This document shows positions 1-64,000 of a stretch of 64,000 nucleotides of DNA, one piece after another; within the stretch, counting starts at the first letter, position 1, and each line of letters opens with the position of its first letter. The notes below the pieces were generated by a model. The model did not search any database and had not been told where the DNA came from. It worked only from the letters and a program-made list of their open reading frames with translations. A program made the translations under genes and the position numbers. Origin of the DNA: Promethearchaeota archaeon. GTDB taxonomy: Archaea; Asgardarchaeota; Lokiarchaeia; Sigyniarchaeales; SOKP01. Where the stretch lies: contig JBHLNS010000003.1 of NCBI GenBank assembly GCA_048941285.1, positions 32,001 through 96,000 on the forward strand. Direction: 5' to 3'.

Positions 1-1013
1 TGAATGTTAAAAAAGATATAGTATGGAATAAACCCATTCACATGTTTGGATTGGGTTTACCTCAATTCTTTTCCTTAGCTATTGCATGTGGTTGCGATTT
101 AATGGATTCCGCTGCATACATTTTATTTGCAAAAGAAAACAGATATTTCACTTTATCTACAGGAACGAGGAAATTAGATGAATTGGAAGAGTTTCCTTGT
201 CATTGCCCTATATGTTGTGAATATAACCCTAAGGAAGTGTTAAATTTCGATGAAAGTTTGCGAACTCAGCTACTTGCTAAACATAATTTATACTTATCTT
301 TTTCAGAGTTAAGAACAATTCGACAAGCGATTAAAGAAGGTAACTTATGGGAACTTGTTGAACAACGGATTAGAAATCACCCAGCACTAGTAAAAGCGTC
401 AAAATTGATTAAACACTATTTAATATTATTTGAAGAACATGAAAAATTGTATAAAACGCACGGTAGGTTATATTCCTCTCCAGAGAGCGTAGAAAGACCG
501 CTTATTTATCGCTATGAGAAAAAATTATTATATAATTATAGAGTTCCAAAAGATGCAAAATTTTTAATTATATTGCCTGAATTAGATATAAAGGGAGAAA
601 AATCTCCAAGCATTAAATATTGGTTAGAAAAAATTAATAATAACTCAATAATCCCTAGAAAATTTATTCACGTAGCATTTTTTTCTGATATTTATGGAAT
701 TATACCATTTGAACTTAGCTCATCTTTCCCTATGGGACAATATGAATCAATAGATCTATCAAATGAAAATGATATAATATATCAAAATTTCATGCAAAAA
801 GTAGATCTCTTCTTTAAGAATTATTTCCAATATTATTCAAAATGTGGGATAATAATTCCTGAAGAATTTGTTAATCAATTTAATGAGACTGTTCATTTTT
901 CTAAAAAAAATCTCTTAAATAATATAGTTGATAAATTTAAATCTAAATACAAACTAGAGATTACTATAAGTAATGAAGTGGACTCCCTCCTTAATTTCTT
1001 TAAAAGTGATTAA
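1..1013 (+). CDS. tgtA: Archaeosine tRNA-guanine transglycosylase, 5'-truncated by the window edge
   Basis: The frame is open from position 3 (NVKKDIVWNKPIHMFG). It has the PIHMFGLG, GCDLMDSAAY and CHCPIC...H zinc-site motifs and AIKEGNLWELVE, all typical of archaeal TGT. Confidence 0.9.
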   Translation, partial: NVKKDIVWNKPIHMFGLGLPQFFSLAIACGCDLMDSAAYILFAKENRYFTLSTGTRKLDELEEFPCHCPICCEYNPKEVLNFDESLRTQLLAKHNLYLSFSELRTIRQAIKEGNLWELVEQRIRNHPALVKASKLIKHYLILFEEHEKLYKTHGRLYSSPESVERPLIYRYEKKLLYNYRVPKDAKFLIILPELDIKGEKSPSIKYWLEKINNNSIIPRKFIHVAFFSDIYGIIPFELSSSFPMGQYESIDLSNENDIIYQNFMQKVDLFFKNYFQYYSKCGIIIPEEFVNQFNETVHFSKKNLLNNIVDKFKSKYKLEITISNEVDSLLNFFKSD

Positions 1014-1451
1014 ATGAGAACTTTAGAAAAGATTTACGCTTTTGGCCATGAAAATATCTTAAGCACTCATAAAACAACGATAGAACTTACAAAAGCTAAG
1101 TCATTAACAAAGAGAGGGAATTGCATAATAGGGATTAACGCTACAAAAGCTTGTTTTGATTTAAATTCTATTTTGAAAGAAAAAATAAACAATGGAAAAA
1201 AAGTAAAGGTCATATTAGAAGTAGATGATCTCCAAGACTCCTTCCATGGTTTTGGAAATAAAAATTTAAGATTATTAGATAAAGATGATATAGTATTTCG
1301 TAAAAGTGGTCATATATGTAATAGAACTGTACTTATTAACTGTTCAAAATCATCAAACGATATTAATCGTGAATTAATTGAAAAGCTAAAAGTTCCAGGA
1401 AAAAAATTATCAATAATATTTGAGATGAATGAGACAGATGGATATCAATAA
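1014..1451 (+). CDS. DUF371-family protein
   Basis: GHENILSTHKTTIELTK...RGNCIIG and IVFRKS...RT motifs match this archaeal family. The ATG directly follows the tgtA stop. Confidence 0.8.
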   Translation: MRTLEKIYAFGHENILSTHKTTIELTKAKSLTKRGNCIIGINATKACFDLNSILKEKINNGKKVKVILEVDDLQDSFHGFGNKNLRLLDKDDIVFRKSGHICNRTVLINCSKSSNDINRELIEKLKVPGKKLSIIFEMNETDGYQ

Positions 1452-2598
1452 TAAGCAAGAAATTACCTATATTAAATTGAATAAGAAAGATGGACAGCGT
1501 TTCATTGATTTCATAAAAAAGAATTTTAAAAAGATTCAAATTATTAATCACAAATTTAAAATATTATATGAAAATGATTACATTTTATATCCAATAATAC
1601 CAAACCAAGAGTTACTCGAAAAAGTGAAGAATTTAATAGATAAATTAATTATTTTTGAATTGAATTCTCAAGTAGGAATACCTAATGAATATTATAAATT
1701 TAGAACACTTCGAGAAGCTTTGGAAGGTAAAATTCTAAATGAATATTTAGATTTACTTCCAAAATCATATGATATTATCGGAGATATAGTTGTAGTCGAG
1801 CTTGATAAATTCCCTCAATTATATGGTGAAGAATTTTATAATTTCAAGGATAAAATTGCGAAGGCGATAGTTGATGTCAATGATTATATTAAAACAGTAT
1901 ATGAAAAAAGAAGTGAAATAAAAGGAAAATACCGCTTAAGAGAATTAGCTCTTTTGTATGGTGAGAATAAATCTGAAACGGTTCATAAAGAAAATGGTTG
2001 TTTTTTCAAACTTGACGTTAAGGATACATATTTTACTCCAAGATTGGTTTTTGAAAGACGAAGGGTTGGTTCAAGTGGGATAAAAGAGACTGAGTTGATT
2101 ATTGATATGTTTGCTGGAGTTGGAACATTCTCAATCCAAATCGCGAAAAATAAAAATGTTAAAATTTATGCTTTTGATATAAATCCTGAAGCATATAGGT
2201 ATTTGAAAGAAAATATTAATCTCAATAAACTTAAGGGAGAAATTTTCGCAAATAATATTGATATTAAAAATCTCCTCAATCCTAAAAACGATTTAGGAAA
2301 AAGGTTAATGAATAAAGCAGATAGGATTATAATGAATTTACCTGAAAGTTCAATCAAATTTATAGATGTAGCTTGCTTCTTAATGAAAGAATCTGGAGGA
2401 ATATTACATTTTTACCGATTCTCTGACAAACCAAATCCAATAGAAAAGACTTTATCGGATCTTGAAAGTGAACTTAGTCTTTATAATTGGGAGATTGAAT
2501 CTATTATGACTTCTAGGATTGTAAAGCATTACTCACCTAAATCTGAATTAGTTGTCATAGATGTGAAAATAAAAGGTCAAAATAAGATGCGGGCCTAG
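1429..2598 (+). CDS. trm5: Trm5/Met-10 family tRNA methyltransferase (true start may be ATG 1438)
   Basis: PKSYDIIGDI, ETVHKENG..FKLD, YFTPRL..ER, DMFAGVG (SAM-binding) and ADRIIMNLP motifs. Confidence 0.88.
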   Translation: MRQMDINNKQEITYIKLNKKDGQRFIDFIKKNFKKIQIINHKFKILYENDYILYPIIPNQELLEKVKNLIDKLIIFELNSQVGIPNEYYKFRTLREALEGKILNEYLDLLPKSYDIIGDIVVVELDKFPQLYGEEFYNFKDKIAKAIVDVNDYIKTVYEKRSEIKGKYRLRELALLYGENKSETVHKENGCFFKLDVKDTYFTPRLVFERRRVGSSGIKETELIIDMFAGVGTFSIQIAKNKNVKIYAFDINPEAYRYLKENINLNKLKGEIFANNIDIKNLLNPKNDLGKRLMNKADRIIMNLPESSIKFIDVACFLMKESGGILHFYRFSDKPNPIEKTLSDLESELSLYNWEIESIMTSRIVKHYSPKSELVVIDVKIKGQNKMRA

Positions 2599-2664
2599 CA
2601 GGATTCGAACCTGCGACTTTCGGATTAGAAGTCCGACGCCCAATCCAGGCTAGGCTATAGGCCC
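2590..2664 (-). tRNA. tRNA-Arg(UCU), no intron, CCA not encoded
   Basis: The minus strand folds as a cloverleaf: acceptor GGGCCTA/TAGGCCC with discriminator G, anticodon arm TCGGA-CTTCTAA-TCCGA, T arm GCAGG-TTCGAAT-CCTGC. Confidence 0.96.
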
Positions 2665-2801
2665 TGATTTTGGTAATTTAATGTCTTATACTTATTAAAT
2701 TATCTAAAATAATGTTTAAACTTTATTATGCCCTAAAGTAAATTTTATCCATTTTAAGCATTTATGTAGTAATTTAAATATAGAATTATAGAATATTTTT
2801 T

Positions 2802-2945
2802 ATGTATCTTCATAATACTATTTATATTCAATGCCCATCGTGTAGAACTGATATACATTTAGATTCAAAATGCAATTCTTGCTATGTTTGTGGTAGATTA
2901 TTTAACTCTTTCGAAATTTATGATATAAAACCTAAAAATACCTAA
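2802..2945 (+). CDS. 47-aa zinc-ribbon microprotein (not in ORF track)
   Basis: Hand translation MYLHNTIYIQCPSCRTDIHLDSKCNSCYVCGRLFNSFEIYDIKPKNT, with CPSC...CYVCG. Confidence 0.6.
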   Translation: MYLHNTIYIQCPSCRTDIHLDSKCNSCYVCGRLFNSFEIYDIKPKNT

Positions 2946-3090
2946 CTTTTTTTATTTTATAAGTTAATTTAAAAAATAGTTTAGAGAGAATTAAAAAAAT
3001 TTTAAGATAAAACTAATTTCTTTCTTAAATAGATTTAGCGAAAAACAAGAAATAGATATTTATTCGCATAATTGGATATCTTAAAAATTA

Positions 3091-3228
3091 TTACTTCTTA
3101 TCAATACTGGGCTGAGATTTATCAATTGAATAGTCAAATGGCGTACCACACATAGGACATAAATCTTTTTTGAATGAAATTTCAAAATCTATACATAATC
3201 TACAATTAGGACATCTAATTAATTTCAT
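3091..3228 (-). CDS. 45-aa CPxCG-type zinc-ribbon microprotein (not in ORF track)
   Basis: Hand translation MKLIRCPNCRLCIDFEISFKKDLCPMCGTPFDYSIDKSQPSIDKK, with CPNC...CPMCG. Confidence 0.65.
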   Translation of the reverse strand: MKLIRCPNCRLCIDFEISFKKDLCPMCGTPFDYSIDKSQPSIDKK

Positions 3229-3331
3229 AAAATTTTATCCAAAATTATCTTTTTAAACTCCAACATAAAAAAGGATTCACTCAATCTGAATTTTTCAATT
3301 GGTTTAATTATATAATCTGAGATAAAGTGAT

Positions 3332-4627
3332 ATGCTTACTTACAAAAAGATAGAGAAAAAATCTAAAAGGGAAAATATTCAAGATACGATTAAAAAAACA
3401 AAAAGTAGATCAAACAATTATGTTGTATTCTCATTGGTTTATTTCATCATTAGTTTGATTCAAATCTACGTTCTTGTTTACATCCCTTTATTTCATTTCG
3501 ATGTTTTAAATGTAGATAGATCCAGCTTATCTTTAGTACAGAGTTTATCATATCTTGTTTTGTTTTCCTTTCCCGCTTTGGGATTATTTTTTGATAAATA
3601 TTCAAAATATAAGAATAAGATAATTGTTTCATTCAGTTTTGTCCTATCTTTAAGTTTTTTAATGTTTATTATATATAATCAATTTCTTCTCAGTTATGCC
3701 ATATTTTTAGTTCTATTTCTGATTAGTCAAGCAGTAATAAGAACTGGAATGTCAAAACTACTTTTAGAATCTACTGATAAAAAGAGCGAAAGAAATCTAA
3801 TTATATTAATCAATTCCTGCTCCTCAATAGGGATATTACTCTCTTCATTTCTCTTCAAATTTTGTGTTAAAGAAATTGAATCTTTAGATTTTTGGAATAT
3901 TTTCTTTGTAGTAGGATGGTTAATAACTTCCCCCTTATTAATTATTTTTATTTTTATGAGAAAAACCTCTTTAAAAGAACCATATCAAGAAACCCCTAAT
4001 GAAATTCTTGAAAAAGAAGATTATTTTAAGCTTTTTTCACCTTTAATAATAACTCTTATATTTTTGGCTTATTATTTTTTATGGGGTGATAAATTAATGT
4101 CATATCCTTTCAGTTCTTACATTCTATCCAGATTTGGGCAGATAGGTTTTACTCTATATTCAGATTTTTACGTAATTTTTACTCTTTTTAACATAATGGG
4201 TTATTATCTAGCAAAGCGAATCCTAAACAAAATAAATTTCAACGAAAATCCAACTATTAATCAAAACAAAAAGTTATTTCAGATTATTATTTTTCTAACG
4301 GTAATCTATATGGTTAGTTTAATTCTATTGCTTTTTTCAAACATAATAATTCTACTAATTACATATTCCTTTATTTACTTCTTAGGTGGATTGTTTGTAG
4401 TACTTTACATAACTCTTTTTCTCCAAATCTCCAGGACTAAAAAAAATCAAAATTTCATCTATTGGTTAATGTCATTGTCTTCTAATTTGGCTAGCATTAC
4501 TCTTATACCACTTGGTACGCTGTTGTCTCAATATGTACAAATGGAGATCTTAATTATTATGGTTATTTCATTAACATCCCTATCGATTATATTCATTTTT
4601 TTGTTAAAATTTTCTATCATGCTATAG
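3332..4627 (+). CDS. MFS-type transporter
   Basis: About 12 hydrophobic segments in two halves and an MFS motif-A-like GLFFDKY after TM2. Confidence 0.75.
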   Translation: MLTYKKIEKKSKRENIQDTIKKTKSRSNNYVVFSLVYFIISLIQIYVLVYIPLFHFDVLNVDRSSLSLVQSLSYLVLFSFPALGLFFDKYSKYKNKIIVSFSFVLSLSFLMFIIYNQFLLSYAIFLVLFLISQAVIRTGMSKLLLESTDKKSERNLIILINSCSSIGILLSSFLFKFCVKEIESLDFWNIFFVVGWLITSPLLIIFIFMRKTSLKEPYQETPNEILEKEDYFKLFSPLIITLIFLAYYFLWGDKLMSYPFSSYILSRFGQIGFTLYSDFYVIFTLFNIMGYYLAKRILNKINFNENPTINQNKKLFQIIIFLTVIYMVSLILLLFSNIIILLITYSFIYFLGGLFVVLYITLFLQISRTKKNQNFIYWLMSLSSNLASITLIPLGTLLSQYVQMEILIIMVISLTSLSIIFIFLLKFSIML

Positions 4628-4718
4628 AATTTTAATCAACTTTAAAATCCATTTAGAATTTTTTTTAAATGTAATTATCCCTTTGCATCTTAAGTGAGAA
4701 TGAAATATGCTTTTATGA

Positions 4719-6332
4719 TTATTTTTTCATAAAATAATTGTATCCTTGAATAAATTCTGTTTTATTAAAATCTCTTAAGGAGTCTTCTTTATTTTTTATG
4801 TTGTAATAATCAGGATTTTTTTTTGAAAATTGAGCTTCAAATACTTTTAAAAAGAAATTATATATTTTTCTGTAAAGCTCTTTAATTTTAAGATTCTTAC
4901 TTGGATCTACATATATTGCTTTAAAATATTGGTCATCATCATATCTTTTCCACCAATTAGGATAATAAATCGTTGCTCCATAATTATTTTCTCCATTTAG
5001 ATATGATTCTGAATTGGGATATGCCACATATTTATTAAATTTTAAATATATTTGATATTTTTCTATTAAAGAGCTTCCATTGACTCTCTTTTTCAAGAAA
5101 AAATCAAAATTTTCTCTTAATGTCATTTTATCTTCTCCTGGAACTCCAAATAAGATATTAAAGTATGGCATCATTCTCAATTTTGACATAACCTTTATAA
5201 TATGCATTGATTTTTTTAAATAATAATTGATATTATCATCTTGTTGTTTTATTGAATTACCTAGCAATTTACCCATTCTAAGGAGCATTTTTTTAGATCC
5301 TGACTCAAAACCAAAGTATGGTGTTACATTCGCTTTCTTGTAATACTCTGCCATCTTTAATGGAAACATATCTATACGTTCTGCTACCCAAAATACAGTA
5401 AAATTATTAGTTAAGATTTTTCTATTTTTCTCTAACTCATTTAAGAATTTTAATTTTAGTGATTTTTTTGGTATAAAAAGTTCATCAGAAATGTATAAAA
5501 AATTATTTTTATTCCATTCCATATCATTTAGGATTTTGATTTCTTTAATACTCCTTTCTATAGATTTAAATCGTATTAATGAAGGCATTACTTTATTTCC
5601 AAGAGAATTTGGGCAATAACTACATTTAAAATAACACCCTCTTGACAGATCTAACCAATAAACTAATCGTTGCTCCCTGTTAAAGTCCTTTTTATAATTA
5701 CTTATCAAATCCAAATTAATTATAGGAAGATCGTTAAGATTTTCAATATATTCAGATTGCAGAACATTATATTCACTTTTTGTTTTATTTAATAGAGAAT
5801 CTTTTGAAGAACGCAATATTTCATTAACAAATTTGTAAAATGGGATCTCCCCTTCACCTAAAACTAAGTAATCTATAATATTGATGGATTTCTTCTGTAG
5901 GGATTCCTTGATCTCAATTGGCATATTTGGAGTTTGAAAATCTTCTGGACAAGACGAAACATGTGCACCTCCAACAATAATAAGAATTGATTTGTTTATC
6001 TCCTGTTTTATAATCGAAGCTATTTCCAAAGTACTAAGATAGCAGTAAGAACTATAACAAGAAATTGCAATAATATCAAAATTAAATTCATTATATGTTT
6101 TTTCTATTTGTTTTTTTAAAGCTGGTCTATAGTTATTAATATCAGTAGGATTTATTTCCGATATTCGCTCAAAACGTAAATCTAAGTATTTTTCTTCTAT
6201 TTTCGACAACAAATTTTTACTATTCAAAAAATTTGATATTCGACAGAAGTATGTGAGTATCGGTTTTGGTGATTTCCCCCACGTTTCATTAGGATAAATA
6301 TATAAAATTTTTAACTTCATATTAATGCCCAT
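4719..6332 (-). CDS. Cobalamin-binding radical SAM protein
   Basis: B12-binding-type N-terminus (DIIAISCYS, IIVGGAHVS, GEGE), SRGCYFKCSYC cluster motif, GFESGS and GVPGE. Confidence 0.9.
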   Translation of the reverse strand: MGINMKLKILYIYPNETWGKSPKPILTYFCRISNFLNSKNLLSKIEEKYLDLRFERISEINPTDINNYRPALKKQIEKTYNEFNFDIIAISCYSSYCYLSTLEIASIIKQEINKSILIIVGGAHVSSCPEDFQTPNMPIEIKESLQKKSINIIDYLVLGEGEIPFYKFVNEILRSSKDSLLNKTKSEYNVLQSEYIENLNDLPIINLDLISNYKKDFNREQRLVYWLDLSRGCYFKCSYCPNSLGNKVMPSLIRFKSIERSIKEIKILNDMEWNKNNFLYISDELFIPKKSLKLKFLNELEKNRKILTNNFTVFWVAERIDMFPLKMAEYYKKANVTPYFGFESGSKKMLLRMGKLLGNSIKQQDDNINYYLKKSMHIIKVMSKLRMMPYFNILFGVPGEDKMTLRENFDFFLKKRVNGSSLIEKYQIYLKFNKYVAYPNSESYLNGENNYGATIYYPNWWKRYDDDQYFKAIYVDPSKNLKIKELYRKIYNFFLKVFEAQFSKKNPDYYNIKNKEDSLRDFNKTEFIQGYNYFMKK

Positions 6333-6616
6333 ATTTTAATATTTTATTTAAAATAATCAAATTTATTATATGAAAGTCCTTATAAATCTGCTTAATACTA
6401 TTATTGTCTAGCTTGCTTTTTATACTCCACATAAAATAATCTCTTTAAAGAGATTTATTAGTTTTTAATTAGCAAAAAAAGAAATAGAATGTAAATGTCA
6501 ATAAAGACTTTACATAACAGGCCAATCCTCATAACCAGGCATATCACTATTATTCTTTAGTAACTTTTTTAAACTAAACTAAAAATTAAAATTGTTTAAT
6601 GAGTGATTTAAAAATT

Positions 6617-9600
6617 CTAGAATCCCTCTGCACTTCTATACAAAAGATCCGGATAAATTTTTTCAAATTTTTTTGTAAAAATTTTGTGATTCATCCAAAT
6701 CTTGTCCTTATTATTCCATTTAAGATTAATTAGTGGATTATAAGTATCTAAAAATTTTAGACTCCCATAAATTTCTTTTAAGAGATTCATACCATTAACT
6801 AAATCTGTTAAAATAATGTAATATTTGATTTCTAAATACTCAAATAATAAGTTAAATAATTTAAGGAATTCATCAAGCTCGCATTGAGGAAAATATAACT
6901 TAATCATTAAACCGTTTTCAAATTTAATTTCTTTATTAAATCCGTAGATATAAAATTCTCCTGCTATTTCATAAATAAATCCATAATTGAAAAAGTTAAA
7001 AATATTTATAATCGTTTGATTCAATCCTGCTTTCACATTAGGTAAAATTATATAGATTTTATCTTGAAAACCTAAATTCTTTATTGAAATGTAAGGAAAT
7101 ATTAAGTTCTTTTTAAGCAACTCAGAAAAATTTTTGACCATTAAATATTTCTGCGTTCCTAAAAATGACTTTATATCCAATGATTTCCATGAATAAATTT
7201 CAGTTAATGCTTGAAAATAAAAAGAGTAGGGGTTAAATTGATCTGGTATTGATGAAGGGTCAATATTAAATTGATTTAATTTAATCGATTCACGTTGATA
7301 AAGCTGATTAAAAAGTATATTTTGCATATATATTTTAAAATGATTTGAATCATAATTCCAGCCATTAGGCTTTAGGTTGTGATTAAAATTGAGAATTTGA
7401 TAAACACGCTTAATGAAAAATAGGCAATATTCTTTAATTATACGTTTAGTTTTTGTATACCAATTAAGATGTTTCATATTAGGATTACCATGAGGGAAAA
7501 TATATTTAATTAAAAAAGAGTTTGTATGATCAATATTAGTAGGATATTTAATGGATTGAAAAGTATTGATTAGGAGATGTTTAAAATCTATTTCGTCTAC
7601 ATTAGAAGGGTGTATATACAAAAAGAATTGATTTAATTTAAATGCTTGAAAGTTCGGAATAAATTTAATAGATTTAATATAAGTTTTAAAAAAAGGAGCT
7701 TGTTTTAAATCCTTAAACTTTTCTGTGTTAAGAAGACTCACTGTGAGATTTTCATTGAGGGTTCTCAACTCATTTAATCTATTTAGATTGAAATCTGGTT
7801 GCTCATATGAAATACGATTATCTACGGCTTTTATTAGATTGAAAATATTACTTTCTTTTGACCAAAATTTATCTTGAGACGTAAATTTTAGTACTGGCAA
7901 TGATTCAAATGATTCTCCTAAAAGATTTTGTATATAAAGAAAAATTTGTTCAAATAAATCTCTAGTATAGAAAAACTCGCCTTTATCAAAATCATAAAAA
8001 TCTTTAATTAACACAAAAGGTACTAGACCACTTGTAAAATATCTTTTAAAACTGATAAGATCTTTATTAAAAATATTATAAAGAATCGAGGTTAGCATTT
8101 CCTTTTCTTTAATATTCAGAAAATATATAAATAGAATAATATAGGAATCGTTGTTGAAAGAATTTCGTACTCTATCTAATAATACTCTCGGAAAAAATCT
8201 AATGATTTTTTCTAATTGGATATTTACATTAAGTGTATCTTTCAATAGCAGAATTGGATGATATTTAGCAAAAGTACTTGTAATTATTGTCTTAATTAAT
8301 CCGGGTATAATTAAATCTGTTTCAATAAATCTTTTAAATATGGAATCTAGTTTTTGATTTGTGATTTTATATGGCTTAAATTTCTCAAAAGATGCCTTTA
8401 GTTTCTTTTCCTTTGTGTAATAAATTTTTTCTGGAAATTCTTCATTATTAACAATTTCTTTCATTGAATCAAGGTTAAAAATCTTAAGTTTCTTACAAGA
8501 ACTAAAGAAATTAAAAAAATAGTAATATTTCTGTTTTAATACTGTAAATTTTTCAAAATTTCTAAAATAATGGTGAAAAAAATCTCGAAATACTATTTTT
8601 TGAATATCTTTATTTTTGAGATATAAATTCTCTTCAATCGATTGAGATATTTTGTGTCTTTTCATAAATTCTTGTAATTTATTTAAGTTATTAATTTCAG
8701 GATATTGTCTAATTACATTTTCAATTAAATCCAAATATACTAATGTTTGTTGGAGCGTATCCTCTATATAAAAAAATCCAAACTTTTGATTAGTTTCCAA
8801 AAAATCTAATAATTCCTTTCTTAATTTTGGATCTTCATAGAATATATTAAGAGAAGATTTTAAGTTTGAAATTAATAATCTCTCACTTTCAATATAATTT
8901 AACAACTCATCTTTAATAGATTGAAGTGTTTCTACTCTCTGTTCAAATCCGAAACCTGTGAGGCTGGTTTGCCTAGCCCTTTCAAAAATAACCCAATCCA
9001 GCAGATTTAATCTAATCAATCTTTGAGGTTTACCATAATAGCTAGTAAATTTAAGTTCAAGACGATTATCATAATCTTTATGATTTGGATTTATGATCTT
9101 ATTTAGTCCTTTTAGGTATTCTCTAAAATAATTCAAATTTATAAAGTTGTTATACTCTAACCAAATATAACAATCCGTATTGGTAATGTATCCATGCATT
9201 TTTAATTTTTCAATTAATTTCTCCAAGTCTTTTAGATAAATTCTAGGTATTACAACTAAATTAAATACTTCTGTTGAAAAGCCGTTTCTTACAAAAACAG
9301 GATTATGCAAAAATGGGATTTTATCTATGATATTAGAAATATCATTTTGATTTAGAATAGGGTGGAACTTTAGAATCGAGATTAACAAAGCAATATCTAG
9401 TTTGTGAAAATCTACATGAAATGATGGAGAAATTATTGTATACTTGTTAATCCAACGCAGATTTTCACTAAATTTTCTTTTGCTTAAATCAGTGGAAAAA
9501 AGTCCTTCTTCTTTAAACTTTTGAAAATAATCTTCAAATTCGATGTATTTTTTAAATAATTTTACTTGATCAAAAATTTTAATAAGAATTCTAATAGTCT

Positions 9601-10231
9601 CTACAATTTCATCATTATAAAGAGATTTTGAAGTTTTGTAGATAAATTCTTCATAAAGAATATCATAAAAATCATCCATCTTATCATGAATTAAGGAGAT
9701 ATTTCTATAAATAAACTCAAAAAAGAATTGTGTTGGACTTTGGGTATTTTCTGTTGCTTCAAGTTTAAAAAATTTATTCATCTTATCAAATTGAGCTGAT
9801 AAAAACTCATAATTGATAATATTACTTCGAACTAATGTTTTCCATTCATCTATCACCTCCAATTTAAAAAGATCACTTTCTATTATTTCATGAATAACAA
9901 TTTGGATAATCTCTCTTTCTCTTAATTCATATGGGATAAAATTCAAGTAAGCCTCTCTGAGGAGGATAAATTCCAAAAATTTCAAATATTTATCTGAAAT
10001 ATCAATCTGAGTTTGATTATTTAGCAGTGTTCTACTTACACCAAGATTAAAGAAATCCTCTGAATATTCTTTTTGATCAATAGAAATATTAATTGTGACA
10101 TTTGGATTAATTGGAGCTAATCCTAAATAATTTTGAATTTCACTTAATAGGATAATGAATATATTGTTAATATCCTTAACTAAGAGGTCTTTTGGAGTAG
10201 TAATCAAAATATCTAAATTCAGAGTTTTCAT
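6617..10231 (-). CDS. Large hypothetical protein (1204 aa), possibly tandem Lrp/AsnC-like modules
   Basis: Long uninterrupted ORF with recurring segments resembling the Lrp wHTH-to-RAM junction (TIISPSFHVDFHKLD; YIKSIKFIPNFQAFKL; KNLIFPYISIKNLG). Confidence 0.6.
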   Translation of the reverse strand: MKTLNLDILITTPKDLLVKDINNIFIILLSEIQNYLGLAPINPNVTINISIDQKEYSEDFFNLGVSRTLLNNQTQIDISDKYLKFLEFILLREAYLNFIPYELREREIIQIVIHEIIESDLFKLEVIDEWKTLVRSNIINYEFLSAQFDKMNKFFKLEATENTQSPTQFFFEFIYRNISLIHDKMDDFYDILYEEFIYKTSKSLYNDEIVETIRILIKIFDQVKLFKKYIEFEDYFQKFKEEGLFSTDLSKRKFSENLRWINKYTIISPSFHVDFHKLDIALLISILKFHPILNQNDISNIIDKIPFLHNPVFVRNGFSTEVFNLVVIPRIYLKDLEKLIEKLKMHGYITNTDCYIWLEYNNFINLNYFREYLKGLNKIINPNHKDYDNRLELKFTSYYGKPQRLIRLNLLDWVIFERARQTSLTGFGFEQRVETLQSIKDELLNYIESERLLISNLKSSLNIFYEDPKLRKELLDFLETNQKFGFFYIEDTLQQTLVYLDLIENVIRQYPEINNLNKLQEFMKRHKISQSIEENLYLKNKDIQKIVFRDFFHHYFRNFEKFTVLKQKYYYFFNFFSSCKKLKIFNLDSMKEIVNNEEFPEKIYYTKEKKLKASFEKFKPYKITNQKLDSIFKRFIETDLIIPGLIKTIITSTFAKYHPILLLKDTLNVNIQLEKIIRFFPRVLLDRVRNSFNNDSYIILFIYFLNIKEKEMLTSILYNIFNKDLISFKRYFTSGLVPFVLIKDFYDFDKGEFFYTRDLFEQIFLYIQNLLGESFESLPVLKFTSQDKFWSKESNIFNLIKAVDNRISYEQPDFNLNRLNELRTLNENLTVSLLNTEKFKDLKQAPFFKTYIKSIKFIPNFQAFKLNQFFLYIHPSNVDEIDFKHLLINTFQSIKYPTNIDHTNSFLIKYIFPHGNPNMKHLNWYTKTKRIIKEYCLFFIKRVYQILNFNHNLKPNGWNYDSNHFKIYMQNILFNQLYQRESIKLNQFNIDPSSIPDQFNPYSFYFQALTEIYSWKSLDIKSFLGTQKYLMVKNFSELLKKNLIFPYISIKNLGFQDKIYIILPNVKAGLNQTIINIFNFFNYGFIYEIAGEFYIYGFNKEIKFENGLMIKLYFPQCELDEFLKLFNLLFEYLEIKYYIILTDLVNGMNLLKEIYGSLKFLDTYNPLINLKWNNKDKIWMNHKIFTKKFEKIYPDLLYRSAEGF

Positions 10232-10549
10232 AAGAATCCTATTATTTTTACCCCTTTTAATAATCTTTAAGTGAAAATAAATAAATACAATTCAATTCTT
10301 AATCCTCGTTAAAATATTACCCATAAAATATTTAAAAGTTTAGCATATTTAAAAGAATTTTTAATAAGAAGATCTTGATAATCCATTATTTTAATCAAAA
10401 AATAATGTCGGGAGAGTGCAGATAATTAGGTTTAATAAATTAATAAATTGTTAACATATTGTTTTTAATAAGTGAAATTCTTTAATTTAATTTAGGATTT
10501 ATATTAACTATAATAGTAAGATTTGGTAAATTAAAAGAGAGTATTAAAA

Positions 10550-11278
10550 TTGTACAAGCTTAAGATAAAAACTTTCATCCATCAAAATATACCTTATTCT
10601 TTTAACTGGAATAAAGAACACCATAAAGAAAAATACTCTCAAATTATTTCTAATCGCGATGAATTAAATAGGCTAAAGGTACATTTTAAAAGAATCTATG
10701 AGGGCGTGATCCCTAATAAACTATTTAATTCAAGAGAATTTCCAAGAGTCTCTCAATTTAAAATCAGAGGGCTTAAATCTTCTTTTATTAGAAGTTACAG
10801 CAAAAATCTAATTAGATCCGGCAAAATCCGATATTATGATGCTGAATCAAAATTACCAAAGTATGCTCAAAAAGTCTTTGAAAATTTTCAAGAAAATGAT
10901 ATTCCGGGAGTCCCTGGTCATGAACCAATTCTAAAAAACATTTTAATCAAGGATAAGGACGCAGTTGCAATAGAGGTTCCGATTTGGAAAAAAGATGAAA
11001 ATTTTGCGATTACTGGCCATATTGATTTAATTCAAATTGAAAATGATATTGTTAAAATAATTGATTATAAACCAGAGGGGAATTTCTTGCTTTCTCTCCC
11101 TCAGGTTGCCATGTATGGGTTTTTAGTTATGTCTAAATTAAACCTTACCAAAGTTAGATGTATTTCTTTTAATAAACGGGGAGCTTGGGAATATGAACCC
11201 AATATTTTAAAAGAAGATATAAAAGAATATTTGATCTCCCAGCATATAGAAAAACGCCCTTGGGAGCACTTTATTTAA
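10550..11278 (+). CDS. PD-(D/E)xK nuclease superfamily protein (RecB/Cas4-like core, no Fe-S cysteines)
   Basis: IEVPIW...TGHIDLI...IIDYKP...PQVAMYG motif series. Confidence 0.8.
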   Translation: MYKLKIKTFIHQNIPYSFNWNKEHHKEKYSQIISNRDELNRLKVHFKRIYEGVIPNKLFNSREFPRVSQFKIRGLKSSFIRSYSKNLIRSGKIRYYDAESKLPKYAQKVFENFQENDIPGVPGHEPILKNILIKDKDAVAIEVPIWKKDENFAITGHIDLIQIENDIVKIIDYKPEGNFLLSLPQVAMYGFLVMSKLNLTKVRCISFNKRGAWEYEPNILKEDIKEYLISQHIEKRPWEHFI

Positions 11279-11296
11279 ATCATTTAATAATTAAAC

Positions 11297-11566
11297 TTAT
11301 TTGCCTTTTGACTTAGAAACTTCCGTCTTTTCCTCTGTTTTCAAATATCCCCGGAGTAGATAATAACATAAAAGGATTGAGATAAGCTCGACAATAATAC
11401 TAACAAATGAAATGATTGGACCATTATATCCTAAATATCTTAAAAAAATGGCACATGCTAAACCACTAGATGCTAAAATCACAAGAAATAATGCTTTAAC
11501 TATCTGTGAAAAGGAACTTATTATATATCCAATTTCTTTTTTAATCCATGATAATACTGAAGCCAT
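11297..11566 (-). CDS. Small two-TM membrane protein
   Basis: Two hydrophobic helices and a charged tail. It is co-oriented downstream of the 801-aa gene. Confidence 0.65.
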   Translation of the reverse strand: MASVLSWIKKEIGYIISSFSQIVKALFLVILASSGLACAIFLRYLGYNGPIISFVSIIVELISILLCYYLLRGYLKTEEKTEVSKSKGK

Positions 11567-11694
11567 AAGAATCCAATATTTGTATCTAATTTTAGTAAAG
11601 TAAGGAAAGAATATTTTAATATGTTTTTTATTTCAAGATTAAATTTCAAAATAATATGTAAAAGAATTTAATCATATTATCTTCTTGAAGAGAA

Positions 11695-14085
11695 CTACTT
11701 TTTACTTTTAAACTTGGTGTACAATGCTTTATCTAGGAACTTTCCAATTTTTATAGCAACCTGATTACCAATTTCATATCTTTCTCCATCGAGTAATTCC
11801 TTCTTTTGTCCAGGAGAAGAAGCAATATTAAGCCTTTTCATTAAAATTTTTTCCGTAATATCAATAACCATTGCTTTAATCTTTCCATAATCAGGTAATT
11901 TAATACCTGGATCAAAATTTTTAATTTTATCTATCGCAAAGTTAAAAAATTCAGAGATTAATTCAATTGGGTCTCCTTTTAATTCACTATGAAGTTTAAT
12001 ATTGTCAGTGGCTATTTTCGTGTCTTTTTCCTGCCAGTATAATTGGTTTGGGTTAATTCCAGGACTATTAATTCTCATAAGAGAACTAGTGATTCTCCGT
12101 TCAATCCAGTTTAAAGTGCTTATTTCTTGAACTTCTCGGATTTTTTTAGCCTTCTCCTCTTTTATTTTCTCTTTAGTTTCAATTATACGTTCAACTTCCG
12201 CTTTACGACTTTCTTCGAATTTTTCAAATCTTTTAATTATATCATATCCAATACAATATGATATTGGAGAGATAATGTCAGATTTTAACTTTAATTCCGC
12301 AACATCTTGATATATTAAACTGACATTATTTCTTAATTCAGAAACTGCTTCTTTTAAAGAGCTTTCCATCACTCTTGCTAATATAAATCCATTAACTAGA
12401 AAAGGTTGGTTGTTGGCATCAAATACAGTAACTAATTCTTCTTGTCTTTTATTTAATCGCTTAATTATCAATTCCTCAAGTTTTATTTTTATCCACTCTT
12501 CTGAATCAGTAGTACCGTCAATTTTTTTTAATGCTAACAAAAATAAAGATCTATCATTGGATACCTTAGAATAAACTTCTATTATCCTACTAAGCTGTCT
12601 TAAAATCTTAGATAAAATATAGAAGAAAATGTCTTTTGCGATTCTGTTTATAATCTCTTCAAATTCTAAAATGAATAATATATGACTGTAATTTTTGAGT
12701 TGTAATTCACCTAAAAAGACTTTATCAATCGCTTGTTTTTTTCTAATGTACTGACGCAAGTTATTAATGTTTATTCCTGCTTTTTCTTCTAAAATTCTTA
12801 ATAAAGTTTGAGTTTTACTTGGATCTTGACTCAATATGTTTAATAAATCGAATTCGGAGATCTCTTCGGATTTATTTATAATTTCATTAATATCTTGGAA
12901 ACACCTCTCAGAAATGGCCTTTTTAGCTAAATATATTAAGTTTTGGTCAGCATCATTTAAAGATACTATATCTAACTTTTCTATATTGTATCTAACCAAA
13001 TTTCTTTTCACTTGGGCTGTAAGATCTTCATCAACATTTAATAGATGTAGAATGTTGAATACACCATATTTTTTTAGAGTATATATTATATCATCAAATC
13101 CACATTCATTTATACATTGTAGGAAGTAGATAAAATCATTCGGCTTTTCTTTAAGCTTTTTAATTAATGTAAATTTTAGAAAATTAAGGATCTTGATTTC
13201 AAACTGGTCATAATCGATTTTTTCCTCAAGGGCGCTTTCAATTTTATATATAAGATCTTTTTTAAGATTATTTGCTTCAATAAATACTTTTAATCCAGGT
13301 ATTGAAATGGGAAATTTGTTAAAATTATAGTCAATGACTTTTCTCTTTATCATTCTTACAGGCATTGCTTCAATTTGCAGTTCTTTATACGATTTAAATT
13401 CAAAATCTGTTCGGATTTTATCTATCAGTCTTTGTAAGGTTGCTAGTTCTATGAATTTATCTTCCTTTTCTTCCAATTCCAGTTTTTTCTCTAATTCAAC
13501 AGATATATCTCTAAAAGCAGCAGATTCTTCTAATATTTCTCTTTTAACTTCATTACCGAGACCTATTAAATCACCTATTAAATCATAAAAGTAGAATTGG
13601 GGATAATTTAATATGATTTCTTGCAGTTCCCTTTCAAAGTAATCTTCAAGATCTTTCAACATTCTTTGCTTTTGAATATCTTGGATTTCTTCCTTTCTTT
13701 CTGCGATCAAAAAAGAAATAAATCGATTTTCTAAGTCATTTATTTTGTTTAGAAGATTAATTTCTAAACTTAAGGAATTCTTTAATAGTGAATTAACCTC
13801 ATCTATAATAATTTCTTTTTCATTGAGTTCTAAACTTTTAGTTGAGTCGTATGTAAATTTATCCTTATCTGTAAGCTTCTGAACTCGGATTCCTAAACTG
13901 TGATAAATATGAATACTAGCAGTAGCAATCAGTAAATCATTAAAGCTAGTTTTCTGACTAACAAGCTCAAAGATTTTATTTTTGTCAGCTTCCCTTTTAA
14001 AATGTGAAATTATTAAATCAACGGTTTGAAAAAATCTAAATGTACTTTCAACTGCATCTTTTTTCCTTTTAACACCACTAATCAT
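11695..14085 (-). CDS. Large helical hypothetical protein (about 796 aa; likely start ATG 14085)
   Basis: Long ORF. ATG 14085 overlaps the upstream stop as ATGA. It has coiled-coil stretches and no recognisable catalytic motif. Confidence 0.7.
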   Translation of the reverse strand: MISGVKRKKDAVESTFRFFQTVDLIISHFKREADKNKIFELVSQKTSFNDLLIATASIHIYHSLGIRVQKLTDKDKFTYDSTKSLELNEKEIIIDEVNSLLKNSLSLEINLLNKINDLENRFISFLIAERKEEIQDIQKQRMLKDLEDYFERELQEIILNYPQFYFYDLIGDLIGLGNEVKREILEESAAFRDISVELEKKLELEEKEDKFIELATLQRLIDKIRTDFEFKSYKELQIEAMPVRMIKRKVIDYNFNKFPISIPGLKVFIEANNLKKDLIYKIESALEEKIDYDQFEIKILNFLKFTLIKKLKEKPNDFIYFLQCINECGFDDIIYTLKKYGVFNILHLLNVDEDLTAQVKRNLVRYNIEKLDIVSLNDADQNLIYLAKKAISERCFQDINEIINKSEEISEFDLLNILSQDPSKTQTLLRILEEKAGININNLRQYIRKKQAIDKVFLGELQLKNYSHILFILEFEEIINRIAKDIFFYILSKILRQLSRIIEVYSKVSNDRSLFLLALKKIDGTTDSEEWIKIKLEELIIKRLNKRQEELVTVFDANNQPFLVNGFILARVMESSLKEAVSELRNNVSLIYQDVAELKLKSDIISPISYCIGYDIIKRFEKFEESRKAEVERIIETKEKIKEEKAKKIREVQEISTLNWIERRITSSLMRINSPGINPNQLYWQEKDTKIATDNIKLHSELKGDPIELISEFFNFAIDKIKNFDPGIKLPDYGKIKAMVIDITEKILMKRLNIASSPGQKKELLDGERYEIGNQVAIKIGKFLDKALYTKFKSKK

Positions 14086-16388
14086 AATTCCTTCACCCAT
14101 TCCCTATATACTTCCTTAAAATTATCTGACAACTCGAACCGAGCATTATTATGCCAGAATCTGAAATCTAGCACATGATAAAGATCACTATTAAATAATT
14201 CTTTTTCTTCATTTGTTAAAATATGTTTTAAAATTACTGTTAACGGTCTCGGTACTAATTTTGAAAAATATTTAAGTTCTGTATTTTTTATATAATCATA
14301 ATACGTCTCATTCTCATCCAGATTTAAAAAGTTTAAAGGTAAAATATTTTCTGGTTGAGAATTTAGATTATTTAGATCATTTTTTATATTACTTTTCACA
14401 TAATTCGGAAATTCGGTATTAATATCAATACTCAGTTCATAATTTTTATAAAATTCAAACAACAAATTTCTCTCTTCTGGATTGGTTAGCTTTGCGATAT
14501 ATGTATCTAAAAAATTTAAGAAATTTTCGATTTTTTGCTCATTAGATTCTCTTTCTTCAAAATATCCTATAAAATCATAATAAACTTCGTCTAATGTCCA
14601 TGCCCTTTGTTCTTCTGGTCTTAGATACTTTTTAGAATAATCAATGATCCAATTTAGAACATAAAATTTCCATTCTAGATTGATTCCACCTATTCTCTTT
14701 TCTAAAAACCTGTGAAACCTATTTGAAAAGCTAACGGGGTCGCTAATTTCTTTATCAGGTTCTTCTTTTATATAGCGATTTATTGTAGAATGCCTTAAAA
14801 CGTAACTTAACAAATAATTTAATTCGGTTGAAAATTTCTTAAATTTTTCAATATGATTTTTTATGCTATGTATTTTAGATTCCATTTGAATTTCCGCAAA
14901 AGAGATTAAATCTTCTATTTTCAGATCAATATCATTAAAAAATGTATCAATACTCTTGTTAACTAGGAAATTAAACTCTTTTATTAGTTCGCTCTCATTA
15001 AATTTAAGATTTCTATTTAAAAGAAGTGGATGAGTTTCAATTTGGTTAAACAGAAATATCTTAAACTTATTTATTAGCTTTTGTCCTAGATTTTTTGCTG
15101 GTTTTTGTTCTAGGTTAAATTTTTCAAAGATTTTAATCATTAAATCTATTATTAGAGTTTTCAATCGTCGATATGAAAGATATCTTGGAAGAGATACTCT
15201 GATTAGATTAAGGCCTTTATTTATAATTTCTGAAAAGTAGCTAAAAACTGAGCTTAATTCTACTATTCTTAGACTCACTTTTTGAGTCATTGACTGCTTT
15301 ATAAACTTTTTTGCTATTTTCCAGATCGGATAAAAATCTATGCTTTCTAATTTTCCTTTATTCAATATAAAGTATTCAAATTTGTTTAATAAATCATCAA
15401 GATCCCCCATTTCCCCTGTGCTAAGAAAATTTTTAGAGTATTCTAGGAATTTATTTAAATGTGTCTCTAGATCAATTAAAAATGAATTTACATTAGAAAC
15501 AAACCATTCTGCCGTATGTGGTTCATTTATATTTTTTATTTTTAGTGTAATGTAATTAACTATGAATATAATTATTTCATCCAGAGATTCATCTATAGTA
15601 CCAGTATTTGCCAAATTGATTAGATTAGTTCCTAAATTTAATGTCTTATCAACAATAAAATTAACACTTGGCTCTGATATTGAGAATTTAAGATGCTCGA
15701 TTGCCTGTTGGCCACTGAAAGAAGTTTTTATTTTTTGAAATTTTGAATTATACAAATTAATTTCCATAGGCTTTTTATACCATATAAACTCAACATCAGA
15801 TACAATTCTAGCATAGGTGTTTAACAATTCTTCTTCAGTTGGTAAAGTTTTACTTATGCCAATTAACTTCTTGTTCCATTTGTCTTCAACTAGTTCTCCA
15901 TAAAGTTTCTTATTAAATCTCGAAGCAAAGTTATTATATATCTGTTTTTTATTTTCTTTATTTAATTCTGGACGATCAGAAAATTCTTCTACTTCAAAAA
16001 AAAGTTTACTTATATTATTCAAAGATTCTCTCGATTTGTGCATATCTAAAACACCAGTCTCTGGTTTCAAAGCAAGTAATAGACTTTCACAATCTTTATA
16101 TCCACCCGGCATGAAAATCATTGATTGTGGGTAAATATTTATCCGAGCACTCTTTTCATCAACATTGTATAAATCAAACTCAATACTGAATACTTCTGAC
16201 CCTGTATAATCTCTTAAAATTGCATTATACATAGTTAAATATTTAATAACTTCTTGAGATAGTTCATTTACTTTTTCTCTTGTAAGTCTTCCAGGACCAA
16301 TTACATCTCCAACAATCACATCATTTGGAGAAGAATAACCAAATATCAGAGAATACTGATAACTTATAAATTCGCGTGTTGTTATCAT
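14082..16388 (-). CDS. Large hypothetical protein (768 aa)
   Basis: Long ORF with an alpha/beta-looking N-terminus (YSLIFGYSSPND..GP) and a helical remainder. No family recognised. Confidence 0.7.
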   Translation of the reverse strand: MITTREFISYQYSLIFGYSSPNDVIVGDVIGPGRLTREKVNELSQEVIKYLTMYNAILRDYTGSEVFSIEFDLYNVDEKSARINIYPQSMIFMPGGYKDCESLLLALKPETGVLDMHKSRESLNNISKLFFEVEEFSDRPELNKENKKQIYNNFASRFNKKLYGELVEDKWNKKLIGISKTLPTEEELLNTYARIVSDVEFIWYKKPMEINLYNSKFQKIKTSFSGQQAIEHLKFSISEPSVNFIVDKTLNLGTNLINLANTGTIDESLDEIIIFIVNYITLKIKNINEPHTAEWFVSNVNSFLIDLETHLNKFLEYSKNFLSTGEMGDLDDLLNKFEYFILNKGKLESIDFYPIWKIAKKFIKQSMTQKVSLRIVELSSVFSYFSEIINKGLNLIRVSLPRYLSYRRLKTLIIDLMIKIFEKFNLEQKPAKNLGQKLINKFKIFLFNQIETHPLLLNRNLKFNESELIKEFNFLVNKSIDTFFNDIDLKIEDLISFAEIQMESKIHSIKNHIEKFKKFSTELNYLLSYVLRHSTINRYIKEEPDKEISDPVSFSNRFHRFLEKRIGGINLEWKFYVLNWIIDYSKKYLRPEEQRAWTLDEVYYDFIGYFEERESNEQKIENFLNFLDTYIAKLTNPEERNLLFEFYKNYELSIDINTEFPNYVKSNIKNDLNNLNSQPENILPLNFLNLDENETYYDYIKNTELKYFSKLVPRPLTVILKHILTNEEKELFNSDLYHVLDFRFWHNNARFELSDNFKEVYREWVKEL

Positions 16389-16806
16389 AATCTAATTTCA
16401 TTCACTTATATAATTGTTAAATTAATCAATTCAAAGGATAATTAACCTAGCTATAAACCTTTAAACTAAATTTATTGCCATGTTAAATATTTTAAGTTTA
16501 TAAAGTAATAAAATTTATTTTTGAATACTAAATAAAGTACGCGTTTAAAAATATTATAGAAGAAATAAGACATTTTTCTAATTAGTTATTCAATCTTTTT
16601 TTTTTAAACTAACCTAAATTCGATCTATGATTAAAAGAACAAGAGTGCTGAATCACATAATCCATAATTATGATGGCTCTCCAAGTTTTAGGTAATGATG
16701 CTCATAATTAAATAAAACTTTTAGTTTCGAAAATAAAAATATAATAAGATAAAAATTATTATATTTATAATAATAATAAAATCTAAAGCACAAAAGGTGT
16801 GGAGAT

Positions 16807-17211
16807 ATTCAATTTGGGTCTGACTTAGGAATCAACCAAGATGATATCGAAAAAATTAGTCCTCAAATTACTTTTATAACTTCAAATGCAGATATTGAGG
16901 CCATTGCCCTTGTATCTCAAGAAGGTTATCAAATAGCATTTAGTGCATTACCACAATATCATGTTGATGGAGATCAATTTTGTGGGCTCTCAAGTGCCTT
17001 ATTAATGACTGGAAGATCAACTATTCAGACATTATTTCAAGAAGATTTGAGTGAAATTATAGTTCGAGCACAAGATGGTTATATAGTGATTACAAATGCA
17101 GGTAGATTAGTAATTGTGTGTGCAGGAACTATTATTGATACTTTAATGAAAACTGTGAAAGTTATGAGGATTGCTGCTAAAAATCTTTATAAAATTTTCG
17201 AAGATCGCTGA
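16807..17211 (+). CDS. Roadblock/LC7 domain protein (134 aa, inferred ATT start; ORF track has only the last 68 aa)
   Basis: The frame is open upstream of ATG 17005 and reads IQFGSDLGINQDDIEKISPQITFITSNADIEAIALVSQEGYQIA...FCGLSSALLMTG...EIIVRAQDGYIVITNAG, a roadblock pattern. AGGTG lies 7 nt before the ATT. Confidence 0.8.
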   Translation: MQFGSDLGINQDDIEKISPQITFITSNADIEAIALVSQEGYQIAFSALPQYHVDGDQFCGLSSALLMTGRSTIQTLFQEDLSEIIVRAQDGYIVITNAGRLVIVCAGTIIDTLMKTVKVMRIAAKNLYKIFEDR

Positions 17212-17348
17212 TTTAATTTACTTTTTCAATAATTTAGCAGATTTTTCTAATATTATAATTCTCTAGACGTTTGAAAATCTTATTGGCCAAGAAAATCTTA
17301 AAATTAAAGCATCTTTTAATAATTAAAATTATTTTAATATGATCATTT

Positions 17349-18377
17349 TTGAATGCTCTTTCGATAATAATTCTTAGTTATTTATATGTTTACAGCATAA
17401 TTATTCTCTATATTACTTATTTAGCAAAAAAGAAAAGAGAAACTGGTGCTTATATAAATAATTTAGTCAATGCCTTAATTCTTATTATATCTCTCACAAT
17501 AAATGTAATTCTAATAAACATATTTAACCTCTATGACAGAGAATTCATTAACTTTCCCTTTAACATTTTAACGATTGCATTTATCTTATTTTTTTTACCA
17601 ATGTTTTATCTATTTATTTATCGAGAAAAATCTAAAATTAAAACCAACAAAAGAAGGAATAGGTACCTTGAATCTCAACAATTCACAGAACTACCTCTCA
17701 AATACGATATATATAGAAAATTAAGCCATTTTGTTGCATTAGGAATAATTTTTTTCTATTTTACTTTAGGGTTTATACTTCAAAACTTTTTAATAATTGT
17801 CGAAGGAGATATAATGATTTTTTCCCAGTCCTTAGTTGTCTTTTTAGTAATGATATCTTTGATAGGCCTTTTAACCGCTGATTTTATTCGGATATTAACG
17901 CCTAAATTTTATCCATTAAAACAAGTTAATCAAATATTAAGAGAAAAAGAACTACATATGAGGTTAGGCCCTCATATTTCTATGAGCATCGGATGTTTTT
18001 CAATAATTTTATTATTTGGCATAATTCAACCCATTGGGCCCATAATAATCTGTACTTCTATGGCAATGTCTATTTTTGGAGATGTTACAGCAAATTTAGT
18101 AGGACGAACTATAGGTAGCAGAAAGATTAGAAAAACAAACAAAACTTATGAAGGTTTGATAGGGGGTATAATTGCTGCCTTTTTATCAGGCGTGATTGTG
18201 TTATTAATATTAAGAAATTATTATAGATTCAGTATTTTAGGATTATTACTAATTCCTTTTATAGGAATATTAATAATTGGAATAATAGATTATTTGGATT
18301 TAGAGATTGACGACAATTTAACATTTAATTTTTGTGTATCGACAATATTATTTTTTTGTTCATTTTTAATATTATAA
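17349..18377 (+). CDS. CTP-dependent polyprenol/diacylglycerol kinase family membrane protein
   Basis: RKLSHF, FGD..A.LVG..IG..K....KTYEG and IDDNL motifs of the dolichol/phytol kinase family; polytopic. Confidence 0.8.
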   Translation: MNALSIIILSYLYVYSIIILYITYLAKKKRETGAYINNLVNALILIISLTINVILINIFNLYDREFINFPFNILTIAFILFFLPMFYLFIYREKSKIKTNKRRNRYLESQQFTELPLKYDIYRKLSHFVALGIIFFYFTLGFILQNFLIIVEGDIMIFSQSLVVFLVMISLIGLLTADFIRILTPKFYPLKQVNQILREKELHMRLGPHISMSIGCFSIILLFGIIQPIGPIIICTSMAMSIFGDVTANLVGRTIGSRKIRKTNKTYEGLIGGIIAAFLSGVIVLLILRNYYRFSILGLLLIPFIGILIIGIIDYLDLEIDDNLTFNFCVSTILFFCSFLIL

Positions 18378-18418
18378 GAGAATTATCATAAATTTTTTCA
18401 ATCAAGATAGTTTTTTTT

Positions 18419-18931
18419 ATGAAAATGTTAGAAGAAAAATTGAAAATTGATAAAATATCTAAGGGTACAGTTATTGATCATATAGATGCCGGATATGCTA
18501 TAACAATACTCAATCTTACTGGCTTGGATGAATCTAAAAATTTAATGACAATTGGGGTTAATGTTTTATCAAAAAAATATCAAACAAAAGATATAATTAA
18601 AATTGAGAATGTTTTTTTAAATGAAACTCAAATGCAACAAATATCTATATTATCTCCTAATGCTACAATTTCCCTAATTGAAAATTATAAAGTGATTGAA
18701 AAAAAAAAGGTGGAACTCCCCCAGATAATTAAAAAATTAATCTTATGTGTAAACCAAACATGTATTACTAATTCAGAAAAAGAGCCTATAGACACTGAAT
18801 TCTTAGTTTTAGAAGAAAAACCTTTAAAAATTCAATGCATTTACTGTGAACGTATATATAAATTAGAAGAAATCGTTTTCACTTCAAAAGAAAAGAAAGA
18901 AATGAAAGTAAAACAAAGAATTCAATTATAA
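18419..18931 (+). CDS. pyrI: Aspartate carbamoyltransferase regulatory subunit
   Basis: GTVIDHI, KDIIKIE, C.N..CITN and CIYCE zinc motifs. Confidence 0.95.
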   Translation: MKMLEEKLKIDKISKGTVIDHIDAGYAITILNLTGLDESKNLMTIGVNVLSKKYQTKDIIKIENVFLNETQMQQISILSPNATISLIENYKVIEKKKVELPQIIKKLILCVNQTCITNSEKEPIDTEFLVLEEKPLKIQCIYCERIYKLEEIVFTSKEKKEMKVKQRIQL

Positions 18932-18948
18932 AGAGAAATAAAATAATT

Positions 18949-19389
18949 CTATAAAAAAATTTCAAGAACAGAAGAAAAATTTGGAATAAAATTAAGTATT
19001 GTATGAAAAAGCACACCCACGATCATAAATAAGAAAAAAAAAATACCAATCCCTGGCTTTATAATATTCTTCCAATTCCACTCTTCTTTGTCGTATTCAT
19101 ATTTTAGAATATTAAAACTAACGATAAACGGGAATAAAAACCACCATAATAACATCCACATTAACATAAACCAACCAATTAATCCAAAAAATAAACGCCC
19201 TACAAATGCACTTAACGCTCCAGTAAGCGCTCGAATCCAATAAAGTTTTGTTTCTCTCTCAATTCGTAGATCAAATGATTTTAATGGTTTCTTTTCAACT
19301 TGAATTGATTGTTTTTTTTGTTCTTTCCTTTTCTCTTTTAAAAGGCGTTGTCTTCTTTTCTTAATATCTATCTTCTTGCGCTTTCCCAT
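18949..19389 (-). CDS. EMC6/Rab5IP-like three-TM membrane protein with basic N-terminus
   Basis: LYWIRALTGALSAFVGRLFFGLIGW and KPGIGIFFFLFMIVGVLFHT resemble the EMC6 TM1-TM3 pattern as recalled from eukaryotic EMC6. Confidence 0.55.
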   Translation of the reverse strand: MGKRKKIDIKKRRQRLLKEKRKEQKKQSIQVEKKPLKSFDLRIERETKLYWIRALTGALSAFVGRLFFGLIGWFMLMWMLLWWFLFPFIVSFNILKYEYDKEEWNWKNIIKPGIGIFFFLFMIVGVLFHTILNFIPNFSSVLEIFL

Positions 19390-19461
19390 AATTATTATTA
19401 TAAATATTATTTATTATAAAAATCATTATGCATTATTAATAAACTACAAATCAAACCTAAT

Positions 19462-21513
19462 ATGATTACTCCATCTACAGAATTTACTAATTTTGACGTA
19501 TTTGCTATTGTAAAGGAATTAGATTTAATATTATTTAATGCTACGATTCTAAATATATATGAAGTAGAAGATATTTTGATATTAAAAATCAATACTAATA
19601 TTGGGAAAAAAAATTTAATTATCAAAAAGGATTCAAGGATTAATTTAACTGAATATGATTATCCTATCCCCCAATATCCAAGTCAATATATAATTTCGCT
19701 AAGAAAGTTATTGAAAAACCGCAGAATCTTAAAAATTTCGCAATATCAATTCGATAGAATCATTATAATTGAATTGAGTTTCGATTTAGCCCGATCATGG
19801 AAATTTGTTATAGAACTATTTAACAAGGGTAATTTCTTGTTATTGGATGAAAATAATATTATAAAAGTGGCCAAAAAATATAGAAAGTTTAGAGATAGAG
19901 ATATCCTACCTAATAAAGAATATCTTTTTCCTAAATCTCAAGGAAAAAATTTTCTAACTTTAAATAAGGAAGAATTTAAAGCTTTATTTAACAGCTCTGA
20001 TCTGGAAATTGTCAGGGATCTCTCAAGAAGTATACATATTTCTGGATTATATAGTGAAGAAATATGCCATAGAGCTAAAATAAATAAAATAAGCCTTGGA
20101 AAAGATTTAACTGAAGAACAGTACGAAAATTTATATGATTCCTTCAAAAAGTTAAGAAATCAATTATTATTTGGTGAAATAAATGCCTATATTGTATTTG
20201 ATAAAAACGATAATCAAATTTCAGTTCTACCCTTTGAAATTGAAATTCTTTCACAAAATAACAAAGAATATTTTCCGTCATTTAATGAAGCTGTAGACAA
20301 ATATTTTTCCAAAATTGATTCTGAAGCTCTAAAAGGGCCCAAAGATCAAAAAATTGAAGACCAAATTAAATCTCAAGAAAAGATATTAAAAAATCAAGAA
20401 GAATATCTTGAAGAACTCAAAAAAAAAAAAGATGATTACTATAAAATTGGCGAATTAATTTATGCTAATTTAAATTCCTTAGAAAAATTAAAAGCTGTAA
20501 TCTTGGACGCAAAAGAAAAAGGGTATTCATGGGATATTATTAACAACAAACTTAAAAGCGCAAAATTAGAAAATTTAAATGGTACCGAATTTTTTGAGAA
20601 AATATTCCCATCAACTAATGAATTTTTGATAAATGTTAATGGCAATAGTGTTTATCTGGATTTAAAAGAAAGTATTGGAGAAAATGCGAATAAAATCTAT
20701 TCTAAAGGAAAAAAAGCGGATAAGAAGTTAAAGGGAACTATTACTGCTATTGAAAAAACTAGAAAAAAAATTGAGAAGTTAAAGCTTGAACGAGAATTAA
20801 TAGAAGCTGAAGTTGATTTCTTGATTAAGAAGCCTAAGAAAAAATGGTATGAGAAGTTTAGATGGTTTTTATCGTCTGATGGATATATAGTCATAGGGGG
20901 AAGAGATGCAAACTCTAATGAAATTATTTTTAAAAAGCATATAGAGCAAAATGACTTAATTTTTCATACAAATTTTCCAGGATCTCCATTAGTAGTAATT
21001 AAAAATCCAGATAACAAGAAGATCCCTATAAGTACTATTGATGAGACCGCACAATTCGTTGCATCTTATTCAAGGGCATGGAAAGAAAACTGGGGGGTAG
21101 TTGACGTATATTATATTCATCCAGAACAAATTTCAAAAAGTCCTCCCTCAGGGGAGTTTTTGCACAAAGGTTCTTTTATAATATCTGGTAGGAAAAATAT
21201 CATCAAAAATGTTAAAACTGAATTGACGATTGGACTAAAATTTGACGAATTAGAAGCAGAATCTAAAAATGATCATAAAATATTTTATCCTAAAATCATT
21301 TCTGGTCCAAAATCTGCTGTAACAGCGCAGACCAAAAACATTTTAACAATTATTCCATCAAAATCAGATGGTTTAACGAAAGGAAAGTTAGCTAAAGAGC
21401 TCTTGTCGAAGTTCCACAGAAATTTAGAAAAAGAATTAAGAATTTGGATTAAATTATTATCTATAGATGAAATTCTTCTTTCTTTACCTAGTGGCATATC
21501 AATAATTAAGTGA
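19462..21513 (+). CDS. rqcH: Ribosome quality-control NFACT protein (RqcH/Rqc2)
   Basis: FDRI, ELFNKGN..L.D, coiled coil, WYEKFRWF.SSDG..VIGGRDA..NE and SGEFL.KGSF.I.G. Confidence 0.93.
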   Translation: MITPSTEFTNFDVFAIVKELDLILFNATILNIYEVEDILILKINTNIGKKNLIIKKDSRINLTEYDYPIPQYPSQYIISLRKLLKNRRILKISQYQFDRIIIIELSFDLARSWKFVIELFNKGNFLLLDENNIIKVAKKYRKFRDRDILPNKEYLFPKSQGKNFLTLNKEEFKALFNSSDLEIVRDLSRSIHISGLYSEEICHRAKINKISLGKDLTEEQYENLYDSFKKLRNQLLFGEINAYIVFDKNDNQISVLPFEIEILSQNNKEYFPSFNEAVDKYFSKIDSEALKGPKDQKIEDQIKSQEKILKNQEEYLEELKKKKDDYYKIGELIYANLNSLEKLKAVILDAKEKGYSWDIINNKLKSAKLENLNGTEFFEKIFPSTNEFLINVNGNSVYLDLKESIGENANKIYSKGKKADKKLKGTITAIEKTRKKIEKLKLERELIEAEVDFLIKKPKKKWYEKFRWFLSSDGYIVIGGRDANSNEIIFKKHIEQNDLIFHTNFPGSPLVVIKNPDNKKIPISTIDETAQFVASYSRAWKENWGVVDVYYIHPEQISKSPPSGEFLHKGSFIISGRKNIIKNVKTELTIGLKFDELEAESKNDHKIFYPKIISGPKSAVTAQTKNILTIIPSKSDGLTKGKLAKELLSKFHRNLEKELRIWIKLLSIDEILLSLPSGISIIK

Positions 21514-21519
21514 AAAAAA

Positions 21520-22263
21520 TTAAGCTGAGGCAACCCAACTTTTAATTGTTGTTATATTTGCATGGTTATCAAATAAGATACCATTAATACCCATATCAAT
21601 TAACCATTTAATCTCAAATATTGGATCTTTGTAATGTATAAAATCCCATGCTAAAGCTTTTATTTTATAATCATGACAAATTTCAATAAATTTTTTAGAA
21701 GTTAAATTTGATCTTAAACTTATAAAATCAGGTTTAATCTTGAATTTTGTAGGACTATCAAATTTCAAAAATTCACTTATATCAAAATCTAAACCTTTAG
21801 TAAGATTATAACATATTCGACTATTGTGGTAAACTTTCTTTATTTCACCTAATTCATTTAAGTTCCTCCCACTAAAAATGCAATCTTCCAACAAGTTATA
21901 ATTTTTAACAATACTTAATACCTCCTCTTTTATATTATCATCTTTCAATTCAATCATAAATAGCGTTTTTCCTTTTAATAAGTTTAGCACCTCTGATAAG
22001 AGAGGAATAGTGTTTTTATGGTTTTTAGTTGATATATTTTTTATTTCACTATAATAAAGATCTTTTAACAAACCTGAACTATTTGTCGTTCTATCTAATT
22101 TAGGATCATGTAGAATCACCAGTTTATTATCTTTAGTCCTTCGCACATCAAATTCTATACAATTAGCGCCATATTCTATCGCTTTTTCAAATGCATTTAT
22201 TGTATTCTCATCAAAATGCGTTCTAGTACCTCTGTGTCCTACGTATAAAAATTCTGATTTCAT
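21520..22263 (-). CDS. Glycerophosphodiester phosphodiesterase family protein
   Basis: GHRG...ENT..AF..A, IEFDV..TKD..LVILHD..LDRTT and IELK. Confidence 0.92.
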   Translation of the reverse strand: MKSEFLYVGHRGTRTHFDENTINAFEKAIEYGANCIEFDVRRTKDNKLVILHDPKLDRTTNSSGLLKDLYYSEIKNISTKNHKNTIPLLSEVLNLLKGKTLFMIELKDDNIKEEVLSIVKNYNLLEDCIFSGRNLNELGEIKKVYHNSRICYNLTKGLDFDISEFLKFDSPTKFKIKPDFISLRSNLTSKKFIEICHDYKIKALAWDFIHYKDPIFEIKWLIDMGINGILFDNHANITTIKSWVASA

Positions 22264-22288
22264 AGCAGAACTTTTAATAATTGTTTTT

Positions 22289-22702
22289 TTATTCTTGAAT
22301 TAAAAATAGGTATATTAAAATAATTGATATACCAATTAGAGTAAGAATAAAAACAGATGGGTTCAATAGAGTCTGGCCAATAGAAAAAATAACCATTAAA
22401 AGTAAATCTTTCCAATTTAATCTTTTACCGATTAATTCTTTATAATTCGCATAACTAGTAATAATAAATAGAAAAAACAATAAAACAACAATTACTTTTA
22501 TGGTAATATCAATAAAAGTCCATAATAAATCAATATTCATGAAAACTGTTATTATTTCAGCATTAAAAATAATTGACACTATAAAAGATACGCATCCAAA
22601 AATGGCTGATATAATTATTGATCTAAACGCAAAATTTTCATCAGACCGATAATTCTTATTTTTTTTTTTATTTATTGGAGGTTGTTTGGGTATTTTTGAC
22701 AT
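22289..22702 (-). CDS. Hypothetical membrane protein (about 4 TM)
   Basis: Hydrophobic segments; the start is 1 nt after the upstream gene's stop. Confidence 0.65.
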   Translation of the reverse strand: MSKIPKQPPINKKKNKNYRSDENFAFRSIIISAIFGCVSFIVSIIFNAEIITVFMNIDLLWTFIDITIKVIVVLLFFLFIITSYANYKELIGKRLNWKDLLLMVIFSIGQTLLNPSVFILTLIGISIILIYLFLIQE

Positions 22703-22703
22703 G

Positions 22704-23504
22704 TTATTTTCTATATTTTTTTATATTTTCTTTTAGTTTAAAAATTTTATAAATGTAAAAAATTAAAACAAACCCTAGAATGCTAAATACTATTATAGTT
22801 AATATATAAACAACAATATTGATAATTGAAGGTATTTCCGGGGATAATGATTTAATATTGATGAGAACTATTGTACTTTTTTTAATTCCATGAGGGTATA
22901 TTGGTGTATCTCCATAGGTAATATTGAAAGCATATCCACTTCCAAAATCTAATGCCGCATCATCCGCATTTGCATCGTATCCTTTAATAGGTAAAGCAAA
23001 CTCGTAAGTAGAAGTGAGATCTTCTAATTCAGCAGCTCCCTCACCATTTATTTCTGTATCGATTAAAAAAACACCATCAGTAACATTATAATCATAATAA
23101 TTATATTGATTTACAGATATGTTGGTGAACTGAATTATTTTAGCATCAATAAATTCTTCTTTATTCTCAGAAGAACTATTTGACACGATAAGTCCTATAA
23201 ACTCATTTATACTGTGATGCCCGAGCAACAATTCGAACTGAACAGAAATATAAAGATTTATATCATCTTGCATAACCCATAATTTGATAGGTAAATCCTC
23301 TAATAAGATATCAGTTTTATAAGCCTTGTTCCACTCTTTTGTTGAGAGATCGATATACCCATCAATTACGGGAGATTCTCCATATTTTGAGTTGATTTCC
23401 TTAGTGGCACAATAACCGTTCGCTAAAAAAAATAGGGACACTACGGTTATATTAATAAGCACAATACAAGTTAATACTTTAAAAAACTCTTTCTTCAAGA
23501 TCAA
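22704..23504 (-). CDS. Secreted, C-terminally anchored protein with DOMON/CBM9-like domain
   Basis: N-terminal signal/TM, P.IDG.ID...EW, D..LYI and YEF.LP pattern, then a C-terminal TM with a basic tail. Confidence 0.6.
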   Translation of the reverse strand: MILKKEFFKVLTCIVLINITVVSLFFLANGYCATKEINSKYGESPVIDGYIDLSTKEWNKAYKTDILLEDLPIKLWVMQDDINLYISVQFELLLGHHSINEFIGLIVSNSSSENKEEFIDAKIIQFTNISVNQYNYYDYNVTDGVFLIDTEINGEGAAELEDLTSTYEFALPIKGYDANADDAALDFGSGYAFNITYGDTPIYPHGIKKSTIVLINIKSLSPEIPSIINIVVYILTIIVFSILGFVLIFYIYKIFKLKENIKKYRK

Positions 23505-23690
23505 ATAGCCATTTATTTTTAAAAACTTCTATTTTCTGTAATGCTAAATATAAAAATTGATAATTAAAATTTAATTTAATATTTTTCGTATAAATTTTGT
23601 ATATTACAAAAAATTCGACATCGAATTTCGCATTTAAAATAAATATTAAAATTTTAACGCTCTCATTAACCTACTTAAAAAATCTTTAAT

Positions 23691-24170
23691 TCAGTTAAAA
23701 AAATTTGGAAGCAAAACAATACAGTTAAATTTATTTAGATAAACTATAATATAATTCATCAGACGCTTAATATCTCGCCTAGCTTCTAATGAGTTCTTGT
23801 CATTGTACTCAGCGAAAGGTTTAGGACCAATAGCAACCAATATACCTGATAAATCTTTTTCTCGTTTAATGAAAAACCAAAAAGGATTTTGTTTTTCATT
23901 ATCTTTTACTAATATGAGCATCCAAGGATTTTGCGTCCAGTCTTCATCATTAGGACCAATTACTTTTTCAATTGTTTTCTGAATTTGATACTTTTTAGTC
24001 ATTTTTATTGTTTTAGTTAACGCATTAAAATAACTCCGTTTTATTTTTAAATAACCTCCAAAATATCCTTTAGCATCAAACAATTCTAGCTCTTTCTTTT
24101 CTCCATCTGGTAATTTCAAAAATACTCTCCAATTATCAATCATAGTTTTATTCGTGTTTTTTAAGTCCAA
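23691..24170 (-). CDS. Hypothetical protein
   Basis: 159-aa ORF overlapping the upstream gene; no family recognised. Confidence 0.6.
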   Translation of the reverse strand: MDLKNTNKTMIDNWRVFLKLPDGEKKELELFDAKGYFGGYLKIKRSYFNALTKTIKMTKKYQIQKTIEKVIGPNDEDWTQNPWMLILVKDNEKQNPFWFFIKREKDLSGILVAIGPKPFAEYNDKNSLEARRDIKRLMNYIIVYLNKFNCIVLLPNFFN

Positions 24171-24582
24171 TTTCTTCTATTTTTATTTGTTTAAATATCT
24201 TTTTAATCTTATTTAAAGATGCTTTTAGCCCAATAGCTTTAGCTTCATCTAAATTTAAATTCAAATAACATTCATAGTAAAGTTGGTTTTCAATAATTAT
24301 AACTCCTGAAGTATGAATAAGCTGACAATTTTGAAGAATCTCAGAAATTTTAGCAAACATTTCATTAGAAAATTTAAATGCTGAAAATGTTACCTTTATG
24401 ACTTTATCTTTTTTTAGTGGATATATTGAGAGTTTCATAGAGTTCTCTATAATTGATTGAATTATTAAAAGATATGGATTATCCTCTAAGTTTTTCATGT
24501 CTAATAATGAAAGTTTTAAAATACTTCCTGATAGATCTCTAATACGTTGTATATGGGCTTTAGTTAAATTGTATACCTTCAT
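24148..24582 (-). CDS. Hypothetical protein (C-terminal ACT/ferredoxin-like pattern)
   Basis: 144-aa ORF. The LIHTSG....LYYECY...IKIEEI segment suggests an ACT-like fold (weak). Confidence 0.55.
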   Translation of the reverse strand: MKVYNLTKAHIQRIRDLSGSILKLSLLDMKNLEDNPYLLIIQSIIENSMKLSIYPLKKDKVIKVTFSAFKFSNEMFAKISEILQNCQLIHTSGVIIIENQLYYECYLNLNLDEAKAIGLKASLNKIKKIFKQIKIEEIGLKKHE

Positions 24583-24608
24583 CTTTATTTAAATAATTAA
24601 TTTTTAAT

Positions 24609-24950
24609 CTAAATCAATTTTTTCTTATCAATTCTCTTTTTTAGTGAGAGAATCGTACCTGAAGTTTTATATGGTGATAGAATAACTCTTATTCCATCGA
24701 TTTCTTTTACAAGACTTAAAGCAGAAATTAATGTTTCTTTCGTCTGGTGAGAACATCTAATTATTCCAAATTCTTTATCCAAATTAAGTTCTATTAACCA
24801 TAATCCAATTTTATTTGCCTCCTTTAATCCAAAATATCTCCAGATGGATTGCCAAATTGATTTTAAAAGTGAATTTTGAGAAATTTCTATTTGATTTTTT
24901 TTAATTATTTTAAAAAAAATATATCTTTGTCTTTCTTTTCGGCCGATTAT
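24609..24950 (-). CDS. rnp2: RNase P protein Pop5/Rpp14 (non-canonical ATA/ATC start; absent from ORF track)
   Basis: Hand translation IIGRKERQRYIFF...WRYFG...FGIIRCSH...ALSL...KTSGTI.SLKK, 113 aa. It lies directly downstream of rpp30, the conserved archaeal order. Confidence 0.9.
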   Translation of the reverse strand: MIGRKERQRYIFFKIIKKNQIEISQNSLLKSIWQSIWRYFGLKEANKIGLWLIELNLDKEFGIIRCSHQTKETLISALSLVKEIDGIRVILSPYKTSGTILSLKKRIDKKKLI

Positions 24951-25669
24951 TAATCACCATCTTTAATTAATCTAATTTCTGGTTCAAGTATATTATTCCC
25001 GTGTTTTGCGACGCGTTCCAACAATAAAATTGGGTTTAACCTAAAGATTTTTTTTGCTTTGTCTAAAGAAACATCTAAAAGAGAATTGCAGATGCTTATT
25101 AAAGCTCTAGGGTGTCTAAGATCATATAAATCATCAAAATTTCCACTAACGATGCAATTTGCTTTATATTTTAAAGCTAACTGAATAAATCTATAGAGAT
25201 TTCTGAAATTTTTTGATTGGTTTGCTTTGTTTGATATCATGATTGAAGCTAGCGAAAATTCCAAAAAAGAGTTATTCTGTTTAGTAAGTGAAATTACTCC
25301 TGGAGTTAGTGTTTTAATTATTTGAGGATTAGAAAATGAAATAATATCAACTCTTGAATCTCTCGCTGCCTGTATTTGAACCTCTTTATTAAACGATTCA
25401 ATTGAAAGGATGTCTGAAAAGTTATTAAATTTTTTAATTTTTTTTTTAAAATCCTCAAGATTATTTAATCTTAAGTTAATTCGAAAATATATGTTCAGTT
25501 TTGAATTATTTTTTAATTTTTTTTTTATATCTAATGGAATGGTATTCGAATTATCTTTGGGTTCCAAAATAACATTTTTAATCCCTAGCTTTTCGCAAAA
25601 TTCCAGTTTTTCACGAATTTCGGCTTCATTATTGAAATCTAATGGTAGTCTTGATTCAAAATATGACAA
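24950..25669 (-). CDS. rnp3: RNase P protein Rpp30
   Basis: A..DSRVDII, FLEFSL, VSG..D.YDLR.PR motifs; adjacent to pop5. Confidence 0.88.
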   Translation of the reverse strand: MSYFESRLPLDFNNEAEIREKLEFCEKLGIKNVILEPKDNSNTIPLDIKKKLKNNSKLNIYFRINLRLNNLEDFKKKIKKFNNFSDILSIESFNKEVQIQAARDSRVDIISFSNPQIIKTLTPGVISLTKQNNSFLEFSLASIMISNKANQSKNFRNLYRFIQLALKYKANCIVSGNFDDLYDLRHPRALISICNSLLDVSLDKAKKIFRLNPILLLERVAKHGNNILEPEIRLIKDGD

Positions 25670-25793
25670 AAATGTTATAACCTCAAAAACTGCTAAACTT
25701 TCTATAATTATCTTAAGAATCGTAAAAATAAAAAAATTTTATTATAACTAAATATTTAAAATGTTAGTTTTTGAATTCATGTGAGGATTTTTA

Positions 25794-27083
25794 GTGGTTA
25801 AAAAAAGAACGCTTTCAGAAATAAGAAATAAAGTTGAAGATGGTTCCGCTGTTATATTGACTGTTCAAGAATTAATAGATCAGATAAGTGAAGGTGAGAA
25901 AGTTAAATTTGAAGATGTTGATATTGTTACAACAGCAACAAAAGGGCTTATGAGCGGAATTATGGGGATTTTCTCTTTTCGCCTCTCACCACCAAAAACT
26001 TTAAGAAAATTTACTGAAGTTGATATTAATGGTATACCTGCTTTTCCTGGGCCGTGTCCAAATGAATATTTGGGGATAGTGGATCTAATTATCTATGGAA
26101 CTACTCAAAGTCGTACAAAAGATAATTATTGTGGGGGCTCTTTATTTAGAGAAATAGTTGAAGGAAAACCTTTACAAGTCTTAGCCAAGAGTGCAGAAGG
26201 TGAAACCGTAGAAAAAGTTTTAAAGTTAGAAGATATGCAATTTGCTAAATTAGTCGGAACAAGACAAGCAATTAAGAACTATAACGCAATGATTAATTGT
26301 GAGACCTATAATGTTAACACAATTTTCTCATGTCTTCCTTTTCCCCCCAATAAGACAGAAATTACTTTTTCTGGATGCGGAGCCCTTAATCCATTTCAAA
26401 ATGATCCTGAATTTGAATCTTTTGGAGTTGGATCTCCTGTTCTTGTAAACGGAAATATTGGATATCTTATGGGTCCTGGAACACGTAATTATATCGAAAA
26501 ACCTAACATGATGACTATCACTCCATTTGAAGGAATGAAACCAGAGTATATGGGTGCTTTCAAAACATCTTACGGATTAGAACCTATTTGTAGTTTAGCC
26601 TTACCTATTCCTATTTTAAATGAAAATATATTCAACAATATAGTAAAATCTGATAAACTAGTTAAGTTAACTATTTTAAGTCTTGTAGGACGTGAAAAAG
26701 TAGGAGAGATTACTTATGGTGATGTATGGGATAAAAATTTTCATATGAGGTTTGATCCAAATGCGTGTAAAAATTGTAAAGAATGTAAAGCCATTGATAA
26801 ATGCCCTACTGATGCGTTTATTATAAAGGAAGGTTGGATCTCTGCTATAGACCGATCTCGTTGTTTTAATTGCGGTAATTGTACTCACATATGTTCAGAA
26901 GCATTTCAATTAGATCTTAAAAAAGTTAATTTCGATGATAATGAGGTTCCAATTGTTTTAAGGCAATCAGATAGGTATGGAGCAATAAAATTAGCAGAGA
27001 TGTTGAAATCAATGATATTAAAAGGAGAATTTCCTCTAAAAAAACCGATTAGTAAATTAAAATTTGCAGAAATAGTAAAATAA
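25794..27083 (+). CDS. DUF39 plus 2x[4Fe-4S] protein (methanogenesis marker 16 / homocysteine-synthase-like)
   Basis: VDIVTTAT.G.MSG, GPCPNE.LG.VD, FSGCG.LNP.QNDP, two ferredoxin Cys motifs and RQSDR. Confidence 0.85.
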   Translation: MVKKRTLSEIRNKVEDGSAVILTVQELIDQISEGEKVKFEDVDIVTTATKGLMSGIMGIFSFRLSPPKTLRKFTEVDINGIPAFPGPCPNEYLGIVDLIIYGTTQSRTKDNYCGGSLFREIVEGKPLQVLAKSAEGETVEKVLKLEDMQFAKLVGTRQAIKNYNAMINCETYNVNTIFSCLPFPPNKTEITFSGCGALNPFQNDPEFESFGVGSPVLVNGNIGYLMGPGTRNYIEKPNMMTITPFEGMKPEYMGAFKTSYGLEPICSLALPIPILNENIFNNIVKSDKLVKLTILSLVGREKVGEITYGDVWDKNFHMRFDPNACKNCKECKAIDKCPTDAFIIKEGWISAIDRSRCFNCGNCTHICSEAFQLDLKKVNFDDNEVPIVLRQSDRYGAIKLAEMLKSMILKGEFPLKKPISKLKFAEIVK

Positions 27084-27100
27084 GATTCAGCATATCTATA

Positions 27101-27544
27101 ATGACAGAATTAAAAATAATAAAGTTCGATCAAATTGGTATCCTTGTTAAAAATATTGAGAAAGCAGCAGAATTCTACAATGCAATACTTGATTTTAATG
27201 GAAAGATCAATATTGTGCAACAAACCAGCACTGTAAATTATAGAGGGAATGAAGTAGAATTTAAAATGAAAAAAATAATGCAAAACTTTGGTGGGAAACA
27301 ATTTGAAATTATTGAAGTATTGGAATCTACTGGCGATCATTTATATTCAGAATTTCTTAAAGAAGGAAAAGTTGGACTACATCACTTAGGTGTTTATATT
27401 AAAGATGCTGAGATCCTAATTCTCCATTTTAAGAATAAATACAATATAGACGTAATTCAATCAGGAAAAGTTGGAAGAGTCAAATTTTATTATTTGGATA
27501 CCAAAGAAGTTTTTGGGTATTATCTCGAATTGATTGAAATTTAA
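27101..27544 (+). CDS. VOC family protein (methylmalonyl-CoA epimerase/glyoxalase-like)
   Basis: DQIGILVKNIEKA, QFEII, GLHHLG and ELIE metal-ligand pattern. Confidence 0.85.
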   Translation: MTELKIIKFDQIGILVKNIEKAAEFYNAILDFNGKINIVQQTSTVNYRGNEVEFKMKKIMQNFGGKQFEIIEVLESTGDHLYSEFLKEGKVGLHHLGVYIKDAEILILHFKNKYNIDVIQSGKVGRVKFYYLDTKEVFGYYLELIEI

Positions 27545-27609
27545 TTTAGACTTAATTGTTGAATTTCTTTTTTAATAAACTTTTTTTTTAATTTGTAATA
27601 GGTCTAATT

Positions 27610-29346
27610 ATGTCAAGTCAAATTTTAGATGGCGGTGATTTGGTTGTTAAATGCCTTCTAAAGGAAGGAATTACTAAAATATTTGGTATTGTAGGCGGGG
27701 AATTATTAAGAATTTATGATGCTATTGAACGATGGGGTAGAGAAAAAGGCTTAGATACAGTAATGGTAAGGCACGAGCAAGCTGGAGGCCATATGGCAGA
27801 TGCTTGGGCGCGTGCAACTGGAGAAATAGGTGTGTGCCTAGGAACCGTTGGTCCCGGCGTTACTCATCTTGTTCCCGCTGCTGCAGCAGCTAATTCAGAC
27901 TCAATTCCTATGCTTATAATTGGTGCGCAAATAGGAAGAATGTTTGAAGATACTGGAATTTTACAGGGTGGTATCGACCAAATTGCATTAATGAAACCAA
28001 TAACTAAAGCACAAATTCAAGTTGAAGAACCAGGGGAAATTCCTCATGCAATTCAAAAAGCTATAAAAACAGCCTTATCAGGAAGAAGAGGTCCAGTATA
28101 TCTAGAATTCAGAGAAACTGCATTAGTAAGAAATGCGACAGAAGCGGACTTTAATAAAATTTTAGATCCAGAAAAGTATAGAGCATTGCATAGACCTAGT
28201 GGGGCTTCAGCAGATATTAAAAAAACAATTGAAATATTAAAAAATGCTAAAAAACCTCTTTTAATTGCTGGTGGGGGAGTAATTGCCTCAGAAGCTTCAG
28301 AGGAGATAAAAATCTTTTCAGAGACATATATGATACCAACAAGCACTACAATTAACGGAATTGGTTCAATTGGAAGAGATAAAAAGAATTTTTTAGATTC
28401 TTATTTAATAAATAATGCTTACAGAACTGCTGCTACAAAAGCTGATGTAGTGTTATCATTTGGATGTAAATGGGATTATTCAATATTTTATGGAGCATCC
28501 CCAATGTGGAATCAAAATCAAAAAGTTATCCAAATTGATATAGATCCTAATGAAATTGGCAAAAATAGATCAATTGAAATAGGCATTATTGGTGATTGTA
28601 AAGCTGTGATTAACCAATTATTAAATGAAATGGAAAAATCCTTACCAAAAGACAAAATATCTGAATGGTTGGAATGGAACATGTATTTACAAGAACTATG
28701 CAAGAATCAATTAAATACGAATTTAAAAATTCTTGATTATAAAAAATTACCAATGAAACCAGAACGATTAATTTATGAGGTTTTCAACTATATCCCTGAA
28801 GATGCGCAAATTGTGCTTGATGGTGGAGATATTGTTGTATTCTCTTATAAGTTTATAAACTTAAAATCTCGTCCTCCAAGATCAACATTTTTCCCAATTT
28901 CTATGGGACATCTAGGAGTTGGAATTCCCTATGCCATTGGTGTTAAAATGGCAAAACCAGATAAACTTGTTGTTTGCGTTAACGGTGATGGAAGTTTTCT
29001 GTTTAATGTACAAGAATTAGAAACAGCAGTACGACTAAATTTGCCAATAATTGTGATTATTGCTAATAATTGTGCTTGGGGAATGATAAAGAGCAATCAA
29101 ACAAAAGCGTTTAACAAAAGGTACTGTGATGTCGATCTACCCTCAATTGATTACTCTGAAATTGCCAGAGGATTTGGATGTTATGGAGAAAAAATAGAAA
29201 ATCCCGAAGATATAAAACTGGCTTTACAAAGAGCTATTGAATCTAAAAAACCTGCTGTTATTGATGTTAGTATTGCCTTTGAAACTCCCCCTCCAATGAA
29301 ATTGCTAGCGCAATATAAGAAAAATAAAGGTTTATTTGGAAAATAA
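27610..29346 (+). CDS. Thiamine-diphosphate-dependent enzyme (acetolactate synthase / 2-hydroxyacyl-CoA lyase family)
   Basis: RHEQ.GGHMAD, GPG, GRRGPVY.E and GDGSF...NN ThDP motif. Confidence 0.9.
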   Translation: MSSQILDGGDLVVKCLLKEGITKIFGIVGGELLRIYDAIERWGREKGLDTVMVRHEQAGGHMADAWARATGEIGVCLGTVGPGVTHLVPAAAAANSDSIPMLIIGAQIGRMFEDTGILQGGIDQIALMKPITKAQIQVEEPGEIPHAIQKAIKTALSGRRGPVYLEFRETALVRNATEADFNKILDPEKYRALHRPSGASADIKKTIEILKNAKKPLLIAGGGVIASEASEEIKIFSETYMIPTSTTINGIGSIGRDKKNFLDSYLINNAYRTAATKADVVLSFGCKWDYSIFYGASPMWNQNQKVIQIDIDPNEIGKNRSIEIGIIGDCKAVINQLLNEMEKSLPKDKISEWLEWNMYLQELCKNQLNTNLKILDYKKLPMKPERLIYEVFNYIPEDAQIVLDGGDIVVFSYKFINLKSRPPRSTFFPISMGHLGVGIPYAIGVKMAKPDKLVVCVNGDGSFLFNVQELETAVRLNLPIIVIIANNCAWGMIKSNQTKAFNKRYCDVDLPSIDYSEIARGFGCYGEKIENPEDIKLALQRAIESKKPAVIDVSIAFETPPPMKLLAQYKKNKGLFGK

Positions 29347-29369
29347 AATCTAATAAATAGTGATATATT

Positions 29370-30176
29370 GTGATAGAAGAAAAATTTTTGAGTGGAAAAG
29401 TAGCTTTAATAACTGGAGCTGGTAGTGGTGGATTTGGTAGAGAAATGGCAATAGCTTTTGCAAGTAAAGGGGCAAATATAGTTATAAATGATATCAATGA
29501 GGAGGGTTTAGAACAAACTCATGATATCCTTCAAAAAGAATATGATGTTGAAATTCTTATAGCAAAAGCAGATATTTCAGATTCGGGGCAAGTACAAAAA
29601 ATGGCTGAGATAGTTTTTGAGACGTTTGATAACATTTTCTTATTGGTTAACAATGCAGGAATAGATGGTGGATTATACCCCTCTTTAAAAGCAAAAGAAA
29701 TGATCTATGATAAAGTTATGGCTGTTAATTTAAAGGGTGCCTGGAATGTAACTAAAGCCTTCTATAGACAAATGAGACGACAAAAAAATTTCATCCCAAT
29801 AGCTGGAAAGATCATTAATATCGCTTCATGTGCAGGAACAGCCAATGGTACCAATCCTTATTTAGGCGTTTATAGCGCAAGCAAAGCTGGATTATTGGCT
29901 TTTACTAGATTATGGGCTCTTGAATTAGGTTCAAATAATATTACAGTAAATGCAATTTCACCAGGTGTATTTTTAACTCCAATTTATAACAATGATCCGA
30001 AACTTATCAGAGATTTTTTAAAAACTAGAGGTGTTAAAATACCTATAGACAAAATCGGCGAAGCTAAATGGGTTGCAGATGTTGCCTTGTTTTTAGCATC
30101 ACCAGCTGCAGATTATCTCACTGGCCAGAATATAATTATTGATGGTGGGATGACTCTAAGTGTAAACAAATTATAA
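29370..30176 (+). CDS. Short-chain dehydrogenase/reductase
   Basis: TGAGSGGFG, NNAG, YSASK and TGQ...DGG. Confidence 0.93.
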   Translation: MIEEKFLSGKVALITGAGSGGFGREMAIAFASKGANIVINDINEEGLEQTHDILQKEYDVEILIAKADISDSGQVQKMAEIVFETFDNIFLLVNNAGIDGGLYPSLKAKEMIYDKVMAVNLKGAWNVTKAFYRQMRRQKNFIPIAGKIINIASCAGTANGTNPYLGVYSASKAGLLAFTRLWALELGSNNITVNAISPGVFLTPIYNNDPKLIRDFLKTRGVKIPIDKIGEAKWVADVALFLASPAADYLTGQNIIIDGGMTLSVNKL

Positions 30177-30217
30177 GTTCTTTAATTTTTTAAAGTGAAG
30201 GAAAAGTAAATAAAAAT

Positions 30218-30802
30218 TTATTTACCTCGACCTTTATTAGCTCTAATACTTGGTCTTGTTTTTTCTGAACCCCAACCCTTCTTATGTAATCCCCGAGCTC
30301 TTTTTCCCGCAGATGTAAGACCACGAGTTACTCTTTTTGCATGTTGTGGTTCAGATATCCAATTAATTTGGGGATCTGACTTAATAACAGGATGATTTGG
30401 ATCTACTAAAATTGTCTCGTAATACCAATGTTTACCATCGGAATATACTTTGTAGCTATTAAGGACCTGCATGTTTGGATACTTTCTTTGAACACGTTCT
30501 TCAGCAATCCATTGAAGATTTTTACCAGTTGTGTACTTAGAAACACCCATTGCTCTTGGTTTTCTTCCACGTTTTGGCCGAATTTTATGCATTCCCCCTT
30601 TTCTTATTCTAGCTCTAACGATTATAAATCCTTGTTTTGCCTTATAACCTAAAGTTCTTGCCCGATGTATGTTCGTTGGTTTTTCAATTCTTTGAATTGA
30701 TTCACCCTTTCTATATTCAATTCCACGATACCAATGAGGTGTTTTATAACCTTTTTCATGCTTCTCAAAAGTCTCCTTTACATAACTATATCCAGACTTC
30801 AA
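30218..30802 (-). CDS. rpl15e: 50S ribosomal protein L15e
   Basis: RARTLGYKAKQG, IAEERV.RKYPN..VLNSY and RGLTSAG. Confidence 0.97.
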   Translation of the reverse strand: MKSGYSYVKETFEKHEKGYKTPHWYRGIEYRKGESIQRIEKPTNIHRARTLGYKAKQGFIIVRARIRKGGMHKIRPKRGRKPRAMGVSKYTTGKNLQWIAEERVQRKYPNMQVLNSYKVYSDGKHWYYETILVDPNHPVIKSDPQINWISEPQHAKRVTRGLTSAGKRARGLHKKGWGSEKTRPSIRANKGRGK

Positions 30803-30976
30803 TTTCTCACTGCACTCTTTTAGATTGTTATATCTTCAAAAATTTACAGAAATTAATTAATTTTATTATTTTCTATTATAGTAAAAATTTTTGGATATTC
30901 TCTAATTATATTAATTAGTAATTTTTTAATCATCATTCGCTTAAAAAATCAAAAATATATTAGAGATTTTATCACT

Positions 30977-31438
30977 ATGAAAAAGAAAAATAAAAAAGTT
31001 GAAATCGATGAATCAAATGGTTTAAAAATATCTTACGATAGAGATGATCTTAACAACAAATTTCCTCATTTGACTGAAGAAATTTCACAAAGAAAAAAAT
31101 CAATAAAAATTGAGGCTATAGATATGAATGTAGAGCAAATAAGTCACCAAAAACCTCAAGATTCTAATGATTTATGTCCTAATGAATTATATAATCCTGG
31201 TGTGATTGACTTTTTAAGGCGATGTACAAAAATTGAAGAAGCAATTGATATTTTAGATTACTTAATGAAAAGAAATGAGATTAATCATGTAGACTATACT
31301 AAATATAAAAATATAATTTCGCATGAAGGAGGGTTAAAGCAACTTATTGATCAATATGGTGGTTTAAAAAAACCGGGATATTATATGAGAAAGTATTATA
31401 AAAAGGAGACTAAAAATCAAGAATTAAATAGTAAATAG
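30977..31438 (+). CDS. DUF2095-like archaeal protein
   Basis: KFPHL..E, YNP.VIDFLRRC...EEA..I.DYL and K.PGYY. Confidence 0.75.
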   Translation: MKKKNKKVEIDESNGLKISYDRDDLNNKFPHLTEEISQRKKSIKIEAIDMNVEQISHQKPQDSNDLCPNELYNPGVIDFLRRCTKIEEAIDILDYLMKRNEINHVDYTKYKNIISHEGGLKQLIDQYGGLKKPGYYMRKYYKKETKNQELNSK

Positions 31439-31451
31439 AATTAATATCAAT

Positions 31452-31526
31452 TGACAGATGATGAACTTATGACAAAGTTAGCTACTTGCTCGGTAGCGAT
31501 GACAATGTCGCCCCAAACTGATGTCA
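31452..31526 (+). ncRNA. C/D-box guide sRNA
   Basis: Terminal stem TGACA/TGTCA, box C ATGATGA at 31458-31464, internal GCTAC/GTAGC hairpin followed by C'-like GATGA, and box D CTGA at 31518-31521. It is a GC-richer island in an intergenic gap. Confidence 0.85.
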
Positions 31527-31793
31527 TAACATATTAATTCCAAAATCTGCTTCTAGTCTTTTCCAAAACCGAATTCCTTTCTCCGTTAAAAAATATTCAT
31601 CATTATTTTGATTAATAAGCCCTAAATCACGCAAAACGGGTATTCTCCCATTTATACAAGAAATTGGCAAACCAGAGAATAATTTTATTGTTTCAAAATT
31701 TTTTGCCCCATTATTAATAGCAACTAGTATTTCAATTCCCATGTAACCTAAAAGATTTTTTAAATCTTCATGAGTTTCTTCATTTTTTGGCAT
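31524..31793 (-). CDS. Small winged-helix protein
   Basis: L.DLGLI......YFLTEKG wing motif. Confidence 0.75.
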   Translation of the reverse strand: MPKNEETHEDLKNLLGYMGIEILVAINNGAKNFETIKLFSGLPISCINGRIPVLRDLGLINQNNDEYFLTEKGIRFWKRLEADFGINML

Positions 31794-31825
31794 TATTATC
31801 CGTTCTTATAAGATTATTTTCTGAA

Positions 31826-33037
31826 TTACTTTTTTTTAGAATTTTTCCCTTTTTTGTTTTTTGTAGATTTACTATTTTCATTTCTATCTGTTTTATATTT
31901 ATCTGCTATCACAGATTCAGTTTCTTTTGGCAGTAATTTTCTCATCCATTCAGGAAATGCTGTTGTTATCTGCAAATTGGTCTTTAAAACTATATAAGTT
32001 TCACTGTTATAATTTAATTCTTCAATTACATCAAAATTCTTTAAAAATTCGATATTTTCCATTAATGATTCTAAAGACTTTTTAGACACTAATTTTGGTA
32101 ATTTATCTTTTGATATTAATCCATTTCTTAATTCTGATAGAACATTATACTTTTTTGGATCTGCCATAATTTGATACAAAGTGAAAGCATCTTCTTTTAT
32201 TTCTTCCCGAGTTTTCTTTTCATACTCACTAAAATATTCTTGAACTTTAGGGAGGAGTAATTCAATCAATTCGGGTTTATCATCGATATATTCAATAATA
32301 CTATCTGGTGGTATTCTTTCAGCATTTACTTCTTTTACTAAAAGTACATACTTCTCTACTAAACCAATTTGATTAATAAAAATAAATTGCCGTTCATCTA
32401 AAATTTCAATAATTTCATTAAAATCTTTTTCAGGATAATTTTCTATAAACCATTCTCTAAGCCCTTCTAATAAGATAGGACCTTCTGATAACTTCTCTAA
32501 TGTCATAAATATATGCTTGTCATTTAATAAGATAGCAATTTCTTCTTCTTCGGTTTTTTCCCTTGTATCTTCTAAAATGACCCAATATAGATTTTCTACC
32601 CAGGCTTTTATCAAAACCTCATTTTTTATTATTTTTTCCTGATCTTCTTCATCAAAATTATTTATATCATTTATATAAAATGCAGTATAAATTTCTTCAT
32701 TTGATTGTAACTGCTCTGAAAACTCTGTATACAGAATCGAGATTTTTTCCTCGTCTTCTGTTGTGATTTGCTGATCGAGAATTATTGAAACCATCAACAT
32801 TTCTTTATTTCCTCTTGCCCAATCTGAATGAATCTCAAAATAATAATTCAATGATTTTAGGTTTTCGAAAGAATGTGTAAAAAAACCTTCATTAAATTGC
32901 TGATCCATAATATTAGCAATTTTTAGTGCTAATTCCCTTTCTAACATGTCTCGCGGATAAGAATAAAAGACTAATGGGCCAATTTTACGATGGAAATACG
33001 ATAAAGCGATGATGGTTTTCAATAAATGAATCTCCAA
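31826..33037 (-). CDS. Longin/uDENN-domain protein (FLCN/SMCR8/NPRL2-like N-terminus) with C-terminal wHTH-like repeats
   Basis: IIALSYFHRKIGPLVFYSYP and FEIHSDWARGNKEMLMVSIILD motifs. The likely start is TTG 33022 after GGAG. Confidence 0.7.
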   Translation of the reverse strand: MEIHLLKTIIALSYFHRKIGPLVFYSYPRDMLERELALKIANIMDQQFNEGFFTHSFENLKSLNYYFEIHSDWARGNKEMLMVSIILDQQITTEDEEKISILYTEFSEQLQSNEEIYTAFYINDINNFDEEDQEKIIKNEVLIKAWVENLYWVILEDTREKTEEEEIAILLNDKHIFMTLEKLSEGPILLEGLREWFIENYPEKDFNEIIEILDERQFIFINQIGLVEKYVLLVKEVNAERIPPDSIIEYIDDKPELIELLLPKVQEYFSEYEKKTREEIKEDAFTLYQIMADPKKYNVLSELRNGLISKDKLPKLVSKKSLESLMENIEFLKNFDVIEELNYNSETYIVLKTNLQITTAFPEWMRKLLPKETESVIADKYKTDRNENSKSTKNKKGKNSKKK

Positions 33038-33229
33038 TAAGATTTAGTACTTAAATTGAAAGAACAGCTTTTTTTTCTTTACAACCTAGAATAAATTAAT
33101 ATTGAAGATTATATATTATTAAAGATAAATAAATTTATCTTAACTTAACATCTAGTATCTTAGAATACTTAATATTAGCAACAAACATAAATATTTTTAA
33201 TGAATTTTTGATAAAGTTAGAATCTGAAT

Positions 33230-33982
33230 ATGAGTCCTATAAAATTAATTGGGTTTGACCTAGATGATTGTCTTTTTGATTCAACCGGATTGTCTGAAAG
33301 AGCTAGAATTAAAGGTATTGATGCGATGATTAATTTGGGGTTAAATATAGATAAAAAAAAAGCAATTCGGATATTGAAGGAAATTGTGAAAGAATATGGT
33401 TCAAATTCATCAAAACATTATAATTATTTCATTAGAAGACTGAACCAAATGGAGGATAATATAGAATATATCTCATACAATGATCGATATAAATTTATAG
33501 CAGCAGCAGTAATGGCTTACCATGCTGAAAAGGTTAATTCAATCACTCTTTATAATGATGTAGAAGAAAGTTTAAATAAAATCCAGGAATTGTCAATAAA
33601 AACAGCGATTGTAACTGATGGAATTCCCATAAAACAATATGAAAAGATTTTAAGGCTTAATATCGATAAATTAATTGATTTAGTTGTTATTTCAGATGAA
33701 ATTGGTATTAAAAAACCAAATCCAGAACTTTTTAATTACTGCCTAAAAAAATTTGGTGTTAAAGGGCGAGAAACAATATATGTGGGAGATCGTATCGATA
33801 AAGATATAATTCCTGCTAATTTGAATGAGATATATAGTGTATACCTTCATCGTGGAGGCAAATATGACACTTATCATTCTGAAGATATTATTCAAAGAGA
33901 TATAAAACCAAATTATGAGATTACCAATTTAAATCAACTATTTCATATAATAGAAGAGATTAACAATAAAGAAAAAATCTAG
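33230..33982 (+). CDS. HAD-superfamily hydrolase
   Basis: FDLDDCL, IVTDG, KP.P..F and YVGDRIDKDI. Confidence 0.92.
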   Translation: MSPIKLIGFDLDDCLFDSTGLSERARIKGIDAMINLGLNIDKKKAIRILKEIVKEYGSNSSKHYNYFIRRLNQMEDNIEYISYNDRYKFIAAAVMAYHAEKVNSITLYNDVEESLNKIQELSIKTAIVTDGIPIKQYEKILRLNIDKLIDLVVISDEIGIKKPNPELFNYCLKKFGVKGRETIYVGDRIDKDIIPANLNEIYSVYLHRGGKYDTYHSEDIIQRDIKPNYEITNLNQLFHIIEEINNKEKI

Positions 33983-33993
33983 TAATATTTAAA

Positions 33994-34812
33994 ATGAGAG
34001 TCGCTTGTATTCAACCAGAATTATTTAAAAATAGAACAAAATGTTATAATGAAATAGAACAAATTCTAAAAGAATTACTAGAATCTCAGAAATATTGTGA
34101 TATTATATGTCTCCCCGAAAGATGGGTTCCTTATCTTAAAAACCCAACTCAGAATTTCCAAGAACAAAGAGGTACTGATTATTCTTTTGTAAAAAATTTA
34201 GCTAAAGAATATAACATAAAATTTATATCTGGTGGAATTTGGGAAAAGAGAACTAGTTCAAAAAAACCTGCAATCACTTGTTATTTTTTTGATGAAAATG
34301 GTGAAGAAATTGGAAGACAGGATAAAATCCACTTATATGGTTATGAACGGGAGCAATTTGAGCCAAGTAAAGAATTACAACTGTTTAAGTTTAATGATTC
34401 CTACTCTTTTGCAATTCTTATTTGTTTTGACATGGCTTTTTTTGAAACACCTAGATTAGCGGTTGAAAGCGGGGCGGATATTTTATTTTCACCCACTCAA
34501 ATAAGAAATGATGGAATGGAAAATTGGAATGTATATTTAAAAGCACGTGCTCTTGAAAATCGAGTTCCTATTGTGGCTTGTAATACTTTTGGGCATTATT
34601 TAAGAAGAAAATTTCTAGGTAACAGTAAAATTATTTCTTTTTATAGAGGAAATATATCTCCATCTAAATTAAAAATAATGGAAGGACCAAAGAGCTCAAG
34701 TGGTTTTATTATTGATGAGATAGACTTAAATTTTCCAAGAAAATTACGAAAAATTCGGTTTAAAGAAAAAATCGATAAATCAAAAATAAAAGTTAACATA
34801 GCTAATAAATAA
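33994..34812 (+). CDS. Carbon-nitrogen hydrolase (nitrilase superfamily)
   Basis: Glu-Lys-Cys triad in ICLPE, DKIHL and ICFD; ARALEN. Confidence 0.9.
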   Translation: MRVACIQPELFKNRTKCYNEIEQILKELLESQKYCDIICLPERWVPYLKNPTQNFQEQRGTDYSFVKNLAKEYNIKFISGGIWEKRTSSKKPAITCYFFDENGEEIGRQDKIHLYGYEREQFEPSKELQLFKFNDSYSFAILICFDMAFFETPRLAVESGADILFSPTQIRNDGMENWNVYLKARALENRVPIVACNTFGHYLRRKFLGNSKIISFYRGNISPSKLKIMEGPKSSSGFIIDEIDLNFPRKLRKIRFKEKIDKSKIKVNIANK

Positions 34813-34840
34813 ATGAATTCAATATTTTCCTATAAATGAT

Positions 34841-35797
34841 ATGAACGAATCAAGAGATTATAAAAAAATACTATTTTGTGGTTTAGAAAATGGTGGAAAA
34901 ACATCAATTTTATTAATATTAGATAAAAAATTTAGTTTACTAACTACTGTTAAACCGACTATAAAAGCAAGAAGAACTATCCACACAAACTCATTATTAG
35001 GCACCACTATTGTCCGGTGGGATTTAGGTGGTCAAAAAGTTTATAGAAAAATATATTTAGGGGATAAGAGTAGGTATTTCACAGAAATGCAATCAATTTT
35101 TTACGTTATTGATATCCAAGCACCTAAAAAATTTGAAGAAGCTATAAATTTTCTTAAAGATATAGTAAACATCACCTCAGATTCGCGCCCCGATAATTTT
35201 CAACTTTTAATTTTACTTCATAAATATGATCCAGACATTAAAAACAATAGTAATATTATAACTAACGTAAAATTTTTAGAAAATGAGATTTCATCAATTA
35301 TTAAAAACATTAAATATTCTATATTGAAAACCTCGATATATGATGAACCAAGTCTGTTAAAGGCTTTTTCTGATGGTGTTTTTTATGCCACTCACAAATC
35401 TGAAATGTTCCAAACTTTATTAAAAGATTACATGGGCAAAACTTATAATAGCTCTACGCTATTATTGGATCAGAATTGTTTTATTATTGCTAGTAGAAGT
35501 ACAAATCAAGCTTATCAAGAAATATGTGAGTCTATAGCGCCAAGGTTAACTCAAGCATTAGAAAAACTAGAAGAATGGGATATAAATACAATAGATATTG
35601 TAACAAACATAGAATTTCCAGAAAAACATTCAGAATTTCAAAAAGAAGGCATTATTTTTCTTAGAAAATTAGATATTGGAGAAACTCGACTATACTTGGT
35701 CGCACTTTGCTTAAATAAGAAGGTCAAAATTAAATCCTATGAATATTTGCCATTATTAGCAGAAAATTTAAAAAATCTTTTAGAGAGTTTTGGTTAA
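34841..35797 (+). CDS. Rag/Gtr-like small GTPase with C-terminal roadblock/longin-like domain
   Basis: G1 GLENGGKTS, G2 PT, G3 WDLGGQ, G4 HKYD, G5 TSIYD, then a C-terminal domain of about 130 aa (STLLLDQNCFIIAS). Confidence 0.82.
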   Translation: MNESRDYKKILFCGLENGGKTSILLILDKKFSLLTTVKPTIKARRTIHTNSLLGTTIVRWDLGGQKVYRKIYLGDKSRYFTEMQSIFYVIDIQAPKKFEEAINFLKDIVNITSDSRPDNFQLLILLHKYDPDIKNNSNIITNVKFLENEISSIIKNIKYSILKTSIYDEPSLLKAFSDGVFYATHKSEMFQTLLKDYMGKTYNSSTLLLDQNCFIIASRSTNQAYQEICESIAPRLTQALEKLEEWDINTIDIVTNIEFPEKHSEFQKEGIIFLRKLDIGETRLYLVALCLNKKVKIKSYEYLPLLAENLKNLLESFG

Positions 35798-36014
35798 TTT
35801 TAGATTTTAATTTTAAGTTAAGTTTTTAAAATCTGATTTTCATCTTAGAGCAACTAATTATGTCAGATTTATTGTAACTTCTTAAAATTATGAAAAACAT
35901 CAATTTTGAAACAGAAATCTAAAAATATAATTTTTAATTTTACTTCCAATCACCCCTCTGTGGGAGGGGTTTAAATATATATTTTTAAAGTTATTATAAA
36001 AAAAGGCAAAAAAT

Positions 36015-37208
36015 ATGATTATAAAGTCCAATGTAAACAAAAATTATATAGGCCCTAAAGCACTCTTTGACCCAAATTATGTACCACCTCGCTTATTGTA
36101 CAGAAAAAAAGAGGAGAACTCCTTACATTCAATTTTAAATGATTCAATTTCTGACCAATTTTCACTTAACATTCTTTATCACGGAATGAATGGGATAGGT
36201 AAAAAAGTAATAGTGAACAAAGTTATAAACGATCTTTTAATAGAAAAAGGAGATTGTTTAAAAATCAATAAAATTAGTGTAGATTGTAAAGAAAAAGAAA
36301 TTGATGACTTACTTTTATCATTATTAAATGAATTAACAAACTGTTCTGATGTTAATTTCAATTATCAAACTATTTTAAATTCAAGTCTTTCACATTTATG
36401 GAATACCTTTAAGTTCATTTGTAATAAACTTGATTCTCATCTATTTTTTATATTTAATAATGTTGAATATTTAGATCCTGAAATATTTCAAAAATTCTTA
36501 CTTTTCAGTAAAGAAACAAATATTACTTTAATTTCTACAATAAATAAATTTTTAAAACCAGGTTATATGGACTTACTTTCTGAATTTGATTTTAAGCATA
36601 AATTAAACTTCTTCTCATACCACGAGCTTTATTCTATTCTTAAACAACGAGTTCTTTTAAGTTTTTCAAATGAAATTGATAAAGACTTAATTAGATATAT
36701 AACAGATTTAATATGCGAAGAATATGCCCCTGTTCCAGGAAAAGGCATTGAAATTCTTCGAGATATATATCCAATTATAAAAAATAATAAAGAATACCGG
36801 AATTTTGAATTATTAGAAATTTGTCAAAATGAGTTTGACTCATTTCAAATCTCTGATGAATTTAGCTTAATAAATTATCTTTCGGAAGAGGATATGCTTA
36901 CTGTGATATTCTTAGATAATCTTTCTAATCATTTTATGCATAAGATGAATTATTATATTTCATTTAATAAATTAAGGGAATCCTATGAACTTTCATGCGA
37001 AACATTAGAATATAAAAAAGATATTAATGAGTTTTACTGCCTAATTGAAGAGTTGTTAAATATGGGTATTATTAAACCCTCAAAAAGAACAAAATCCAAA
37101 AATAATGTTAATAACGGTTTTAATAATAGAAATTGTGATTTTTTCTTTACAATAATAAACCCAAAACAGATAAAGGTTATAATTGATACAATTTTTAACC
37201 AATATTAA
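36015..37208 (+). CDS. Orc1/Cdc6-family protein with degenerate ATPase motifs
   Basis: FDPNYVPPRLLYR..E N-terminus, GMNGIGKK Walker A, FIFNNVE Walker B, ELYSILKQR and a C-terminal wHTH. Confidence 0.78.
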   Translation: MIIKSNVNKNYIGPKALFDPNYVPPRLLYRKKEENSLHSILNDSISDQFSLNILYHGMNGIGKKVIVNKVINDLLIEKGDCLKINKISVDCKEKEIDDLLLSLLNELTNCSDVNFNYQTILNSSLSHLWNTFKFICNKLDSHLFFIFNNVEYLDPEIFQKFLLFSKETNITLISTINKFLKPGYMDLLSEFDFKHKLNFFSYHELYSILKQRVLLSFSNEIDKDLIRYITDLICEEYAPVPGKGIEILRDIYPIIKNNKEYRNFELLEICQNEFDSFQISDEFSLINYLSEEDMLTVIFLDNLSNHFMHKMNYYISFNKLRESYELSCETLEYKKDINEFYCLIEELLNMGIIKPSKRTKSKNNVNNGFNNRNCDFFFTIINPKQIKVIIDTIFNQY

Positions 37209-37377
37209 AAAAATTTAATATATAATCTTAATATTAGTAGGCTGAAAAGAAAAAGTTAATTGGATATGATTTAAAACCCCAGAAAACGGATTTCAGTTTT
37301 TTTTTTATTATATTATATATTTATAGGTGTAATCACACTATTTTTTTAATAATGAAGAGTACAAATGGAGATAAATT

Positions 37378-40300
37378 TTGACTTACATTAAAAAAATTTC
37401 CATGAGTGGTTTTAAGAGTTTTGGAGATAGAACTGTAACAATTCGACTTTCAAGTGGATTTACATGCATCGTCGGCCCAAATGGGGCAGGTAAGTCTAAT
37501 ATTATTGATGCTCTTTGTTTTGCATTAGGCCGGTTAAGCAAAAAAACAATGAGAGCGAAAAGTCTTGAGGACCTGATTTTCGCAGGATCCAGAGGAAAAA
37601 ATCCCTCTCAAAGAGCATCTGTTACGTTATATTTTGATAATTCTGAGAACGTATTTCCAGGAGGCACAAGTGATTTTGAGATTACACGAACGATTAAGAT
37701 AGGAGGCGGTGGTGGTTATAAAATGAATGGAAAAAAGGCTACGCGCCAACAAATTCTTAACGCTTTAGCGGCAGCTAATATTGATCCAGATGGGAGCAAT
37801 CAATTTGTCCTTCAAGGAAAAATTGTAGAATTAACTCATATGAATGCAGAAGAACGTAGAAAATTTATTGAAGAATTAATTGGACTTCAAAAATATGACG
37901 AAATGAAAGATGCTACCTTAAAAGAACTAGAAAAAGCAGAAAGAGATTTAGGACAATTTGAAGCGATCTTTAAGGAAGTTTCTGCTCAGTTAAAAAAAGT
38001 TGAAAAGGAGAAAAATGATGCTTTGGCTTGGAAAGAATTAGATGAGCAAATTAATTTTTTAAATTCTCAATTAATTGCATTAAAAATTTCAATATTACGA
38101 CAAGAAGAAGAAGATCTGGAAAGAAAAATCGAAAATTCTTTAAAAATTATTGAAGAATTGCAAGAAAAGATTAATAGACAGGAAGATGTCTTAAAACAAG
38201 AATCACTTGTTATGGATAATATTCAGAAAACAATTTCAGAGAAAGAAAAAGAGAGAGAGGAGATTGCAGAAAATATCACTCAAATAAAAACTCAGATTTC
38301 ATCAAGTGAGACTACTCTTAATTTAGCGCAAAAATCAATTGAAAAATTAGTAAATGAAATTGAAACTTTAGAAAGTAAACAAATGAAACTTGAGGAAGGT
38401 CAAACCTTTGATTCATTAATTGAAAACGTTTCAAATGAAATCTTAGAATATGAGAATCATATCGAAGAAACTAAGAAAGAAATTGAAAAACGGCAGCAAA
38501 ACCAAGCTGAATTAGAACTTCAAATTAAAAATACTGAGGATGAAAATTCTCTTTTTAAAGCCGATATTTCCAAAATACAACAAAATGTTTCGTCTAATAA
38601 TGCTCAGGTCAAGATGCTCAAAGGAACTATAAAAAAAAATGAAGAAAAGAAACAAAAATTAGAAGTTGAGTTAGAGAAATTGAAAAGGGATGCAGAAAGT
38701 ATTGATGAAGCCATCGAAGCCGCCAAAAAGGAAGAAGCAGATATTAGAACTCGTATTAATGATTTAAATACTAAAATCTCAAAAGAAAACCAAAATCAAA
38801 AAGACTTAGAGAACGATATAAGTAGTCTTCAAGCAGACAAGAATCAATTAAATTCAAAATTAACAGATTTTCAAGCTTCTTTATCCTCTTTAAACACAGA
38901 AATTAAAATGAATCAAGGGACTATCCAAGAACTAAATGAAAAGAAAATTTCTATCAAGAAGAAAATTACTGATTTAAGCAAAGGTAGAGATGCTGAAAAG
39001 GCTGTAAAAGAATTACTAAAAGATAATGAGGGAATTAATAAAGATTTAAGTGAATTAAAAGCGAAATTGAAGCAAGAAAACTCAAACTATAGAAAAAATG
39101 AGCACGATTTAGAATTAATGAATATGAAGAAATATTCATTCGAATCAGAAATCAATGATAACAATGCAAAGATTGATAATATCAATACTGAACTAAAAAT
39201 TCTTTCAAAAGAATTAAAAAAATTGGATCGAGAAAAAAATAATATAGAATTGCAAGTTGACTCTTTAAGTAAAACGCTCTCAACGACAACAAGTGAATCC
39301 GAAAAATCTCAATTAAAAAAAGAAAATATTCAAAGAAGATTACAGGATCTTTCTGAAGAAAGAGAAAATTTAGTTAAGAAAATCGAGATTTCTGAAGAAG
39401 AATATGATAAGAATACAAAAGATATCACAGGAATTCTCCAAATTTTAAATATGCTCACTCAAAATATTAACATTTCGGTAGAGTCGATTAAAAGTAATAT
39501 CCAACAGTCAAATGCAGAAGCTATTGAATCCTCCGCAGAAGATTTCAAAAAATTTATTCTAGATATAATTGATATTATGAAATCAGTTGAGGATATTGGT
39601 ACAGATGAAGAAAAACCCACTGAAATGACCAGTATGCTTAGTTCTATCATGCAAACTCTAAAATTATTTACAGATAATGCCGATGATACAATTAATCAAC
39701 TAATTGAAAGAGTCAAAGAGTCTGCTGACGTTGAAGTTCAATCGTCAACAAATACATTTGATAATTTTGTTCAAGACTTAATGGAAATTCTTGAAAATGT
39801 ATATCTCTCCTTAAGGAAATTGACTATGTCTAAAAGTCAAGAATTATATAAACAATTAGAAGAGATTTCAGCAAGCATTAAATCTCAAACAGATGAATTC
39901 AATAAAAATGAACAACTATTAACTGAAACCAGAATTCAAGAGAAGCATTTTTCTGAAAATCTTTCATCCCATAATAAAAGACTTGAAGAAATTAATAAAA
40001 GAAATACTGAATTAAATCAAAGAATTAAAAAAGCAGAAGACGAAATAAATGAAAGAAGGGATATTATTAATAATCGGCAATTAGAAGTCAATAACTTGGA
40101 TTCCGAGATTAGCAAATTAAAAGAACTTAAGGATACTTTTTGGGATAACATATCTAAAATCCAAGATGATATTGATAGAAAGCAAAAGGACTTAGAAATT
40201 TTAAGAGAAAAGCTTCAAGAATTACATGGTATTCAGAATTTATTTGATAATATCGTAGAAATTGATGCTAATATAGAAAAATTAAATAGTTTTATTGAAG

Positions 40301-41829
40301 AAAAGAAAAACATAATATTAAACACTGAAGAGAGCATTAAAAATATTCAAGTTGATCAAAATTCAATCCAAAATAGCATAAATGAACATCTTATTAAAAA
40401 AGAAAAATTTTGGGGAATAACTGAGAATTTACGAAAACAGATAGATGTTGAAAATAAAAGCCTTGAAGAAACTATGGATCGTCTAAGAGCACTTGAAAAT
40501 GTGATGAGGATAATCACATCTATTGAAGATATTAAAAAAGAGAATATAGATGCAACTAATCGAATTAAAACTTGTCAAGATGATATAGAAAATCTTAATT
40601 CCCAAGTTCAAGAAATTCAAAAAAATGTGGATCAAAAACAGCTGGTTATAAACTCCTTAAGAGATGAAAAATCTCAAGAATTAGAATCCCAAAAAGCAGC
40701 TCAGAAAAAATTAAATAAACTGAATAAAGATTTACAGAGATCTCAAGGTAAACTAAATGAATTAAATAAAAACAAGGAGAGAGAACAAAAGATTCTTGGG
40801 TTGAATCAGGATATAAAAGACACTGAAGAACAAATTGAATCAATAACAAAAGAGTTAGAAGTTTTTAAAGAAGATTTAACTAATGAAAATTTGAAGAAAG
40901 ATGAAAAACAAAAAGAGATTGATAAGTTTGTACAAGAAAAGGATGAATCATGGAAAAAGCAAAAACAATATCAGAAAGTTATAACTGATTTAAAATCTGA
41001 TCTCTCCATGGAAAATTCAAAAATAAACAATTATGAATCTAAAAAGATTATGTGTACTGACCAGATAGAAACCTTATTTCAACGTTCTAAAGAATATGGC
41101 TCATTACCACCTGTAACTGGTGATCTTGTTGAAGCAGAATTGCAATCAGATATCGTAGAATTAACAAAAAAAAAGAAGGCTCTTGAACCAGTGAATTTAA
41201 AAGCAATTCAACAATATGACGCAGTTAAAGAAAGATTTGATGAGATAGATATGAGGCGTCAAACAATTCAAAGAGAAAGAAAGTCGATTCTTGATGCAAT
41301 AGATAAAATTGAATTAGAAAAAACTCGAACTTTTATGAAAGCTTATCATGAGATTAATAGGGAATTCTCAAGGATTTTTCAAAAGTTATCTCCAGGAGGT
41401 TCTGCAAAGATGATTTTAGATAGACCAGACAAACCTTTTGAGGGAGGCATTTCTATCGAAGCAAGACCCAGAGGTAAAAAAATTAGCTCACTAGAAATTT
41501 TAAGTGGTGGCGAAAAAACATTAGTTGCGTTATCTTTCATTTTTGCGGTTCAAGAATTTTATCCTGCTCCATTTTATGTGATGGATGAAATCGACGCTGC
41601 TTTAGATGGCCCAAATGTACACCGTGTTTCAATGGTTATTAAGGAATTTGCTTCACAAGCTCAATTTATGGTGATTAGCCATCGTGAGGAAAATATAGTA
41701 AACGCAGATAGAATTTATGGTGTTTCAATGCAACAAAGTGGAATCACTGATATTTTTAGCGTTGACTTAGAAGAAGAAGCTAAGAGACTCCTTGAACTTG
41801 AAGATATAGAACCAACAATTACAGAATAA
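37378..41829 (+). CDS. smc: SMC chromosome segregation protein, extra-long, without a canonical hinge
   Basis: GFKSF, GPNGAGKSN, Q-loop VLQG, PVNLKAI, LSGGEK, MDEIDAALD and ISH; followed by scpA and scpB. Confidence 0.95.
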   Translation: MTYIKKISMSGFKSFGDRTVTIRLSSGFTCIVGPNGAGKSNIIDALCFALGRLSKKTMRAKSLEDLIFAGSRGKNPSQRASVTLYFDNSENVFPGGTSDFEITRTIKIGGGGGYKMNGKKATRQQILNALAAANIDPDGSNQFVLQGKIVELTHMNAEERRKFIEELIGLQKYDEMKDATLKELEKAERDLGQFEAIFKEVSAQLKKVEKEKNDALAWKELDEQINFLNSQLIALKISILRQEEEDLERKIENSLKIIEELQEKINRQEDVLKQESLVMDNIQKTISEKEKEREEIAENITQIKTQISSSETTLNLAQKSIEKLVNEIETLESKQMKLEEGQTFDSLIENVSNEILEYENHIEETKKEIEKRQQNQAELELQIKNTEDENSLFKADISKIQQNVSSNNAQVKMLKGTIKKNEEKKQKLEVELEKLKRDAESIDEAIEAAKKEEADIRTRINDLNTKISKENQNQKDLENDISSLQADKNQLNSKLTDFQASLSSLNTEIKMNQGTIQELNEKKISIKKKITDLSKGRDAEKAVKELLKDNEGINKDLSELKAKLKQENSNYRKNEHDLELMNMKKYSFESEINDNNAKIDNINTELKILSKELKKLDREKNNIELQVDSLSKTLSTTTSESEKSQLKKENIQRRLQDLSEERENLVKKIEISEEEYDKNTKDITGILQILNMLTQNINISVESIKSNIQQSNAEAIESSAEDFKKFILDIIDIMKSVEDIGTDEEKPTEMTSMLSSIMQTLKLFTDNADDTINQLIERVKESADVEVQSSTNTFDNFVQDLMEILENVYLSLRKLTMSKSQELYKQLEEISASIKSQTDEFNKNEQLLTETRIQEKHFSENLSSHNKRLEEINKRNTELNQRIKKAEDEINERRDIINNRQLEVNNLDSEISKLKELKDTFWDNISKIQDDIDRKQKDLEILREKLQELHGIQNLFDNIVEIDANIEKLNSFIEEKKNIILNTEESIKNIQVDQNSIQNSINEHLIKKEKFWGITENLRKQIDVENKSLEETMDRLRALENVMRIITSIEDIKKENIDATNRIKTCQDDIENLNSQVQEIQKNVDQKQLVINSLRDEKSQELESQKAAQKKLNKLNKDLQRSQGKLNELNKNKEREQKILGLNQDIKDTEEQIESITKELEVFKEDLTNENLKKDEKQKEIDKFVQEKDESWKKQKQYQKVITDLKSDLSMENSKINNYESKKIMCTDQIETLFQRSKEYGSLPPVTGDLVEAELQSDIVELTKKKKALEPVNLKAIQQYDAVKERFDEIDMRRQTIQRERKSILDAIDKIELEKTRTFMKAYHEINREFSRIFQKLSPGGSAKMILDRPDKPFEGGISIEARPRGKKISSLEILSGGEKTLVALSFIFAVQEFYPAPFYVMDEIDAALDGPNVHRVSMVIKEFASQAQFMVISHREENIVNADRIYGVSMQQSGITDIFSVDLEEEAKRLLELEDIEPTITE

Positions 41830-41857
41830 TCACATCTATTTAAAATGGTGATTAAAT

Positions 41858-42859
41858 ATTTCAGAAAAAGAAATAGATTCTACTAAAGAATATAATTTTA
41901 AAGAATGGACTGTTAAAGATCTCAGAGAATTTGCTTCGAAAAATAATATAAAAATACCTATCAAGTCTAAGAAAATAGAAATAATTGACTTACTCCAAAA
42001 GGTTGTGTCACATCCCGAGTTTATCGATAGATCTCAAGAAGTTAAAGAATTAGAAGAAGAGCTTGTTGCTGGATTTGATGATGAGGAAGATCTTGCATTA
42101 TTGAGAAAAGAAAAACTTGAATTGAAATTCTGGCAAAAGCCACCGTTTTCTAGTTTATTAGACTCGGAAATTGCAAAAGAATCTGAAATTGCTTTTTATG
42201 ATTTAGCAAAATTAGTTGATGAATTTTTTGATCAAATGCTCCACGAAGAATTAATAAATTATAAAATTTCTGGAATTGCGCTTAAAACTTCAGCAACTTT
42301 ACATCATTATAAAATATCTAGCATAATTAGAGAGGAAGAACAAATTCAAAAAAGAGAAGAATTAGAGAAATTCAGACAAGCACACAGTAGGACTATTCCA
42401 AAAGCATTGCCTCAACCAATTCAGCCAAAAATGCAAATAGCTACAAAAGATGAATTGTTTGATGCGATGAGATCTGCTATTATAGAAGTAATGCAGAATA
42501 AAGAAAAATTAAGAAGGAGACGCATGAGAAAAGAAGAACTAAAACAACACAGAATTCAATTGAAATCTAAAGCACAACTCCCTAAAGAACTTTTAAAACA
42601 CATAAGTGGAAGAGAACAAACGATAGAAGAATTGCATGATTCATGGTTTAATCGAATTAAAGCTACTATTAATCTAAATAATAAAGAAACTACTTTTTAT
42701 GAGTTAGCAAATATTATAAAAAGTGAGGAAAAAAGCGATATTGGGCGGAAATTTTCTTTTGTCCGTATGTTTTTAGCATTAATGTTCCTTTCTACAGGGA
42801 ATAAGTTAACTTTATCTCAAGATGAAGATTTTCAAGATTTTAATGTCAATATTAGATAA
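41858..42859 (+). CDS. scpA: Kleisin ScpA with an inferred 49-aa N-terminal extension (ATT start; ORF track starts at GTG 42005)
   Basis: Lies between smc and scpB; has ISGIAL..SA.L..YK and a C-terminal FLALMFL...L.L.Q.EDF winged helix. GGTGA is 6 nt before the in-frame ATT at 41858. Confidence 0.85.
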   Translation: MSEKEIDSTKEYNFKEWTVKDLREFASKNNIKIPIKSKKIEIIDLLQKVVSHPEFIDRSQEVKELEEELVAGFDDEEDLALLRKEKLELKFWQKPPFSSLLDSEIAKESEIAFYDLAKLVDEFFDQMLHEELINYKISGIALKTSATLHHYKISSIIREEEQIQKREELEKFRQAHSRTIPKALPQPIQPKMQIATKDELFDAMRSAIIEVMQNKEKLRRRRMRKEELKQHRIQLKSKAQLPKELLKHISGREQTIEELHDSWFNRIKATINLNNKETTFYELANIIKSEEKSDIGRKFSFVRMFLALMFLSTGNKLTLSQDEDFQDFNVNIR

Positions 42860-42900
42860 TAACAAAATTAATTGGATCTTTTATATAATAGGGTGATATT

Positions 42901-43728
42901 TTGGAAGAAAATAATGAAAATGATATTAAAGAAAATTCAGAAGAAGACTTAGAAAAATTAGAAGAAATCGACTTAACTGAAGATTTAAGTTTAGAATCAG
43001 AAAATCTATTGACAGAAGATTTTGAGGAAGATCAAGATATTGGAAATGATTTACAAACCGATCTTGATGATAATTCCTCCGAGACAACTATTCTTGATGA
43101 GGAATCATTAAAGAACCAAGTAAGGATTTTCCATCGAAATTTGATTGAAGCTTCTTTGTATGCTGCTGGAAGTCCATTAACTATTGAAGAAATCTCAACA
43201 AAATTGGAAATTCCTAAGAAAGAAGTGGAAGAATTAGTAAATGAAGTAGCTTTTGATTACTTAGACCGCACTACTGCTCTTGTCATTGCACAAATTGGAG
43301 AAAGATATCAAATGCAAATTAAACCAGAATATACAGAAAAAGTTTCTAAATTTGCTAAAGGAGGAGCAATAGCAGAAAGGTATTTGAGAACTTTAACGAT
43401 TATCGCTTTGAAACAACCAGTCTTAAAATCAATGGTTATTAAATTGAGAGGTACTGGAGCATATGAACATATAAAGTATCTTATAGATAATGGTTTTGTA
43501 AATGCTGTAAAAAAAGGAAGATCCCATGAATTAACTACCACCGATAAGTACGCAGATATGTTTGGGCTACCAAAAGATAAAACTGAATTGAAACGTGCTA
43601 TGGTCACACAATTAGGAATTGAAGAAATATCAAGTAGTGAAACTCCAGACGATAATGAATTTTCTGATGATTCAGAACCCTTTAGCGAAACTGAATCAAT
43701 AAATGAAGATGAAGAAGGAGAAGAATAA
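42901..43728 (+). CDS. scpB: KITE subunit ScpB with acidic tails
   Basis: IEASLYAAG.PL, LRTL.IIA.KQP, I.LRG, GR....TT..Y..MFGL. Confidence 0.93.
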   Translation: MEENNENDIKENSEEDLEKLEEIDLTEDLSLESENLLTEDFEEDQDIGNDLQTDLDDNSSETTILDEESLKNQVRIFHRNLIEASLYAAGSPLTIEEISTKLEIPKKEVEELVNEVAFDYLDRTTALVIAQIGERYQMQIKPEYTEKVSKFAKGGAIAERYLRTLTIIALKQPVLKSMVIKLRGTGAYEHIKYLIDNGFVNAVKKGRSHELTTTDKYADMFGLPKDKTELKRAMVTQLGIEEISSSETPDDNEFSDDSEPFSETESINEDEEGEE

Positions 43729-43750
43729 ATATTTTTTTAAAAAAAATAGA

Positions 43751-46351
43751 TTACTTAAAAATATAAGTAGTAATATTCAAGTCTTCAATTATTAGCTTTA
43801 AATCTGATTTTTCTTTAATGTTCTTTTCTTGTAATTTTTCGATTATTTCTAAATTATCAATTCTAAGAGTATGTATAATATCCTCTTTTAGTGTATCAAT
43901 TTTTTTCACTTGCTCTATATCTGAAATCAAAATTACTCTACTTATACTTTGGTTTAAAGGTATTTGAAGCTTTGATTTTTGCATCCTTAGAAATTTAATT
44001 ATTTCAATTATTAGTTTTCCATTATTAGCTGAATCTTCTGAAATCTTTTCATAGTGCAACGGCCAAACCTCTAAATGAACAGACTTTAGATTTTTAAATT
44101 GTTTAAAGAGTATTGAGAAAATTTCTTCTGAAATATATGGCATTATAACGGATGAAATGGTTATTAATTTGTAAAAGAGGTTTAATGCATTCTTTAAGGA
44201 ATTTTTTCTTATATTTTCATTATCAGAATAGAATTTATGCTTTATAGCTTCAACATAATTATCGCAGACATCATTCCAAAAAAATGTACGTAAAACCATC
44301 ATAGCTTCATGCCAATTATATCCATCAAAGTAATTAGTAATAAGATCTAAATTTTTGTTAAATTCTGAAAAGAAATAACTCTCTATAGGTGATATTAGAT
44401 CAGGATTAACATCGATATTATCAATCTTAATTTTATTCAAATTTAAAAATAAAAATCTACAAGCATTCCAAATCTTAGTTAACAATCTTGAAGCACCAGT
44501 TAACTGTTCAAAATTTCTCCTGTATTTCTTATGAAATTTATCTTCTGGAAGTTTTTCTCTCTCTAGCAATATAAATTCATTTGAAACAGGTTGTTTGGTT
44601 TGTAAATTTATCCAAGTAAATTCAAACGGATAATCATCACCTAAAGAGCCCATGGCTGTCCAGTATCTTATAGCATCAGCCCCAAATTCTGGCATTACTT
44701 CTTCCGGAGCAATATAATTCCCTAGACTTTTAGACATATGTCTTCCATCTGGGCCAGCAACCATTCCATTAATCATTGCTTCATAAAATGGAGCTTTTCC
44801 AGTTAATATTTTACATCGAAATAACGTGTAAAACAACCAAGTTCGGATTATTTCATAACCTTGGGAACGATGAACTTTAGCATCCATATAAGCTCTTTTA
44901 AAGAATTCATCATCCTCTGTCCATTTTGAAATTTCTAGGGGTGTAAGACTAGAATCAATCCAACAATCACATACATCCTTTTCCCCTATAATATTTTTAC
45001 TTTTACATTTTGGACATTGTTTGACAGGAGGCATAGTTTTCGCTGGATTTAACGGTAAATCCTCTCTTTTAGGTGGGATAATTTCACCGCAATCCTTACA
45101 ATACCAAAATGGAATAGGCGTACCAAAAAAGCGTTGACGTGAAATAACCCAGTTCCAATCTAATCCCTCTGCCCAATCTATTAATCTTTGCTTTTGTTTT
45201 TCAGGATACCATTTCATAATTTCTCCAGATTCAATAATTTCTTGTGTAAAATCTTTTACATTTATAAACCACTGATAAACGGGTAAATATTCTATTGGTT
45301 TGCTACAAGATTGTCTTTCTGAATGAATTATTAGATTATGCTCATAATCTTCAACTTTTTCAATTAATCCTTTTTTATCAAGGTCTATGACTATTTGTTC
45401 TCTTGCTTCCATGATAGTTAAACCTTTATATACAGAATTTTCATTCATATGCCCATCTTCGGTGAAAATTTGAATTTCATCCAAATCATATTCAAATTTC
45501 CATTTAATGTCCATCTCATCTCCATACGTACAGACATAGACCACACCAGTGCCAAAATTCATATCAATTGAAGAATCCATATAAACTCTGACTGTTCTAT
45601 TTGTAAATGGAATTTCAATTTTAGCAGCAGAAATATCGTAATAACGCTCATCATTCGGATGAACCATTATGGCAACACATGCTTCCATATATTCAGGACG
45701 AGTTGTGGCAATAGTAATAAACTCATTATCTCTATCTGCAATAGGTAATTTTATGTACCATAAATTACCTAATTCTTCTTGATAACCTACCTCTGCTTTT
45801 GCAACAGATGTTTCACAATTTACACAAAAATGAGTAGGAAACTTATCTCTATAAAGCATTCCTTTTTCATAGAATTCTAAGAGTGATAGTTGAACTTTTC
45901 GTTTGTAATCATCATTCATTGTTCTATAAGTATATTCCCAATCAGTTGAATACCCTAAATCATTTAATTGCTTTGTCATATTTTTAATGTTATTTTCTAC
46001 CCATTCTCTACATTTCTCTAAAAAATTCTCTCGATCATCCTTAGAAATTCCATAATTTTTTGTAACAGCTAACTCAACAGGTAATCCATGGCAATCCCAT
46101 CCTTGGGGAAAATATACGTTTTGGCCCCTCATTCGACGATATCTTGCTACAAAATCAATCCAAGCATAATTTAAATACTGTCCTATATGCAATACGCCAC
46201 TAACAAAAGGAGGTGGTGTATCAATAGTAAAAATTTCATCTTTTCGGCTCTTTTCAAAAGCATAAATCTTATTTTCGTCCCAAAATTTTATCCACTTTTC
46301 TTGAACTGTTTGAAAATTGTACCGTTTTGGATAATTTGTTTCCTCTGCCAT
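43751..46351 (-). CDS. valS: Valyl-tRNA synthetase
   Basis: IDTPPP.VSG.LHIG, ATTRPE, W.ISRQR.FG and HMSKS. Confidence 0.95.
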   Translation of the reverse strand: MAEETNYPKRYNFQTVQEKWIKFWDENKIYAFEKSRKDEIFTIDTPPPFVSGVLHIGQYLNYAWIDFVARYRRMRGQNVYFPQGWDCHGLPVELAVTKNYGISKDDRENFLEKCREWVENNIKNMTKQLNDLGYSTDWEYTYRTMNDDYKRKVQLSLLEFYEKGMLYRDKFPTHFCVNCETSVAKAEVGYQEELGNLWYIKLPIADRDNEFITIATTRPEYMEACVAIMVHPNDERYYDISAAKIEIPFTNRTVRVYMDSSIDMNFGTGVVYVCTYGDEMDIKWKFEYDLDEIQIFTEDGHMNENSVYKGLTIMEAREQIVIDLDKKGLIEKVEDYEHNLIIHSERQSCSKPIEYLPVYQWFINVKDFTQEIIESGEIMKWYPEKQKQRLIDWAEGLDWNWVISRQRFFGTPIPFWYCKDCGEIIPPKREDLPLNPAKTMPPVKQCPKCKSKNIIGEKDVCDCWIDSSLTPLEISKWTEDDEFFKRAYMDAKVHRSQGYEIIRTWLFYTLFRCKILTGKAPFYEAMINGMVAGPDGRHMSKSLGNYIAPEEVMPEFGADAIRYWTAMGSLGDDYPFEFTWINLQTKQPVSNEFILLEREKLPEDKFHKKYRRNFEQLTGASRLLTKIWNACRFLFLNLNKIKIDNIDVNPDLISPIESYFFSEFNKNLDLITNYFDGYNWHEAMMVLRTFFWNDVCDNYVEAIKHKFYSDNENIRKNSLKNALNLFYKLITISSVIMPYISEEIFSILFKQFKNLKSVHLEVWPLHYEKISEDSANNGKLIIEIIKFLRMQKSKLQIPLNQSISRVILISDIEQVKKIDTLKEDIIHTLRIDNLEIIEKLQEKNIKEKSDLKLIIEDLNITTYIFK

Positions 46352-46383
46352 TTAAAATCTCCTTCAGATGTAAAATAATAGAA

Positions 46384-46485
46384 TGGACCTGACGGGAATT
46401 GAACCCGTGACCTCTTGAATGCGAATCTTGAAATTAAGTACCCTACTTAATAGAATCAAGCGATCTTCCACTGATCTACAGGCCC
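46384..46485 (-). tRNA. tRNA-Ala(CGC) with a 30-nt intron (46425-46454) at position 32/33
   Basis: Acceptor GGGCCTG/CAGGTCC with G3:U70 and discriminator A. Removing 30 nt gives the anticodon arm CTTGA-TTCGCAT-TCAAG. T arm ACGGG-TTCAATT-CCCGT. Confidence 0.92.
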
Positions 46486-46572
46486 AACTATAATTATTAT
46501 CTATTTATATTGTTAAAATCAGAATACCTAAAATTTTTTATTATTTTTATTAAATATTATAAAAAATTAGGA

Positions 46573-48951
46573 TTAATATTGAGTTCTAGCAATAATATCA
46601 TTTTGTGCAGCTTTTGTGAGCTCTGTAAACAAAACTGAATAACCTGCAATTCTTACAACTAGACCCCGATAATCATCAGGACTTTGTTGGGCTTTACATA
46701 ATGTATCTTTACCAATAACGTTAAATTGAATATGATATCCACCTTTAGGTTTAAAATATGATTTAATCAATGGAATAAATACCTCTTCTTTAAGCGAATT
46801 TGGGTGAAAGTCTAAAAGTAGTGAAGTTCCATTTGTAATAAGTTCATTATTTAGCTTTTTTACTGAATTGAGAATTGCAGTCGGACCTTTTTTATCTCTT
46901 CCATGAGTAGGGCCTACACCATTTGAAAGTGCGTCTCTAGATTTTCGACCGTCAGCAGATGCGGCTGTCCAAGATCCAAATGCTATATGAAAAGATGTAG
47001 AATATATTCCCGGATTAAATATTCCAGCACGAAAATTTTTATATTTGGAAATTTCATTACAATACTCTTTAACAATATCTACAGCAATTTGATCTACGTA
47101 ATCATCATCATTTCCTAATTTTGGAACTTTATTAATAAAAAGTTCTCTCCACTCAGATCCCTTTTTTCCCAGGTAAATTCCTCTATAATTCTTCATAAGC
47201 ATTGTGACTATATCCTCAAACGATATTATATTATCTTCAAAAACAAATTTTTTAATAACAGCTAGACTATCTACTAGTGTTGCTAAACCAATTAATTGGG
47301 GGCCAGTAAAATTGTATATAGCACCGCCATTAGTTACGTCTAAACCACGATTAATGCAATTATCAACAGTTGAGGATAAATATGGTTGAGGATTGTTTTC
47401 AGCAATAGTTTTATCGAGGGTGTTCATTGTTAAAACCATATTTTTAATGAAAAATTTCATTTGCTCTAAAAGTGAATTCCAGAGGTCTTTATAAGATGTA
47501 ATTTCTTTATCGTTTTTTATTCCAATTTGTCTTCTGATAAACATATCATTTCCATTTGTTAAGGCTAATTCCAAGCATTTAACAATATTGAGTTGACATG
47601 CATTTGTTGAACCAAATGATTTACTAGGGTGTTGAGGTTCTACACATCCGATTGGAGCATATTCTCGTGCATCCTCGAGAGTAAAACCACGTTTAACGAG
47701 CCCTTGAATCATTACATCGTCATTAAATAAAGCTATACTAGTACCTAATTTAACTGATTTTGCAATTTTAGTCAAAAGCTCTACCGGAGTACTTTCATGA
47801 ATTCTTATTGAAAATGTTGGTTGAACTGTTTGCAAATGGGAGTATGCATCTAATATAATGTATGACAAATCATTTGTGGCATCATTTCCTTGCCTATCTA
47901 ATCCACCGATAGTAACATTTTCTGTGATTGGAGGACCCTCTCCCGCATTAATTGCTAAATAAAAAACATAATTCCATAAAGTTGTTAATTTCAAAAAGAA
48001 GCATTCAATCAAAAATTGGATCTCTTCTTTTGTTACAATTCCTCTATTCATATCATTCATATAAAATGGATAGAGCAATTGGTCAAGACGCCCAATACTC
48101 ACAGCATATCCTCCATCTTCTAGCCCACATATAAGATGATTGAAATATAATAGTTGAAGTGCTTCTTTAAAATTCTTTGGTACGTTTTCAGAAATATTAG
48201 AACAAATTTCTGAGATTTCTAACAGTTCCTCTTTACGTTTAGAATTAAGTTCTTTTTTTGAAATTTCTATCGCTAATGAAGAAAACCTTTTTATAAAAGA
48301 TTTAGCAGCATTACACACAATAATAACAGATCGTAAAAAATTTGTTTTTTGAATGTCGTTTTGAAAATCTATCATCTTGCTATTTGCCCTTTTAATCAGA
48401 CCATTTAATCCAAATTTTAAAATATTTTCATGTCCTGGGAAAAAATGACCAATTCCATTAGTTAATTCGGTTTCAACTAGAAATACTAATGTATCCATAT
48501 TTTCTTTCACTTTTGGGTCTAAATTCTTTATAAATTGCTCTTTTAAAGTATAGTCCTCATTTTTCCAATATGGAATTATTTTTTCTTTTAAGATTCGTTT
48601 TTCATCATTTTCAATTAAGAATTTTTGTGCTGGGCGTTTGTCATAAGTGTCTACATCCTGCTCTATAAAATCTACTCTAATTTCAGGATAAAGTGGAGTT
48701 CCAACAAATTTACTACACCTATTTCCGACAATAAACTCATCTTCCCAAATTCTAATCGACATATTTGTTAATATAAGGTCTAAAGCTTTTGCAAAACGAA
48801 TAATTGGATTTTCTCCTTTAGTATTTTTATATGACTCGGTAATTAAACTGGCTCTTTCAATACAAATTTCACGTGGCTGCCTTACCACTTTATCTTTCAT
48901 CTTTAATATTCTTTCAGTATAATATGAAGGAGGAGGTTGTTCTAATTCCAT
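46573..48951 (-). CDS. Glycyl radical enzyme (PFL2/eliminase-like)
   Basis: SIGRLDQ, single-Cys GCVEP loop and C-terminal VVRIAGYS glycyl motif. Confidence 0.93.
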   Translation of the reverse strand: MELEQPPPSYYTERILKMKDKVVRQPREICIERASLITESYKNTKGENPIIRFAKALDLILTNMSIRIWEDEFIVGNRCSKFVGTPLYPEIRVDFIEQDVDTYDKRPAQKFLIENDEKRILKEKIIPYWKNEDYTLKEQFIKNLDPKVKENMDTLVFLVETELTNGIGHFFPGHENILKFGLNGLIKRANSKMIDFQNDIQKTNFLRSVIIVCNAAKSFIKRFSSLAIEISKKELNSKRKEELLEISEICSNISENVPKNFKEALQLLYFNHLICGLEDGGYAVSIGRLDQLLYPFYMNDMNRGIVTKEEIQFLIECFFLKLTTLWNYVFYLAINAGEGPPITENVTIGGLDRQGNDATNDLSYIILDAYSHLQTVQPTFSIRIHESTPVELLTKIAKSVKLGTSIALFNDDVMIQGLVKRGFTLEDAREYAPIGCVEPQHPSKSFGSTNACQLNIVKCLELALTNGNDMFIRRQIGIKNDKEITSYKDLWNSLLEQMKFFIKNMVLTMNTLDKTIAENNPQPYLSSTVDNCINRGLDVTNGGAIYNFTGPQLIGLATLVDSLAVIKKFVFEDNIISFEDIVTMLMKNYRGIYLGKKGSEWRELFINKVPKLGNDDDYVDQIAVDIVKEYCNEISKYKNFRAGIFNPGIYSTSFHIAFGSWTAASADGRKSRDALSNGVGPTHGRDKKGPTAILNSVKKLNNELITNGTSLLLDFHPNSLKEEVFIPLIKSYFKPKGGYHIQFNVIGKDTLCKAQQSPDDYRGLVVRIAGYSVLFTELTKAAQNDIIARTQY

Positions 48952-49060
48952 TTATATCCCTAAATATTATCATTTATTCAGTTTAATTAAAAATATAATT
49001 GCTTTATGTAATAAAAGTTTTTATTATATTTTTTCACAAAAAATCTGGAATTCCATGGAT

Positions 49061-49897
49061 TTAAATAAATTTCATTAGGTCATTATTAGCTTCTGGAGAA
49101 AATAAAAGCTCTTTCTTATTTTTATCTCTAAATCTATTAATAGCTATTTCCAAGTATTCTTTATTTGAATCAATTCCAATAAATTTTCTATTTAAAATAC
49201 TACATACAATACCTGTTGTACCAGATCCTACAAAAGGATCTAATACGCAATCGCCTTCTTTTGAGGAGGACGATATTATTCTATTTAACAATTCCAATGG
49301 TTTTTGAGTTGGATGTTTACCATATTCTTTCTCATTATGAGGTAATAAAGGAATGGACCAAACACTTCTCATTTGTTTATCTTTTTTCTTTAATTTATCT
49401 TTAGGATTGTTCCAAGTCTTCATTATCTCATAATTAAAAGTATGAAGTGAATTTTTTGATTTACGAGCCCATAATACTATTTCATGACTATGCGTAAAAT
49501 ATTTACAAGATAAATTCGGTGGAGCATTTGGCTTATACATCACGATATCATTAATAATATCATAACCATTTTTTTCTAATAGATAACCAAGTTTATAGAT
49601 TATATGCATGGTTCCAGAAATCCAAATACTCCCATTTTTACTTAAGACTCTCTTACAAGCTCTTAACCAAGATTCAGTAAAATTAATATCTTCTTCGAAA
49701 CCTTTTGATTTATCCCATTTTCCTTTATTAACCGAAACCATTTTTCCTGATTTACATGTAATGCCATCATTTGACAGGAAATAAGGCGGATCAGCAAAAA
49801 TTAAATCAAAATTTTCATCTTTAAATTGGTTAAGTACTTCTAAAATGTCTCCATGATATAAGATAAAATCTTTCTCCGCAAAATAAGGTTTAATCAT
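49061..49897 (-). CDS. Beta-class N6-adenine/N4-cytosine DNA methyltransferase (DpnA/DpnIIB-like), no adjacent restriction enzyme
   Basis: FADPPY precedes HPTQKP and LDPFVGSGTT; the GKMVSVNKGKWD segment is typical of DpnA-like enzymes. Confidence 0.88.
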   Translation of the reverse strand: MIKPYFAEKDFILYHGDILEVLNQFKDENFDLIFADPPYFLSNDGITCKSGKMVSVNKGKWDKSKGFEEDINFTESWLRACKRVLSKNGSIWISGTMHIIYKLGYLLEKNGYDIINDIVMYKPNAPPNLSCKYFTHSHEIVLWARKSKNSLHTFNYEIMKTWNNPKDKLKKKDKQMRSVWSIPLLPHNEKEYGKHPTQKPLELLNRIISSSSKEGDCVLDPFVGSGTTGIVCSILNRKFIGIDSNKEYLEIAINRFRDKNKKELLFSPEANNDLMKFI

Positions 49898-50057
49898 ATC
49901 TAGATAAATTTCTCTTAGGAACTACAAAAATTCAAATAAACTGGTTAAGAAAATATAATATCTTTTAATTATTAACTTTAAAGTTTAATATTAACAAAGA
50001 CTTAATATTCATGTAAGAAAATCGTAATCTTACTCAAAACGCTTTAGAGATAGAAAT

Positions 50058-50999
50058 ATGATAAACAAACAACGGTTTGAAGAGCTATTTAATCAACACA
50101 TAATAAAAGACATTTCAGAAGAACAAATTGATATTGTTCTTTCAGGCCAATATGGCAAAGCATTAGAATTATTAAGAGATGCAGAATCAACTGGTTTATT
50201 TCCCGCCTTAGTTGGACCACCTGGTGTTGGAAAAACTATATTATGTCGGTATTTTGCTAGTTTGAGGGCAAAGGAAAATAAAAACAAGAGCTTTCAATGG
50301 TTAACTATGGATGAAAGTATCAAACCTTCACATTTTGTCGGTTCATTTGATCCAGCAATTACATTAAAGAAAGGATTTGTCTTGGAAGCATTTAACCCCG
50401 GCCCATTATTAAATGCTATGCTAGAAGGAGGAACTTTCTTAGCTAACGAAATTAATAGGGCAACAGAATATTCTCAAAATACTTTATTAGAGCCTTTAGA
50501 AGAAGCATCAATAGGAATCCCTCATCTAGGGAGAATAAAAGCTGATAAAGACTTCTTTTTTATATGTGCAATGAATCCGGAAGAATTATCGGGAACACAT
50601 CGCTTATCTGAAGCGTTAAAAGATAGAATAAAAGTTTGGATTAAATTAACCTATCCAGATAAATCTACCGAATTAGATATTATAAGAATTAATTTACCTG
50701 AACATTTTATTATTGAAGAGTCCGAATTAGAATTAATATATTCGATTATTAAAGAAACTAGACAGAATAAAATTGATATTGAAATTCCAGCCTCAATTAG
50801 AGCCGGAATCGCTATTGCCAAATTACTAGCTAGAAAAAGAATTATAGAGAAGGAAAAAAAGGTAAAAGAAAAAGAATCTGTATACATTTATCTTTCTGAA
50901 ATTGCTCAGCACGTACTACTCGGAAGCTTAAAACCAAAACCAGGGGTAAAAGTTGAAAATGTAATAGAAAATATTATTCATAAGACTTTAGGAGGCTAA
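50058..50999 (+). CDS. MoxR-family AAA+ ATPase
   Basis: GPPGVGKT, FLANEINR, AMNP.E..GT..LSEALKDR and SIRAG. Confidence 0.9.
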   Translation: MINKQRFEELFNQHIIKDISEEQIDIVLSGQYGKALELLRDAESTGLFPALVGPPGVGKTILCRYFASLRAKENKNKSFQWLTMDESIKPSHFVGSFDPAITLKKGFVLEAFNPGPLLNAMLEGGTFLANEINRATEYSQNTLLEPLEEASIGIPHLGRIKADKDFFFICAMNPEELSGTHRLSEALKDRIKVWIKLTYPDKSTELDIIRINLPEHFIIEESELELIYSIIKETRQNKIDIEIPASIRAGIAIAKLLARKRIIEKEKKVKEKESVYIYLSEIAQHVLLGSLKPKPGVKVENVIENIIHKTLGG

Positions 51000-51003
51000 A
51001 TTA

Positions 51004-53493
51004 TTGGGTGTATTTCCTGAAAACCCATGTGAGTTTGCAGTAGAGTTTATAAGAAGGATGAGAAATCATCCTGATATAATCCAAATGCCATCTCCACGAC
51101 AAGTATTATCCATCCCGAATTTAATTATATCAAGGTATTATCGTAAAGGATCAATTACACCTAACGATTTTATAGAAATTAGTACTGTTACCTCTTTTCC
51201 AGACAATCAAAATTTAGCAAAAGACATTGCCTTTGAGATTCTCTTCCCAAATTACAAGAAAAACATAATGAAATCATTCTTCAATGAGGACGGAATTGAT
51301 AATTTTGAAAAAGAATTACCAAATTCCGAAATCAAATCAGAATTAGACCAATTACAAGATCTAATAGATGAGATTGAATTATCCAAATCATTTGATACAG
51401 ATATGATTCAGCAATCAGAAAAATTCATTGAAGAATTAAATCAAAAGAGGCATGAAGAACCTTATAAATCAGCACTTAATTTCTTTAATGATGATTCTGA
51501 GCTATATAAAGAAGAAATAACTTCATTTGAGAAATTACTTGAAGAAGCAAAAAAACGGATGCTTCAAAAAATTAATTCTTTAGATCCTAAAGATCTTAAA
51601 GCAGGTACAAAATTAGGGTTAAATGATTTAATCCAAGAGCAATCATTAAGAGAATGGGAAAAACTTACAAGTAAAGCACTTAACAATCAAAATATTAAAG
51701 AAGATCTGAATAAATTATTAAAATCAGGGAGTTTAGATGATTTACTTCAATCTATGAGATTTTTAAAAGAAAGTAATGCCATTTCTAAAGATCAATTAGA
51801 GAATCTGAAAGATAAACTACAAAATAAAATTGATAATTTAGACCAATTATTTCAATCAGCAAAACATTTAAAAGAATCTCCAAAATTTAATTCAGATAAA
51901 ATTTTAAACAATAGCATTAAGCAATCTTCTTTTGAACATAATTTTAATTTGGCAAATTCACTTGATCAATTTTTTGGAACGAATCTAAGAACCTCATTAT
52001 TAGATAAATATGATCAACAGTTTAAAAATTCCCAAATGAACCTTTCACTTGAAACATTAACGAAAACATCATTTGCAAGCAAATCATGGAATTCATTGTT
52101 TAATCAAGCACTTAAAAATGCCATTAATGAAGCAATGAGCCAGACTAAAAAATTTGAAGCTTTTAAAACCCTAACTCATCAATTACAACAACTAGCTAAT
52201 AGCTCTCCAAATATGCATTGTAGCCAAAAAATGGCACAAAACATTCCAAATCTTACTTCGTTAACTTTAGATTCATGTGAAAATCCCTATCAACTACGAA
52301 ATGCTACAGAATTTTTAAGAAAAATTGGATTAAATATTGAGTCAGAACTAATTGAGAAGATTGGAAAGAAACTTCAAATGCCTGAGGATGAAATTTTTGA
52401 ATTAATTGAACCAACATACCAATTATTAAAAAAATTAATTGAAAAAAATAAAGCAGATTTTCAAAGAATTAGTAATTTAATGAATCAGATTCAAGATCAA
52501 TTGAATTTCGAGAGGATAAAAGAATTAACAGCTAGTGCATTAGCTTCAAATAATAGAGATGCATTAGGAGCTCTAGGAAATTTTAATTTAAGTGATGCTT
52601 TAAAAAGCGCTCAACAAATTGGAGGTCAAGAAGGAGAAAATAAAATGATTTCGTGTTTATCAGCAGGTAGTGGTGAAAATCTTCTTAAGCAATGGTTTAT
52701 CCATCGAAACAGTTTACAAGAAAATACTAAACAGAAAGTAAAAGAACTTGCTAAAAAAATGTTAATTGAATTAGGTATTTATTATTCAAGAGCCCATTTA
52801 GGAAGTTCTACAACTGGACCAATACCAATTAATATAGTAAGACCATATTCAATTGGAGACGATTTTGAAAATATTGACCTAGAAGAGACAATCAACAATA
52901 TCTTAGAAAAAGGTAAAAAATTAGATTATATTAAATATGACGACTTTTTTGTCTTTGAAACGGCTAAAGGACTAAGAACTGCTTGTTTTGAGCTTGATAT
53001 TTCAGGTAGTATGAGTGGTGATAAACTTGCTTATATGAGCATATGTATAACAATGTTATGTTATGGGATGCGTAAAGATGAACTTGGTATCACTTTTTTT
53101 GAATCCAATACTCATGTTTTAAAAAGATTAGATGAAAAAATCGATTTAGAAAAATTGGCAGATGAACTACTCTCTGTTACTGCTCGAGGGGGAACACGAG
53201 TACAAAGTGCCGTTGAGTGGGCGAATAAACAATTTAAAGAATATTCAACTTCACGTGAAAAACTAAATGTATTGTTTACTGATGCTGAAATTTTTGATCT
53301 AAAAGAAACTATCCCAGAATTTAGAAAAATGCGTTCTTTAGGAGTTGATTTCATACTTGTATGCCCTGAAACTTCTTTCAACTTGAAAGAAGCTAAAAAG
53401 ATGGTTAAAGTAGTAGGAGGACAAATGCTTACAATAAAAGATTGGAATGAGTTTCCCAAATTAATTTCAGAAATAATAAAATCAAGATTCTAA
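51004..53493 (+). CDS. vWA-domain protein, partner of MoxR
   Basis: C-terminal MIDAS DISGSM...GGT...FTDA, preceded by a long helical region. Confidence 0.87.
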   Translation: MGVFPENPCEFAVEFIRRMRNHPDIIQMPSPRQVLSIPNLIISRYYRKGSITPNDFIEISTVTSFPDNQNLAKDIAFEILFPNYKKNIMKSFFNEDGIDNFEKELPNSEIKSELDQLQDLIDEIELSKSFDTDMIQQSEKFIEELNQKRHEEPYKSALNFFNDDSELYKEEITSFEKLLEEAKKRMLQKINSLDPKDLKAGTKLGLNDLIQEQSLREWEKLTSKALNNQNIKEDLNKLLKSGSLDDLLQSMRFLKESNAISKDQLENLKDKLQNKIDNLDQLFQSAKHLKESPKFNSDKILNNSIKQSSFEHNFNLANSLDQFFGTNLRTSLLDKYDQQFKNSQMNLSLETLTKTSFASKSWNSLFNQALKNAINEAMSQTKKFEAFKTLTHQLQQLANSSPNMHCSQKMAQNIPNLTSLTLDSCENPYQLRNATEFLRKIGLNIESELIEKIGKKLQMPEDEIFELIEPTYQLLKKLIEKNKADFQRISNLMNQIQDQLNFERIKELTASALASNNRDALGALGNFNLSDALKSAQQIGGQEGENKMISCLSAGSGENLLKQWFIHRNSLQENTKQKVKELAKKMLIELGIYYSRAHLGSSTTGPIPINIVRPYSIGDDFENIDLEETINNILEKGKKLDYIKYDDFFVFETAKGLRTACFELDISGSMSGDKLAYMSICITMLCYGMRKDELGITFFESNTHVLKRLDEKIDLEKLADELLSVTARGGTRVQSAVEWANKQFKEYSTSREKLNVLFTDAEIFDLKETIPEFRKMRSLGVDFILVCPETSFNLKEAKKMVKVVGGQMLTIKDWNEFPKLISEIIKSRF

Positions 53494-53497
53494 AAAA

Positions 53498-55846
53498 ATG
53501 GTTGATAACTCGATATCTAGTCTAATAATTGATAAATTTGGTTTAAATCTATACCAAAAATCACTTAAATTCCTTTCTAATAAGATCAATATAATTAGTA
53601 TTGAAGAAGATCCCCTATTAATTAGAAGTCTTATCTTGGATAATGAACGTGAATTTCATCTTATAATAGACGAAAAAAATAATGAAATTTTTCACGATTG
53701 CCCATCATTTTTAATTCATTCTGAAAAAAGTAAAAAAATTTGCGTTCATTTAATAAAAATATTATCAATAATTAAGATTAACATAGCTCAAAAGATTTTA
53801 GACAATTTTAAGAGTTACCTTTTAACTTCTGAAGATTTAGGCTCACAAAAAAAAAGCAAAAATTTTCTTTTATTAGCTAATAGATGTTTCAAAGACGAAA
53901 ATTGCGTAGAGGCGCTAAACTATATGAATAAAGCAATTTATAATCAAGCTGAAACTGAAAATATAATTGAAAGCTATCTCAACACAGCTATAAATAATAA
54001 TTTATTTATTGAATTTTTTGAGTTTTTGAGAAATGGGTATGAGAATGATTTAAAGAAAAATTTTTGGACTTTTAACAATTATATTGAAAAGGGATTTAAG
54101 AAGTTTCTAAACATTATATCAAAATACTCCTTTTTTGATCTTCTTAAAATTATTGAATCTATTAACAAAATACTAGAATTTAAAGATATATCGTTTATAG
54201 CGGCCCATTTTAATAAGCTTAAAGTTTTGATTGACAGTAAAAACTTTAATAATCAATATTTTTCAACTTATATAGTAAAGAGCAATTATTCTGACCTTGT
54301 TAAGCTAAATCCATTATTTAAGGAATTAATATCTGAAACTTTTTTAAAGTCTCTTAAAACCGAATTGTTAAATTATTTCTTTTCTGAAATAGATAACTTT
54401 TGTATCCTTGATAAGTTAAAGATATTGAAAAAACAATTTCGAGTTATAAGCATTCCGAAGGAACAATATTATAGTGAATATAATAAGTACAAAAAAGAAA
54501 TTAAGGAATTGGAAAGAAAAGTTTATCTTAAAAAATTTGCTTTCTTAAAATTTTTAATGGAAAAACATAACCTTATAAGAGCTAGAGGGGAGTTTAGGAA
54601 AAAAAGAAACACATATATAGTACAGCATAATGAAGAAAATTTAAAAAATCCTGTATACCATTATATTGTTTCTCGTATTGGCTTTTTTGGATTAAATGAC
54701 CAAACAATTAAGTCATCTGAAATGGGAATCAATTACTTTATAATGAAAGAATTATTTTCAGATGATTTTAGTAGTTTTCAAGACGTTTATTATTATAGAC
54801 AACAATTTTGGGGAGAAACTAATGATTATGAAATAAAATCACTTGATGGTTTATCATTACTAAGTGAAAAAATTGAATATAATTATGATATAGTTCATAA
54901 TGAATCGGAGGACGTAATGGTAATTGAATGGGATCTAGCAAATAGATCAATTCAAGGAAGCCTAGTTAATGCATATGGGTCTCAAATAATCATTCCTGAT
55001 TACAATAATCCATTATTTTATGATTTAAAACCATTTGATCTTTGTTATTGCAAAAAAACACCGATTAAAATCGAAAGTAATATTATTAAAACGATTAATG
55101 TAATTACAAAATGCTCATTTGAAGACGTTATTAAGAATATTTCAAAAGGTATGGAATTTATTGAAGGTTACTATCCATTATCACTTATAAGAGCAGTTTT
55201 GAATAAAGAGATTAATCCCTTTCAAGCTAATGAAATTGTGGTAAATAATCCAAATAGAGTATTCGTACCTAATTATAGCGTCTTTATTAAGGCATTTAAA
55301 AAATTTTTACTAGACTATATTTTTACCGAAAGAGATGAAATTTTTGAAGACATGAAAAAAGATATTGATCTTAATGCTGATCAGCTTTTGAGCTTACTAA
55401 ATTTAAATAATGAATTAGCTGGATTAGATCTACCATACATTGAAATATTAAACAGATGTATTTATCCAAATATTAAAATAAAAGAATTTAAATCGAGGTT
55501 CTTAAATGAAATCCACTTATTTATTAAAGATTTATTAAATAAATCTAAGCTTGGAAGTACGAAAATATTTGATTTAAAAAAAATGCAACATACACCCTTT
55601 TTCAAATATTCTAATAAAATTCTTGAAATTCGAAAAGATGAGTTTGAAGCCTCTGAAATAGTTAGATTTTATGATAAAAATAGAGTTTTTTATAATATGT
55701 CAGGCATTTATAAGACATTTTATGGAAGAAAATTCTTTGAAATTCTTCAATTTAAGGAAGATTTAAACCTTCAGCCAGATAAATTTAAGAAATTCCGTGA
55801 TTTTAGTTCCAAATTAAATCTGAAGTTAAACATCATTGAAGCATGA
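53498..55846 (+). CDS. SWIM-like zinc-finger protein
   Basis: N-terminal HDCPSF...ICVHL (SWIM CxC...CxH with His as first ligand); the rest is unassigned. Confidence 0.65.
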   Translation: MVDNSISSLIIDKFGLNLYQKSLKFLSNKINIISIEEDPLLIRSLILDNEREFHLIIDEKNNEIFHDCPSFLIHSEKSKKICVHLIKILSIIKINIAQKILDNFKSYLLTSEDLGSQKKSKNFLLLANRCFKDENCVEALNYMNKAIYNQAETENIIESYLNTAINNNLFIEFFEFLRNGYENDLKKNFWTFNNYIEKGFKKFLNIISKYSFFDLLKIIESINKILEFKDISFIAAHFNKLKVLIDSKNFNNQYFSTYIVKSNYSDLVKLNPLFKELISETFLKSLKTELLNYFFSEIDNFCILDKLKILKKQFRVISIPKEQYYSEYNKYKKEIKELERKVYLKKFAFLKFLMEKHNLIRARGEFRKKRNTYIVQHNEENLKNPVYHYIVSRIGFFGLNDQTIKSSEMGINYFIMKELFSDDFSSFQDVYYYRQQFWGETNDYEIKSLDGLSLLSEKIEYNYDIVHNESEDVMVIEWDLANRSIQGSLVNAYGSQIIIPDYNNPLFYDLKPFDLCYCKKTPIKIESNIIKTINVITKCSFEDVIKNISKGMEFIEGYYPLSLIRAVLNKEINPFQANEIVVNNPNRVFVPNYSVFIKAFKKFLLDYIFTERDEIFEDMKKDIDLNADQLLSLLNLNNELAGLDLPYIEILNRCIYPNIKIKEFKSRFLNEIHLFIKDLLNKSKLGSTKIFDLKKMQHTPFFKYSNKILEIRKDEFEASEIVRFYDKNRVFYNMSGIYKTFYGRKFFEILQFKEDLNLQPDKFKKFRDFSSKLNLKLNIIEA

Positions 55847-55860
55847 TATTAAATAATGAT

Positions 55861-57051
55861 TTAATTTTCAAATTGTAATTTTCCATAAACAGCATCATGA
55901 CCCGGTATAAACCAGAATTTCCCTTTTCTTATTTTTCGAATCGCTTCAATTAAATTTTCAGGGATATTATCAAAATTACTTTTACCTTCCCAGATTGCAT
56001 ATTCGTTATCATTGTTTTCAATTAATTTATAATATATGGATAAATTTCTTTTATCATATTCAGATCTCCCTAATACAATTGAAATCACATGTAATAATGG
56101 GACAATATATTGAAAGTTTATTTTGAAAGGATTTATTTGGTCTCTTAAATCTTGAACTCGCGCTAATACTCCTTTAGTTAGTTGCTTTTTGCAATAAGGA
56201 CAAATATTAATATTAAGTTTTGGACTACAATAATAATCTTTATTATCAAAATGTCGTTCTGGTCTATGACCATTATAGTAATATTTACCGTGTGATGGTT
56301 TAAACTCATAACTCTTAACAATTTTGTTTCTTTTAATTGAATCTATCAAATTATGGTAATTTAATTTATTAAGATTAATTTTCGTAGCTTCTCTTCCCAA
56401 TCTATGAAAATTTGTTGAATGACTATCAGAATTAGATATAATTGACACTTTATTTAATTCTGAAATACTCCTAACCATTAATGGATCTGCACTCAATCCA
56501 GTTTCAATACAATTGATAGAACTCGTTGCATAACCTAACGCATCTTTCATAGTATTAAAATGAGATTGATTACCAAATATGCCGAAATAGGGAGTAAAAA
56601 TATGTGCGGGAATTATCTCAATATACTCATCAATAGATTTCAATCCAAAAATGAGATTTTCTGCAGATTTATAGATCTTTGGTCTACCATCTTGTGCTAA
56701 ATTGCCAAATTTGGAAAGATAGTTAAAGCTTTCTTCTAATTTTTCAAAATTTGGAAAAAGAATAACGAAATGTATCTTTTTAACTGGTGTAATATTTTTC
56801 CAAGTTGCCTCAATTTCTGTTTGTAATATGAAATTAACATTTGGTATTTTTGGCGTATAGAATATTCCATCTGAATGTTCAATCAAATTGTTCTTTAATT
56901 CATTCAACCATAACGGGTGGAGACAATCGCCTGTTCCTACTAATTGAATTCCTTTCACGCTGCAATTAGCAGCAATTTTATAAATATCAATACTTTTGCT
57001 AGCTCCTCCTGAAAATTTACTATGGATATGTAAATCACATATTTTATTCAT
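55861..57051 (-). CDS. PHP-domain endonuclease Q family protein
   Basis: DLHIHSKFS, GTGD.LHP.W, PAHIFTP, ETGLSAD, SNSDSHS..RLGRE and GKY...GH. Confidence 0.88.
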   Translation of the reverse strand: MNKICDLHIHSKFSGGASKSIDIYKIAANCSVKGIQLVGTGDCLHPLWLNELKNNLIEHSDGIFYTPKIPNVNFILQTEIEATWKNITPVKKIHFVILFPNFEKLEESFNYLSKFGNLAQDGRPKIYKSAENLIFGLKSIDEYIEIIPAHIFTPYFGIFGNQSHFNTMKDALGYATSSINCIETGLSADPLMVRSISELNKVSIISNSDSHSTNFHRLGREATKINLNKLNYHNLIDSIKRNKIVKSYEFKPSHGKYYYNGHRPERHFDNKDYYCSPKLNINICPYCKKQLTKGVLARVQDLRDQINPFKINFQYIVPLLHVISIVLGRSEYDKRNLSIYYKLIENNDNEYAIWEGKSNFDNIPENLIEAIRKIRKGKFWFIPGHDAVYGKLQFEN

Positions 57052-57310
57052 ATTATTAATTCATTTTCGTTGAAATTTGTAATAATGTTTCATTTAACTT
57101 ATTTAAAATCATAAATAAATTAAATTAGATTATAGTAAATTTAGTCAACTAGGCAAAAAAATTCAAAGCTTCCACTTAATCACAAAACTAATACTATATT
57201 TTTAAAAGAATAGTAAAAATTGTATCAGTAGTTTTTTTATTAATGCATAAATTTTATTTACATAGAATCTGAAAGTTTAATTGAAAATTACTAAATAAAA
57301 TTATTACAAC

Positions 57311-58597
57311 ATGACAAAAAATAATTTTCAACACCCTTCAAAGGATATAACAGAAAGTAAAGGTACTATTCTTAGAGGTAAAACCATTTGTATGTGTTTA
57401 ACTGGATCAGTAGCAGTAATATCCTCTCCTATTGTAGCGCGAGAGCTTATGAGATTAGGAGCTGAAGTAATTTGTGTTATGTCTAAAGCTGCTACAGAAT
57501 TGATCAATCCTGCTTTAATGGAATGGGCAACAGGAAATAAAGTTATTACAAGATTAACGGGAGCGGTTGAACATGTTTATCTAGCAGGTGAAAGGCCTAA
57601 AACTGTTGGAAAAGCTGATTTAATCTTAATATGTCCCGCTACAGCAAATACAATTTCAAAAATAGCTTGTGGGATTGATGATACCCCGGTAACAACAATA
57701 GCTTCAACAGCATTTGGATCATCTTTACCTATTGTTATTGTACCTGCAATGCATGAGAGTATGTATAAACATCCTGTCTTAGAAAAAAATGAGCAACAAT
57801 TACGTGAATGTGGTGTAGATATATTAGGCCCTAGAATTTCTGAAGGTAAAGCTAAAATAGCAAAAATTGATGATATAATCGATAGGGTAATCGATTTATT
57901 AGTTACTAAGAAGGATTTGGATGGAAAGAAAATTCTCATTACTGCGGGGCCAACAAGAGAAGCAATAGATTCAGTTCGATTTGTTTCGAATAAGTCATCT
58001 GGAAAAATGGGTATTGAATTAGCTAAAGAAGCGTCTGCTAGAGGAGCTGATGTATTGTTAATTGCTGGTGAATGTACTGCAAAACTTCCAAATTATATAA
58101 AAACTAAACACGTCATTTCAACAGACGATTTTATCAATTCCGTGAAAGATGAAATCTCATTAAACAGTTATGATTTTTTCATTTCAGCGGCTGCGGTAAG
58201 CGATTACAAACCTACTGAATATATTGAAGGAAAAATTTCTACAGATAATGTAGAAGAGCTAAAAATTAATATGAGATTAACTCCTAAAATAATAAACGTT
58301 GCTAGAAAAAAGGACTATAACTTATTTATTGTAGCATTTAAAGCAGAAACTAATGTTTCTAAAAGTGAACTTATAGAACGTGCGTATAATAGACTCATTA
58401 AATCTGAAGTTGATTTGATTGTAGCAAATGATATTGGAAGAGAAGATATAGGATTTAATAGTAAATATAATGAAGTTTTCATTATAGATAAGAAAAAACA
58501 TATAACTCATGTTGAGAGAAATACTAAACGATATATTGCATCAAAAATAATAGATGTTGCTATTGAGGCATATCAAAAAAGAAATTCTTCAAATTAA
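57311..58597 (+). CDS. coaBC: Phosphopantothenoylcysteine decarboxylase/synthetase
   Basis: TGSVA, PATANT..K.A.G..D, PAMH..M, TAGPT.E.ID.VRF.SN.SSGKMG, AAVSD and VAND. Confidence 0.95.
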   Translation: MTKNNFQHPSKDITESKGTILRGKTICMCLTGSVAVISSPIVARELMRLGAEVICVMSKAATELINPALMEWATGNKVITRLTGAVEHVYLAGERPKTVGKADLILICPATANTISKIACGIDDTPVTTIASTAFGSSLPIVIVPAMHESMYKHPVLEKNEQQLRECGVDILGPRISEGKAKIAKIDDIIDRVIDLLVTKKDLDGKKILITAGPTREAIDSVRFVSNKSSGKMGIELAKEASARGADVLLIAGECTAKLPNYIKTKHVISTDDFINSVKDEISLNSYDFFISAAAVSDYKPTEYIEGKISTDNVEELKINMRLTPKIINVARKKDYNLFIVAFKAETNVSKSELIERAYNRLIKSEVDLIVANDIGREDIGFNSKYNEVFIIDKKKHITHVERNTKRYIASKIIDVAIEAYQKRNSSN

Positions 58598-58870
58598 GGT
58601 TTGTAAGAATTTTAAATAATATTTCCTAATATAAACCCGATGATTTTTATAATTTAATATTCGATGAAAATATTTAAATACTAATTTATTTACTGTAAAC
58701 AGTGAATATTATTATAAAATTCGAATAGATAATTAAAAACTATGAAATTTAGATATATATCATATATCTTATAGTTTTTTTAATTAATTTGCAAATAGAT
58801 GTATATATTTTTATAGATTGCTGTAATAAAGGTTTATTAAAGAATTTATCATACGAGTGCGTCTAAAATT

Positions 58871-61800
58871 ATGTCAAAAGAAGAAGGTAAAATTAAACAA
58901 GGCACAATAGCAGAGTACATGCGTAAGCGAACTCAACTAGTTGGTTTTGAATTTGGTTATTGGAAACATGTTCAATATTGTGCTGAATTTATTGATAATG
59001 CCTTAGACGCCATTGAAAGTTTTCAATGGAAAGAATTAAAAAAAACAGATTCTAAAATAAAATTCTCTTTGGATCAAGAATTATTCCTAGAAAAATTTTC
59101 TATTGTTGACACCGCTAAAGAAGAAAAAAAATCTCAACATTTAAATAATGGAGCAAAGCAAACATTAATGCAGGAGTTAGGTATTGAAATTATTGAACCA
59201 AATTCAAAAGATATTCAAGAATTAGAAGAAAAAGAGGAAGAATCTGAAGATGTAATTACCACGGAAGAATTAGAAGTAGAAGAGGAAGTTCAAAGAATAA
59301 TCGATGACATGCAAGAAATAATTAAACCCGTTGAAAATGTAATTGATGTAGAACCAATAGTAGTGGTTCGTATAAGAGAATATGAAGCACCCTCTTTTTT
59401 AACATCTGAAATCAGTCAAAAAAATATTATGAGTTATACATTTGAAATTTTTGATAACGGGACAGGAATGTCAAAAATTGATCTTAGAAAATTTGGGAGA
59501 TATCTTGCTTCTTCAAAATCTATGGAATTAAAACAAACTCGAGGTAGTCAAGGTTTTGGTGCCCCAAGCGCTTTTAGTGATGCTCAAAATACAACTGGCA
59601 AACCTGTTATCACAGTATCGAAGTCTGTCGACAATATTTATGCAACTGTAACAGAATTTTTTACGACTTCCAAAAATGAGAAAAAATATTTAATTCACCC
59701 AACTGATATTGACAGCTTTTTTCTTCATGGTACGTATATTAAACTAAATTATCTAAATGTAAAATATGTCAAAGGATTTGTTGAAAAATATATTGAAGAG
59801 ACTGCATTTATGAATCCTCATGTCACAATAATTTACATTGATCCTGAAGGGAAGGAAAAAATTTACCGAAGATTAGCTACATCTTTCCCAGATGAACCCA
59901 AATATGCTAAACCTCATCCTTCCTCGACAAATATAGGGGATCTACAAGATTTAATTACAAAATCAGAAAATAAATCAATTTCTGCATTTCTACAAGATAA
60001 TTTTGTAAGGATGAGTTCAAAAACAGCAAAAGAAATAGTAGACATTGCTGAAAGGGATTTACAGGATCAATTAAAACTCCTAATTTTAGAGGATGGATTT
60101 GTAAATATAGCAGAAAAGAAGACAGATGACATTAACTTCATGAGATATGAAAAACGGGTTTATGGACGTTCTGATAACCCCAGAGACAAATTAATTATTT
60201 ATCAAGTCGAATCAGAAGATTTAAAGGAGAAATATTGGAAATTAGTCAATAATTATAACAAATTCATTAAAGATTATGAAAAAATAAATAAAGAAATAAA
60301 GAAACTAAATAATCGCATTGAAAAAACTGAGACTCAAAAAGAAATAAAAAATATTGAGAAAGATATTAAAAAACTCTTAAACGAGATAGATACTATTAGA
60401 ACTCAAAAAGATAAAATCAAATTAGATTTGAATATATTGTTTAAAAATGCAAAAGAAGGATTAATTGAATTAAAAAAGTTAAAAAACAGAACAGATTTTG
60501 AAGATGTTCTCAATAAAGTTCTTATTTCAAAAGTAAAGCCAATTGAATTAACGAAAGAACAATTTAATTCTCTATTTCTAGCTTTTAAGTCTGTTAAGTA
60601 TATGGCACCTCCAACAGATACAGCAATTCCCGTAGGAGAATCAACTCTAGAAAATACTTTAATTAAAGAAATCGGATTAAGAATTTCAGAAAATATTGAT
60701 GATTTTGCAGGTCACGTTGAAAATGTTAACCAAACCTATGAATTATTACGCGAAGATAAAAAAAAAACCCCATTTGTAGAAAGTAATGAAATTGATGATG
60801 ATGCAATCAATAATATTTCAATACAGTCAGAAGAAGTTATCAATTTAAACTCAGAAATATTAGGAACTATTGACATTGTTGATGAAGTTATTGATCAAGA
60901 GCAAAAAAAGCAATACATCGATGACCTTATCCTTTATTCTGATACTGTTTCCATAGATACATACCAAACTGTATTTGAATATTTCATCGAGAATTATACA
61001 AAGGATGATGATTTTGTAGCTGCAGAAACTAGAGCTCCCACAAGTGGGAAAGGATTAGCTTATGTTGTTGAAGCTGTTATGGCATATTCAAGAAATCTAG
61101 AAGTACCCAAACGATCTAGGGATGTTTTATCTAGATTCGTAAATAGAACCCCAAAATTAAGAGATAGTGCAGACTGCGCAATCACCAAAGCAGTTCAATC
61201 AGTTAATTGGAAAAACTACAATCTCGATACATATGATAATAATTTACCAAAAGGACCAATTAAATTATTAGTTAATGTTTCCGGACCTTTTGTACATCTA
61301 ATGTTTAAATCCCAATCAAAAAACGCATTAGCTGATGATGAAGATTTAATTAAAGAAATTAAATATTGCTTGGAAGCAATAGGTAGAAGATTGAGAATAT
61401 ACATTAATAGAAAAGCAAGTCTTCATAAAAGTGAGAAAAGGGCTAGTTTAATAGAAAAATATATACCACTCTTTGTTAACAGCTTATATAATATTGCCTC
61501 TCAAGGCGAAAGTATACATAAATCAAAGCTGGATAAGAAAGAATTGGAGGACTTAATGAAGAATGCAATAGGTAAAAAACCAACTCCTATTTTGAAAGCT
61601 ACAGAACCAGTAGAAATTAAAGAAAAGGTAATTAAAGAAGAAAAAGTGATAGAAAAACCATCTGAATTACCCCCTGTTGATAAGGAGGTAGAATCTAAAA
61701 AAGAGCTATTTTCTGAGAAAACTCTTAAAAATTGGACAAAAAATGAGTTAATTGAATATTGTAATGAACATAATATTAACGTGTTATCAAAAGATACAAA

Positions 61801-62221
61801 AACTACTATTATTAGCAGAATTATTGAATCCTATAAAAAACCAATTGAAGTAAAACCTATAGAATTAAAAGTTCCAGAACCTCTTGAAGTAGGTCTTGAT
61901 ACAATACCAGGAAAACAAGTACAACTGCCAATTTCTAAAACAAAAGCTTCAACTATAGTATCTCCTAAAAGAATCCCTCCTAAATCTAAACCAAAACCAT
62001 CAAAACAAACCCAAACAACATTACCTATAATAACCACCGAAAAATTATTAAATGTTTTATCTTATGACTGGCAAACTATTAAACATCTTATTTTCAAATT
62101 AAAAATTAAAGATATGATGGATGCTCGGTATCTACAGCTTAAACTCAAGGAATTAGAACGAAAAGGACAAGTTCTAGTTGAATCAAAAATGGGTAAAAGA
62201 CAATGGAAATTGAAAAAGTAA
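58871..62221 (+). CDS. top6B: DNA topoisomerase VI subunit B with large insertions (1116 aa)
   Basis: EFIDNALDA, DNGTGM, QTRGSQGFG, KPHP and RFVNRTP; directly upstream of top6A. Confidence 0.92.
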   Translation: MSKEEGKIKQGTIAEYMRKRTQLVGFEFGYWKHVQYCAEFIDNALDAIESFQWKELKKTDSKIKFSLDQELFLEKFSIVDTAKEEKKSQHLNNGAKQTLMQELGIEIIEPNSKDIQELEEKEEESEDVITTEELEVEEEVQRIIDDMQEIIKPVENVIDVEPIVVVRIREYEAPSFLTSEISQKNIMSYTFEIFDNGTGMSKIDLRKFGRYLASSKSMELKQTRGSQGFGAPSAFSDAQNTTGKPVITVSKSVDNIYATVTEFFTTSKNEKKYLIHPTDIDSFFLHGTYIKLNYLNVKYVKGFVEKYIEETAFMNPHVTIIYIDPEGKEKIYRRLATSFPDEPKYAKPHPSSTNIGDLQDLITKSENKSISAFLQDNFVRMSSKTAKEIVDIAERDLQDQLKLLILEDGFVNIAEKKTDDINFMRYEKRVYGRSDNPRDKLIIYQVESEDLKEKYWKLVNNYNKFIKDYEKINKEIKKLNNRIEKTETQKEIKNIEKDIKKLLNEIDTIRTQKDKIKLDLNILFKNAKEGLIELKKLKNRTDFEDVLNKVLISKVKPIELTKEQFNSLFLAFKSVKYMAPPTDTAIPVGESTLENTLIKEIGLRISENIDDFAGHVENVNQTYELLREDKKKTPFVESNEIDDDAINNISIQSEEVINLNSEILGTIDIVDEVIDQEQKKQYIDDLILYSDTVSIDTYQTVFEYFIENYTKDDDFVAAETRAPTSGKGLAYVVEAVMAYSRNLEVPKRSRDVLSRFVNRTPKLRDSADCAITKAVQSVNWKNYNLDTYDNNLPKGPIKLLVNVSGPFVHLMFKSQSKNALADDEDLIKEIKYCLEAIGRRLRIYINRKASLHKSEKRASLIEKYIPLFVNSLYNIASQGESIHKSKLDKKELEDLMKNAIGKKPTPILKATEPVEIKEKVIKEEKVIEKPSELPPVDKEVESKKELFSEKTLKNWTKNELIEYCNEHNINVLSKDTKTTIISRIIESYKKPIEVKPIELKVPEPLEVGLDTIPGKQVQLPISKTKASTIVSPKRIPPKSKPKPSKQTQTTLPIITTEKLLNVLSYDWQTIKHLIFKLKIKDMMDARYLQLKLKELERKGQVLVESKMGKRQWKLKK

Positions 62222-62222
62222 T

Positions 62223-63416
62223 ATGGTAGATAATATGGCTAAAAAAGAAAATAAAAAAGAATTACAGGCAGCGAGAGAATTATTTAATTCTTATTTAGAA
62301 AAAGGTAAAGAAGAAAAACTTTTCGAATTACCAAATGGTACTGTTAAAATTGATGATCTTAACAGAAAGCAAACTGTTGAGAGATTATATAAATTAGTGG
62401 ATAACGTTATTACGCAAATTTATAACTCAGGTCGTCCATCAATTCATCTTCCTGCAAGAACAAGTTCTAACATAATATGGGATGAAGAAAATGATCTTTT
62501 ACTTTTAGGTGAACAGATTGTAGAAAAACAATTTCATACTCTAACAAGTGTAGCAGATATTACAAGATTAATGCGTGTTCTTGAGATAGTAAACGAGTTA
62601 TTAGGAAAGGATATCCACGCTACAAAAAGGGAAATTTTCTATACGGATGTCAAATTATTCACAGAACAGAAGAATAGTGATAAAACCATCGAAGATGTGG
62701 CTACAATGTTATATACTACTAGAAATGCAACTCATATAGTCGCTTCTGCAAAAGGAATGTGTGTTGGAAGACTCAGAATAAGAGATCGAAATGATATAAT
62801 AGATCTTGAAGGTTTAGGCAGTGGAGGTTGGATGATATCACCTATGTTAGATAATATAGAAATAATAGAATCAGATGCAGAATTTATATTAGTAGTAGAA
62901 AAGGATGCTGCTATGATACGTTTAGCGGAAGATAGGTTTTGGAGGAAATATCCTTGTATTATACTTACAGCGAAAGGAGCAGCAGATATTGCTACGCGCA
63001 TGTTCCTAAAGCGTTTAAGTAAAGAATTGAAGTTACCTGTTTTTAGTTTAGTAGATAGCGACCCATATGGGCATTATATTCATAGTGTTTATTTAAGGGG
63101 GTCAAAAAGATTAAGTTACGAATCTCCTTTCTTAGCTACTCCAAATATTAAATTACTTGGCGTTTTGACACGAGATCTCGATAAATATAATATCCCAGAA
63201 GAAGTGAGACTCCCTATGAAACCAATGGATATTAAACGAACCAAGGAATTATTAAATGAAGATTTCGTCAAAAAGAATAAACACTGGGAGACTGATTTAA
63301 AATTGGCTCTAAAAATTAAAAAAAAAGCGGAAATTCAAGCTCTTTCGCAACATGGATTTGAATTTCTCACAAATATTTACCTTCCAGAAAAATTAACAAC
63401 TGGTGATTGGATATAA
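62223..63416 (+). CDS. top6A: DNA topoisomerase VI subunit A
   Basis: TKREIFY (catalytic Tyr), VVEKDA, DSDPYG and KAEIQAL. Confidence 0.95.
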   Translation: MVDNMAKKENKKELQAARELFNSYLEKGKEEKLFELPNGTVKIDDLNRKQTVERLYKLVDNVITQIYNSGRPSIHLPARTSSNIIWDEENDLLLLGEQIVEKQFHTLTSVADITRLMRVLEIVNELLGKDIHATKREIFYTDVKLFTEQKNSDKTIEDVATMLYTTRNATHIVASAKGMCVGRLRIRDRNDIIDLEGLGSGGWMISPMLDNIEIIESDAEFILVVEKDAAMIRLAEDRFWRKYPCIILTAKGAADIATRMFLKRLSKELKLPVFSLVDSDPYGHYIHSVYLRGSKRLSYESPFLATPNIKLLGVLTRDLDKYNIPEEVRLPMKPMDIKRTKELLNEDFVKKNKHWETDLKLALKIKKKAEIQALSQHGFEFLTNIYLPEKLTTGDWI

Positions 63417-63802
63417 AACTATTTTATAAAGAAAACGGTAGTATTGTTCAGCTTATTGAAATGGAAAAAATTCAAGAATGGCCATTAGAATTGCCGTTTA
63501 TTTTCGTTGAGTATATAAAAAGTAATAAAATTAGATCTTATAGAGATGCGAAAGTAGAAGCTGAAGTTTCAAAATATCTGAATGAAATTTTAACCAAAAT
63601 AGCAATTCCAAAAATTAAAGACATTTTCGAAACTTCTAATCAAGAAGAAATTCTCTCTACTCTTTCTATTTTTGAAGAACTTTCAGAAACAAATTCTAGA
63701 GCTGTGAAACCAATTGAAAATATGCTTGAAAATTTAGTAAAACAAACTGATAAAAAAATTGGATCAAAAGCTCAAAAAATTCTTACTAATATCAAAAAAT
63801 AA
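63407..63802 (+). CDS. Hypothetical protein with HEAT-like C-terminus (start may be ATA 63413)
   Basis: 131-aa ORF overlapping the top6A stop; ends in an amphipathic helix pair. Confidence 0.6.
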   Translation: MDIKLFYKENGSIVQLIEMEKIQEWPLELPFIFVEYIKSNKIRSYRDAKVEAEVSKYLNEILTKIAIPKIKDIFETSNQEEILSTLSIFEELSETNSRAVKPIENMLENLVKQTDKKIGSKAQKILTNIKK

Positions 63803-63889
63803 ACCAAAAAATAAGTAATAAATAAAGATTAATAGAATTGAAAACTATTTCTTCTAAAAAATATAAATTCTATATTAAAATTGAAATTT

Positions 63890-64000
63890 ATGAAATGGAA
63901 CCAAGAGAATTTCAATGAATTTATAAAAATAAATAATGTAGTTGGCTTTTTTGATGAACCAATAAAACTTAACTCTGGAAGGTTATCTTATTGGTATGTA
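63890..64000 (+). CDS. Partial orotate-phosphoribosyltransferase-like gene running off the window
   Basis: MKWNQENFNEFIKINNVVGFFDEPIKLNSGRLSYWYV; L.SGR.S..Y is the PyrE N-terminal motif. Confidence 0.6.
   Translation, partial: MKWNQENFNEFIKINNVVGFFDEPIKLNSGRLSYWYV

Follow-up and report, generated by a model that had tools for sequence, protein, structure and literature searches.

NPRL2 (Npr2 in yeast) is the Arg78-bearing subunit of GATOR1/SEACIT, a GAP for RagA/Gtr1. NPRL2 and folliculin (FLCN) are eukaryotic subunits that turn off Rag and Arf GTPases. NPRL2 and NPRL3 share a layout, described in passages of PMC3747258, in which an N-terminal longin domain is followed by winged-helix repeats. 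Parts of PMC7464330 place Arg78 of NPRL2 and Arg164 of FLCN in analogous loops, and Arg147 of SMCR8 is presented as a visualised arginine finger in part of PMC8213707. A Gly-Pro signature, the GP motif, is described in section 2.4 of PMC12290439 as specific to GAP longins. Asgard relatives of these proteins are already in print: Fig. 5c of Liu et al. (10.1101/2020.10.19.343400) contains "NPRL2-like" proteins, and section 2.6 of PMC12290439 contains "FLCN/SMCR8-type" longins with a GP motif and an Arg finger. Passages of Liu et al. describe Asgard longins joined to signalling domains, and fusions of Asgard small GTPases with longin domains appear in parts of the same paper and of PMC10933270.

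The gene described here lies in a lokiarchaeial window, the whole stretch of 64,000 nucleotides of DNA that was analysed. With a probability of about 0.5, its product is a cytosolic small-GTPase regulator of ~398 aa that resembles NPRL2/NPRL3 and is a candidate Arg75-dependent GAP for a Rag/Arf-like GTPase. The gene, its parts and its neighbours are as follows.

31826 to 33037, minus strand: whole ORF, 403 aa from a TTG at 33037
32558 to 33022, minus strand: predicted GAP-type longin domain, ORF residues 6-160, b-b-a-b-b-b-a-a plus a long C-terminal helix, pLDDT 90-98
32975 to 32995, minus strand: GP motif F15-H16-x3-G20-P21, at the b1-b2 turn
32807 to 32827, minus strand: loop S71-N77 between b4 and b5, with W73-A74-R75-G76 and the Arg75 codon at 32813-32815
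32312 to 32551, minus strand: predicted winged helix 1, ORF residues 163-242, acidic, pI 4.35
31958 to 32209, minus strand: predicted winged helix 2, ORF residues 277-360, pI 5.1
31829 to 31957, minus strand: Lys-rich C-terminal tail, ORF residues 361-403, pI 10.1, poorly conserved and of low pLDDT
31524 to 31793, minus strand: 89-aa winged-helix protein, Pfam HTH_45 at E 2.4e-07, 32 bp downstream of the longin gene
34841 to 35797, plus strand: 318-aa Rag/Gtr-type GTPase, divergent and 1.8 kb upstream, Pfam Gtr1_RagA at E 4.7e-23, candidate substrate

The sequence-only reading had singled out this ORF by two peptides and one Arg codon. The ORF listing and translation confirm all three, with the peptides at residues 9-28 and 67-88 and the codon, AGA, at 32813-32815 of the minus-strand frame. 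The ORF is a real gene and not a chance frame, because a protein homologue search returns 566 homologues at E<=1e-3, a full-length orthologue is present in 60 of the 61 genomes of the host's order, and the structural model reaches a mean pLDDT of 91.9. Identity is 74-94% among the 120 homologue matches listed. Translation probably starts at a second TTG, at 33022, and yields 398 aa, since codon 6 is TTG as well and is where 33 of the 39 rows in alignment A1 start.

A Pfam search with the single protein finds no family at E<=1, and phmmer with the single protein finds nothing in the PDB at E<=10. NPRL2 surfaces in PDB profile searches only at E 0.31-0.53, amid chance matches. The profile of alignment A2 also produced Arl3/Arf matches over positions 165-316; these are an artefact, as MAFFT had overlaid the GTPase domains of fusion proteins on the winged-helix region, and they were therefore dropped and the clean N-domain alignments A3 and A4 were built. 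Against the PDB, A3 and A4 recover NPRL2 only at E 0.33-0.53, beside chance matches to NEMO coiled coils, a serpin and the Apaf-1 CARD. Pfam Folliculin (PF11704) matches one of 29 family members at E 0.051, and Pfam Afi1 matches four of the 29, with a best E of 0.031. The NPR2 family model (PF06218), in a search that its controls did not validate, finds nothing in this genome at E<=1, and the protein has no significant match to either Pfam Folliculin or Pfam NPR2. Matches in the ESM Atlas, all scoring 0.85 or less, serve as leads only; an archaeal cluster scoring 0.83 carries Pfam NPR2 on 19% of its members.

The AlphaFold model used here (model 2; mean pLDDT 91.9, pTM 0.82) derives from A2, in which the GTPase domains of fusion proteins contaminate the C-terminal columns; the secondary structure of its winged helices matches that in model 1. 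Model 1 was built from 39 close homologues only, is poor (pLDDT 56) and was excluded from fold searches. In model 2 the longin domain has strands at model residues 3-11, 15-22, 46-52, 55-65 and 73-82 and helices at 29-40, 88-107 and 111-122, and many solved longin domains match it in VIA-align at Z 8.4-14.1. The first 15 VIA-align ranks (Z 10.8-14.1) are occupied by chains of FLCN-FNIP2, GATOR1, SEAC, Lst4 and C9orf72-SMCR8 or by a Lokiarchaeial longin, with PDB chains assigned to proteins by their length and numbering. Chains with FLCN-like numbering (8dhb_J, 6ulg_L, 6nzd_H) score Z 13.4-14.1 with an rmsd of 2.5-2.7 over 136-139 residues; 7o2w_A, another FLCN/SMCR8-type match, scores Z 11.2, and NPRL3 also ranks among the closest structures. 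Foldseek places four GATOR1 chains first, all of which fit NPRL2 in length and numbering (E 1.6e-05 to 7.5e-05, 283-317 aligned columns). Over the whole chain, the Foldseek TM-score against NPRL2-type chains is only 0.28-0.34, and the domains are therefore arranged differently from those of NPRL2. A Foldseek-independent search of 48,161 chains gives the same order of neighbours.

These results bear out the earlier proposal of a FLCN/SMCR8/NPRL2-like longin protein. The confident b-b-a-b-b-b-a-a domain upholds the predicted longin fold, and FLCN, NPRL2/3 and SMCR8-C9orf72 complex chains lead both structural rankings; the model lies nearer to the longins of GAP complexes than to those of SNAREs, adaptins, TRAPP or DENN proteins. 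The lower-ranking group (Ykt6, VAMP7, Sec22b, adaptin sigma, TRAPP and DENND1; Z 9.9 or less in VIA-align) raises the alternative that the protein has a role unrelated to GTPases, such as SNARE-like or adaptor-like membrane traffic, since Ykt6, VAMP7, Sec22b and adaptin sigma/mu longins do match at Z 8.4-9.9. Such matches rank below all GAP-type longins, however, the protein lacks both a SNARE motif and a transmembrane segment, and fusions to GTPase domains recur in the family. A role unrelated to GTPases is thus very improbable.

The two motifs that mark the candidate GAP reading are strongly conserved. F15, G20, P21, W73, A74, R75 and G76 are invariant across the 39 orthologues of alignment A1, and all seven paralogues of this genome retain both G-P and A-R-G. 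A wider representative set of 150 sequences at 50% identity, giving 131 domain matches, keeps the Arg in 113 of 123 representatives, the Gly in 103 of 106 and the Pro in 101 of 106. Arg75, in the predicted b4-b5 loop, is thus a conserved candidate for the claimed arginine finger. In a profile alignment of non-significant score (E 0.53), F15-H16-x3-G20-P21 of human NPRL2 coincides with the family motif, and the family Arg column aligns to NPRL2 S77, one residue before R78.

Behind the longin domain, each winged helix is modelled as helix-helix-helix-strand-strand-strand, at model residues 158-237 and 272-355. In VIA-align, the NPRL2-type chain 9o5d_D aligns up to model residue 225 and 9v0j_A up to 219. 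The model shows the NPRL2/NPRL3 layout described in part of PMC3747258, a longin domain with two or more winged-helix repeats behind it; the likeness to NPRL2, with its C-terminal wHTH domains, stands at the level of predicted structure.

Winged helices also invite a different reading, in which the protein would be a one-component transcription regulator whose longin domain senses a ligand or a GTPase state and whose winged helices, with the HTH_45 protein, bind DNA. Winged helix 1 matches winged-helix domains at Z 8-9.2 in VIA-align, and the winged helices resemble ArsR, MarR and HxlR regulators in that range. One homologue, P0119, is named an ArsR-family regulator by its source, members of a sister family match Pfam HTH_5, HTH_20 and HTH_24, the C-terminal tail is basic, and passages of PMC3747258 raise the possibility that NPRL2/3 winged-helix repeats bind DNA. 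The charge of the domains argues the other way: both winged helices and the HTH_45 neighbour (pI 5.3) are acidic, and the basic tail is the least conserved part of the protein. The same layout in NPRL2/NPRL3 serves protein assembly. Because the two winged helices have pI values of 4.35 and 5.1, their composition fits protein binding better than DNA binding, and transcription regulation is an improbable function.

The longin gene and the gene for the 89-aa HTH_45 protein are probably co-transcribed. A homologue of the HTH_45 protein occurs within 8 kb in 18 of 20 loci and lies less than 100 bp downstream in 10, and in locus L033 it is fused into the same ORF as the longin protein. On the other side, a Rag/Gtr-type GTPase gene is upstream and divergent in nine of the 20 loci, which come from three families of the order. 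In L024 and L035, whose longin proteins share only 38-39% identity, the two genes are direct neighbours. In PDB searches the 318-aa GTPase of this window matches 8yl2_A at E 1.8e-32 and Gtr1 and RagA at about 1e-11. A second link to GTPases comes from fusions: in 12 of 89 family sequences this type of longin is followed by an Arf/Ras GTPase domain.

No GTPase neighbour is present within 8 kb in the other 11 of the 20 loci. In four genomes of the same family with GTPase-less loci, the best GTPase match reaches only 33-35% identity, as compared with 53-86% among that family's orthologues. The longin gene is kept in 60 of 61 genomes though this GTPase is often missing from its neighbourhood, and the longin protein therefore cannot depend on that GTPase alone.

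A predicted complex of the longin domain with the GTPase, GTP and Mg scores 0.55, against 0.05 for the best of three controls; of 80 solved complexes 58 attain the mark for such predictions, as do 2 of 110 mismatched pairs, but only 7 of the 80 solved complexes, together with both passing mismatches, do so at scores of 0.60 or under. At least 83% of contacts recur between runs, and the partner has a pLDDT of at least 87. This prediction lends weak support to binding between the longin protein and the GTPase, and its score may be explained by likeness to solved Rag-GAP complexes.

GAP activity toward Rag/Arf-like GTPases is what we infer from the gene neighbourhood (9/20 loci), the fusions (12/89 sequences) and this one weak complex prediction. 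In the proposed mechanism, the longin domain would act as a homodimer or with a related longin protein and form a platform on which a Rag/Arf-like GTPase docks in its GTP-bound state. From the b4-b5 loop, presumably beside the F-H-x3-G-P turn, Arg75 would then enter the nucleotide pocket and speed GTP hydrolysis. The winged helices and the probably co-transcribed 89-aa winged-helix protein would promote assembly or bind partners, rather than DNA. The Rag/Gtr-type GTPase whose gene lies 1.8 kb away is the first candidate substrate.

The same longin fold and GTPase links would also fit a GTPase-binding platform without catalysis, that is, a scaffold, effector or GEF in which the conserved Arg contributes to binding or loop stability. 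GEF or scaffold roles, not GAP activity, are the rule among longin and roadblock platforms. Passages of PMC10933270 and PMC3747258 describe longin/roadblock platforms mainly as GEFs, and retention of the longin gene where the neighbouring GTPase was not found is also in keeping with such a role. The nearest structures are nevertheless GAP-type longins, with Z 10.8-14.1 as compared with 8.0-9.3 for the GEF-type DENND1, TRAPP and Mon1-Ccz1. The GP motif and the Arg, which mark GAP longins in the portion of PMC12290439 that treats them, are kept in 92-97% of representatives. A non-catalytic platform is thus possible, if rather unlikely.

The genome also encodes six full-length copies of the sister family, which has the same longin/winged-helix layout and no conserved Arg. 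A W-D-x3-G motif, spaced as reported for C9orf72, is present in the sister proteins. The region of winged helix 2 matches the two-winged-helix part of this family at E 1.3e-28, and the family accounts for the HTH_5, HTH_20 and HTH_24 matches noted above. Against the PDB, the sister-family profile (A6) finds only ArsR/MarR winged helices (E 0.005-0.05) and no GAP longin. The A3 profile finds none of 13 distant proteins even at E<=10, and the 6 kb around their 13 genes contain no homologues of the GTPase, of the HTH_45 protein or of the HAD hydrolase. It is doubtful, and at best a tentative proposal, that Lokiarchaeia already had a GATOR1-like two-part switch-off module in which this protein, as the Arg-finger subunit, and one of the six Arg-less sisters would pair via their longin and winged-helix domains and act on Rag/Gtr-type GTPases. 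If they did, the division into a catalytic and a non-catalytic subunit that NPRL2/NPRL3, SMCR8/C9orf72 and FLCN/FNIP display would be older than eukaryotes.

The class of Asgard NPRL2/FLCN-like longins and the idea behind it are already in print, and this gene offers a concrete, well-conserved test case rather than a new concept. The locus supplies a defined pair for testing, in which the candidate GAP is soluble, has about 400 residues and has an obvious point mutant. Crystal structures already exist for relatives of the neighbouring GTPase (8yl2, 9m28); no paper on PDB 8yqg or 8yl2 turned up in the literature searched. Should this protein prove to act on an archaeal Rag-type GTPase as an Arg-dependent GAP, the pairing of a Rag GTPase with a longin GAP, which is the chemical core of nutrient signalling in eukaryotes, would predate lysosomes and TOR.

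Of the known systems, NPRL2 shares the longin and winged-helix layout, provides the best Foldseek matches and has F-H-x3-G-P at the same residue numbers. The family Arg falls within one residue of R78 (in the alignment at E 0.53), and a Rag/Gtr-type GTPase gene lies nearby here. The proteins differ in that their sequence similarity is non-significant (E 0.3-0.5) and in their low whole-chain TM-score. GATOR1 also has a DEPDC5/IML1 subunit, for which the PF12257 (IML1) model finds no match in this genome (94% complete), in a search that its controls did not validate, the same model being silent in 14 of 14 control genomes too.

FLCN (Arg164) of FLCN-FNIP and SMCR8 (Arg147) of C9orf72-SMCR8-WDR41 also have longin domains among the best structural matches, and they have in common with this protein the GP motif and, probably, the Arg loop, as described in part of PMC12290439. 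Behind the longin, FLCN and SMCR8 have a DENN domain, and this protein has two winged helices instead. In the structural rankings, the longin of a Lokiarchaeota Roadblock-Longin protein (PDB 8yqg) comes first or second (Z 13.7, rmsd 2.9, 135 residues); it belongs to the same archaeal group and was solved as a dimer. Its identity is only 11%, it is missed by PDB profile searches, and its domain context differs.

The published Asgard NPRL2-like and FLCN/SMCR8-type longins belong to the same class as this protein, with the GP motif and Arg in the same arrangement and with GTPase fusions here too. This orthologue group may already be among the sequences listed by PMC12290439 or 10.1101/2020.10.19.343400. 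Liu et al., in part of their paper (10.1101/2020.10.19.343400), report a longin-plus-C-terminal-domain family from most Thor genomes but few Loki ones, whereas the present group joins an Arg-type longin to two winged helices in 60 of the 61 genomes of its order.

The longin gene is real. A single ORF was called where the sequence-only reading had placed one, in a window that is AT-rich (GC 0.25-0.31), and both peptides quoted in that reading are present in its translation:

31826..33037, minus strand: longin protein, 403 aa from a TTG codon

A second TTG lies at codon 6, and 33 of the 39 rows in the alignment of close orthologues begin there, which makes 33022 the probable start and 398 residues the probable length of the protein. 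Homologues number 566 at E ≤ 1e-3; identity is 74-94% for the 120 listed, and nearly all named matches among them are "hypothetical" proteins of Lokiarchaeia/Promethearchaeota. Of 61 genomes sampled from the order Sigyniarchaeales, 60 carry a full-length orthologue, as do 36 of the 37 with completeness ≥90% and contamination ≤5%; the sole genome lacking a match has a completeness of 90%.

The longin protein matches no Pfam family at E ≤ 1 and, by phmmer, no PDB sequence at E ≤ 10. Searched with a profile, 1.84 billion cluster representatives yielded 473 proteins with E ≤ 1e-3, 200 of which reach E ≤ 1e-10. Most of the 473 share only the first ~150 residues, and therefore the N-terminal domain, as judged from these sequence matches, is a large family found in many architectures.

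Seven residues (F15, G20, P21, W73, A74, R75, and G76) are invariant in the 39 close orthologues. The codon at 32813-32815, proposed from the sequence to encode a catalytic arginine, reads AGA and specifies Arg75. It is conserved across homologues: when 150 listed representatives were aligned to the clean N-domain profile, the 131 resulting domain hits retained the Arg in 113/123 non-gap cells, the Gly in 103/106, and the Pro in 101/106. Human NPRL2 covers the whole longin domain of the family profile at a non-significant E of 0.33-0.53; in this alignment, the family F-H-x3-G-P falls on NPRL2 F15-H16-x3-G20-P21, and the Arg column falls on S77, adjoining R78. Analogous loops hold NPRL2 Arg78 and FLCN Arg164 (PMC7464330), and SMCR8 Arg147 is directed at BeF3 in the ARF1 complex (PMC8213707). 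Section 2.4 of PMC12290439 reports a GP motif in GAP longins that is missing from other longins. Arg75 is likely equivalent to the arginine of NPRL2/FLCN/SMCR8.

A first attempt to model the longin protein, with 39 close homologues as input, gave a poor result (pLDDT 56). The second model, built from 89 sequences of which 77 were hand-picked representatives, is confident, with a mean pLDDT of 91.9 and a pTM of 0.82; its residue 1 is ORF residue 6. Model residues 3-122 follow the longin order (strand, strand, helix, strand, strand, strand, helix, helix), and a long helix (125-153) leads to two domains of three helices and three strands each (158-237 and 272-355), which are winged helices. The C-terminal ~40 residues are disordered. 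In the alignment behind this model, MAFFT aligned the GTPase domains from fusion proteins with the winged-helix region; the winged helices appear despite this fault, and secondary structure there matches the first model.

The four top Foldseek matches in the PDB are GATOR1 chains 9v0j_A, 9o5a_H, 9o5d_D, and 7t3b_B (362-370 modelled residues), with E of 1.6e-05 to 7.5e-05 over 283-317 aligned columns. Their TM-scores are only 0.28-0.34, and therefore the domain arrangement differs between the longin protein and these chains. Chains of SEAC and FLCN entries come next. The profile searches against the PDB name 6ces_N and 8fw5_B as NPRL2, and the other chains are assigned from length and numbering. 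The proposed FLCN/SMCR8/NPRL2-like longin fold is supported by the VIA-align top 15:

FLCN-like chains: 8dhb_J, Z 14.1; 6ulg_L, Z 13.5; 6nzd_H, Z 13.4
Lokiarchaeial longin: 8yqg_B, Z 13.7
NPRL2-like chains: 9o5d_D, Z 13.2 (192 residues aligned over model 1-225); 9v0j_A, Z 12.2; 7t3a_B, Z 11.8; 6ces_N, Z 10.8
NPRL3-like chains: Z 12.6-13.0
SEAC chains: Z 11.9
Lst4: Z 11.7
One C9orf72-SMCR8 complex chain: Z 11.2

Longins of Ykt6, VAMP7, Sec22b, adaptin sigma, CPLANE, TRAPP, and DENND1 rank below (Z 9.3-9.9), and a Foldseek-independent search of 48,161 representative chains gives the same ranking. The winged helices match those of ArsR, MarR, HxlR, and cullin type at Z 8-9.2.

The Arg-type longin is linked to GTPases by fusion and by gene neighbourhood. 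Twelve of 89 broader family sequences carry an Arf/Ras-type GTPase domain after it, and others combine the longin with V4R, PAS, or TIR domains. The window's genome holds seven N-domain copies, all with G-P and A-R-G kept, among them three fused paralogues on other contigs:

C63:5811-6851, plus strand: fusion partner is a GTPase domain with a clear P-loop; a sister-family gene lies 5 kb away
C31:31102-32094, minus strand: fused to a degenerate GTPase-like region with no obvious P-loop
C20:38331-39989, plus strand: fused to a long C-terminal region of ~400 aa

Within the window, the longin gene has a GTPase neighbour:

34841-35797, plus strand: Rag/Gtr-type GTPase, 318 aa (Pfam Gtr1_RagA, E 4.7e-23)

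Its closest solved relatives are Lokiarchaeial 8yl2 (E 1.8e-32) and 8zla/9m28, followed by Gtr1 and RagA (~1e-11), ahead of Arf and Sar1. It contains G1, a DxxGQ switch II, a conserved C-terminal half of ~130 aa, and an H-K-x-D G4 present in 21/21 aligned orthologues. This form of G4 is typical of Rags.

Neighbourhoods were compared over 8 kb each side at 20 loci, hand-picked from 60 genomes for long contigs and diversity. A GTPase orthologue lies upstream and divergent in 9/20 (5/13 loci of family f1, 2/5 of f2, 2/2 of f4) and was not found within 8 kb in the other 11. It directly adjoins the longin gene at L024 and L035, two loci whose longin protein has an identity of only 38-39%. In four f1 genomes that have the longin gene no GTPase orthologue was found, the best genome-wide match being 33-35% identical versus 53-86% for f1 orthologues.

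The predicted complex of longin domain, GTPase, GTP, and Mg scores 0.55 (runs 0.54, 0.55, 0.65; best of three controls 0.05), against a mark reached by 58/80 solved complexes and 2/110 mismatched pairs, and passing scores of ≤0.60 comprise only 7 of the 80 solved complexes and both passing mismatches. Contact agreement among runs is at least 83%, and partner pLDDT is at least 87. The prediction, which gives a score but no interface, weakly supports pairing of the longin domain with the GTPase neighbour; likeness to solved Rag-GAP complexes may explain the score.

A second neighbour lies downstream:

32 bp downstream of the longin gene, same strand: winged-helix protein, 89 aa, HTH_45 (E 2.4e-07)

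A homologue occurs within 8 kb in 18/20 loci:

10 loci: <100 bp downstream, same strand
1 locus, in a genome of the same family: fused with the longin-winged-helix protein in one 476-aa ORF (L033:7761-9191, minus strand)
3 loci: 0.4-1.1 kb downstream
4 loci: further off or on the opposite strand
2 loci: not found within 8 kb

The fusion indicates a functional link between these neighbours. Both winged helices (pI 4.35 and 5.1) and the HTH_45 protein (pI 5.3) are acidic; the only basic part is the poorly conserved tail of the longin protein (pI 10.1). The divergent neighbour is a HAD hydrolase in 19/20 loci. A 1483-aa ORF (37378-41829, plus strand) is also kept beside the longin neighbourhood in 11/20 related loci.

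Beyond the order, matches cover only residues ~133-374 of the longin protein and fall in ORFs of ~360-440 aa, a few of ~530 aa; phylum-wide, 61/121 genomes have a match at E ≤ 1e-8. Thirteen outside-order ORFs were fetched:

L043:5917-6999, minus strand: sister-family ORF
L041:5638-6750, plus strand: sister-family ORF
L042-L053: 11 further sister-family ORFs

These share a layout of a longin and two winged helices in ~360 aa. Their N-domain has W-D-x3-G instead of F-H-x3-G-P, and its counterpart of the Arg75 loop lacks a conserved Arg. With hhalign, Arg-type and sister N-domains align over 101 columns (probability 75.6%, E 2.4e-05): F is matched to W, G to G, and the residue after F, which is His in the longin protein and mostly Asp across the family, to D. 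C9orf72 has W33-D34 and G38-P39 (PMC12290439), with the same W-D to G spacing. The window's genome has only one Arg-type protein with two winged helices and six full-length sister-family copies, including:

C83:18256-19371
C43:40531-41643
C61:33189-34637
C30:83068-84153
C63:11990-13243

The final ~355 residues of a 2661-aa open frame (C61:25052-33037, minus strand) make up a complete sister-family module (E 4.4e-77); the frame may encode a giant fusion protein, or the ORF call may extend too far. Liu et al. (10.1101/2020.10.19.343400) report that Asgard archaea have NPRL2-like proteins as well as longin fusions of NPRL2-like type; the sister family probably corresponds to their 'NPRL2-like' family.

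The longin gene belongs to a class already in print: Asgard 'FLCN/SMCR8-type' longins with a GP motif and an arginine finger are reported in PMC12290439, which raises the question of a partnership with Rag or Arf-related GTPases. The putative GAP function of the longin protein is plausible but unproven, and the main use of the gene and its GTPase neighbour is as a well-defined test pair for this idea. NPRL2/3 consist of a longin domain with two or more winged-helix repeats (PMC3747258), and the modelled longin protein shares with NPRL2 and NPRL3 the layout of a longin followed by winged helices, two in its case.

Follow-up and report, generated by a model that had tools for sequence, protein, structure and literature searches.

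A hinge-less, long-armed condensin-type SMC protein with a duplicated helical tip in one order of Loki-type Asgard archaea

The hinge is regarded as a hallmark of SMC proteins and as important to their mechanism, being the dimer interface, a proposed DNA gate and a DNA-binding site. What, then, occupies the far end of an SMC protein in which no hinge can be recognized? This question is raised by a gene (37378..41829, + strand), an ORF of 1483 aa with a TTG start, in the window, i.e., the whole 64,000-nt stretch of Promethearchaeota DNA analyzed here. A preliminary description of this DNA had placed a duplicated helical hairpin instead of a hinge at 39400–39850, an interval which corresponds to residues 675–825 of the ORF, where every sequence string quoted in that description was found.

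The head motifs, which the same description had read as intact, are all present in the ORF. The N-terminal half of the head (aa 1–170; 37378..37887, + strand; 82–99% identity in 101 family members) carries Walker A (GPNGAGKS, 33–40) and the Q-loop (Q146), and the C-terminal half (aa 1291–1483; 41248..41829, + strand; 84–98% identity) carries the signature (LSGGEK, 1375–1380), Walker B (FYVMDE, 1399–1404) and the H-loop (H1435), i.e., the motifs of an ABC-type SMC head. The protein is matched by Pfam SMC_N at 141 bits and, among NCBIfam models, by TIGR02168 at 608.8 bits, exceeding the cut-off of 567.35, and by TIGR02169 at 632.2 bits, short of the cut-off of 729.4. In a heads-only tree of 27 sequences, which is limited to Asgard archaea and does not fix the sister group, the long SMC proteins are monophyletic (100/100) and lie within the condensin-type clade, which is itself separated (100/100) from the shorter weak-hinge SMCs. 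We therefore take the ORF to encode a genuine SMC of the condensin type, whose heads are intact. An assignment to the Rad50, ASRP or SMC5/6 type, or gene decay, is exceedingly improbable. NCBIfam also yields ASRP (152 bits) and Rad50 (105 bits) as weak secondary matches, which arise through the common head fold, whereas the SMC models score 609–632 bits, CxxC is missing, the clade falls inside the condensin type and apart from the shorter weak-hinge SMCs, and the ORF, which is intact, is found in 78 of the 91 genomes of the order.

The preliminary description had further reported neither a glycine-rich hinge motif nor a zinc hook at the midpoint and had expected a scan with the SMC_hinge HMM to return nothing, both of which were borne out. 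Neither CxxC nor GX6GX3GG occurs anywhere in the 1483-aa protein; its four cysteines lie at 30, 47, 1066 and 1226, with none between 48 and 1065, P747 is the sole proline between residues 138 and 1243, and glycine and proline are nearly absent from the apex region. SMC_hinge (PF06470) gave no Pfam match to the whole protein at E ≤ 1 or to the 220-aa apex alone at E ≤ 10, and in a scan of 25 family members it was absent from the 25 commonest of the 165 Pfam families matched. Aligned with a profile built from the hinges of 15 canonical Asgard Smc proteins, the apex profile reached an hhalign probability of just 3.2%. An HMM of 15 canonical Asgard Smc proteins aligns with the long proteins at about HMM positions 1–490 and 680–1184, and positions 520–680 are not covered by any match in nine of nine long proteins; in the 1483-aa protein itself, the strong collinear matches are narrower (aa 2–340 and 1016–1469). 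A globular alpha/beta hinge of the PF06470 kind, with its Gly-rich dimer interface, was thus not found in this protein. A strongly diverged hinge may in principle escape sequence methods given the limited sensitivity of HMMs, and this is the sole footing of such a reading, in favor of which nothing was found. We consider it highly improbable and close to refuted, since Pfam, hhalign and two AlphaFold2 runs all failed to yield a diverged alpha/beta hinge: the predicted structures are continuous helices with no strand, the match to the hinge profile is negligible, glycine and proline are nearly missing, and regular hydrophobic periodicity extends across the region.

In place of the canonical ~190-aa hinge, the canonical-Smc HMM matches delimit ~485 all-helical residues (roughly aa 486–970, with approximate boundaries; 38833..40287, + strand), which comprise heptad arm extensions and an apex module. 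Heptad periodicity runs along aa 171–674 and 822–1199, and the arms measure about 570 and 540 residues, roughly 1.6–1.7 times the canonical length. The heptads, the AlphaFold2 hairpin at aa 600–900 and the collinearity with canonical arms all point to a long intramolecular antiparallel coiled-coil arm. The middle ~485 residues also give weak repeated matches to arm portions of the canonical-Smc HMM (14–44 bits), which generic coiled-coil similarity explains equally well, and an origin of the extension by arm duplication was not concluded from them.

The apex module (aa 670–830; 39385..39867, + strand), delimited by conservation, charge, periodicity and module alignment, is conserved, hendecad-periodic and acidic, with a net charge of −19. 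Within it, Smith–Waterman alignment, hhalign and AlphaFold2 define repeat 1 (aa 679–737; 39412..39588, + strand) and repeat 2 (aa 750–808; 39625..39801, + strand), predicted to be the N-terminal and C-terminal strands, respectively, of a tip hairpin. Between them, DSSP of both models and variable alignment columns place a turn (aa 742–748, TDEEKPT; 39601..39621, + strand) that follows G741 and holds the only proline of the arms. The internal duplication claimed for the apex is beyond chance: the repeats match each other with a Smith–Waterman score of 82, ungapped over 58 residues, vs. 30.4 ± 5.7 for shuffled sequences (0 of 1000 reaching 82) and at best 53–57 against arm windows, and family profiles of the two module halves align with an hhalign probability of 97.7% (E 1.3e-12), vs. 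0.1–0.2% for four arm-piece controls. The apex is also predicted to be all-helical, as claimed, by two AlphaFold2 runs. The first (aa 600–900; pLDDT 82.7) gave helices at 601–741 and 749–899, with a pLDDT of 70–78 at the tip and 56 in block 141–150, the turn region; the second, from a different alignment (pLDDT 73.4, with four of the five models at 48–65), gave helices at 671–741 and 747–829. In both models, each repeat is a single long helix, and the chain turns only once, at 742–748. The expression "duplicated helical hairpin" accordingly holds as regards helix and duplication, but not as regards topology, since each repeat forms one strand and the two repeats pair in a single hairpin; on the same models, we reject an arrangement in which each repeat is a helix-loop-helix and one chain forms a four-helix bundle by itself.

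Among the 101 family members, identity amounts to 95% at aa 691–720 and 82–86% at aa 781–840, vs. 46–75% in most arm blocks, and the turn at 742–748 is poorly conserved. The tip (aa 670–830) is conserved to the same degree as the heads, and it appears to be a functional element rather than a passive loop. The hydrophobic repeat of the apex is hendecad-like (3.63–3.69), whereas most arm windows are heptad-like (3.39–3.57); a best period of 3.6–3.7 was found in 5 of 51 windows of 63 residues, four of these five in the apex. Judged from this periodicity, the apex is a packing regime distinct from that of the arms. Searches of the apex against Pfam, NCBIfam and PDB sequence profiles returned generic coiled coils only (ATG17, ATG16, tropomyosin, apolipoprotein, spectrin and designed coiled coils), with no functional lead.

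The module is found in just 42 of 1.84 billion representative proteins, and it is not confined to SMC proteins. It also stands at the N-terminus of a non-SMC family of ~1000-aa proteins that end in a K/T-rich tail; because it heads this unrelated family as well, the 160-aa module is a discrete domain. Eight invariant columns, namely L693, I697, L812 and the polar residues D729, T760, N767, S790 and D795, are common to the SMC and the ~1000-aa family at an overall identity of 22–29%. The middle of the 1041-aa member of the second family reached a best protein-atlas score of 0.88, below the mark of 0.9, and its DUF11/CARDB-like matches are a lead only. The common module with its invariant columns, together with the coexistence of both families in genomes of the sister family, would fit a heterotypic pairing of the SMC tip with the homologous module, tethering the SMC to that protein. 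However, in the 91 genomes searched within the order, the ~1000-aa family is restricted to the sister family; in the window organism's genome, the module occurs once and no module-bearing ~1000-aa protein was found, and none of the 71 genomes of its family has more than one module match. Heterotypic pairing therefore cannot be the general mechanism, and we regard it as quite improbable here.

The statement that scpA and scpB follow the SMC gene stands clearly for scpB and less so for scpA. The ORF at 42901..43728 (+ strand) encodes ScpB, a kite protein with acidic N- and C-terminal extensions (PF04079, 9e-34; TIGR00281, 96 bits, above the cut-off), and is the only PF04079 match in the genome. 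The ORF at 42005..42859 (+ strand; 284 aa) is probably a divergent, ScpA-like kleisin: Pfam SMC_ScpA matches its C-terminus at E 0.064, and there is no NCBIfam match. A profile of nine kleisin orthologues detects the N-domain of ScpA (6ivh, E 0.0017) and, in the correct order, C-terminal domains of ScpA/Scc1 (E 0.3–0.7), so that the kleisin is weakly recognizable at both ends; individually, two of the nine orthologues match SMC_ScpA and three match Rad21_Rec8. Long, basic, K/S/T-rich N-terminal tails are present in seven of the nine, whereas the kleisin of the window has no such tail. ScpB and the probable kleisin lie downstream of the long SMC in nine of nine loci aligned, which supports a condensin-type assignment of the long SMC with these adjoining partners.

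The preliminary description implied an ordinary Smc with a swapped hinge, and in this respect it did not hold. The long SMC coexists with a canonical hinged Smc of ~1200 aa in 9 of 68 genomes of the window organism's family and in 4 of the 7 genomes that represent its sister family, and the coexisting canonical Smc has its own ScpB in both of the two genomes checked. A remodeled orthologue is therefore rejected, and the long SMC is, as far as gene content and trees tell, a monophyletic, lineage-specific paralogue that is restricted to a single Loki-type order of the Asgard archaea, with a long stem branch of 0.52–0.99 changes per column. Apex matches outside the order, which we do not treat as genuine occurrences, come from genomes G193 and G205 and, at E 7e-4, from G221. 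The G193 protein, on an 8.6-kb contig, is all but identical to the corresponding proteins in two genomes of the sister family, and the G205 matches lie on short contigs at 79–86% identity in a bin that is 72% complete; both are probably mis-binned contigs. A canonical Smc was not found in the genome or the genus of the window, nor beside the long SMC in most genera. With a canonical Smc of the same family as query, only the heads of the long SMC gene were found in the window's genome, in which the sole PF06470 match is a different SMC of 1153 aa, and the long SMC appears to be its sole condensin-type SMC.

A literature search found no published description of a long hinge-less Asgard SMC. With Smc-ScpAB (TIGR02168/TIGR02169; PF02463 + PF06470), to which the canonical ~1200-aa Smc of Asgard archaea belongs, the long SMC shares the head motifs and sequence, collinearity over the head and the whole N- and C-arms (HMM 1–~490 and ~680–1184), the adjoining ScpB and probable kleisin, and its place inside the Smc clade. 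In contrast to Smc-ScpAB, it has no hinge but ~485 helical residues that include the duplicated hendecad tip, arms about 1.6–1.7 times longer and a long stem branch, and it is a paralogue that in some genomes exists beside the canonical form. Rad50/SbcC and the archaea-specific SMC-related proteins (ASRP: ClsN, Sph) are described as dimerizing by a CxxC zinc hook (PMC9389158); they resemble the long SMC in having an SMC-superfamily head and, at the end of the arm, a helical hairpin in place of a globular hinge, whereas head families and partners differ. The absence of CxxC and of any cysteine between 48 and 1065 excludes membership in this group. The long SMC also stands apart (100/100) from the shorter Asgard SMCs of ~1120–1155 aa, whose label "SMC5/6-related" is taken from published descriptions, and its neighbor is ScpB rather than a non-ScpB kite. 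As for MukB/MksB/JetC, no such family is among the NCBIfam or Pfam matches, the partner is ScpB, and the likeness found by Foldseek is to arm fragments only.

That a hinge is replaceable in principle is suggested by a B. subtilis Smc chimera, Smc(Zh), described as functional, in which the Pyrococcus Rad50 zinc hook takes its place (PMC5344682). Both proteins have a small apex based on a helical hairpin, whereas the chimera is artificial, dimerizes by Zn–Cys and has near-normal arms, and the archaeal SMC is natural, has a Cys-free tip and has much longer arms. [quoted passage not shown] It is set apart by its description, in the accessible part of which it is bacterial-affiliated and no duplicated tip, long arms or ScpAB context is mentioned.

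By structure, the best Foldseek match of the apex model is the cytoplasmic hairpin of a chemoreceptor (MCP), 2ch7 (E 2.9e-4, TM 0.55), with fragments of Smc and MukB arms ranking next. The apex and the chemoreceptor domain are both long antiparallel two-helix hairpins, and the likeness shows little beyond that: sequence identity is 14–16%, indicating no relationship, the context is unrelated, MCPsignal has no Pfam match to the apex at E ≤ 10, and the PDB profile search reaches 2ch7 at E 0.12, in the arm part. The comparison is one of mechanism only. Chemoreceptor cytoplasmic hairpins dimerize into four-helix bundles.

With moderate confidence, we favor the reading that the protein is the SMC subunit of a lineage-specific condensin-type SMC–kleisin–ScpB complex, in which the hinge is replaced by long arms and a duplicated tip that would dimerize, as the preliminary description had proposed, the whole presumably acting on DNA. 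The head and both full canonical arms are kept, while the ~190-residue globular hinge has given way to ~485 helical residues, whose heptad extensions end in the 160-residue acidic module. This module is a tandem duplication of one helix of ~60–70 residues, with repeat 1 running up, the chain reversing at the short Gly/Pro turn (742–748) and repeat 2 running down against repeat 1, so that the predicted hairpin mimics an antiparallel homodimer of the ancestral unit. Two such tips, side by side, would form a four-helix bundle like that of chemoreceptor hairpins, and by analogy dimerization probably takes this form; the bundle would supply the far-end dimer contact normally given by the hinge, closure of the head end would fall to the kleisin and ScpB, and the complex would act on DNA like Smc-ScpAB, as the only condensin-type complex left in the genus. 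The moderate pLDDT of the tip limits this explanation, and a complex prediction with two copies of aa 640–860 gave a score of 0.00 which, obtained without controls, speaks neither for nor against dimerization. Because the tip is strongly acidic, two tips would repel each other unless cations bridge the charges or the charges are buried or paired, and such a tip cannot take over the binding of DNA that has been ascribed to hinges.

Since a plain hairpin is stable without a partner, the high conservation would be explained equally well by the docking of another factor. In that case, the tip would be an acidic docking surface on a single hairpin rather than a dimerizer, with the chains held at the heads by kleisin and ATP, or along the arms; the surface would receive a basic partner, e.g., histones or the Lys-rich tail of most orthologous kleisins, or fold back onto the head module. 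The self-sufficient hairpin in both AlphaFold2 models, the charge of the module, the tails on most kleisin orthologues, the occurrence of the module in a non-SMC protein with a K/T-rich C-terminal tail and the conserved polar residues, which fit a binding surface, all agree with such a role. However, the kleisin of the window has no basic tail and the second family was not found in its genome, so that a universal docking partner would have to be something else; moreover, to our knowledge, a dimer contact at the far end is present in every SMC, Rad50 and MukB characterized. We therefore consider docking in place of dimerization unlikely, albeit worth keeping in view.

A bolder form of the favored dimerization reading, which we offer tentatively, is that the hendecad module of 160 residues acts as a novel, self-contained domain of helical association, which would close the SMC ring or pair two ~85-nm arms without a hinge or a metal hook. 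The result would be a hinge-free, extra-long loop-extruding or DNA-entrapping machine that functionally displaces canonical Smc-ScpAB in most genera, and whose acidic tip may also dock on basic chromatin proteins. If this is true, the proposed DNA-binding and gate roles of the hinge would be dispensable in nature.

Because the hinge is replaced while the ATPase heads and the partner genes are normal, the long SMC is a natural test of the hinge's purpose. A canonical Smc was not found beside it in most genera, and therefore the contribution of the hinge, the effect of arm length and the capacity of a helical tip to act as a substitute are directly testable there. The finding adds a third type of SMC complex to the two described for Asgard archaea, and it bears on the SMC repertoire reconstructed for the archaeon from which eukaryotes arose.

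The segment at 39400-39850 of the window corresponds to residues 675-825 of a 1483-aa open reading frame (ORF) on the forward strand (37378..41829), which matches Pfam SMC_N (141 bits, residues 3-1457 covered) and, among the NCBIfam models, TIGR02168 above its cut-off (608.8 bits) and TIGR02169 below its cut-off (632.2 bits, broken into five stretches). The translation contains the full set of head motifs reported as intact in the preliminary description, i.e., Walker A (33-40), Q146, LSGGEK (1375-1380), Walker B (1399-1404) and H1435, and by sequence the protein is an SMC, here termed the long SMC. Genes scpA and scpB had also been described as following it. The third ORF (42901..43728, 275 aa) is clearly a ScpB (PF04079, 9e-34; TIGR00281, 96 bits), but scpA is recognized more weakly: the 284-aa ORF downstream of the long SMC (42005..42859) matches Pfam SMC_ScpA at E 0.064 at its C-terminus and has no NCBIfam match. 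A profile of nine orthologues at the same position in other genomes matches the solved ScpA N-terminal domain 6ivh (E 0.0017) and ScpA/Scc1 C-terminal winged-helix chains (E 0.3-0.7), with the domains in the right order, and taken one by one, two of the nine match SMC_ScpA and three match Rad21_Rec8. These matches, with the weak Pfam match, suggest that this ORF is a probable divergent kleisin. Seven of the nine kleisins beside long SMCs (loci L041 and L046-L051) carry K/S/T-rich N-terminal tails of 40-130 residues, the kleisin of genome G144 has a Cys/His motif in place of the tail, and the window's kleisin has neither.

Immediately 5′ of the long SMC gene lies a 397-aa ORF (36015-37208, forward strand) with weak matches to AAA_22, NB-ARC and Cdc6_C (all E 0.004-0.04), which may encode a degenerate Orc1/Cdc6-like ATPase; the long-SMC loci of G210, G089 and G144 do not share this neighbor. 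Further upstream, at 34841-35797 (forward strand), is a Rag/Gtr-type GTPase (Gtr1_RagA, 4.7e-23).

The reported lack of a canonical hinge was borne out. Neither CxxC nor GX6GX3GG occurs anywhere in the long SMC; residues 48-1065 are Cys-free, and P747 is the single proline between residues 138 and 1243. The SMC_hinge HMM (PF06470), for which no hit was expected, gave none in the whole protein at E ≤ 1 and none in the 220-aa apex at E ≤ 10, and among the 165 families matched by 25 long-SMC family members, SMC_hinge is outside the 25 most frequent. A hinge-region profile from 15 canonical Asgard Smc proteins (consensus GDxxExSGLMxGG), when compared with the apex profile using hhalign, reached 3.2% probability, with the flanking coiled coil alone being aligned. 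An HMM built from the same 15 full-length proteins gives strong, collinear matches in nine long SMCs at approximately HMM 1-490 and 680-1184, and HMM 520-680 is uncovered by any match in all nine; in the window's long SMC, strong matching covers less of the protein (aa 2-340 and 1016-1469). Thus, the canonical head and both canonical arms are kept, and approximately 485 residues (roughly aa 486-970) occupy the place of about 190 hinge residues.

The two similar segments described at the apex are recovered. Residues 679-737 (repeat 1) and 750-808 (repeat 2) align without gaps with a Smith-Waterman score of 82 vs. 30.4 ± 5.7 for shuffled sequences, none of 1000 shuffles scoring as high; compared with arm windows, the halves score 53-57 at best. 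Family profiles of the two halves match each other by hhalign at 97.7% (E 1.3e-12, 58 columns), compared with 0.1-0.2% for four control comparisons of apex halves with arm pieces of the same alignment and 46% for one arm piece against another. As judged from these alignments, the tip duplication is real.

An AlphaFold2 run on aa 600-900, using a 25-sequence alignment (28-88% identity), predicted one helix at 601-741 and another at 749-899, with a loop (742-748) connecting them; the mean pLDDT is 82.7, with 70-78 in the tip and 56 in the loop. When aa 670-830 were modelled separately, with a different alignment including four proteins of the second family discussed below, two helices were again predicted (671-741 and 747-829), the best model having a pLDDT of 73.4 and the remaining four 48-65. 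Both models are free of strands, and the diverged alpha/beta hinge, named in the preliminary description as the outcome that would speak against its reading, was not seen. The putative intra-repeat loops NAEAIESS and ADVEVQSS are helical in the models, suggesting that each repeat is one strand of a hairpin and pairs with the other repeat. The proposed duplicated helical hairpin therefore holds with respect to duplication and all-helical fold, but not with respect to a hairpin in each repeat. The first half of each repeat would pack against the second half of the other, and from this crosswise arrangement we infer that the hairpin imitates an antiparallel homodimer of an ancestral unit. The top Foldseek match of the apex in the PDB is the chemoreceptor cytoplasmic hairpin 2ch7 (E 2.9e-4, TM 0.55); arm fragments of B. 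subtilis Smc, the elbow of MukB and the arms of Smc5/6 rank below it.

The tip is a discrete domain under constraint. When 101 full-length family members are compared with the window's long SMC, aa 691-720 show 95% identity and aa 781-840 show 82-86%, values similar to those of the heads (82-99%); most arm blocks show 46-75%, and the region of the turn (721-780) shows 66-71%. The module is acidic (33 D+E vs. 14 K+R, net −19). In a hydrophobic periodicity scan of aa 171-1283 (51 windows of 63 residues), the apex departs from the arms: arm windows mostly show a heptad period of 3.39-3.57, and a period of 3.6-3.7 occurs in five windows, of which 213-275 is close to the head and the other four are at the apex (675-737, 738-800, 759-821 and 780-842). 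Window 675-737 has a power of 1.51 at 3.67 vs. 0.01 at 3.5. Window 717-779, inside the tip, has a period of 3.48, and further outliers are 192-254 (3.84), 696-758 (3.30) and 1200-1283 (3.12-3.18).

Among 301 Asgard genomes, apex matches were found in 60/68 of the window's family, 7/7 of its sister family and 3/225 others, one of these three at E 7e-4; two of the three probably reflect mis-binning of contigs and not gene transfer. In G193, the long-SMC gene lies on a short contig (C70, L046) in a bin of another family and is near-identical to sequences from two sister-family genomes, and in G205, long-SMC genes with 79-86% identity to the window's protein lie on short contigs (C234, C256 and C278), also in an other-family bin. 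The module profile matches 78/91 genomes of the order (60/71 in the window's family, 14/14 in the sister family, 1/1 in family f31 and 2/4 in f32). The f32 matches (G302:C112:6502-6966 and G303:C41:1935-2399) are weaker (E 1e-29 to 6e-30), and the open frames that contain them are shorter (1307-1349 aa), possibly representing a form of the hinge-less SMC with reduced arms.

PF06470 detects a canonical Smc of approximately 1190-1230 aa (E 1e-29 to 1e-39) in most other families of the 301 genomes. Strong matches occur in 9/68 genomes of the window's family (genera g3, g6, g8 and g9), in 4/7 of the sister family and in 0/21 of the window's genus, 19/21 of which have a weak match alone (E 1e-7 to 2e-5). 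PF06470 is also absent or weak in families f16 (0/11), f22 (0/7), f24 (17/21, all listed at E ≥ 7e-5) and f7 (5/28), hinting at further hinge-divergent or Smc-less lineages. In G210 and G144, where both SMC types are present, a separate ScpB lies directly 3′ of each, scoring 116-120 bits beside the long SMC and 63-70 bits beside the canonical Smc. The window's own genome has one ScpB, and the canonical Smc of G144 matches only the heads of the long gene in it (41% and 32% identity). Since this genome is 94% complete, its canonical Smc is reported as not found, which is backed by the 0/21 count in the genus. Its sole PF06470 match (30 bits) is a 1153-aa SMC on a separate contig (C24, L010:5754-9215, forward strand) with a weak SMC_N match (58 bits); with the two following ORFs of 218 and 171 aa (L010 9227-9883 and 9890-10405; no Pfam family), it probably represents the archaeal SMC5/6-related operon of the literature.

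Two trees of 27 Asgard sequences were built, one from all well-filled columns by a quick method and one from the heads only (349 columns) by a careful method. The nine long SMCs are monophyletic in both (100; 100/100), on a stem branch of 0.99 and 0.52, respectively, and fall inside the condensin-type clade, split at 100/100 from an outgroup of three shorter weak-hinge SMCs; their sister group is resolved in neither. Both trees used LG+G4 only and covered Asgard sequences only, and compositional heterogeneity was flagged. On these sequence grounds the long SMC is a paralogue. The remodelled-orthologue reading is rejected on the monophyly of the long clade and on the presence of both SMC types, each with its own ScpB, in G210 and G144.

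The module also occurs beyond the SMC. Its profile gave 42 matches at E ≤ 1e-3 among 1.84 billion representative proteins, in two architectures. In the first, of approximately 1464-1497 aa, the module occupies ~670-830, and in the second, of approximately 920-1180 aa, it occupies ~60-220; the remainder are fragments and a few weak matches. In G210, a 1041-aa protein of the second type (L043:6997..10122, reverse strand) matches, over aa 17-219, the same genome's long SMC at aa 641-831 (BLASTP 2e-13, 23% identity), and eight columns are invariant in both families (L693, I697, D729, T760, N767, S790, D795 and L812). These non-SMC proteins (~925-1120 aa; also L052:6103-9321, L053:3678-6755 and L054:3912-6692) carry the 160-aa module N-terminally, followed by a beta-rich middle and a C-terminal K/T-rich (H1-like) tail, and some contain a second internal copy that is weaker. 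A search of 91 genomes of the order found them in the sister family only. At three of the four loci, a conserved ~470-aa ORF whose N-terminus is rich in Cys and a JAB/MPN protease of ~330-360 aa (Pfam JAB, 18-25 bits in all three) lie 5′ of the gene.

The long SMC combines a condensin-type head with a conserved acidic hendecad hairpin tip, and it has dedicated kleisin and ScpB genes. Its arms, of about 570 and 540 residues, consist of canonical-length segments (about 320-340 in the canonical HMM) plus heptad extensions. Two tips probably pack side by side in a four-helix bundle, which would provide the far-end dimer contact in place of the hinge; the resulting ring or rod would have about 1.6-1.7 times the normal length. 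What makes such tip-tip association plausible is that a B. subtilis Smc whose hinge was exchanged for a Rad50 zinc hook is described as functional (PMC5344682). Against it, the hairpin needs no partner, the tip carries a strong acidic charge, and the models are of moderate confidence. The main rival reading is that the tip serves as a docking surface for basic partners without dimerising, for which the tails of the seven kleisins are candidates and with which the K/T-rich ends of the second family agree, although the window's own kleisin has no such tail.

A full-text literature search limited to main texts turned up no account of a Lokiarchaeal SMC lacking a hinge. A preprint (bioRxiv 10.1101/2024.01.07.573240), whose main text contains neither "Loki" nor "hingeless", describes two SMC complexes, three in some Asgard, and states hinge dimerisation for all SMC proteins; ASRPs are described as carrying zinc hooks (PMC9389158). 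A different "hinge-less" SMC clade is described from ocean metagenomes (PMC12153180), and hinge loss as such is thus already in print. Overall, the observation at 39400-39850 is confirmed, and its interpretation as a condensin with an all-helical dimerisation apex is partly supported. The locus encodes a natural hinge-free condensin-type SMC complex with a putative dimerisation tip.

Follow-up and report, generated by a model that had tools for sequence, protein, structure and literature searches.

The way in which SMC arms link the use of ATP to the movement of DNA, and the reason why certain arm lengths alone work, are open issues, and the hinge is generally taken as a universal site of dimerisation and DNA binding. 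MukB, a protein of about 1480 aa, has long arms with breaks (an elbow and knuckles), a hinge of its own and MukEF as partners, and RecN- and Rad50-like proteins are long ATP-gated tethers. In Bacillus subtilis Smc, arm function is reported to follow a 91-aa period, with viable windows of 253-267, 330-373 and 407-435 aa, and natural Smc arm lengths to have modes at 341 and 515 and a minor one at 423 (PMC5344682). Long arms are also described as helping to dimerise hinge-less B. subtilis Smc, and the arms of B. subtilis Smc as not tolerating inserted peptides (PMC5526789).

The smc gene, its apex and its partner genes

The window, a 64,000-nucleotide stretch of a Promethearchaeota archaeon contig, carries an smc gene at 37378..41829 (forward strand, as are all features given here) that has a TTG start and encodes 1483 aa; by TIGR and Pfam profile searches the protein is a hinge-less Smc with long arms. 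It scores 608.8 bits against TIGR02168, over the cut-off of 567.35, and 632.2 bits against TIGR02169, under the cut-off of 729.4. The split ABC head is complete: Walker A lies in the N-terminal half of the head (aa 33-40, 37474..37497), a Q-loop is present, and the signature LSGGE (aa 1375-1379, 41500..41514) is followed by Walker B/D-loop and H-switch. Homologues were taken from the best 120 matches per search, lists that are tilted to close relatives. The 107 full-length proteins among the matches listed were chosen by Walker A and the signature, so that Walker A is present in 107/107 by construction; the Q-loop is found in 107/107, the H-switch in 106/107 and a strict Walker B pattern in 90/107. 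A quick tree of heads, restricted to Asgard rows and supported by SH-aLRT alone, puts these heads with condensin-type Smc and not with Smc5/6, with a support of 100 for the long clade; the branches of its two Smc5/6-like rows are very long.

Is this gene simply the ordinary Smc of its order? This reading was rejected because the two co-occur: ordinary and hinge-less Smc are found together in 20 genomes of the order. In the present genome (94% complete) no second condensin-type Smc was found; there is one scpB, and a Smc5/6-like gene with a weak PF06470 hinge is located elsewhere, on contig C24. None of the 53 genomes of this genus has an ordinary Smc with a strong hinge match. Past about aa 270 no homology of the arms to those of ordinary Smc is detectable so that, judged by sequence, the protein is a rebuilt Smc paralogue and not a stretched Smc.

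In place of the hinge, profiles and AlphaFold models indicate an all-helical, acidic apex at about aa 676-818 (39403..39831). The PF06470 hinge gave no match in this Smc nor in 10 of 10 orthologues; it is found in seven of nine other Asgard Smc proteins, the remaining two having degenerate hinge motifs by eye. The apex contains an internal 71-aa repeat (aa 680-740 versus 751-811, with a turn at about aa 739-748), and carries a net charge between -13 and -23 in all 28 sequences examined. Both AlphaFold models of the apex are all-helical, at pLDDT values of about 55-75, but they disagree on its fold, the 261-aa model giving an intramolecular four-helix bundle and the 821-aa model an extended hairpin. 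Fold matches were to generic four-helix bundles alone, the best (Z 15.7, rmsd 2.6, 143 aligned) being a designed protein; Foldseek with the apex model returned nothing at E <=0.001, and the apex profile, searched against PDB sequences, returned coiled-coil noise alone. Complex prediction with two apex copies gave a score of 0.01 against a mark of 0.42, and was counted neither for nor against pairing. A CxxC hook occurs in 0 of the 107 full-length homologues among the matches listed. The apex domain is found too in non-SMC Loki proteins. G179 and G209 have 487-aa frames with weak apex matches, which were discarded since by eye they are a tRNA-synthetase-like helical region.

The smc gene is followed by scpA and then scpB. 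The ScpA kleisin (41858..42859) matches ScpA of PDB 6ivh (E 3e-6); its frame is open from about 41852, and the start is probably ATT at 41858 rather than GTG at 42005. Its N-terminus has a weak HeH/SAP-like motif (Ish1, E 5e-5), and the ScpA of locus L088 matches Ish1 over the cut-off (E 8.5e-7). The ScpB kite (42901..43728) matches PF04079 (E 9e-34) and scores over the cut-off of TIGR00281. An scpA-like gene adjoins the hinge-less smc in 22 of 25 loci examined.

Repeat arrays, arm breaks and the 187-aa step

The earlier note had proposed, from eight coordinates, that both arms are built of tandem repeats. Each of the eight is in the reading frame of the ORF 37378-41829 and coincides with the motif named, the equivalent positions being N315, K412, K510 and K607 on the N-arm (spacing 97, 98 and 97 aa) and W922, W1012, L1102 and W1192 on the C-arm (spacing 90 aa). 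The family profile and a register test delimit an N-arm array of four units with 97/98/97-aa spacing (about aa 240-625, 38095..39252) and a C-arm array of four 90-aa units (about aa 860-1215, 39955..41022), so that the repeats are matched, four and four, on both arm strands. BLASTP of the single Smc sequence against itself finds no internal repeat, and family profiles were therefore needed to see the units; unit-to-unit protein identity is 14-28%, and the best lags in the single sequence are 195 (z 4.3) and 90 (z 3.4). A family profile of 27 sequences gives 97, 98 or 195 as top lag in seven of eight N-arm windows and 90 in six of eight C-arm windows.

Could the repeats be heptad background or an assembly artefact? 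The blank self-BLAST and the low identity of the units would suit such a reading, to which we nevertheless give practically no weight. No repeat lag stood out in any of 10 windows of a control profile made from 11 hinge-bearing Asgard Smc proteins (best score 0.33), in contrast to the lags of the family profile. The true register outscored all eight heptad-shifted registers in six of six unit pairs on the N-arm (true 0.52-1.06; shifted mean 0.22, maximum 0.58) and in six of six on the C-arm (true 0.53-0.79; shifted mean 0.21, maximum 0.50), and similarity between units thus exceeds the heptad background in 12 of 12 pairs. The length is moreover kept in >100 independent assemblies. The register test and the step in orthologue length (below) together refute this reading.

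An AlphaFold model of aa 325-1145 (821 aa) predicts breaks in the N helix at aa 335-343 (38380..38406), 437-441 (38686..38700) and 533-539 (38974..38994), the same sites as the three short breaks that had been noted from the sequence. Discontinuities of the C helix are predicted opposite N-arm breaks, at aa 946-957 and 1041; the breaks at facing N and C sites are non-helical and of low confidence, the strongest being aa 533-539 and 946-957. On this model a module is predicted to be a heptad coiled coil of about 83-90 residues that ends in a knuckle, at which about seven extra N-strand residues would loop out opposite a C-strand helix discontinuity. Set beside the insertion-intolerant arms reported for B. 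subtilis (PMC5526789), the three loops in this arm count against the reading favoured below.

As the earlier note expected, orthologue lengths are not continuous but step by 97 + 90 = 187 aa, in two independent lineages. Both arms were measurable in 156 homologues among the matches listed, 150 of them long/long, six short/short and none mixed. Among the same matches the distance from Walker A to the apex is 546-547 (six sequences) or 643-644 (162), and that from the apex to the signature is 454 (six sequences) or 542-544 (165). The short relatives have exactly three modules on both strands and are not one clade (p-AU 1.8e-9) but two unrelated lineages, one of which is nested among four-module congeners. 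The short form of this nested lineage is a recent loss of 97 aa and the facing 90 aa, and is the single length event with a readable direction. The missing stretches, absent from P0162, L085, L086 and G152, are aa 469-565 of the N-arm (38782..39072) and aa 917-1006 of the C-arm (40126..40395), and both take out one and the same knuckle. Short congeners are full length (P0162, of 1295 aa with 11 members, L085 and L086), and scpA-like ORFs are kept downstream of the short-form smc, with an scpB-like ORF in L085. Length changes in the listed homologues amount to two independent events, both of the same step.

Inter-unit DNA identity is 39-48%, with longest exact runs of 5-8 nt, against 34-40% at shifted lags; neither assembly collapse nor ordinary homologous recombination therefore explains the exact size of the loss. 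Its crossovers sit at 7-8-nt microhomologies at equivalent sites of the units, so that mutation bias alone favours whole units. In several genomes the longest exact DNA matches between neighbouring units are at aa 468-469 and 918-922, at or next to these crossovers. A smaller matched indel of a few heptads would leave the local coil intact, but none was found among the 156 listed sequences. Several apparent length variants were rejected: G145, G150, G151 and G155 stop at contig ends, as do G146 and G148 (from coordinates only), G130 and G229 have N gaps, G164 has frame breaks, and P0123 is chimeric, its C-terminal part being unrelated.

Origin and possible function of the long arm

That the arm was extended in matched whole units stands as regards the repeats, their pairing and the 187-aa step, but not as regards the proposed history, in which duplications stretched an ordinary Smc of about 1190 aa to 1483 aa. 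The distance from Walker A to the signature is about 1342 versus 1055, a gap of about 287 aa that is no multiple of 187; the hinge is gone, with a helical apex instead; and the likeness to ordinary Smc arms that stops at about aa 270 returns only at about aa 1225. The sole event with a readable direction is moreover a one-module loss. The superhelical period may set the unit length, the nearness of 90 to the published 91 aa (PMC5344682) being a coincidence of numbers; where two published accounts state the superhelical pitch it is about 99 aa or about 170 Å, not 90.

We think it probable that the locus encodes a hinge-less Smc paralogue accompanied by scpA and scpB genes of its own, that the arm of this Smc comprises four matched modules (97/98 aa on the outgoing and 90 aa on the returning strand), and that its relatives differ by one whole matched module, likely since the heads and arm tip of a condensin-like motor stay correctly oriented only after such a step, a partial one putting the motor out of alignment. 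A rather unlikely but serious competitor holds that the step merely reflects microhomology-driven expansion and contraction of tandem units, that a knuckle needs both its halves, and that the closeness of 90 aa to the superhelix is chance, no long-range phase being selected. It would account for the position of the longest inter-unit matches at or next to the recent-loss crossovers, for the removal of one knuckle by both missing stretches, and for there being two events alone among the listed homologues. However, unit identity is barely over that at shifted lags, so that many other microhomologies exist, and matched deletions within a module, which need no knuckle pairing, are seen in 0 of the 156 listed sequences.

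Two other readings concern what the arm does. The periodic breaks might be elbows that fold the long arm back as in MukB, the module count setting the folding geometry and the step size rather than helical phase. The predicted low-confidence breaks at facing sites and the MukB-like total length (1467-residue chains) agree with this, but the strongest break is lost in the short congeners, which are still full length with partner genes, and fold searches of the long model gave generic coiled-coil matches, with SMC-family rows at TM <=0.17; we regard elbows as quite improbable. It is also improbable that the protein is not a condensin-like extruder but a long ATP-gated tether that forms tip-to-tip dimers or none, the chromosome being folded by a Smc5/6-like complex or ordinary Smc. 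Kleisin and kite genes are kept in the cluster, as the 22 loci with an adjacent scpA-like gene illustrate, the heads fall with condensin-type Smc, the genus lacks an ordinary Smc with a strong hinge match in all 53 genomes, and the listed homologues have no CxxC hook. These points outweigh, in our view, the absent hinge and acidic tip, the coexistence with ordinary Smc in 20 genomes, the Smc5/6-like gene of this genome and the apex domains of non-SMC Loki proteins, all of which a tether would explain.

In the favoured reading, that of a condensin-like motor with a modular arm, two Smc molecules would pair along their arms and at the tip via the helical bundle, ATP-driven head engagement would open the rod as in B. 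subtilis Smc, and one module would amount to roughly one turn of the superhelix. In view of the acidic tip, contact with DNA may be partly shifted to an N-terminal HeH-like or lysine-rich extension of the kleisin. Since 20 genomes of the order also have an ordinary Smc, the job of the hinge-less protein may differ. More tentatively, it is possible that this is a third Asgard SMC complex, a hinge-less loop-extruding motor whose arm consists of tandem modules of one superhelical turn, whose ring is closed by a domain-swapped four-helix bundle, which grips DNA via the kleisin and has completely taken the place of ordinary Smc in most Loki genera, the three- and four-module forms being a natural arm-length experiment.

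Comparison with described SMC systems

A literature search found no paper on the repeats or apex of this protein, although bioRxiv supplements on SMC evolution may list such proteins. Nature here provides three- and four-module versions without a hinge, including two close relatives one clean matched deletion apart, which makes it possible to test directly both whether the period hypothesis holds and whether a hinge is needed. Matched loss or gain of repeats on both strands would be a route for jumps between allowed arm lengths. For Asgard evolution, the complex would be a third, order-specific one beside the two in the literature at hand.

MukB is alike in size and in its broken long arms, but no specific similarity was found in the fold search (PDB 6h2x was among the rows). 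Rad50/SbcC and the archaeal ASRP (ClsN, Sph) are likewise SMC-superfamily ATPases without an SMC hinge; they use a CxxC zinc hook (PMC9389158), whereas the listed Asgard homologues have none (0/107). The Asgard protein also differs from Rad50/ASRP in having ScpA and ScpB as partners, and the ASRP and Rad50 models score far under their cut-offs (NF045487, 151.7 bits versus 300). The hinge-less SMC of marine Actinomycetes shares SMC-type heads and the lack of both hinge and CxxC hook, but is bacterial and, as presented in the available text, simply lacks the hinge, neither a helical apex nor an arm built of repeats being mentioned; it is reported not to co-occur with ordinary SMC (PMC12153180), whereas in Asgard archaea both coexist.

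The length-tuned arms of Burmann et al. 2017 have steps of about 90-100 aa in common with the Asgard protein, in which the step is a visible sequence module; sequence repeats are unreported there, the main text not using the word 'duplication' (PMC5344682). Its sets were gathered via hinge alignments, so that hinge-less proteins would escape them (PMC5344682). Our rough arm estimates of about 505 aa (long) and 410 aa (short) are near its 515 and 423 modes (PMC5344682) but are uncertain by roughly a third of a period (about 30 aa), and this nearness is therefore no real test. With Smc-ScpAB condensin (B. subtilis, Pyrococcus; TIGR02168/TIGR02169; PF02463 + PF06470) the Asgard protein shares the ABC-ATPase head motifs, the head-proximal coil, the joint region and adjacent kleisin and kite genes, and its heads branch among condensin-type Asgard Smc. 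It differs in having no hinge, in arms of about 505 or 410 aa against about 340 aa, rebuilt from tandem modules with loops, and in its status as a paralogue, found beside ordinary Smc or in its stead.

Repeat modules and length steps in the arms

The smc gene (37378-41829, plus strand) encodes a protein of 1483 aa that both Pfam and NCBIfam call SMC. The eight repeat coordinates listed for its arms in the earlier note are all correct. The signal is faint in a single sequence: the units are only 14-28% identical, and self-BLAST of the 1483-aa protein gave no internal match. A 27-sequence profile makes the repeat clear, with a top lag of 97, 98 or 195 in 7 of 8 windows of the N-arm (the outgoing strand, array ~aa 240 to 625) and of 90 in 6 of 8 windows of the returning C-arm (~aa 860 to 1215). 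The repeats also stand above heptad background: the repeat register exceeded all eight heptad-shifted registers in 6/6 pairs on each arm. No repeat lag of this kind was found in 11 hinge-bearing Asgard Smc proteins. The arm repeats are a real feature.

Inside the units hydrophobic residues recur with a period of 3.49-3.51, and the phase shifts at every junction. An AlphaFold model of aa 325-1145 (mean pLDDT 79.8, pTM 0.32) interrupts the N helix at all three N-arm sites where breaks had been noted, and interrupts the C helix at aa 946-957 and at aa 1041. Sums of facing positions (~1468, 1475, 1483) change by ~7.5 per unit, which fits our inference of a 90-residue paired segment with ~7 looped-out N residues in each unit.

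Walker A to signature spacing is 1337-1346 in 106 of 107 full-length proteins and 1151 in the other. Comparing head and apex coordinates by eye gave three length outliers, two of which were assembly faults. The third is genome G152, from a genus (g5) in the same family as the window's genome; its N-arm is short by 97 aa and its C-arm by 90 aa, and there are no N bases in its contig. At full length this short form is represented by protein P0162 (1295 aa, 11 members) and by loci L085 and L086; it misses stretches equal to aa 469-565 and 917-1006 of the window protein, and the two face each other. Two genomes of family f4 also miss exactly 97 + 90 aligned residues, and there the offsets change at the end of each arm nearest the tip. 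The orthologue step of 187 aa that had been predicted was duly found: among 156 proteins or loci measurable on both arms (apex match >120 profile positions, no X), 150 were long (four modules) on both and 6 short (three) on both, with no mixed or intermediate lengths. This set contains duplicates and close kin, the six short cases being two lineages.

In a quick 24-row tree (LG+G4) built from the first 330 aa, including the first unit common to all, plus the C-terminal head region, the g5 short form is nested among long congeners and a single short clade is rejected (p-AU 1.8e-9). These sequence comparisons indicate that the g5 lineage recently lost one module on both strands. DNA identity of neighbouring units is 39-48%, versus 34-40% at shifted lags, and exact runs between them are 5-8 nt, which excludes assembly collapse. 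Several of these runs lie at crossover sites. The pattern suggests that the deletion was microhomology-mediated and then filtered by selection, though room is left for mutation bias behind the whole-module step.

A helical apex in place of the hinge

The hinge domain PF06470 has no match in the window protein or in 10/10 orthologues; of 9 other Asgard Smc, 7 have it. The protein is hinge-less, a point absent from the earlier note. Its centre (~aa 676-818) is helical and lacks CxxC; a 71-aa repeat lies within it (z 4.0-4.7), and its net charge ranges from -13 to -23 across 28/28 sequences. One AlphaFold model makes this apex an up-down four-helix bundle, with generic structural matches only, and the longer model (aa 325-1145) an extended hairpin. 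Confidence in the apex is low in both, so it may be either a monomeric bundle or a swapped dimer.

The earlier note derived the 1483 aa from an ordinary Smc arm lengthened by duplication. That origin is not supported: likeness to ordinary Asgard Smc ends near aa 270 and returns near aa 1225, which argues that the arm was rebuilt, not stretched. This is why the excess over ~1190 aa is not a multiple of 187.

The apex domain also occurs outside SMC. Non-SMC proteins of family f3 (~920-1290 aa; L052:5688-9044, L056:3981-6746, and genomes G133, G135, G137, G139-G142) carry two tandem copies within coiled coil; domains predicted to be beta-rich come next, then a tail rich in lysine. Two that were tested had no Pfam match. 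Two bundles per chain hint at bundle-bundle packing. In an 878-aa protein (L057:1033-3669), also without a Pfam match, an N-terminus that by eye resembles a small GTPase is fused to two apex-like repeats, and the C-terminal part is beta-rich.

Gene cluster, distribution and paralogy

Two further genes follow smc in the same orientation. The third gene of the cluster is called ScpB by Pfam and NCBIfam. The second is a kleisin: its 22-homologue profile matches archaeal ScpA (PDB 6ivh, E 3e-6), with a weaker match to the winged helices at the C-termini of ScpA and Scc1. The labels that close homologues bear in databases place the window's genome in Promethearchaeota/Lokiarchaeia. The scpA frame is open 5' of the listed GTG and there encodes a HeH/SAP-like motif, weak in the window protein and above the Ish1 cut-off at locus L088. 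The probable start codon is ATT, not ATG, ~49 codons upstream (41858-42004), which adds this motif. By eye, relatives in f3 have lysine-rich tails at this position and those in genus g2 a small Cys/His motif; we infer that these N-terminal extensions bind DNA. Just 5' of smc (34841-37208) lie genes for a Rag/Arf-type small GTPase and a Cdc6/Orc1-like AAA protein (a label given by eye; weak NB-ARC/AAA_22 matches). The AAA-like gene recurs ahead of smc in L085-L087.

Of 161 genomes in the class, 131 have a match to the apex profile, and these all belong to one order: 113/134 in f1 plus the window's genome, 1/1 in f2, 14/14 in f3 (one via a non-SMC protein), 2/4 in f4, and 0/7 in f5-f7. Among 1.84 billion representatives it found only 41 proteins, a few unrelated. 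Of the order's 154 genomes, 26 have a strong hinge match (24 within long frames, 2 in stand-alone ORFs), and 20 of these also have hinge-less Smc. In the window's genus the count is 0/53; many surveyed genomes are incomplete, and single absences prove little.

In a quick head tree of 42 Asgard rows, hinge-less Smc (support 100) and ordinary Loki Smc (96) form separate clades, in each of which f4 branches first. Judged from this tree, the two are old paralogs. By tblastn the window's genome (94% complete) has one scpB and no ordinary Smc. It also has a putative Smc5/6-like cluster (contig C24, 9747-14400, genome G000), a 1155-aa frame followed by small genes that by eye look kleisin-like and kite-like; the label comes from a weak hinge, a divergent head and tree position. 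Ordinary Loki Smc adjoins a divergent scpB in L067, L068, L069, L072, L073, L076, L077 and L050, where the window scpA finds no match. Two genus g7 genomes have stand-alone hinge ORFs (L070:5024-5764, 247 aa, PF06470 E 4e-25; L071:4719-5432, 238 aa, E 4e-28) with no ordinary Smc found at that locus, possibly a remnant kept from a lost paralog. In ordinary Smc of several other Asgard families (L030-L032, L034, L035) hinge motifs are strongly eroded (PF06470 26-43 bits or no match).

A probable modular rod and its relation to known SMC systems

Hinge-less Smc, ScpA and ScpB most likely form a condensin-like motor with a modular rod arm. The complex would be Smc2-ScpA-ScpB2 (stoichiometry by analogy), its rods paired at the tip through the helical bundle and free to change length by whole modules only. 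According to PMC5344682, B. subtilis Smc function varies with arm length with a 91-aa period, near the superhelical estimate of ~99 aa; our arm estimates of ~505 (long) and ~410 aa (short), with borders uncertain by ~30 aa, fall close to the 515 mode and the viable 407-435 window given there. Against this modular-rod reading count the small number of length-change events (only two), the microhomology at crossovers, the disagreement of the apex models, and the loops in an arm of a type reported as insertion-intolerant.

Taken together, PMC8665677, PMC9389158, PMC12153180, PMC5526789, 10.1101/2024.01.07.573240 and PMC5344682 distinguish two types of SMC in archaea and hint that some Asgard have undergone a further duplication; they also describe ASRPs with a zinc hook and, in bacteria, a clade without a hinge. 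The four evolutionary SMC papers searched for 'Loki' do not use it in their main text, and in the mostly open-access literature searched we found no account of this protein. The hinge is a membership feature of Smc-ScpAB that the protein lacks; the protein probably works like Smc-ScpAB nonetheless.
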